DNA from: a virus | Virus record (IMG/VR): IMGVR_UViG_3300042888_000905 | Direction: 5' to 3' (one strand) | DNA: 16,001 nucleotides | The notes under the pieces: model-generated | What the model was told of the DNA's origin: nothing | What the model saw: only the letters and a program-made list of their open reading frames with translations | Databases searched by the model: none | Position numbers and translations under genes: made by a program | Part shown: positions 1-16,001 of the stretch, in pieces | Position numbering within the stretch: the first letter of the stretch is position 1 | Layout of the letters: every line of letters begins with the position of its first letter

Positions 1-127
1 TCGTCGGTTGTCATGCAGTCGGAGGATGCTTCAGCAGACGTAACCACGTTCTACGACGCATCGCTCGGTGGCCGTCGCGACTTCTACTTCACCGTGTCCG
101 GTGTTCAGTCCGTTGAAGCAGCGTCGT
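1..127. repeat. Terminal overlap, copy A. Identical to 15875-16001, so the window is one 15,874-bp circular or circularly permuted unit plus a 127-bp overlap
   Basis: Base-by-base comparison shows 1-127 (tcgtcggttgtcatgcagtcgg...gaagcagcgtcgt) equals 15875-16001. An ORF reads in frame across the junction. Confidence 0.95.
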
Positions 128-354
128 TCTGGCGCGCCATGTGGGCTGACGCAGGTTCCGAGGTTGCGTTCGTCTACGCACCCAAGGGCAACGCGACCGC
201 CGGGGCAGACGCGCCGCACTTCACCGGAACCGTTCGTATCCCGGCAAAGGGTGCGTTCCAACTCGGTGGCGAAGCGTCGGCAGACGGCACGTTCGCATTC
301 GACGGTGTCCGCATGGACATTGTTGGCGACGTAACGCTCGACACCACACCGTAA
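1..354 (+). CDS. Major tail (tube) protein, 3' part. Same gene as 15800-16001; the full gene is 429 nt / 142 aa across the circular junction
   Basis: Frame of 15800 ATG is continuous with 1..354 (15887 corresponds to 13, offset 87 nt = 29 codons). Sits after the neck genes and before chaperone/TMP. Small beta-rich protein (LSIDGTDYWADFSSV...FYFTVSGVQ...VAFVYAPKGN). Confidence 0.6.
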   Translation, partial: SSVVMQSEDASADVTTFYDASLGGRRDFYFTVSGVQSVEAASFWRAMWADAGSEVAFVYAPKGNATAGADAPHFTGTVRIPAKGAFQLGGEASADGTFAFDGVRMDIVGDVTLDTTP

Positions 355-364
355 GGCCTGAATT

Positions 365-952
365 GTGGGTACGGTCATTGCTGGCTCTCGTGAGGGGATT
401 TATCTCCTTGAGGACACCAAAGGCCGTACCTACATCAAAGGACTGAACGAAACCCGACTCAAGTTTCTGGAGATGGGTGGAGATCGGAACCTGTTTGAAA
501 AATGGGTCAAGCAGTCCGCAATCATGGCCGCCAAAGAGGCTAGCCGAAACGCCCCGGTCATCACAGGCAGTTTGGCATTATCGGTTCGCGGTTACGCATC
601 AAAGAAAGCGTTCATCAAGAACAAAGTAACTGGCGGTGTCGATTCTCGAATGGTCTTTGGCGGTCTGGTTGTTGCAGGATCTGCAAGAGTCAGAAACGTC
701 ATTAGAGATGGCGTATCAGAACAAGTAACGACTGGTGTGCAGTACGGTCGGGCCGTCTCGATGGGAACCTACCGGGTCGCAGGTCGCGCATCACAAAACG
801 GTACGCGAGTATGGCGCACAACCGTCAGAGGAAAGAAAAACGCCTACATTGTCAAAGCACGAAACAAGATGAAGCCAGCAATGGTCAGACTCTTGAACTT
901 CCAACTCAACACATACATAAAGCAGAAAGGCTTTCAAACAAATGGACTTTGA
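365..952 (+). CDS. HK97 gp10-family neck/tail-completion protein (195 aa, GTG start)
   Basis: Motifs AAKEASRNAPVITGSLALSVRG and VQYGRAVSMGT resemble the gp10-family signature (..rnAPvdTGnLr.Si.. / veYa.yvEfGT). AAGG lies 7 nt upstream of the GTG. The position after the tube gene is atypical. Confidence 0.55.
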   Translation: MGTVIAGSREGIYLLEDTKGRTYIKGLNETRLKFLEMGGDRNLFEKWVKQSAIMAAKEASRNAPVITGSLALSVRGYASKKAFIKNKVTGGVDSRMVFGGLVVAGSARVRNVIRDGVSEQVTTGVQYGRAVSMGTYRVAGRASQNGTRVWRTTVRGKKNAYIVKARNKMKPAMVRLLNFQLNTYIKQKGFQTNGL

Positions 953-1172
953 GGACATTACCCTAGGCGAAATTGCCGAAATCGAGAACTATGCCAAGAT
1001 GCCGTTCTCGGAAATTGCCGAGGAGAAACTTGGCGTTATCAAACTGCGCATCGCCCTGGCATGGGTCATGAAGCGTCGCACCAACCCCGACTTCACCATT
1101 GCCGAAGCAGAGAAACTTACCCCGAACGATTTTGCACAGTTGTTTGGGGATGACGACACCACAAAAAAATAA
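942..1172 (+). CDS. Tail assembly chaperone, G-like product (76 aa)
   Basis: Small acidic ORF directly upstream of the tape measure gene. Ends ..aca aaa aaa taa on a slippery heptamer. Confidence 0.75.
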   Translation: MDFEDITLGEIAEIENYAKMPFSEIAEEKLGVIKLRIALAWVMKRRTNPDFTIAEAEKLTPNDFAQLFGDDDTTKK

Positions 1173-1297
1173 AGGATGACCGGGCGAAAGTTCTGGCTGC
1201 ACTTGTAGCCGGGGCGGGTCTCTCGGTCACAGAAGCAAACAACCTGACGTTGCGAGAACGTAACGCCATATTCAAATTTATGAACGGAGGCAAATAA
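942..1297 (+). CDS. Tail assembly chaperone, GT-like -1 frameshift product (76 + 42 = 118 aa; shift at 1163-1169, -1 frame read from 1169)
   Basis: After a -1 slip on A_AAA_AAA the frame reads IKDDRAKVLAALVAGAGLSVTEANNLTLRERNAIFKFMNGGK*. It stays open for 42 codons and stops at TAA 1295-1297, overlapping the TMP ATG (TAATG). This fills the otherwise non-coding 1173-1296 gap. Confidence 0.7.
1163..1169 (+). promoter_or_regulatory. Slippery heptanucleotide A_AAA_AAA for -1 programmed ribosomal frameshifting
   Basis: Seven consecutive A in X_XXY_YYZ phase with the 942 frame, immediately before its stop codon. Confidence 0.7.
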
Positions 1298-2424
1298 TGG
1301 CTGCATCAAACATGATCGTGACCCTTGCCATGAACGCCACGAAGTATGCGTCAGGCCTCCGTAAAGCAAGCCAGCAAACAACGGCGTTCGGTCGGTTCAC
1401 ATCTCGCGCGTTCGATTTAGCCAGAACCGCATTCTTGGGTTTGACGCTTGCTGGTATCCGCATGATTCCGGTACTCGCCAACATGGGTGCAGAATCGCGC
1501 AAAGCAGACATACAACTCAAGTTCATGCTTGAGAACATGCAGGGTATTAGCGCGGCGACCGATGAAACCGTCAAACGCATGGCCGCTTATGCCGACCAAG
1601 TCAACAAAGCAACTGGAATCGACGACGAACAGGTCAAAGCGGTTCAGCGTAAGTTGCTTGTATTCAAGACGTTGCGCCAGACCGCCGATGAACTGGGTGG
1701 CACGTTTGACCGGACAACTTCGGCTGCAATCGACCTCGCAGCTGCAGGATTCGGTGAGATGGAAGCCAACGCCATCAAGTTGGGCCGTGTTCTCCAAGAC
1801 CCAACTAAAAACCTGAACGCGCTTAGCCGGGCAGGTATCACATTCACGGCAGAAGAAAAAAGGAAAATTACGGCGTTGCAAGAATCGGGCAAACTGCTCG
1901 AAGCACAAAACTTGGTATTGCAATCCGTTGAGGATCGTGTCAAAGGTATCGCCGAAGCATCAGCCACACCGTTCGAGAAAATGAACGCACAGTTCCAGCA
2001 GATTGGTGATTCCATTGGTGAAGCCATGTTGCCTGCGTTGGAGAGTATGAACATGCAGGTTTCTCAATGGTTGTCTACACCACAGGGCCGTAAAGATGTG
2101 CAATTGATTGCTGACGCGTTTATCAGCGCCGCATACGGTATCAAAGAGATGGCAAAGTTTCTTGGAATTGTGCGTAACTTGCTTGACGAAATCAAACCTT
2201 TCACAGACTTGCTTGATAAGTTGGCAAAACTTGTCTTTCCAACTTACGGTTTGGTTAGCCAATTGCCCGGTGTCGGTGGCAGCAGAAATTCAGGCCCCGG
2301 CATTGTTGCAGATCGCGCGAATGCCCCAATCATCAACTTCAACGCACCCATCGACTCGGTAAGTGCCGGGCGTGAAGTGGCGCGTGTGCTGGCCGATTAC
2401 AGCCGGGCGAACGGTGCTCGCTAA
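1297..2424 (+). CDS. Tape measure protein (375 aa, unusually short)
   Basis: Follows the chaperone frameshift pair. GGAGG lies 6 nt upstream. Helical and Ala/Leu-rich with a hydrophobic segment. Core LGRVLQDPTKNLNALSRAGITFTAEEKRKITALQESGKLLEAQNLVLQ resembles the conserved TMP core motif. Confidence 0.85.
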   Translation: MAASNMIVTLAMNATKYASGLRKASQQTTAFGRFTSRAFDLARTAFLGLTLAGIRMIPVLANMGAESRKADIQLKFMLENMQGISAATDETVKRMAAYADQVNKATGIDDEQVKAVQRKLLVFKTLRQTADELGGTFDRTTSAAIDLAAAGFGEMEANAIKLGRVLQDPTKNLNALSRAGITFTAEEKRKITALQESGKLLEAQNLVLQSVEDRVKGIAEASATPFEKMNAQFQQIGDSIGEAMLPALESMNMQVSQWLSTPQGRKDVQLIADAFISAAYGIKEMAKFLGIVRNLLDEIKPFTDLLDKLAKLVFPTYGLVSQLPGVGGSRNSGPGIVADRANAPIINFNAPIDSVSAGREVARVLADYSRANGAR

Positions 2425-4292
2425 TGGCGTTACCAATCATTGAGGACCCGTTATACGGTCAAATCAAAATTGAAACATCACCCTGGCAGACGACGTTATC
2501 GTGGACTGACCGCACCGCCGACTTAGTTGCAGGATTCAACTATTCACAAGGTGGTCGAGTCGGCACACCCGGATCATCACAAGTTGACGTTGGGACACTA
2601 AACGCCACATTTAAGAACCTTGCCAGCGTTCCAGCAGTCGGTGCGCTAGTGCGTATCTCATTCACAGCCGTTGCAGGTTATGCGTTTGTTGGTTATGTGC
2701 AGGATGTGTCGCAACGCATCGTGTTTGACGACTCGGTCAGTTACAACACACCAATCACGCTTACGACCTTGAATTGTGCCGACTGGGTGGGTTATGTTTC
2801 ACAATTTCAGGCGGTAGGTGTCGGCGGTCTAAGCAGTTTGTTCGCACCACAGGATAACTACACTGTTGGTTCACGAGTTCGCGCACTAAACAACATTATT
2901 GACCCGAGCAATGCCACCCAAATGATTACGGACACTGCAAGCGGTGCAACTTCAATTATTGGTGACACTGATATGGTTGGAACATTCTCTGACCATTTAG
3001 ATTTGGTTTCCGCAACCGATAACCGCTATTGGTATGCAGAAAACGTGTTGCCCACAAACCCAACAACTGGTCGCACAGGACTGATTCGTATTCGACAACT
3101 TTCTGGTGCGCCATCGTCCGGCAAGACATTTACAGATCTAGCAGGTTCAGCAGGGCAATTGCACTATACCGAGATTGATTTTCAGTCCTCGTCACAAAAC
3201 GTGGCAAACACAATCGTGCTGAACAACTCGTCGGTCATTACTGCAACTAGTGCTGCACCTCTTTTCGTACCTGCCCTGATTTCACAAATTGGTGGAGGCA
3301 ACAGGCCTAACTATTCAATCGTGAACGGTGTCGAGTTTGTTTCGGTCCCATATGAGCAAACGTGGTCAGGTTCGGATACTTCGTCGATTACGACATACGG
3401 TAATCGCGCTACCGAAATAAACACCAACTTGGCTGGTTTGGTTCAGGCCGCGAACCTCGCTAGTAATCCGTCGGCAGAATACAGCGACACTGGTTATTCC
3501 GCAGGTGCAAACGTAATCGTTCGTCGACGTAAACCAGCAGACGTTGATGCAAATTTGGTCGCTTACAGTGGTGAGTGGTCAATCCGATGCCGACAAGGTT
3601 CGGGATCACCAACCGGCACAATCCAGTTCAACGGTGCAGAAACAGACGGCACACCCATCATCCCCGGAAACGTCTACTATGCCCAAGCAAGAGCAGCTAG
3701 AGGAACCCCAGCACGATCTGATGCGCGAGCCAGAATTATCATTCGTTGGCTAGACGATTCCGAATCAATCATCTCAAGTTCGACAGGATCATATGTCAAT
3801 ATGACTGCTGGTGCGACTTGGTATCAAGTTACTGTTTCTGGTACAGCACCGGCAAGCGCATCACGCGCCCGAGTCAATGTCGAATTTAGTCGAAGCGGAG
3901 CCGGCAACATTCCGACTGGAGATATTCACTGGATGGATGCGTTGCAACTATCCGAACAAAACACGACCTATTTTGACGGTGACACAGCAGCCGACAATTC
4001 ATTTGTTTATCTTTGGACTGGTGAGGTTGGGCTGTCACCCTCGTTCAGAATCACAAACAATCTTGACGACACCATAACAACCTATCTGTCACGATTCTCA
4101 ACAACATCGAACCGAGTGACACGAATCCGATGGAATGCGCAAGAGGATTTAACAGCCGTACCGTCAATGTATGTCGGTTCGACAATCTCAATTATTTACG
4201 ACGGTACGACAACTACATACAGAATCGTCGGGATTGACGGCAACGTGGACCCCGAACGTTACATGATCGACTACTACTTGGAAAAGGTATAA
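2424..4292 (+). CDS. Minor tail / tail-tip protein (622 aa): Dit-like N-terminus plus a carbohydrate-binding-like jelly-roll region
   Basis: TAATG overlap with the TMP gene. The N-terminus (..VDVGTLNATFKNL..VGALVRISF..FVGYVQDV) fits the siphovirus distal-tail pattern. Residues ~340-520 end with the YFDGDT...YLWTGEVGLSPS motif common in phage receptor-binding or CBM-like modules. Confidence 0.6.
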   Translation: MALPIIEDPLYGQIKIETSPWQTTLSWTDRTADLVAGFNYSQGGRVGTPGSSQVDVGTLNATFKNLASVPAVGALVRISFTAVAGYAFVGYVQDVSQRIVFDDSVSYNTPITLTTLNCADWVGYVSQFQAVGVGGLSSLFAPQDNYTVGSRVRALNNIIDPSNATQMITDTASGATSIIGDTDMVGTFSDHLDLVSATDNRYWYAENVLPTNPTTGRTGLIRIRQLSGAPSSGKTFTDLAGSAGQLHYTEIDFQSSSQNVANTIVLNNSSVITATSAAPLFVPALISQIGGGNRPNYSIVNGVEFVSVPYEQTWSGSDTSSITTYGNRATEINTNLAGLVQAANLASNPSAEYSDTGYSAGANVIVRRRKPADVDANLVAYSGEWSIRCRQGSGSPTGTIQFNGAETDGTPIIPGNVYYAQARAARGTPARSDARARIIIRWLDDSESIISSSTGSYVNMTAGATWYQVTVSGTAPASASRARVNVEFSRSGAGNIPTGDIHWMDALQLSEQNTTYFDGDTAADNSFVYLWTGEVGLSPSFRITNNLDDTITTYLSRFSTTSNRVTRIRWNAQEDLTAVPSMYVGSTISIIYDGTTTTYRIVGIDGNVDPERYMIDYYLEKV

Positions 4293-4294
4293 AC

Positions 4295-4552
4295 ATGAAA
4301 GACATATTACGGCGCTTACTGCGCATCGCATCGTTCGCTCTAGGCGCTGGAATCGCTGGATTGGGTGCAGGGTCGGCTATCGGGCTTACAGTCGCCCAGA
4401 GTGCCCTTATGGGCGCGCTGACAGGTGTTCTGGGTATCTTTGGTGCGCTAGCGTTTATCTACGCTGGCAAAGGCACCGTTGACGAGGGTGACTTCAACGC
4501 CACCATCAATTCGGCCATCGAAACGGCTCGCGCGAAAGACGGCAAAAAGTGA
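4295..4552 (+). CDS. Holin-like membrane protein (85 aa, two predicted TM helices, charged C-tail)
   Basis: Hydrophobic stretches IASFALGAGIAGLGAGSAIGL and ALMGALTGVLGIFGALAFIYA, then ..ARAKDGKK. GAAAAGG RBS. Position immediately upstream of the lysin. Confidence 0.5.
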   Translation: MKDILRRLLRIASFALGAGIAGLGAGSAIGLTVAQSALMGALTGVLGIFGALAFIYAGKGTVDEGDFNATINSAIETARAKDGKK

Positions 4553-4749
4553 CGGATGGGGTGGTGGTCACTCTCGAACGGATCTACGAAAAACTTGTGG
4601 AACTTGAGATTCGACTTGGCGACCACCCCAAACAACTTGACGACCACGAGAACCGTATTCGCAATCTCGAAATGAAAGTTTGGTCATTCGCTGGAATCAG
4701 CAGCGTCGTGGCCGTAATCGCATCACTCATACTCACGAAAGTAGGCTAA
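4549..4749 (+). CDS. XhlA-like lysis accessory protein (66 aa; N-terminal coiled coil, C-terminal TM anchor; GTG start in a GTGA overlap)
   Basis: LERIYEKLVELEIRLGDHPKQLDDHENRIRNLEMKVW followed by the TM segment SFAGISSVVAVIASLILT. This architecture matches the XhlA family. Lies between the holin-like gene and the endolysin. Confidence 0.45.
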   Translation: MTDGVVVTLERIYEKLVELEIRLGDHPKQLDDHENRIRNLEMKVWSFAGISSVVAVIASLILTKVG

Positions 4750-4751
4750 CC

Positions 4752-5237
4752 ATGGCAGACACCGACCTTATCCGCCCGGTCAAAACGACCGCAATCAACG
4801 ACGACTTCGCAGCACACATCAAACGTGGCGCAGCCACTCCCGGACTCGACTACAACTGTGCTGTTGGTGAATCGGTTTGGGCATCCGATCGTGGCATTGT
4901 TGTGGCCGCGTCGAACAACCCGAACAGCGGTGCTGGCAAGCACGTTGTGATTCGTCACCGAGACGGTTCACAGACGCTTTACTACCACCTGTCTAAGGTG
5001 TTCGTCGGTAACGGCTCGCGCGTAACCCAGCGTGAGGAAATCGGCAAAACCGGAAACACCGGAACGCAAACAACAGGCCCACACTTGCACTACGCAATCA
5101 AAGACAAGTCGGGCAAATTCCTCGACCCCGAAAAAGTGTTCCGCAAAGAGAAGCGTGAGGCGCGCAAAGAAAAAGCCGCCGCCGCCGCAGTCGTGACCGA
5201 GGTTATGACACCGATGCATGAGATCATCCCCGAGTAG
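4752..5237 (+). CDS. M23-family metallopeptidase endolysin (161 aa)
   Basis: GAGKHVVIRHRDGSQTLYYHLSKVFVGNGSRVTQREEIGKTGNTGTQTTGPHLHYAI is the LytM/lysostaphin-type M23 signature, including HxH. I take the start at ATG 4752 (MADTDL..) rather than the track start 4680, which would overlap the previous gene. Confidence 0.85.
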   Translation: MADTDLIRPVKTTAINDDFAAHIKRGAATPGLDYNCAVGESVWASDRGIVVAASNNPNSGAGKHVVIRHRDGSQTLYYHLSKVFVGNGSRVTQREEIGKTGNTGTQTTGPHLHYAIKDKSGKFLDPEKVFRKEKREARKEKAAAAAVVTEVMTPMHEIIPE

Positions 5238-5263
5238 GTTCTAACCTTTCTCCCTATTCGGGT

Positions 5264-5300
5264 GGGGCAGTCGTTCTAGGGGGCGACTGCCCCTGTTTAT
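5264..5300 (+). terminator. Rho-independent terminator ending the structural/lysis operon
   Basis: Perfect 10-bp GC-rich stem GGGGCAGTCG (5264-5273) / CGACTGCCCC (5284-5293), a 10-nt loop, then TGTTTAT. Confidence 0.75.
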
Positions 5301-5301
5301 G

Positions 5302-5310
5302 TGCTATGGT
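5302..5310 (+). promoter_or_regulatory. Candidate extended -10 promoter element (TGcTATGGT) for the early module
   Basis: TG-n-TATGGT directly after the terminator and about 30 nt upstream of the first early ORF. Only a weak -35 (GCGACT). Confidence 0.25.
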
Positions 5311-5338
5311 ATGACACACCTACTAGCAGAGGAACATT

Positions 5339-5476
5339 ATGCCCAAGCAACAAGCATTCAACCTTGGTCGCACCATGACCGTCATCGCACTTATCGGTTG
5401 CCTAATATCGGCTGGGTGGGCATTGTTGCCCGGCACAATCGGTTTGGCATTGGTCTGGTATGGATCCACAGACTGA
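5339..5476 (+). CDS. Small membrane protein (45 aa), below the ORF-track size cutoff
   Basis: AGAGGAA RBS 4-5 nt upstream of the ATG. Product is MPKQQAFNLGRTMTVIALIGCLISAGWALLPGTIGLALVWYGSTD, strongly hydrophobic. Confidence 0.5.
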   Translation: MPKQQAFNLGRTMTVIALIGCLISAGWALLPGTIGLALVWYGSTD

Positions 5477-5723
5477 ACGCTGGCCACACGTTGACATAGT
5501 CCGTGAGGAACTGCGGCGACTACAAGCAGAACAAACCGTCGCCAAACAAAAAGCGCGCGCCAAACACATCGCCGAACTAAAACAACACATGACCGGGTAC
5601 GACAAGACACGCACCCGAATAGAACGTCGTACCTCCATGAGAACCTTTACTGAACGTATGCTCAAATACGGAGAAAAGGTAATCAATGAACAACGACAGA
5701 ATGGTCGCCCGGTCACAGACTGA
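5460..5723 (+). CDS. Hypothetical basic coiled-coil protein (87 aa)
   Basis: Open frame in the gene-dense + strand array, overlapping the downstream exonuclease start. No recognisable motif and a weak RBS. Confidence 0.45.
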   Translation: MDPQTERWPHVDIVREELRRLQAEQTVAKQKARAKHIAELKQHMTGYDKTRTRIERRTSMRTFTERMLKYGEKVINEQRQNGRPVTD

Positions 5724-6291
5724 CGAATGGTACAAGGCGCGCCAATACGGTGTGTCGGCTACGACCGTTGCCAAGGCCGCTTCAGGCCCTGCCGGATACG
5801 ATGCCGAACTACAAAACGCACTATTCCCAGAGGACAACGAAGTCGTCGATAACGCTTACATGAAGTTTGGGCGCGACTACGAGGAATGGATCGTCAACGG
5901 TCTGCCACTCGAATACCGCATCAAACCAAATGACTGGCTAATCCGAGGCGACGGCGACTACCGCTGGCATCTCGCAACCCCAGACGGCCTGAACGATGAT
6001 TGGTCGATTATTGCCGAAGTGAAAACGACTGGCAAAGATTGGGAAGGCAGCGCAATCCCGATTCAGTACCGCCGTCAAGTCCAATGGCAGTTGCATGTGA
6101 CCGGGGCGCAAACGTGTGTGTTCGGGTGGTTGGTTCGCGCCACTTCAGAGTCCGGCGAATTTGTTCCAGCGTGGATGGAACCCAAGCATGTCATCATGGA
6201 ACGCGACGAAGTTATGATTGCTGACCTAATCGAAGTTGCTCAACGATTCATCACCGATTTTAACAACTACAAGGAGATGCAGAATGGCTAG
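5686..6291 (+). CDS. YqaJ/lambda-Exo-like PD-(D/E)XK recombination exonuclease (201 aa)
   Basis: ..LATPDGL..IIAEVKTTG..IPIQYRRQVQWQLHVTGA.. matches the D...E.K plus QY..Q.Q.Q..VTG pattern of YqaJ-type viral recombinases. GGAGAAAAGG RBS. Confidence 0.8.
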   Translation: MNNDRMVARSQTDEWYKARQYGVSATTVAKAASGPAGYDAELQNALFPEDNEVVDNAYMKFGRDYEEWIVNGLPLEYRIKPNDWLIRGDGDYRWHLATPDGLNDDWSIIAEVKTTGKDWEGSAIPIQYRRQVQWQLHVTGAQTCVFGWLVRATSESGEFVPAWMEPKHVIMERDEVMIADLIEVAQRFITDFNNYKEMQNG

Positions 6292-6781
6292 ATTCAACCT
6301 GGCAGATTACGCCACAGTCCAAGAACGAATCGAAGCGTTCTGGAAAAAATACCCCAACGGCGCAATCATCACCAAAGACCTAACAACCGATTCCGATCGT
6401 GACCGCAAACAATGGCGCGTCTATGCCGAAGTGTATTTCGTGTTCGACGAGCTGCGACCGCGTGGCACAGGCCTCGCATTCGAGATTGACGGCGGTGCTG
6501 GGGCAAACATGACATCGGCATATGAAAACGCGGAGACCAGCGCAATCGGGCGCGCATTGGCTACAGCAAACTTCACCACATCAAAGAACCGCGCATCAAG
6601 GACAGAAATGCAGAAAGCCCAACGAGGCGCACCATCCGAGACGCAAATCACCGCAATCGACGTACAAAACGCTGCAAGCCTCGACGAACTAAACCTCCTC
6701 TGGTCACGCGCAGTCGATTCAGGCGACTCGACCAAACTGATAGCCGAATTTACGGCCAGAAAAAAAGCCCTCAATGGATAA
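6284..6781 (+). CDS. Putative single-strand annealing protein (Rad52/Sak-like), 165 aa
   Basis: AAGGAG lies 7 nt upstream of ATG 6284. Sits between the exonuclease and RusA. The segment ..TSAYENAETSAIGRALATANF.. resembles the helix-hairpin region of Rad52-type annealases. Assignment rests on synteny and a weak motif. Confidence 0.45.
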   Translation: MARFNLADYATVQERIEAFWKKYPNGAIITKDLTTDSDRDRKQWRVYAEVYFVFDELRPRGTGLAFEIDGGAGANMTSAYENAETSAIGRALATANFTTSKNRASRTEMQKAQRGAPSETQITAIDVQNAASLDELNLLWSRAVDSGDSTKLIAEFTARKKALNG

Positions 6782-7154
6782 GTTACTTCGGTTCCGAATC
6801 GACGGCAGGGCCGTACCCAAAGGCAGACCACGCATGACCAAAATGGGTGGAGTCTACACACCCAAAACAACCGTCGATTACGAAAAGTTAGTGGCCGCCG
6901 CGTGGAACGACAAATTCGGCATGCTTGCACTAAACGGTCGCCTCCGGGTAACAATCAACGTTCACACAGATCGTCACGCCAAACAAGACGTGGATAACCT
7001 CGCCAAGTCAATCCTCGACGGCATGCAACGTGCCGGGGCATTCGTAGACGGCGACGAACAAGTATATTCACTCGGCATCATCAAACACGCCAGCACAACA
7101 GATTTGGGCGTGTGGGTATCGGTCACCAAGTTTGATGACTATGATGACCAATAA
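6774..7154 (+). CDS. rusA: RusA-family Holliday junction resolvase (126 aa)
   Basis: ..IDGRAVPKGRPRMT..GVYTPKTTVDYEK.. and ..DVDNLAKSILDGM..GAFVDGDEQV.. are RusA hallmarks. Confidence 0.85.
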   Translation: MDKLLRFRIDGRAVPKGRPRMTKMGGVYTPKTTVDYEKLVAAAWNDKFGMLALNGRLRVTINVHTDRHAKQDVDNLAKSILDGMQRAGAFVDGDEQVYSLGIIKHASTTDLGVWVSVTKFDDYDDQ

Positions 7155-7179
7155 TCGCTAGCACGATTCCCCTACAACT

Positions 7180-7210
7180 TCCCCCGGTCCTGTGCTAGCA
7201 GGCCGGGGGA
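7180..7210 (+). promoter_or_regulatory. GC-rich hairpin (12 bp, one bulge) after rusA; attenuator or weak terminator candidate
   Basis: TCCCCCGG-t-CCTG / loop tgctag / CAGG-CCGGGGGA. Only TT follows the stem. An 8-bp inverted repeat GCTAGCAC (7157-7164) / GTGCTAGC (7192-7199) could form a competing structure. Confidence 0.4.
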
Positions 7211-7228
7211 TTCCAATTGGAGTCCAAC

Positions 7229-7312
7229 ATGGATCAACAACACCACCACCATTGGTTACAGGTCGGCGAAAAGACAACCTTCCAATGCGTCATCTGCTGG
7301 ATAAAAAAGTGA
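7229..7312 (+). CDS. Possible 27-codon upstream ORF (MDQQHHHHWLQVGEKTTFQCVICWIKK) overlapping the initiator gene start
   Basis: GGAG lies 6 nt upstream of ATG 7229, better than the RBS of the 7285 start. Ends at TGA 7310-7312, 25 nt inside the downstream gene in another frame. Confidence 0.3.
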   Translation: MDQQHHHHWLQVGEKTTFQCVICWIKK

Positions 7313-7908
7313 GTTTCAAACTCGTAAAGAAAATCATCCAGTCCGACCGGGTCGATGGCATGCACAAACTCATTCTCATAATTCTCGCCGACTATGTGAA
7401 CGAGTCCAAAGGGAACGCCGCATGGCCCAGCGTCACCACGGTCGCACTCAAAGCCGGGGCCAGCGTTCGGCATGCCCGGCGAATCATCCGCGAACTTGAA
7501 ACCGAGGGCGTTCTGAAAACGATTCGGCAGGCAGGTTTGCGTGGCACAAATAAGTACGTTATTGATGTGGATAGTCCTGTGGATAATGACACAGGGGCGG
7601 ACATGGGTGTCCTCCCTAGGGCGGACATTTACGACACCAAGGGCGGACATTTGAGACATGTAGGGGCGGACATGGGTGTCCGCCGAATAGATAAAGAACA
7701 GATAAGAATAGATACGTTCGACCGCGCCGCGCCCTCCGGGCAGGCGGCTGCGGTCTCACTACAGAATGATGATCCAAATGTTGCGACGGTCGCCCAAGCC
7801 TCCGGCGGCGACACGCCACAATGCCAAGAACACAACACACTAAACCTGCAATGCGAAAAGTGCTACGCTTACCAAGTAAGCAAATGGAGAAAGGAACCCC
7901 TAACATGA
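7285..7908 (+). CDS. Winged-HTH replication initiator-like protein (207 aa)
   Basis: ..MHKLILIILADYVNESKGNAAWPSVTTVALKAGASVRHARRIIRELETEGVLKTIRQ.. is a typical replication-protein wHTH. The gene contains an iteron array plus an AT-rich tract. Start ATG 7285 chosen; the track start 7192 lies inside the hairpin. Confidence 0.6.
   Translation: MRHLLDKKVSFKLVKKIIQSDRVDGMHKLILIILADYVNESKGNAAWPSVTTVALKAGASVRHARRIIRELETEGVLKTIRQAGLRGTNKYVIDVDSPVDNDTGADMGVLPRADIYDTKGGHLRHVGADMGVRRIDKEQIRIDTFDRAAPSGQAAAVSLQNDDPNVATVAQASGGDTPQCQEHNTLNLQCEKCYAYQVSKWRKEPLT
7594..7681 (+). repeat. Iteron array: four direct copies of GGGCGGACAT (starts 7595, 7619, 7641, 7664)
   Basis: The outer copies are identical 19-mers GGGGCGGACATGGGTGTCC (7594-7612, 7663-7681), each containing the inverted repeat GGACA/TGTCC. 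The inner copies are identical 13-mers AGGGCGGACATTT (7618-7630, 7640-7652). Spacing is 24/22/23 bp. Confidence 0.8.
7686..7714 (+). promoter_or_regulatory. AT-rich tract adjacent to the iterons (candidate DNA-unwinding element)
   Basis: AATAGATAAAGAACAGATAAGAATAGATA, with AATAGATA repeated at 7686-7693 and 7707-7714. It is markedly AT-rich relative to its surroundings. Confidence 0.5.
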
Positions 7909-8138
7909 TTACTCCACCACCCAAGGTCATCGGCGCAATGAAGCACCTATTGCTCGAACTCGAAAAAGTTGGGGCCATCAACCCCATCGACCGCGAACAC
8001 CTAATCCGCGAATACGTCATCGGCAGGATCATGAACTTCGGCCACCTCGCCGAATACCTGCTCGCCACCCGGGCAATCGGATTACACAACCACGACCAAA
8101 TCATCCGATACGGTCGACGCTACGGCGAAAACAGATAA
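7905..8138 (+). CDS. Hypothetical protein (77 aa)
   Basis: ATGA overlap with the initiator stop. GGAGAAAGGA RBS upstream. No recognisable motif. Confidence 0.55.
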   Translation: MITPPPKVIGAMKHLLLELEKVGAINPIDREHLIREYVIGRIMNFGHLAEYLLATRAIGLHNHDQIIRYGRRYGENR

Positions 8139-8150
8139 GGAAAACAGAAC

Positions 8151-8486
8151 ATGGCATTCATCAAAGTAGAAGGCATCGTCGATAAGCCACTCGGCGACCG
8201 AGGATTCATCCTCCTCGAAACAATCCGTCTCAACGACGGGCGCACATTCGACAAGAAGTGGAAGGTCTGGGCAATCCCAGCACCCGAATTTTCGTCGTTC
8301 GTCGAAGTCACCGGGGAACTCTCCACCAAAATCAACGAATACGAAATGGGTGGCGAAACGAGGCGCAACATTGATCTAAACGTCAACAACCCAGTCGTCA
8401 AAGTTCTCGGTGGCCCCGAAGCAGCTGCACCCGACGTGAACACCGAATGGGCAACCGCACCCACCACACAGGCGGCACCGTTCTAA
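8151..8486 (+). CDS. SSB-like OB-fold protein (111 aa)
   Basis: The pattern ..FVEVTGELSTKINEYEMGGETRRNIDLNVNNPVVKVL.. resembles the SSB beta-barrel core. It has a flexible Ala/Pro tail ending ..AAPF, as SSB tails end in ..PF. AAGGAAA RBS. Confidence 0.4.
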   Translation: MAFIKVEGIVDKPLGDRGFILLETIRLNDGRTFDKKWKVWAIPAPEFSSFVEVTGELSTKINEYEMGGETRRNIDLNVNNPVVKVLGGPEAAAPDVNTEWATAPTTQAAPF

Positions 8487-8620
8487 TGGCTAAATCGTAC
8501 AAAATGCGCATGTACCAGAGACGACTCTGGCAACACCGCACCCAAATTGCCATCACCACCATCGCCTTATGGTTCGCCATCATCGGAACCATTCTCGTCA
8601 TCGCGGAGTGGATCTCATGA
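8486..8620 (+). CDS. Small membrane protein (44 aa), below the ORF-track size cutoff
   Basis: Coupled at both ends (TAATG at 8484-8488, ATGA at 8617-8620). Product is MAKSYKMRMYQRRLWQHRTQIAITTIALWFAIIGTILVIAEWIS, a basic N-terminus plus one TM helix. Confidence 0.5.
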   Translation: MAKSYKMRMYQRRLWQHRTQIAITTIALWFAIIGTILVIAEWIS

Positions 8621-8868
8621 ACCTCGAAGCAATGCTGAACACCGTCACCCAACCACGCACCAAACAATGCAAACTCAACGTGTGGCTAACCACCCTCAAC
8701 GAGGATGACCGCAACGCATTCTGGCGCGCAATGGACAACGAGAACATTCCATTACGACACATCTGGAAAACCATTCAGGCCGTCGGATGCCCCAACCAAG
8801 AATCATCAGTCCGGTCACACCGACGCGGCGACTGCAAAACCTGCGAAAGGCAAATCAACAATGGCTAG
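8617..8868 (+). CDS. Putative HTH DNA-binding protein (83 aa)
   Basis: ..CKLNVWLTTLNEDDRNAFWRAMDNENIPLRHIWKTIQAVGCPNQESSVRSHRRGDCKTC.. resembles small phage HTH regulators with an ..RHRRG.C.C tail. Start at ATG 8617 rather than the track start 8569. Confidence 0.45.
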   Translation: MNLEAMLNTVTQPRTKQCKLNVWLTTLNEDDRNAFWRAMDNENIPLRHIWKTIQAVGCPNQESSVRSHRRGDCKTCERQINNG

Positions 8869-9016
8869 CATCTACGACATCGAAAAACAAGTTGAAGCAA
8901 TCCTTGCCCAGACACGGATTCTTTGCGAACTCATGGGAATCGACCCAATGCCCATGCCCAACGAAACACTCGGAGACGAACCATCTATCGAGGAACTAAC
9001 AGACCCCGATGCTTGA
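8861..9016 (+). CDS. Highly acidic small protein (51 aa)
   Basis: MASIYDIEKQVEAILAQTRILCELMGIDPMPMPNETLGDEPSIEELTDPDA. Start at ATG 8861 with an 8-nt overlap on the previous gene. About 12 acidic versus 2 basic residues. Confidence 0.5.
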   Translation: MASIYDIEKQVEAILAQTRILCELMGIDPMPMPNETLGDEPSIEELTDPDA

Positions 9017-10187
9017 CGATCTACTGAATACCCCACAGCCCCCGACGACTCCTGACCGTCGGGGTGCTGCGGTGTTCAGCCAAGAATGGAACGCAACCGG
9101 AGACGAATCCATCGTCACCACAATCAGCGACACCGAAGTCGCACACGAACAACTACACGACTTCATCACCAAACGCGGCGGAATCATCCCCGACGGCTAT
9201 GTGGCCACAATGCTGACCGCCAAATACAACCCAAACGCATGGACACGCGACAAACCATACGACGACTCCGGGCGACAAGCACCAGCAGTCACACGAGGCG
9301 CATGGTCATACACATTCAAAATCAGCAAACGAGTCGACCGTCAATCCCTAGTTGACGATCTAATCCACCTCACCAAAAGAAAGGCAGTAAAACGTGTTGA
9401 ACAGAAAACTGATGAACTCTTTGTCTTTGCCATGGGAGACTCTCAACTTGGCAAACCCGACGGAGACGGAACCGAAGGAATCATTACCGCGTGGGCGCAG
9501 AGCCTTGACCGGGCAAGTGCCGACTGGACCCGAATGGGAAAACCCTCGGTACTTATTGCAGGTCTCGGAGACCATCTGGAAGGAAATCAAAGCCAAGGCG
9601 GCCGAAACTTCTTCCGCTCCGACCTCACGATTTCCGAACAACTTCGGGTCTTTCGCCGGATGCTACTCCGGACCATCGATACATTCATTCAGGCACCGAC
9701 TGTCACGGTGGGCATTGTCAACGGCAATCACGATGACATCCAACGCTTCCAAACGACTGACGCGTCGGATGGACACGCTACTGAATCGGCAATCGCGGTC
9801 AGCGAAGCATTGGCACTCAACCCAGAACGATACGGCCATGTGCGTATGTACGTGCCAGGTAAAGACCAAGACCACTTGGTTCTCGAAGTAAACGGAACCA
9901 ACTTCGTACTGATCCACGGCCACCAATGGTCGCGTGGTAAAGCTATGGAATGGTGGGAGAAACAGACGTTCAACAACCACCCGGCAGGAGCAGGCCACAT
10001 CCTCATCCACGGCCATGAACACGAATTTCAAATCAGCAGCCGACGCGACCGTCTCGTCATCACCACACCAGCACTCGAATCCGAATCAACATGGTTCAAA
10101 CAAAAGTACGGCGCAGTTGGTCGTCGCGGTGTGCTGACATTCATCACCAAACCTGAAGGACAATTCGAGAGGATGGCAATCGTCTAA
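9009..10187 (+). CDS. Calcineurin-like metallophosphoesterase (392 aa) with a ~130-aa N-terminal extension of unknown function
   Basis: Ordered MPE motifs: FAMGDSQLG, GLGDHLEG, GNHD, LIHGHQW, HGHEHE. Confidence 0.85.
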   Translation: MLDDLLNTPQPPTTPDRRGAAVFSQEWNATGDESIVTTISDTEVAHEQLHDFITKRGGIIPDGYVATMLTAKYNPNAWTRDKPYDDSGRQAPAVTRGAWSYTFKISKRVDRQSLVDDLIHLTKRKAVKRVEQKTDELFVFAMGDSQLGKPDGDGTEGIITAWAQSLDRASADWTRMGKPSVLIAGLGDHLEGNQSQGGRNFFRSDLTISEQLRVFRRMLLRTIDTFIQAPTVTVGIVNGNHDDIQRFQTTDASDGHATESAIAVSEALALNPERYGHVRMYVPGKDQDHLVLEVNGTNFVLIHGHQWSRGKAMEWWEKQTFNNHPAGAGHILIHGHEHEFQISSRRDRLVITTPALESESTWFKQKYGAVGRRGVLTFITKPEGQFERMAIV

Positions 10188-10450
10188 TGCCAGCCAAGAA
10201 CAGACCTGATCTAAAAACTGCTGACTGGAAAACATTGCGCCTAGCCATACTTCAACGCGATGCACACACCTGCGCATATTGTGGGGCCGAGGCAGACACC
10301 GTCGACCACATCATTCCAACATCTATGGGCGGAACAGCAGACCCATCCAACCTGCTCGCAGCATGCAACCGATGCAACGGCACCAAGTCCAACAGGATCC
10401 ATGCCCGAACCAACTGGGTCAACACCCGGTGGGGGGTACGCCTATCGTGA
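10187..10450 (+). CDS. HNH endonuclease (87 aa), packaging-associated by position
   Basis: CAYCG...VDHIIP...GGT...NLLAACNRCNGTKSN is a canonical HNH motif. Lies immediately upstream of the terminase genes across the cos-like spacer. Confidence 0.9.
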   Translation: MPAKNRPDLKTADWKTLRLAILQRDAHTCAYCGAEADTVDHIIPTSMGGTADPSNLLAACNRCNGTKSNRIHARTNWVNTRWGVRLS

Positions 10451-10488
10451 CCGCAGCGTGACGGCCCTATAAGTCGTCGCACAAATTG

Positions 10489-10515
10489 TCCTCCATTTTT
10501 TTGGAGGGCATCTCC
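10489..10515 (+). promoter_or_regulatory. Alternative hairpins in the HNH-TerS spacer (candidate cos/packaging-recognition region)
   Basis: tCCTCCA (10489-10495), a T7 run (10496-10502), GGAGGg (10503-10508), then CTCCA (10511-15). The central TGGAG (10502-06) can pair with either flank. Confidence 0.35.
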
Positions 10516-10595
10516 ACATCCCGTGCCGTTCCCCCTGCCGCGCATATCAAAGAAAAAGGTTTGGGAATCGGCGCAAAACAAAGACAAGGAAAAGC

Positions 10596-10847
10596 ATGAC
10601 TAACGCATCGTGGCGCGATATGCCAACATCAAATAGCAAGGCCCTTGAGATGACACTTGATTCGCTTAGTTGGATCGGGGCGGAACACGCTGCGATTGTG
10701 GCGTTGTGTTTGGCAACTGCGAAATCGCTCGATGACGAATACACGGCCGCGAAGTCGTCGTCGTATCTGCAGGGCTTGCGGATGTTGCGGAACTCTGCCC
10801 CGGATGGTGCGCCCACCGATGCACTTGAAGCGTTGATGATCCGATGA
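10596..10847 (+). CDS. terS: Terminase small subunit (83 aa), putative
   Basis: Small helical ORF with an AAGGA RBS and an ATGA overlap with the large terminase gene. Assignment is mainly positional. Confidence 0.5.
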   Translation: MTNASWRDMPTSNSKALEMTLDSLSWIGAEHAAIVALCLATAKSLDDEYTAAKSSSYLQGLRMLRNSAPDGAPTDALEALMIR

Positions 10848-12259
10848 CGTTTGCGCCGACTCGTTACACGCCACCGTTGACAGATGCGTTCGAGTCGTCG
10901 ATTGACAAACTGTTGCCAGCGATTGAGATGGCTTGGTCGGTTGCGACTCCGGGTTTCAAGTTTGATGATTGGCAGGTCGAGTTGATGCGCCGCGTTACCG
11001 AGTTGTTGCCGTCTGGCGAACTGCGTTTTCGTAGTGTCGTAATCAGCATGGCGAGACAACAGGGAAAATCGGAAATAGTCGGCGGTTTGTCCGCGTGGGC
11101 AATTTTGCGAGAACCGGGAACGTATAACGTCGGTGTGGCTTCGACTGCTGAACAAGCACGTTTGGTTTATGACCGTTTGCAAAGAGTGATTGCGTCGAAT
11201 CCAGCGTGGTCGCGTCGGATGTCAAAGTTGACGGAGACGCGTGGTATCAAGACGCTTGACGGTTCGCGGTATGAGATCAAGGCGGCGAACGCGAACACGT
11301 TGCAGGGTATTCCGGTGTCGGTTGGCATTGTCGATGAAGTCCACTTGGTCGAGGCTAAAGTTTGGGATGCTTTATCATCTGGAACTGGCGCTCGAAAAAA
11401 TACGCTTTTGATTGGCATCACAACAGCAGGCGACGAAAACAGCGAATTGCTAAATCGTCTTTACAAGAATTGTGATAAAGCCATTGCTGGGGAACTGGAC
11501 AGATTTGGCGCGTGGATTTGGGAGGCTTCCGAATCGGTTGTGCCGGAGGATGACGACGAACTTATTGCGCTACTAATGGAAGCAAGCCCTGCCTTACAGG
11601 CTGGCCGTATAGATCCGAAACTGTTGTTGTCGGATGTGCGCGCGCTGCCCAAAGACGACATTATCCGTTACCGTCTGAACAGGTTTATTCAGTCCGGCAC
11701 TAAGACATTCATTCCGCCGGAATTGTGGCAGAAGTGTGAACGACCGTTTGGCGCGCAGCTGCCACAGGGTGAGTTTGTGTTTGCGGTTGACCGGACACCC
11801 GACTGGGAACATGCAAGCATTGCGGTATCGGTCAAGGTTGATGATGTGATCTACACGGAACTTGTGGCCAGCATAAATAAGCCGTCACTTGAACAACTGA
11901 TTTTCATTTGCGGTCAACTTATGTCACATTCACCGCGCGCGATTATCGTTGACGGTTACACGCTGCGCGATCTATACAAAGAACTGAAACTCCGTGGCTA
12001 CCCGGCAGAAACTGCGACGCTGGCTGACGTTGTCAACGCATCGTCGTTGTTCTATGCGCGGTTGGCGCGTAAGACGCTTCAGCATGGTGGCGACCCTTTG
12101 TTGTCGATTCAGATTCCGCGCACGGTGCGCAAAATGGTCGGCGAAGGCTTTCGGGTATCGCGGCGCGACTCGGCCGTCGAAATTGATGCAGTCATGGCAA
12201 CTTTGTTGTCAACGTTCGGCGCGGATACTTTGCGAGAACAACCGCTTCAGGTATTCTGA
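10844..12259 (+). CDS. terL: Terminase large subunit (471 aa)
   Basis: Walker A-like ..SMARQQGKSE.., Walker B ..VGIVDEVH.., ..ITTAG.. and a C-terminal nuclease-like half, in Terminase_1-type order. Confidence 0.9.
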   Translation: MTFAPTRYTPPLTDAFESSIDKLLPAIEMAWSVATPGFKFDDWQVELMRRVTELLPSGELRFRSVVISMARQQGKSEIVGGLSAWAILREPGTYNVGVASTAEQARLVYDRLQRVIASNPAWSRRMSKLTETRGIKTLDGSRYEIKAANANTLQGIPVSVGIVDEVHLVEAKVWDALSSGTGARKNTLLIGITTAGDENSELLNRLYKNCDKAIAGELDRFGAWIWEASESVVPEDDDELIALLMEASPALQAGRIDPKLLLSDVRALPKDDIIRYRLNRFIQSGTKTFIPPELWQKCERPFGAQLPQGEFVFAVDRTPDWEHASIAVSVKVDDVIYTELVASINKPSLEQLIFICGQLMSHSPRAIIVDGYTLRDLYKELKLRGYPAETATLADVVNASSLFYARLARKTLQHGGDPLLSIQIPRTVRKMVGEGFRVSRRDSAVEIDAVMATLLSTFGADTLREQPLQVF

Positions 12260-12343
12260 TTCTCTTATGGAAAATGAAAACGTAAACGGCTACGCAGTAC
12301 CACAGGACCCGATGGATCTCTTGCAATGCGATTCATGCCAATA

Positions 12344-12422
12344 GGGGATGAATAGGTTATTCGACGCGGTAAAACCCGAAAGGGAATTGCGGCGGACTTC
12401 GGTTCGATTCCGAACATCTCCA
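12344..12422 (+). ncRNA. tmRNA-like tRNA-like domain (mini-tmRNA) without a tag-template region
   Basis: Acceptor GGGGATG (12344-50) pairs with CATCTCC (12415-21), third pair G:U, followed by A (12422). T-arm is TTCGG/TTCGATT/CCGAA (12398-12414), preceded by GGAC. The 5' segment GGGGATGAATAGGTTATTCGACG resembles the conserved tmRNA 5' end. There is no anticodon arm. Instead a helix CGCGGT/ATTGCG is capped by CCC-GAAA-GGG. Confidence 0.6.
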
Positions 12423-12478
12423 CGACACGCCTGAATTACTTATTGCACTAGTGCAGAAAAGGTACCATACTGGTATCA

Positions 12479-13609
12479 ATGGGATTCTTAGATTTTCTAA
12501 ATCCAACGCGCGGCTTTGATATCGCGCAGTCTTTTGCGCCCGGATTCGAGGAACGCAGTTCAGGGATTATCCCACCGCCGCGTTCGGCGACTTCGGGGGT
12601 CACAACCAACGACGCTCTCTCGTTGGCTTCCGTCTACCGCTCCGTGTCTATCATCGCTACCGCGATGAAGCAGTTGGGCATTCACGTCTACCGTGACGAC
12701 GCCGAAGTGACCCCCACCCCTTTGGTTATCCGCCAACCGGACATCAAGGTCACACGCGAAGTGTGGATGGAACAAACCATCAACTCGCTGGCGCTCGCAG
12801 GTAACGCTTACTGGCTTATTGGTCGCAACGGTCGCGGCGAAACTATCAACCTCGAAGTTCTGAACCCATTCGAGATGATGATCCAGACTGATGACTACGG
12901 TACGGCGCTTTACTACGTTTACCGTGGCATTACGCGTTACGAACTCCGTGACATTCAGCAGTTGGCGATGATGCGTGTACCGGGCAATGTCTACGGCCTT
13001 GGGCCCATTCAGGCCGCGCAGAAAGAACTGCTGAACGCGCGCGACACACGCGATTACGCTTCGGTGTGGTTTACCGATTCGGGTATCCCGAACGGTGTGT
13101 TGAAGTCTGACCAGATGCTTTCACCCGATCAGGCCGCAGCTGCGAAGGATGCATGGAACCTGACCGCTGGTGCTAAGAACGGTGTGGCCGTTCTCGGTAA
13201 CGGTTTGACGTATCAGCCAATGTACCTGAACCCACGCGACGCGATGTTCCTTGAGGCGCAGGCATTCAACGTGCAACAGATTGCCCGGTTGTTTGGTGTT
13301 CCGGCAAACATGCTTCTCGCGTCGGTTGACGGAAATTCCATGACGTATTCGAATATGGAACAAGAACAAATGGGATTTGTTCGCTACACGCTTTCGCAAT
13401 ACATCGTCGAAATCGAATCGGCACTAAGCCACCTGATGACACGCGGAACAATGGTCAAAATCAATGTTGACTCGCTACTCCGTTCCGACACTCTTACACG
13501 TTACCAAGCGCACCAGATTGCCATTGCCTCCGGGTGGATGACAATCGACGAGGTTCGCGCCATCGAGGACATGCCGACTCTTGGAGGAGATTTTAGTGCA
13601 GTCAATTGA
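12479..13609 (+). CDS. Portal protein (376 aa), HK97-type
   Basis: Size, position after TerL and before protease/capsid, and typical portal stretches (..NAYWLIGRNGRGE..LEVLNP.., ..FGVPANMLL..NMEQEQMGFVRYTL..). No obvious SD. Confidence 0.85.
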   Translation: MGFLDFLNPTRGFDIAQSFAPGFEERSSGIIPPPRSATSGVTTNDALSLASVYRSVSIIATAMKQLGIHVYRDDAEVTPTPLVIRQPDIKVTREVWMEQTINSLALAGNAYWLIGRNGRGETINLEVLNPFEMMIQTDDYGTALYYVYRGITRYELRDIQQLAMMRVPGNVYGLGPIQAAQKELLNARDTRDYASVWFTDSGIPNGVLKSDQMLSPDQAAAAKDAWNLTAGAKNGVAVLGNGLTYQPMYLNPRDAMFLEAQAFNVQQIARLFGVPANMLLASVDGNSMTYSNMEQEQMGFVRYTLSQYIVEIESALSHLMTRGTMVKINVDSLLRSDTLTRYQAHQIAIASGWMTIDEVRAIEDMPTLGGDFSAVN

Positions 13610-15116
13610 AACCCGTGAAATGGAATTTCGCGTCACCGACAAAGACAAGCGTGAGGTTGCTGGCATCGCCGTACCTTACGACACGTTGGAGAACGGTGAA
13701 ATGTTTGCGCGCGACTCGGTCACTCTGGACCCTGAAGCGAAACTGATGTGGCAGCACGATCAGAAGGAACCAATCGGCAAAATCACCGAAGGCCGTCACA
13801 CGCCAGAGGGTTTTGAGATTCGCGCAACCATTAGCGAAACGTCACGCGGACTCGATGCCATCACCCTTTTGGAGGATGGTGTCATCAATAAGTTCTCGGT
13901 TGGTTTCGTTATGCGCGATTCCAAGGTCAACGACGACCGCACTCGAATTGTCACCGACGCATTCGTGCGTGAGGTGTCGCTAGTTTCGTTCCCGTGGTAT
14001 TCAGACGCATCCGTGACTGAAGTTCGCGAGAATGACACCGACCCGGAAGTTCCGGACTCGGCAAATCCCAAGGAGGATACTGTGGAGGAAATCATCCCCA
14101 CCGATTCCGACCTCGCCGAGGTTCGCGAATCAATCCAGATGCTTGAGCGAGAAATTGCTGGCATCACCAAGGTCGAGGCAGCCGCCCCGACTTACCGCAC
14201 CGCTGGTCAGTTCTTGAAGGCCATCGTTGACGGTGACGACAACGCAGTCAAGATTTTTGACCGCGTTTATTCGGGTGCGACTACCGCAGATTCGGTTGTT
14301 ACCCCCATCGACTTCGACCTGATTCGCCTCGTTGAGGGTGCAAACCCTCTCGGTGCAGTTTTCGGTCGTGGTGTTACTCCAGCAACCGGAATGGCAATCA
14401 CGTTCGCACAGGTTGACGCAATCACCGACGGAACTGCCGAGCAGGACCCCGAAGGCGAGGACTTGGGCTACTACCAGCTGAACCTCGAAACCAAGTCGGT
14501 TGACATCAAAACCATTGGATCGCGATCCGAACTCACGCGTCAGGCCATCGAACGCAGCACCGTACCGTATCTCGACTCGGTTCTCCGTGGACAGGCAATC
14601 GCCCTCGGAAACAAGTTGGCTGCAGAACTGCGCAACAAGTACACCGCGACGGTCTCCAACCAGGCTGGCGCAGGTCGCATTGTTACTCGTTCGGCTGAAA
14701 CCTACGACGGATGGGCCGGCGCACTTGCCGACGCAGCCGCAACGTACTTCCAGCCACAGGGTGCATCCATCGACGCTCTCGTCGTTGGGAAGGCCACGTT
14801 CAAGAACCTCTTGGCTCTTGACGGAACCCCGGTCATCTCGTTCTCGCAAGAAAACGCTGGTGCATTCGGTTCGGCTAACCCCGGCGGTCTCCGCGGAACC
14901 ATCGCAGGCATCCCCATCATCGTTGACGCGCAGCTCGCCGCCAACGGAACCGAGGATGCATTTGTTTCGTCGCTGGCTCTCCGTCAGTTCACTTCAGCCG
15001 CAATGCGCATGTCGCAGGACAACGCCGCCAACCTCAGCACGACGTTCGCTTTGGCGACCTACACGGCTGTAGCGGATGAGTACCCCACGCTGATCATCCC
15101 CACGGTCGCTGACTAA
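13596..15116 (+). CDS. Prohead protease - major capsid protein fusion (506 aa from GTG 13596)
   Basis: The N-terminal ~150 aa are HK97-type prohead protease-like (..GIAVPYD..WQHD..PIGKI..FSVGF..EVSLVSFP..). Next comes an acidic/coiled linker (..DSDLAEVRESIQMLEREIAGI..). The last ~300 aa are HK97-fold capsid-like. GGAGGAG lies 6 nt upstream of GTG 13596, which is in frame with the track start 13581. There is no separate capsid or protease ORF. Confidence 0.8.
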   Translation: MQSIETREMEFRVTDKDKREVAGIAVPYDTLENGEMFARDSVTLDPEAKLMWQHDQKEPIGKITEGRHTPEGFEIRATISETSRGLDAITLLEDGVINKFSVGFVMRDSKVNDDRTRIVTDAFVREVSLVSFPWYSDASVTEVRENDTDPEVPDSANPKEDTVEEIIPTDSDLAEVRESIQMLEREIAGITKVEAAAPTYRTAGQFLKAIVDGDDNAVKIFDRVYSGATTADSVVTPIDFDLIRLVEGANPLGAVFGRGVTPATGMAITFAQVDAITDGTAEQDPEGEDLGYYQLNLETKSVDIKTIGSRSELTRQAIERSTVPYLDSVLRGQAIALGNKLAAELRNKYTATVSNQAGAGRIVTRSAETYDGWAGALADAAATYFQPQGASIDALVVGKATFKNLLALDGTPVISFSQENAGAFGSANPGGLRGTIAGIPIIVDAQLAANGTEDAFVSSLALRQFTSAAMRMSQDNAANLSTTFALATYTAVADEYPTLIIPTVAD

Positions 15117-15121
15117 TAACC

Positions 15122-15427
15122 ATGACCGCCGCACAGTTGCAGTCTTACGTCGGGGCACCTGACTCCGACGAGACGTTCGTCGAAGCATGTTGGGATGAGG
15201 CAGTCGTTCTCGTCACCAAGTTTGTGGGTACTGCAACTGTGCCGGCCACGGTTTTACTCCGGGCAAAGATTGAATGTGGATCGGAACTATTCCACCGCCG
15301 TTCCGCCCCGAATGGTATCGCACAGTTTGCGACACTTGACGGCGGTTCGGCGGTGCGAGTAGCGCGTGACCCGATGATTGCGGCCTACCCGATTCTGACC
15401 CCTTGGGTTGGTCAAGGTATCGCATGA
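15122..15427 (+). CDS. Head-tail adaptor/connector protein (101 aa)
   Basis: First gene after the capsid gene. Size and N-terminal pattern (..LQSYVGAP.SDETFVEACWDEAVVLV..) are typical of gp6/gp15-type adaptors. Confidence 0.55.
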   Translation: MTAAQLQSYVGAPDSDETFVEACWDEAVVLVTKFVGTATVPATVLLRAKIECGSELFHRRSAPNGIAQFATLDGGSAVRVARDPMIAAYPILTPWVGQGIA

Positions 15428-15789
15428 TTGGTGCAGCGCGGACCGCGTTAGCCAGCATTCTCACAGATGCTGGTTTGCGTGTGTTTGCGTTCACCCCAGA
15501 ACGTGCCACACCACCAATGGGCATTCTTGTCCCATCAGGTGACTGGGTTGTTTCTGGCGACACGTTCGGTTCATTCCGAGTCGGCTTCGATGTCACACTC
15601 ATTGTCGCTAACGCGGCCAACGAAACCATGATCACCGCACTTGACGACCTGACTGATTCAACACTTGAAGCAATCAGCGACGCAACCGGGTTCTATGCTT
15701 CGTCGGTTGGCGCACCGTCAATGATTGACATCAGCGGTGCCGATTACTTGTCCACCACAATCACCGTTTACCAAAACACTCAACTCTAA
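15424..15789 (+). CDS. Tail terminator/completion-like protein (121 aa)
   Basis: ATGA overlap with the adaptor gene. The pattern ..ALASILTDAGLRVFAFTPERATPPMGILVP.. resembles DUF3168/gpU-like neck proteins. Immediately precedes the tube gene. Confidence 0.45.
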   Translation: MIGAARTALASILTDAGLRVFAFTPERATPPMGILVPSGDWVVSGDTFGSFRVGFDVTLIVANAANETMITALDDLTDSTLEAISDATGFYASSVGAPSMIDISGADYLSTTITVYQNTQL

Positions 15790-15799
15790 GGAGAACACG

Positions 15800-16001
15800 A
15801 TGGCAACATCGACTCGTATCAAAGCAAACGCTCTCTTGCTTTCCATTGACGGCACGGACTACTGGGCGGATTTTTCGTCGGTTGTCATGCAGTCGGAGGA
15901 TGCTTCAGCAGACGTAACCACGTTCTACGACGCATCGCTCGGTGGCCGTCGCGACTTCTACTTCACCGTGTCCGGTGTTCAGTCCGTTGAAGCAGCGTCG
16001 T
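15800..16001 (+). CDS. Major tail (tube) protein, 5' part (continues as 1-354 after the circular junction)
   Basis: AAGGAG lies 7 nt upstream of ATG 15800. The frame is continuous through the 127-bp overlap. Confidence 0.6.
   Translation, partial: MATSTRIKANALLLSIDGTDYWADFSSVVMQSEDASADVTTFYDASLGGRRDFYFTVSGVQSVEAAS
15875..16001. repeat. Terminal overlap, copy B (identical to 1-127)
   Basis: Same comparison as copy A; offset 15,874 bp. Confidence 0.95.

Follow-up and report, generated by a model that had tools for sequence, protein, structure and literature searches.

What is the short structured RNA that a small metagenomic phage seems to encode between its terminase and portal genes, and what could such an RNA do in an infected cell? 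The initial annotation of this DNA had read the 79 nucleotides in question as the P1/D-analogue/P2/T-arm module of ssrA, the bacterial tmRNA, stripped of everything that makes tmRNA a messenger. The question goes beyond one phage: trans-translation is the chief ribosome-rescue and protein-quality pathway of bacteria, and its attack or exploitation by phages is largely unexplored.

The window (the whole stretch of DNA analysed, 16,001 nucleotides) comprises the entire genome of a small phage, closed at 15,874 bp because the opening 127 nt recur at 15875-16001. All genes are on the plus strand. Matches to phrog and Pfam families bear out the location originally given for the element, with the large terminase subunit (TerL) upstream and the portal protein downstream (Table 1). 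Elsewhere the genome encodes tail proteins (major tail protein, chaperone, tape-measure-like and minor tail proteins), an M23-type peptidase/endolysin for lysis, and a DNA-metabolism set of a RecE-like exonuclease, RusA, a replication initiator and a second exonuclease. A head-tail connector gene is also encoded on this strand. None of the ORFs of the closed genome encodes an integrase, and the phage is apparently of a lytic type. Its nearest isolates are lytic Microbacterium cluster EE phages of ~17.4 kb (amino acid identity 45.6% for TerL and 35% for the capsid-protease fusion), and from this relationship, together with the leaderless-type promoter geometry described below, we infer an actinobacterial host. 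The terminase-to-portal DNA had no blastn match among 50,697 isolate phages.

Table 1. Coordinates of the RNA element, its parts and its neighbouring features in the window
Feature	Position	Strand	Remarks
HNH	10187-10450	+	
TerL (large terminase subunit)	10844-12259	+	phrog_9 2.9e-61, PF03354; upstream of element
Conserved 25-aa ORF MENENVNGYAVPQDPMDLLQCDSCQ*	12267-12344	+	synonymous changes in >45 loci, TLD present or absent
Mini-tmRNA, TLD only, G1 to discriminator A (very probable assignment)	12344-12422	+	79 nt; RF00023 and own model R1
Acceptor stem, 5' strand GGGGAUG	12344-12350	+	G12346 is G3 of G3:U70
Stem-less D-loop analogue AAUAGGUUAUUCGA	12351-12364	+	has the conserved tmRNA GG and UCGA(C) motifs
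P2 (H2-like) helix and cap	12365-12394	+	strands 12365-12372 / 12387-12394, internal loop
CCC-GAAA-GGG hairpin	12375-12384	+	in place of mRNA-like domain and pseudoknots
GGAC	12394-12397	+	
T arm	12398-12414	+	5-bp stem UUCGG/CCGAA, 7-nt loop UUCGAUU
Acceptor stem, 3' strand CAUCUCC	12415-12421	+	U12419 is U70
3' trailer CGA, not CCA	12423-12425	+	
Conserved block GACACGCC	12424-12431	+	read by eye
Promoter-like site TTGCAC (12443-12448), 17 nt, CATACT (12466-12471)	within 12424-12478	+	by eye
Portal protein	12479-13609	+	PF04860 1.2e-72, phrog_12; downstream of element
Protease-capsid fusion	13581-15116	+	

Architecture of the element and its model matches

Positions 12344-12425 of the plus strand (GGGGAUGAAUAGGUUAUUCGACGCGGUAAAACCCGAAAGGGAAUUGCGGCGGACUUCGGUUCGAUUCCGAACAUCUCCACGA) aligned with the Rfam tmRNA model RF00023 from end to end (model positions 1-374), scoring 52.0 bits (E 3.4e-18) against a curated gathering score of 47 bits, so that the covariance check suggested in the initial annotation came out in its favour. 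In this alignment, 12 nt stand in for 306 of the 374 model positions. No Rfam family other than RF00023 exceeded its threshold anywhere in the 16-kb window, and within the tRNA clan Rfam's best model for the element is that of tmRNA. Our own covariance model, R1 (built from five sequences of the window family), gave the window element 103 bits. The match is well beyond chance.

All features of a tmRNA TLD are present: a 7-bp acceptor stem with G3:U70, a discriminator (the unpaired A12422, followed by CGA), a T stem-loop, and a reduced, stem-less D-loop, whose sequence AAUAGGUUAUUCGA is aligned by Rfam to the tmRNA consensus GAucuGGaUUCGAC. The same alignment joins the TLD to helix H2/P2 via the UCGAC...GGAC junction. 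The initial annotation had placed these parts accurately, as regards both the acceptor end (stem, G:U third pair, unpaired A, no CCA) and the interior (GGAC, the perfect T arm and the CCC-GAAA-GGG hairpin). The strands of P2 lie only 18 nt apart, and the segment between them folds as a capped hairpin.

We could detect no mRNA-like domain (resume codon, tag reading frame, stop codon) in the element by Rfam alignment, fold or ARAGORN; pseudoknots PK1-PK4, or replacements for them, are missing along with the 306 model positions. The messenger half of trans-translation is therefore impossible for this RNA. ARAGORN, run on the whole window, returned 0 tRNA genes, 0 tmRNA genes and no tag peptide, in agreement with the earlier statement that there is no anticodon arm. 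With neither an anticodon arm bearing an alanine anticodon nor a D stem, the element is not a tRNA-Ala; its length (within ~65-95 nt), its TLD, its P2 closed by a short hairpin and its lack of a tag frame are those of the CDS-less tmRNA of mycobacteriophage DS6A, to which we return below.

The predicted fold agrees with the Rfam alignment and has a minimum free energy (MFE) of -27.9 kcal/mol, although at z = -1.73 its stability alone is unremarkable. The register of P2 is ambiguous by 3 nt, because a GCGGCG repeat in the 3' strand permits two pairings. The register proposed in the initial annotation (C12365-G12391 etc.) is 93% paired in the family described below, and its pair 25:45 covaries. 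The canonical tmRNA P2a register (C12365-G12394 etc.), which is also that of the Rfam alignment and of the MFE fold, is 83% paired, its pair 24:49 clearly covaries, and the distant mini-tmRNAs that we viewed by eye (a subset of members, e.g. L077) suit it. The P2 helix is real despite this ambiguity, as the annotation had it, with its register being one of two in which covariation is seen. The further extension of the helix to C12362-G12394, also part of the original description, is unlikely, since it would destroy the conserved UCGA of the D-loop analogue.

Conservation and gain or loss among related phages

A portal-protein search gave 60 IMG/VR loci (contigs up to 17.8 kb), and 30 of the 44 related contigs, defined by a portal at least 55% identical, carry the element in the same place. 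R1 matched the window and these 30 loci with 80-107 bits; every match is on the coding strand and precedes the portal start by 135-216 nt. The Rfam tmRNA model alone finds the element in four relatives whose portals are just 55-58% identical (47-55 bits); four further relatives score 48-54 bits with that model, above gathering, and three more 32-45 bits, below it. Kaijohn, of the isolated Microbacterium cluster EE, showed no such RNA (best R1 match 13.7 bits).

Among the 22 distinct family sequences, 94% of cells are paired and 13 pairs show double changes; none of 500 shuffles reached the observed pairing values, and slid controls were 25-54% paired. All seven acceptor pairs are paired in 100% of these sequences, four of them with double changes. 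The T stem is likewise 100% paired, with double changes in four of its five pairs, and hairpin pair 34:39 covaries (CG/UA/UG). Compensatory changes thus occur in the acceptor stem, P2 and the T stem, the three helices for which the initial annotation had suggested looking for them. Against this background G1-C, G2-C, G3:U70 and the discriminator A do not change in any of the 22 sequences, even in L025, a relative in which different base pairs occupy the four remaining acceptor positions (GGGCCGU/ACGGUCC). Because the loci were found via the portal protein and not via the RNA, the invariance of G3:U70 in the family is not a search artefact. The GG and UCGAC motifs are invariant in five diverse family sequences that were aligned and near-invariant family-wide (L029 has UUGAC). 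No member of the window family encodes CCA, the trailers being CGA, CGC or CAC. The structure of the element is held by purifying selection, with compensatory changes, in this family of ~16-kb phages. Taken with the match to RF00023 above gathering and the presence of the element in 30 related contigs, these changes uphold the original assignment to the ssrA module, and we are highly confident that 12344-12422 on the plus strand is a TLD-only tmRNA homologue under selection.

The element is missing from the other 14 of the 44 family loci, and in two of these the portal is 100% identical to that of the window. Near-identical genomes lack precisely these ~80 nt and have nearly identical flanks: the junction reads ...CAAUA[G GGGAUG...CUCCAC]GACACGCC with the element and ...CAAUAG-U-GACACGCC without it. 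Since near-identical genomes omit exactly this stretch, the element is an optional cassette that is gained or lost.

The conserved 25-aa ORF upstream (MENENVNGYAVPQDPMDLLQCDSCQ*) has its UAG stop codon at 12342-12344, the final base of which is G1 of the mini-tmRNA, an overlap that is new here. This one-base overlap occurs in 11 loci, the window included; the codon abuts G1 in 12 loci and is 1 nt apart in one, so that it overlaps or abuts G1 in 23 of the 30. In six loci another module, mostly ~115 nt long and without an Rfam match, stands between the ORF and the TLD and ends in a covarying, GC-rich, terminator-like hairpin with a U-rich tail; a seventh locus (L044) has the same type of hairpin upstream of the TLD, its sequence ending before the ORF. 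Co-transcription with the terminase is therefore not assured in these six relatives. As a tag frame the 25-aa ORF was rejected, being present without the TLD and having a C-terminus that is not tag-like. A 52-aa ORF on the minus strand (12265-12423) was also rejected, because conserved features of the plus strand lie across it and relatives without the TLD do not keep it intact.

Downstream of the element, the -10 part of the promoter-like site ends 7 nt before the portal ATG, and a transcript from this site would be a leaderless portal mRNA. The site of the window is too weak for the consensus scan, which made no call there; its equivalent in a relative (L006, TTGACT-18-TAGTAT, also 7 nt before the ATG) was called. 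Because the promoter-like site precedes the portal gene, the RNA would lie at the end of the terminase/small-ORF unit and not within a terminase-portal message.

Mini-tmRNAs in other phages and known tmRNAs compared

A strict pattern (GGGGNNG-N7-12-TCGAC-N20-50-GTTCGANTC-N7-CTCCA) matched at least 120 stretches in IMG/VR and at least 100 in one-genome-per-species bacterial assemblies, the latter spanning many phyla (Streptomyces, Nostoc, Planctomycetota, Eremiobacterota, Saccharibacteria and others). Among the bacterial matches listed (at least 100), none belongs to the window family, the best having 69 bits with R1. All 80 viral loci fetched contain an element of 63-95 nt with an R1 score of 32-103 bits; they represent 65 distinct sequences of 46-77% G+C with the same architecture as the window element. 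The Rfam tmRNA gathering score was passed by 14 of 16 mini-tmRNAs tested (54-71 bits). ARAGORN called none of the mini-tmRNAs in DS6A and 57 other loci; the 343-nt 'tmRNA' that it predicted in each of L071 and L121 is spurious and has an implausible tag. CCA is encoded in 21 of 66 distinct matches (~1/3) and not in the rest. About 10 of 57 mini-tmRNAs lie within or beside phage tRNA arrays, one of them also adjoining a ROOL RNA, and upstream ORFs have stop codons that touch or overlap several unrelated mini-tmRNAs as well. We found neither a shared protein family nor SmpB among 91 ORFs flanking the other mini-tmRNAs; with no common neighbour protein and no phage SmpB, host factors must serve these RNAs. 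The G3:U70 of this wider class cannot be counted as evidence, because the search pattern imposes it, and the conservation of the D analogue and of the UCGAC...GGAC motifs, which the pattern also demands, is not independent evidence either. These matches are an indication that the TLD-only form is widespread in phages and under-annotated: the recurrence of the design in many other phage lineages, overlooked by ARAGORN, is new here, and as a remedy we suggest that annotation take in tmRNA covariance-model matches shorter than ~100 nt.

The initial annotation knew of no phage precedent and was wrong by one case. Mycobacteriophage DS6A is listed as 'TLD only' by Hudson, Lau and Williams (2014, PMC4131195, citing Mao et al. 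2009), and its CDS-less tmRNA is tmID 11587 of the tmRNA Website (PMC11915505); in the searchable literature we found no further phage example. R1 finds the DS6A element at 28478-28560 of JN698994 with 44 bits; it is unannotated in that record and falls below Rfam gathering. Like the window element it is a phage RNA of ~80 nt with G3:U70 in the acceptor, a discriminator A, a D analogue that has no stem and ends in UCGAC, a short hairpin-capped P2, a T arm and no encoded CCA. The two sequences are, however, only distantly alike, and their settings differ: DS6A, a temperate phage of 60.6 kb, encodes an integrase and has its element between gp33 and the DNA polymerase III beta gene gp34, whereas the window phage has 15.9 kb, no integrase and an element in the packaging module. 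Recorded since 2009, the DS6A form has been regarded as a curiosity; what is new here is the same design under clear purifying selection in unrelated tiny, apparently lytic metagenomic phages.

Other known tmRNAs are more remote. Bacterial tmRNA (ssrA, RF00023) shares P1 with G3:U70, A73, the D-loop analogue, the start of P2a and the T arm, but has the resume codon, tag ORF, stop codon and PK1-PK4, none of which the window element has. CDS-less tmRNAs of jakobid mitochondria and of two Mallomonadaceae plastids (PMC11915505) are likewise cut down to about the TLD and have no tag frame; they are, however, organellar, vertically inherited and served by a nucleus-encoded SmpB, whereas the window element is a viral accessory cassette. 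Full-length phage tmRNAs (of Bxz1-like mycobacteriophages, Bacillus phage G and marine myophages such as Melnitz; PMC4131195, PMC9004378) are also phage-encoded ssrA homologues, but they keep the tag frame, in one or two pieces, and mostly belong to large genomes, in contrast to the 16 kb of the window. A permuted or two-piece form of the window element was rejected, as its gene order is standard.

Possible roles during infection

The 5' end of tmRNA is cut by RNase P, AlaRS charges it through G3:U70 and A73, SmpB binds its elbow and D-loop, and EF-Tu brings it to the ribosome (PMC3968760). The window RNA has the sequence determinants for alanylation, SmpB binding and EF-Tu delivery, and may undergo all three. 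It is very probably an ssrA homologue in which everything between the P2 strands has been swapped for a short capped hairpin. Transcribed from the plus strand as the last part of the terminase/small-ORF message, it would be cut by RNase P at G1, trimmed at the 3' side after A12422, provided with CCA by a host enzyme and charged with alanine by host AlaRS, host compatibility being assumed. Host SmpB would bind the RNA elbow, and EF-Tu would deliver the RNA to ribosomes that have stalled at the 3' ends of mRNAs. Since resume codon, tag and stop codon are all missing, the RNA would compete there with host tmRNA for SmpB and stalled ribosomes; nascent chains would therefore escape SsrA tagging for proteolysis, and trans-translation would be blocked or diverted in infection. 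We consider the chain as a whole, from excision through charging and SmpB to competition with host tmRNA, on balance slightly probable, and give its decoy or competitor mechanism an even chance. Two findings weigh against it: the element is dispensable, as the 14 family loci without it show, and joint transcription with the terminase is doubtful in the six relatives with a terminator-like hairpin. As to the outcome, we prefer the reading that SsrA tagging and normal rescue are blocked, rather than that rescue proceeds without a tag.

Experiments in Escherichia coli bear on this proposal. In Hudson et al. (PMC4131195), 'a similar molecule', TLD-like, is reported to inhibit E. coli tmRNA and to do so without a need for chargeability; according to the 2025 tmRNA database paper (PMC11915505), the inhibitor tested against the endogenous E. 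coli tmRNA was the DS6A form itself. Titration of SmpB, AlaRS or EF-Tu had been raised as a possible role in the initial annotation. As inhibition in that test needed no chargeability, pure SmpB titration fails to explain the invariant G3:U70. The invariance suggests that charging matters, and so speaks more for an action on the ribosome than for plain SmpB titration. The overlap with the 25-aa ORF adds a twist: cleavage at G1 would strip the last base of the UAG and may turn the phage's own upstream message into a non-stop one, an arrangement comparable to that of smpB-ssrA in Carsonella (PMC4131195). A broader picture, in which a widespread unannotated class of phage RNAs takes over rescue in Ala-charged, SmpB-bound form, with possibly a self-contained circuit at this locus, is tentative and, in our view, rather doubtful.

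The same invariant AlaRS identity set, which pure SmpB titration does not demand, would also be expected if the RNA rescued ribosomes instead of inhibiting their rescue. Ala-TLD with SmpB would then free ribosomes that truncated mRNAs of phage or host had stalled, adding one alanine, and the peptide would be released by drop-off with Pth or ArfB-type factors; translation capacity would be kept and phage proteins spared, for example when host nucleases cut mRNAs. A TLD-only RNA is reported to take the peptide in vitro (Shimizu and Ueda 2006, cited by PMC3895274), jakobid mitochondria and two plastids keep CDS-less tmRNAs that are thought to aid with incomplete mRNAs (PMC11915505), and some phage TLDs sit inside tRNA arrays with other translation helpers. 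For a peptidyl-TLD that lacks a stop codon, however, there is no known release step, and the TLD-like molecule tested in E. coli (the DS6A form, according to the database paper) is reported to have inhibited tmRNA, not replaced it. Although computationally this reading is indistinguishable here from the decoy model, we regard tag-less rescue as unlikely.

Both of these readings give the excised RNA a function. It could also be without a role, the locus serving as an RNase P/RNase Z signal or a 3' cap that ends the terminase/small-ORF message, a punctuation role that the initial annotation had raised. The position at the end of a transcription unit, right before the promoter-like site, would suit such an element, as would the upstream stop codons that overlap or abut G1, both in the 23 family loci and in several unrelated mini-tmRNAs. 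RNase P and RNase Z, however, need no G3:U70, discriminator A, D analogue or UCGAC...GGAC junction, all of which are invariant or nearly so in the family; relatives without the TLD have an unchanged gene order and promoter region; and the portal gene apparently has its own promoter, so that punctuation would be unneeded. Given the invariant AlaRS identity and the promoter-like site before the portal, this role would fit poorly, and we hold it to be quite improbable.

That the element is an att remnant of a host ssrA (an attP core or captured fragment), or a decaying, functionless pseudogene, is hardly credible: ssrA is a frequent integration site of phages, which then carry its 3' end, and blastn of the element alone against isolate phages gave just 25-30-nt matches to its 3' half, in temperate Streptococcus and Actinomyces phages, but both TLD halves are present here and pair with each other, not the 3' part alone that the initial annotation had taken as the mark of such a remnant, no integrase is encoded in the closed genome of 15,874 bp, compensatory changes keep the structure in relatives down to 55% portal identity, and the architecture recurs in many unrelated phages. 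A further new feature of this family is the gain and loss of the TLD between near-identical genomes, which provides natural TLD+/TLD- pairs.

A conserved small ORF whose stop codon meets the mini-tmRNA

Between the terminase and portal genes we found a small open reading frame (ORF; see table) that is listed by no gene caller. Its C-terminal motif reads VPxDPMDLLQC(D/E)SCQ. More than 45 related contigs retain the ORF, even where portal identity has fallen to 46%, and its conservation does not depend on the mini-tmRNA. The genome that carries it is complete (15,874 bp, circularly closed or terminally redundant), and the ends of the contig share a 127-nt overlap (window 1-127 and 15875-16001).

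G1 of the mini-tmRNA, the inferred RNase P cut site, doubles as the final base of the UAG stop codon (window 12342-12344) that closes the small ORF. Cleavage by RNase P would therefore leave a message ending ...CAA-UA, a non-stop mRNA. The same overlap of stop codon and G1 is present in L005, L009, L010, L015, L016, L023, L039, L041, L045 and L047, all loci from related contigs, and in 12 further loci the small-ORF stop codon ends exactly at the predicted mini-tmRNA cleavage site. Unrelated mini-tmRNAs, too, have upstream ORFs that stop in or right at the RNA's first bases (L073/L101, L133, L137, L106, L086/L118). A similar overlap, of smpB with ssrA, has been noted in Carsonella (PMC4131195).

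Exchangeable elements around the insertion site

The mini-tmRNA site can also hold a second optional cassette of ~115 nt, which occurs with or without the tRNA-like domain (TLD) and is absent from the window. Its core is conserved (GGTCGCG...TTGACCGCCCGGGTCTCC), and it had no match in Rfam. At the 3' end of the cassette lies a GC-rich hairpin with compensatory changes, followed by a U-rich tail, an arrangement that looks like a terminator. In two other relatives (L037:2784-3167 and L040:1815-2199) the RNA cassette is replaced by a ~385-nt protein-coding insert at the small-ORF/portal junction, which makes this junction a general hot spot for accessory cargo.

Palindromes lie ahead of the portal gene, TTGCACTAGTGCA in the window and of the ACACTAGATGTAGTGT type in relatives. 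The promoter-like site has a -10 element whose end is 7 nt from the portal ATG, a spacing which suggests that the portal mRNA is leaderless. The region is mosaic: phages with 99-100% identical portal proteins exchange two alternative versions of it.

Features between the terminase and portal genes of the window and its relatives
Feature	Coordinates	Location	Remark
Small ORF, 25 aa, MENENVNGYAVPQDPMDLLQCDSCQ and stop	window 12267-12344 (+)	between terminase and portal	unannotated, strongly conserved
~115-nt cassette	L017:2211-2325		
~115-nt cassette	L018:1674-1789		
~115-nt cassette	L021:1815-1930		
~115-nt cassette	L022:1810-1925		
~115-nt cassette	L027:3749-3863		
Conserved block GACACGCC, palindromes and promoter-like site	window 12424-12478; L006:1944-1973	before portal	

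Mini-tmRNAs in other genomes

The published TLD-only tmRNA of phage DS6A (L001:28478-28560), located 10 nt after gp33 and ahead of the DNA polymerase III beta gene, carries no annotation in the GenBank record (JN698994). Among the DS6A gene products there is also an RtcB-like RNA ligase (gp76); SsrA has been reported as the most frequent bacterial target of RtcB (PMC11090510). On an unrelated viral contig, L113, a ROOL RNA (3239-3835, 286 bits) directly adjoins a mini-tmRNA (3860-3941), and the pair is located inside an array of 12 tRNAs. Finally, R1, a covariance model built from five mini-tmRNA sequences of the window's phage family, gave three tandem matches of 30-57 bits in a 730-nt stretch of a bacterial contig, from Actinomadura sp. 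3N407 (L248:4285-5013); these may form an array of genes for mini-tmRNAs or tRNA-like RNAs.
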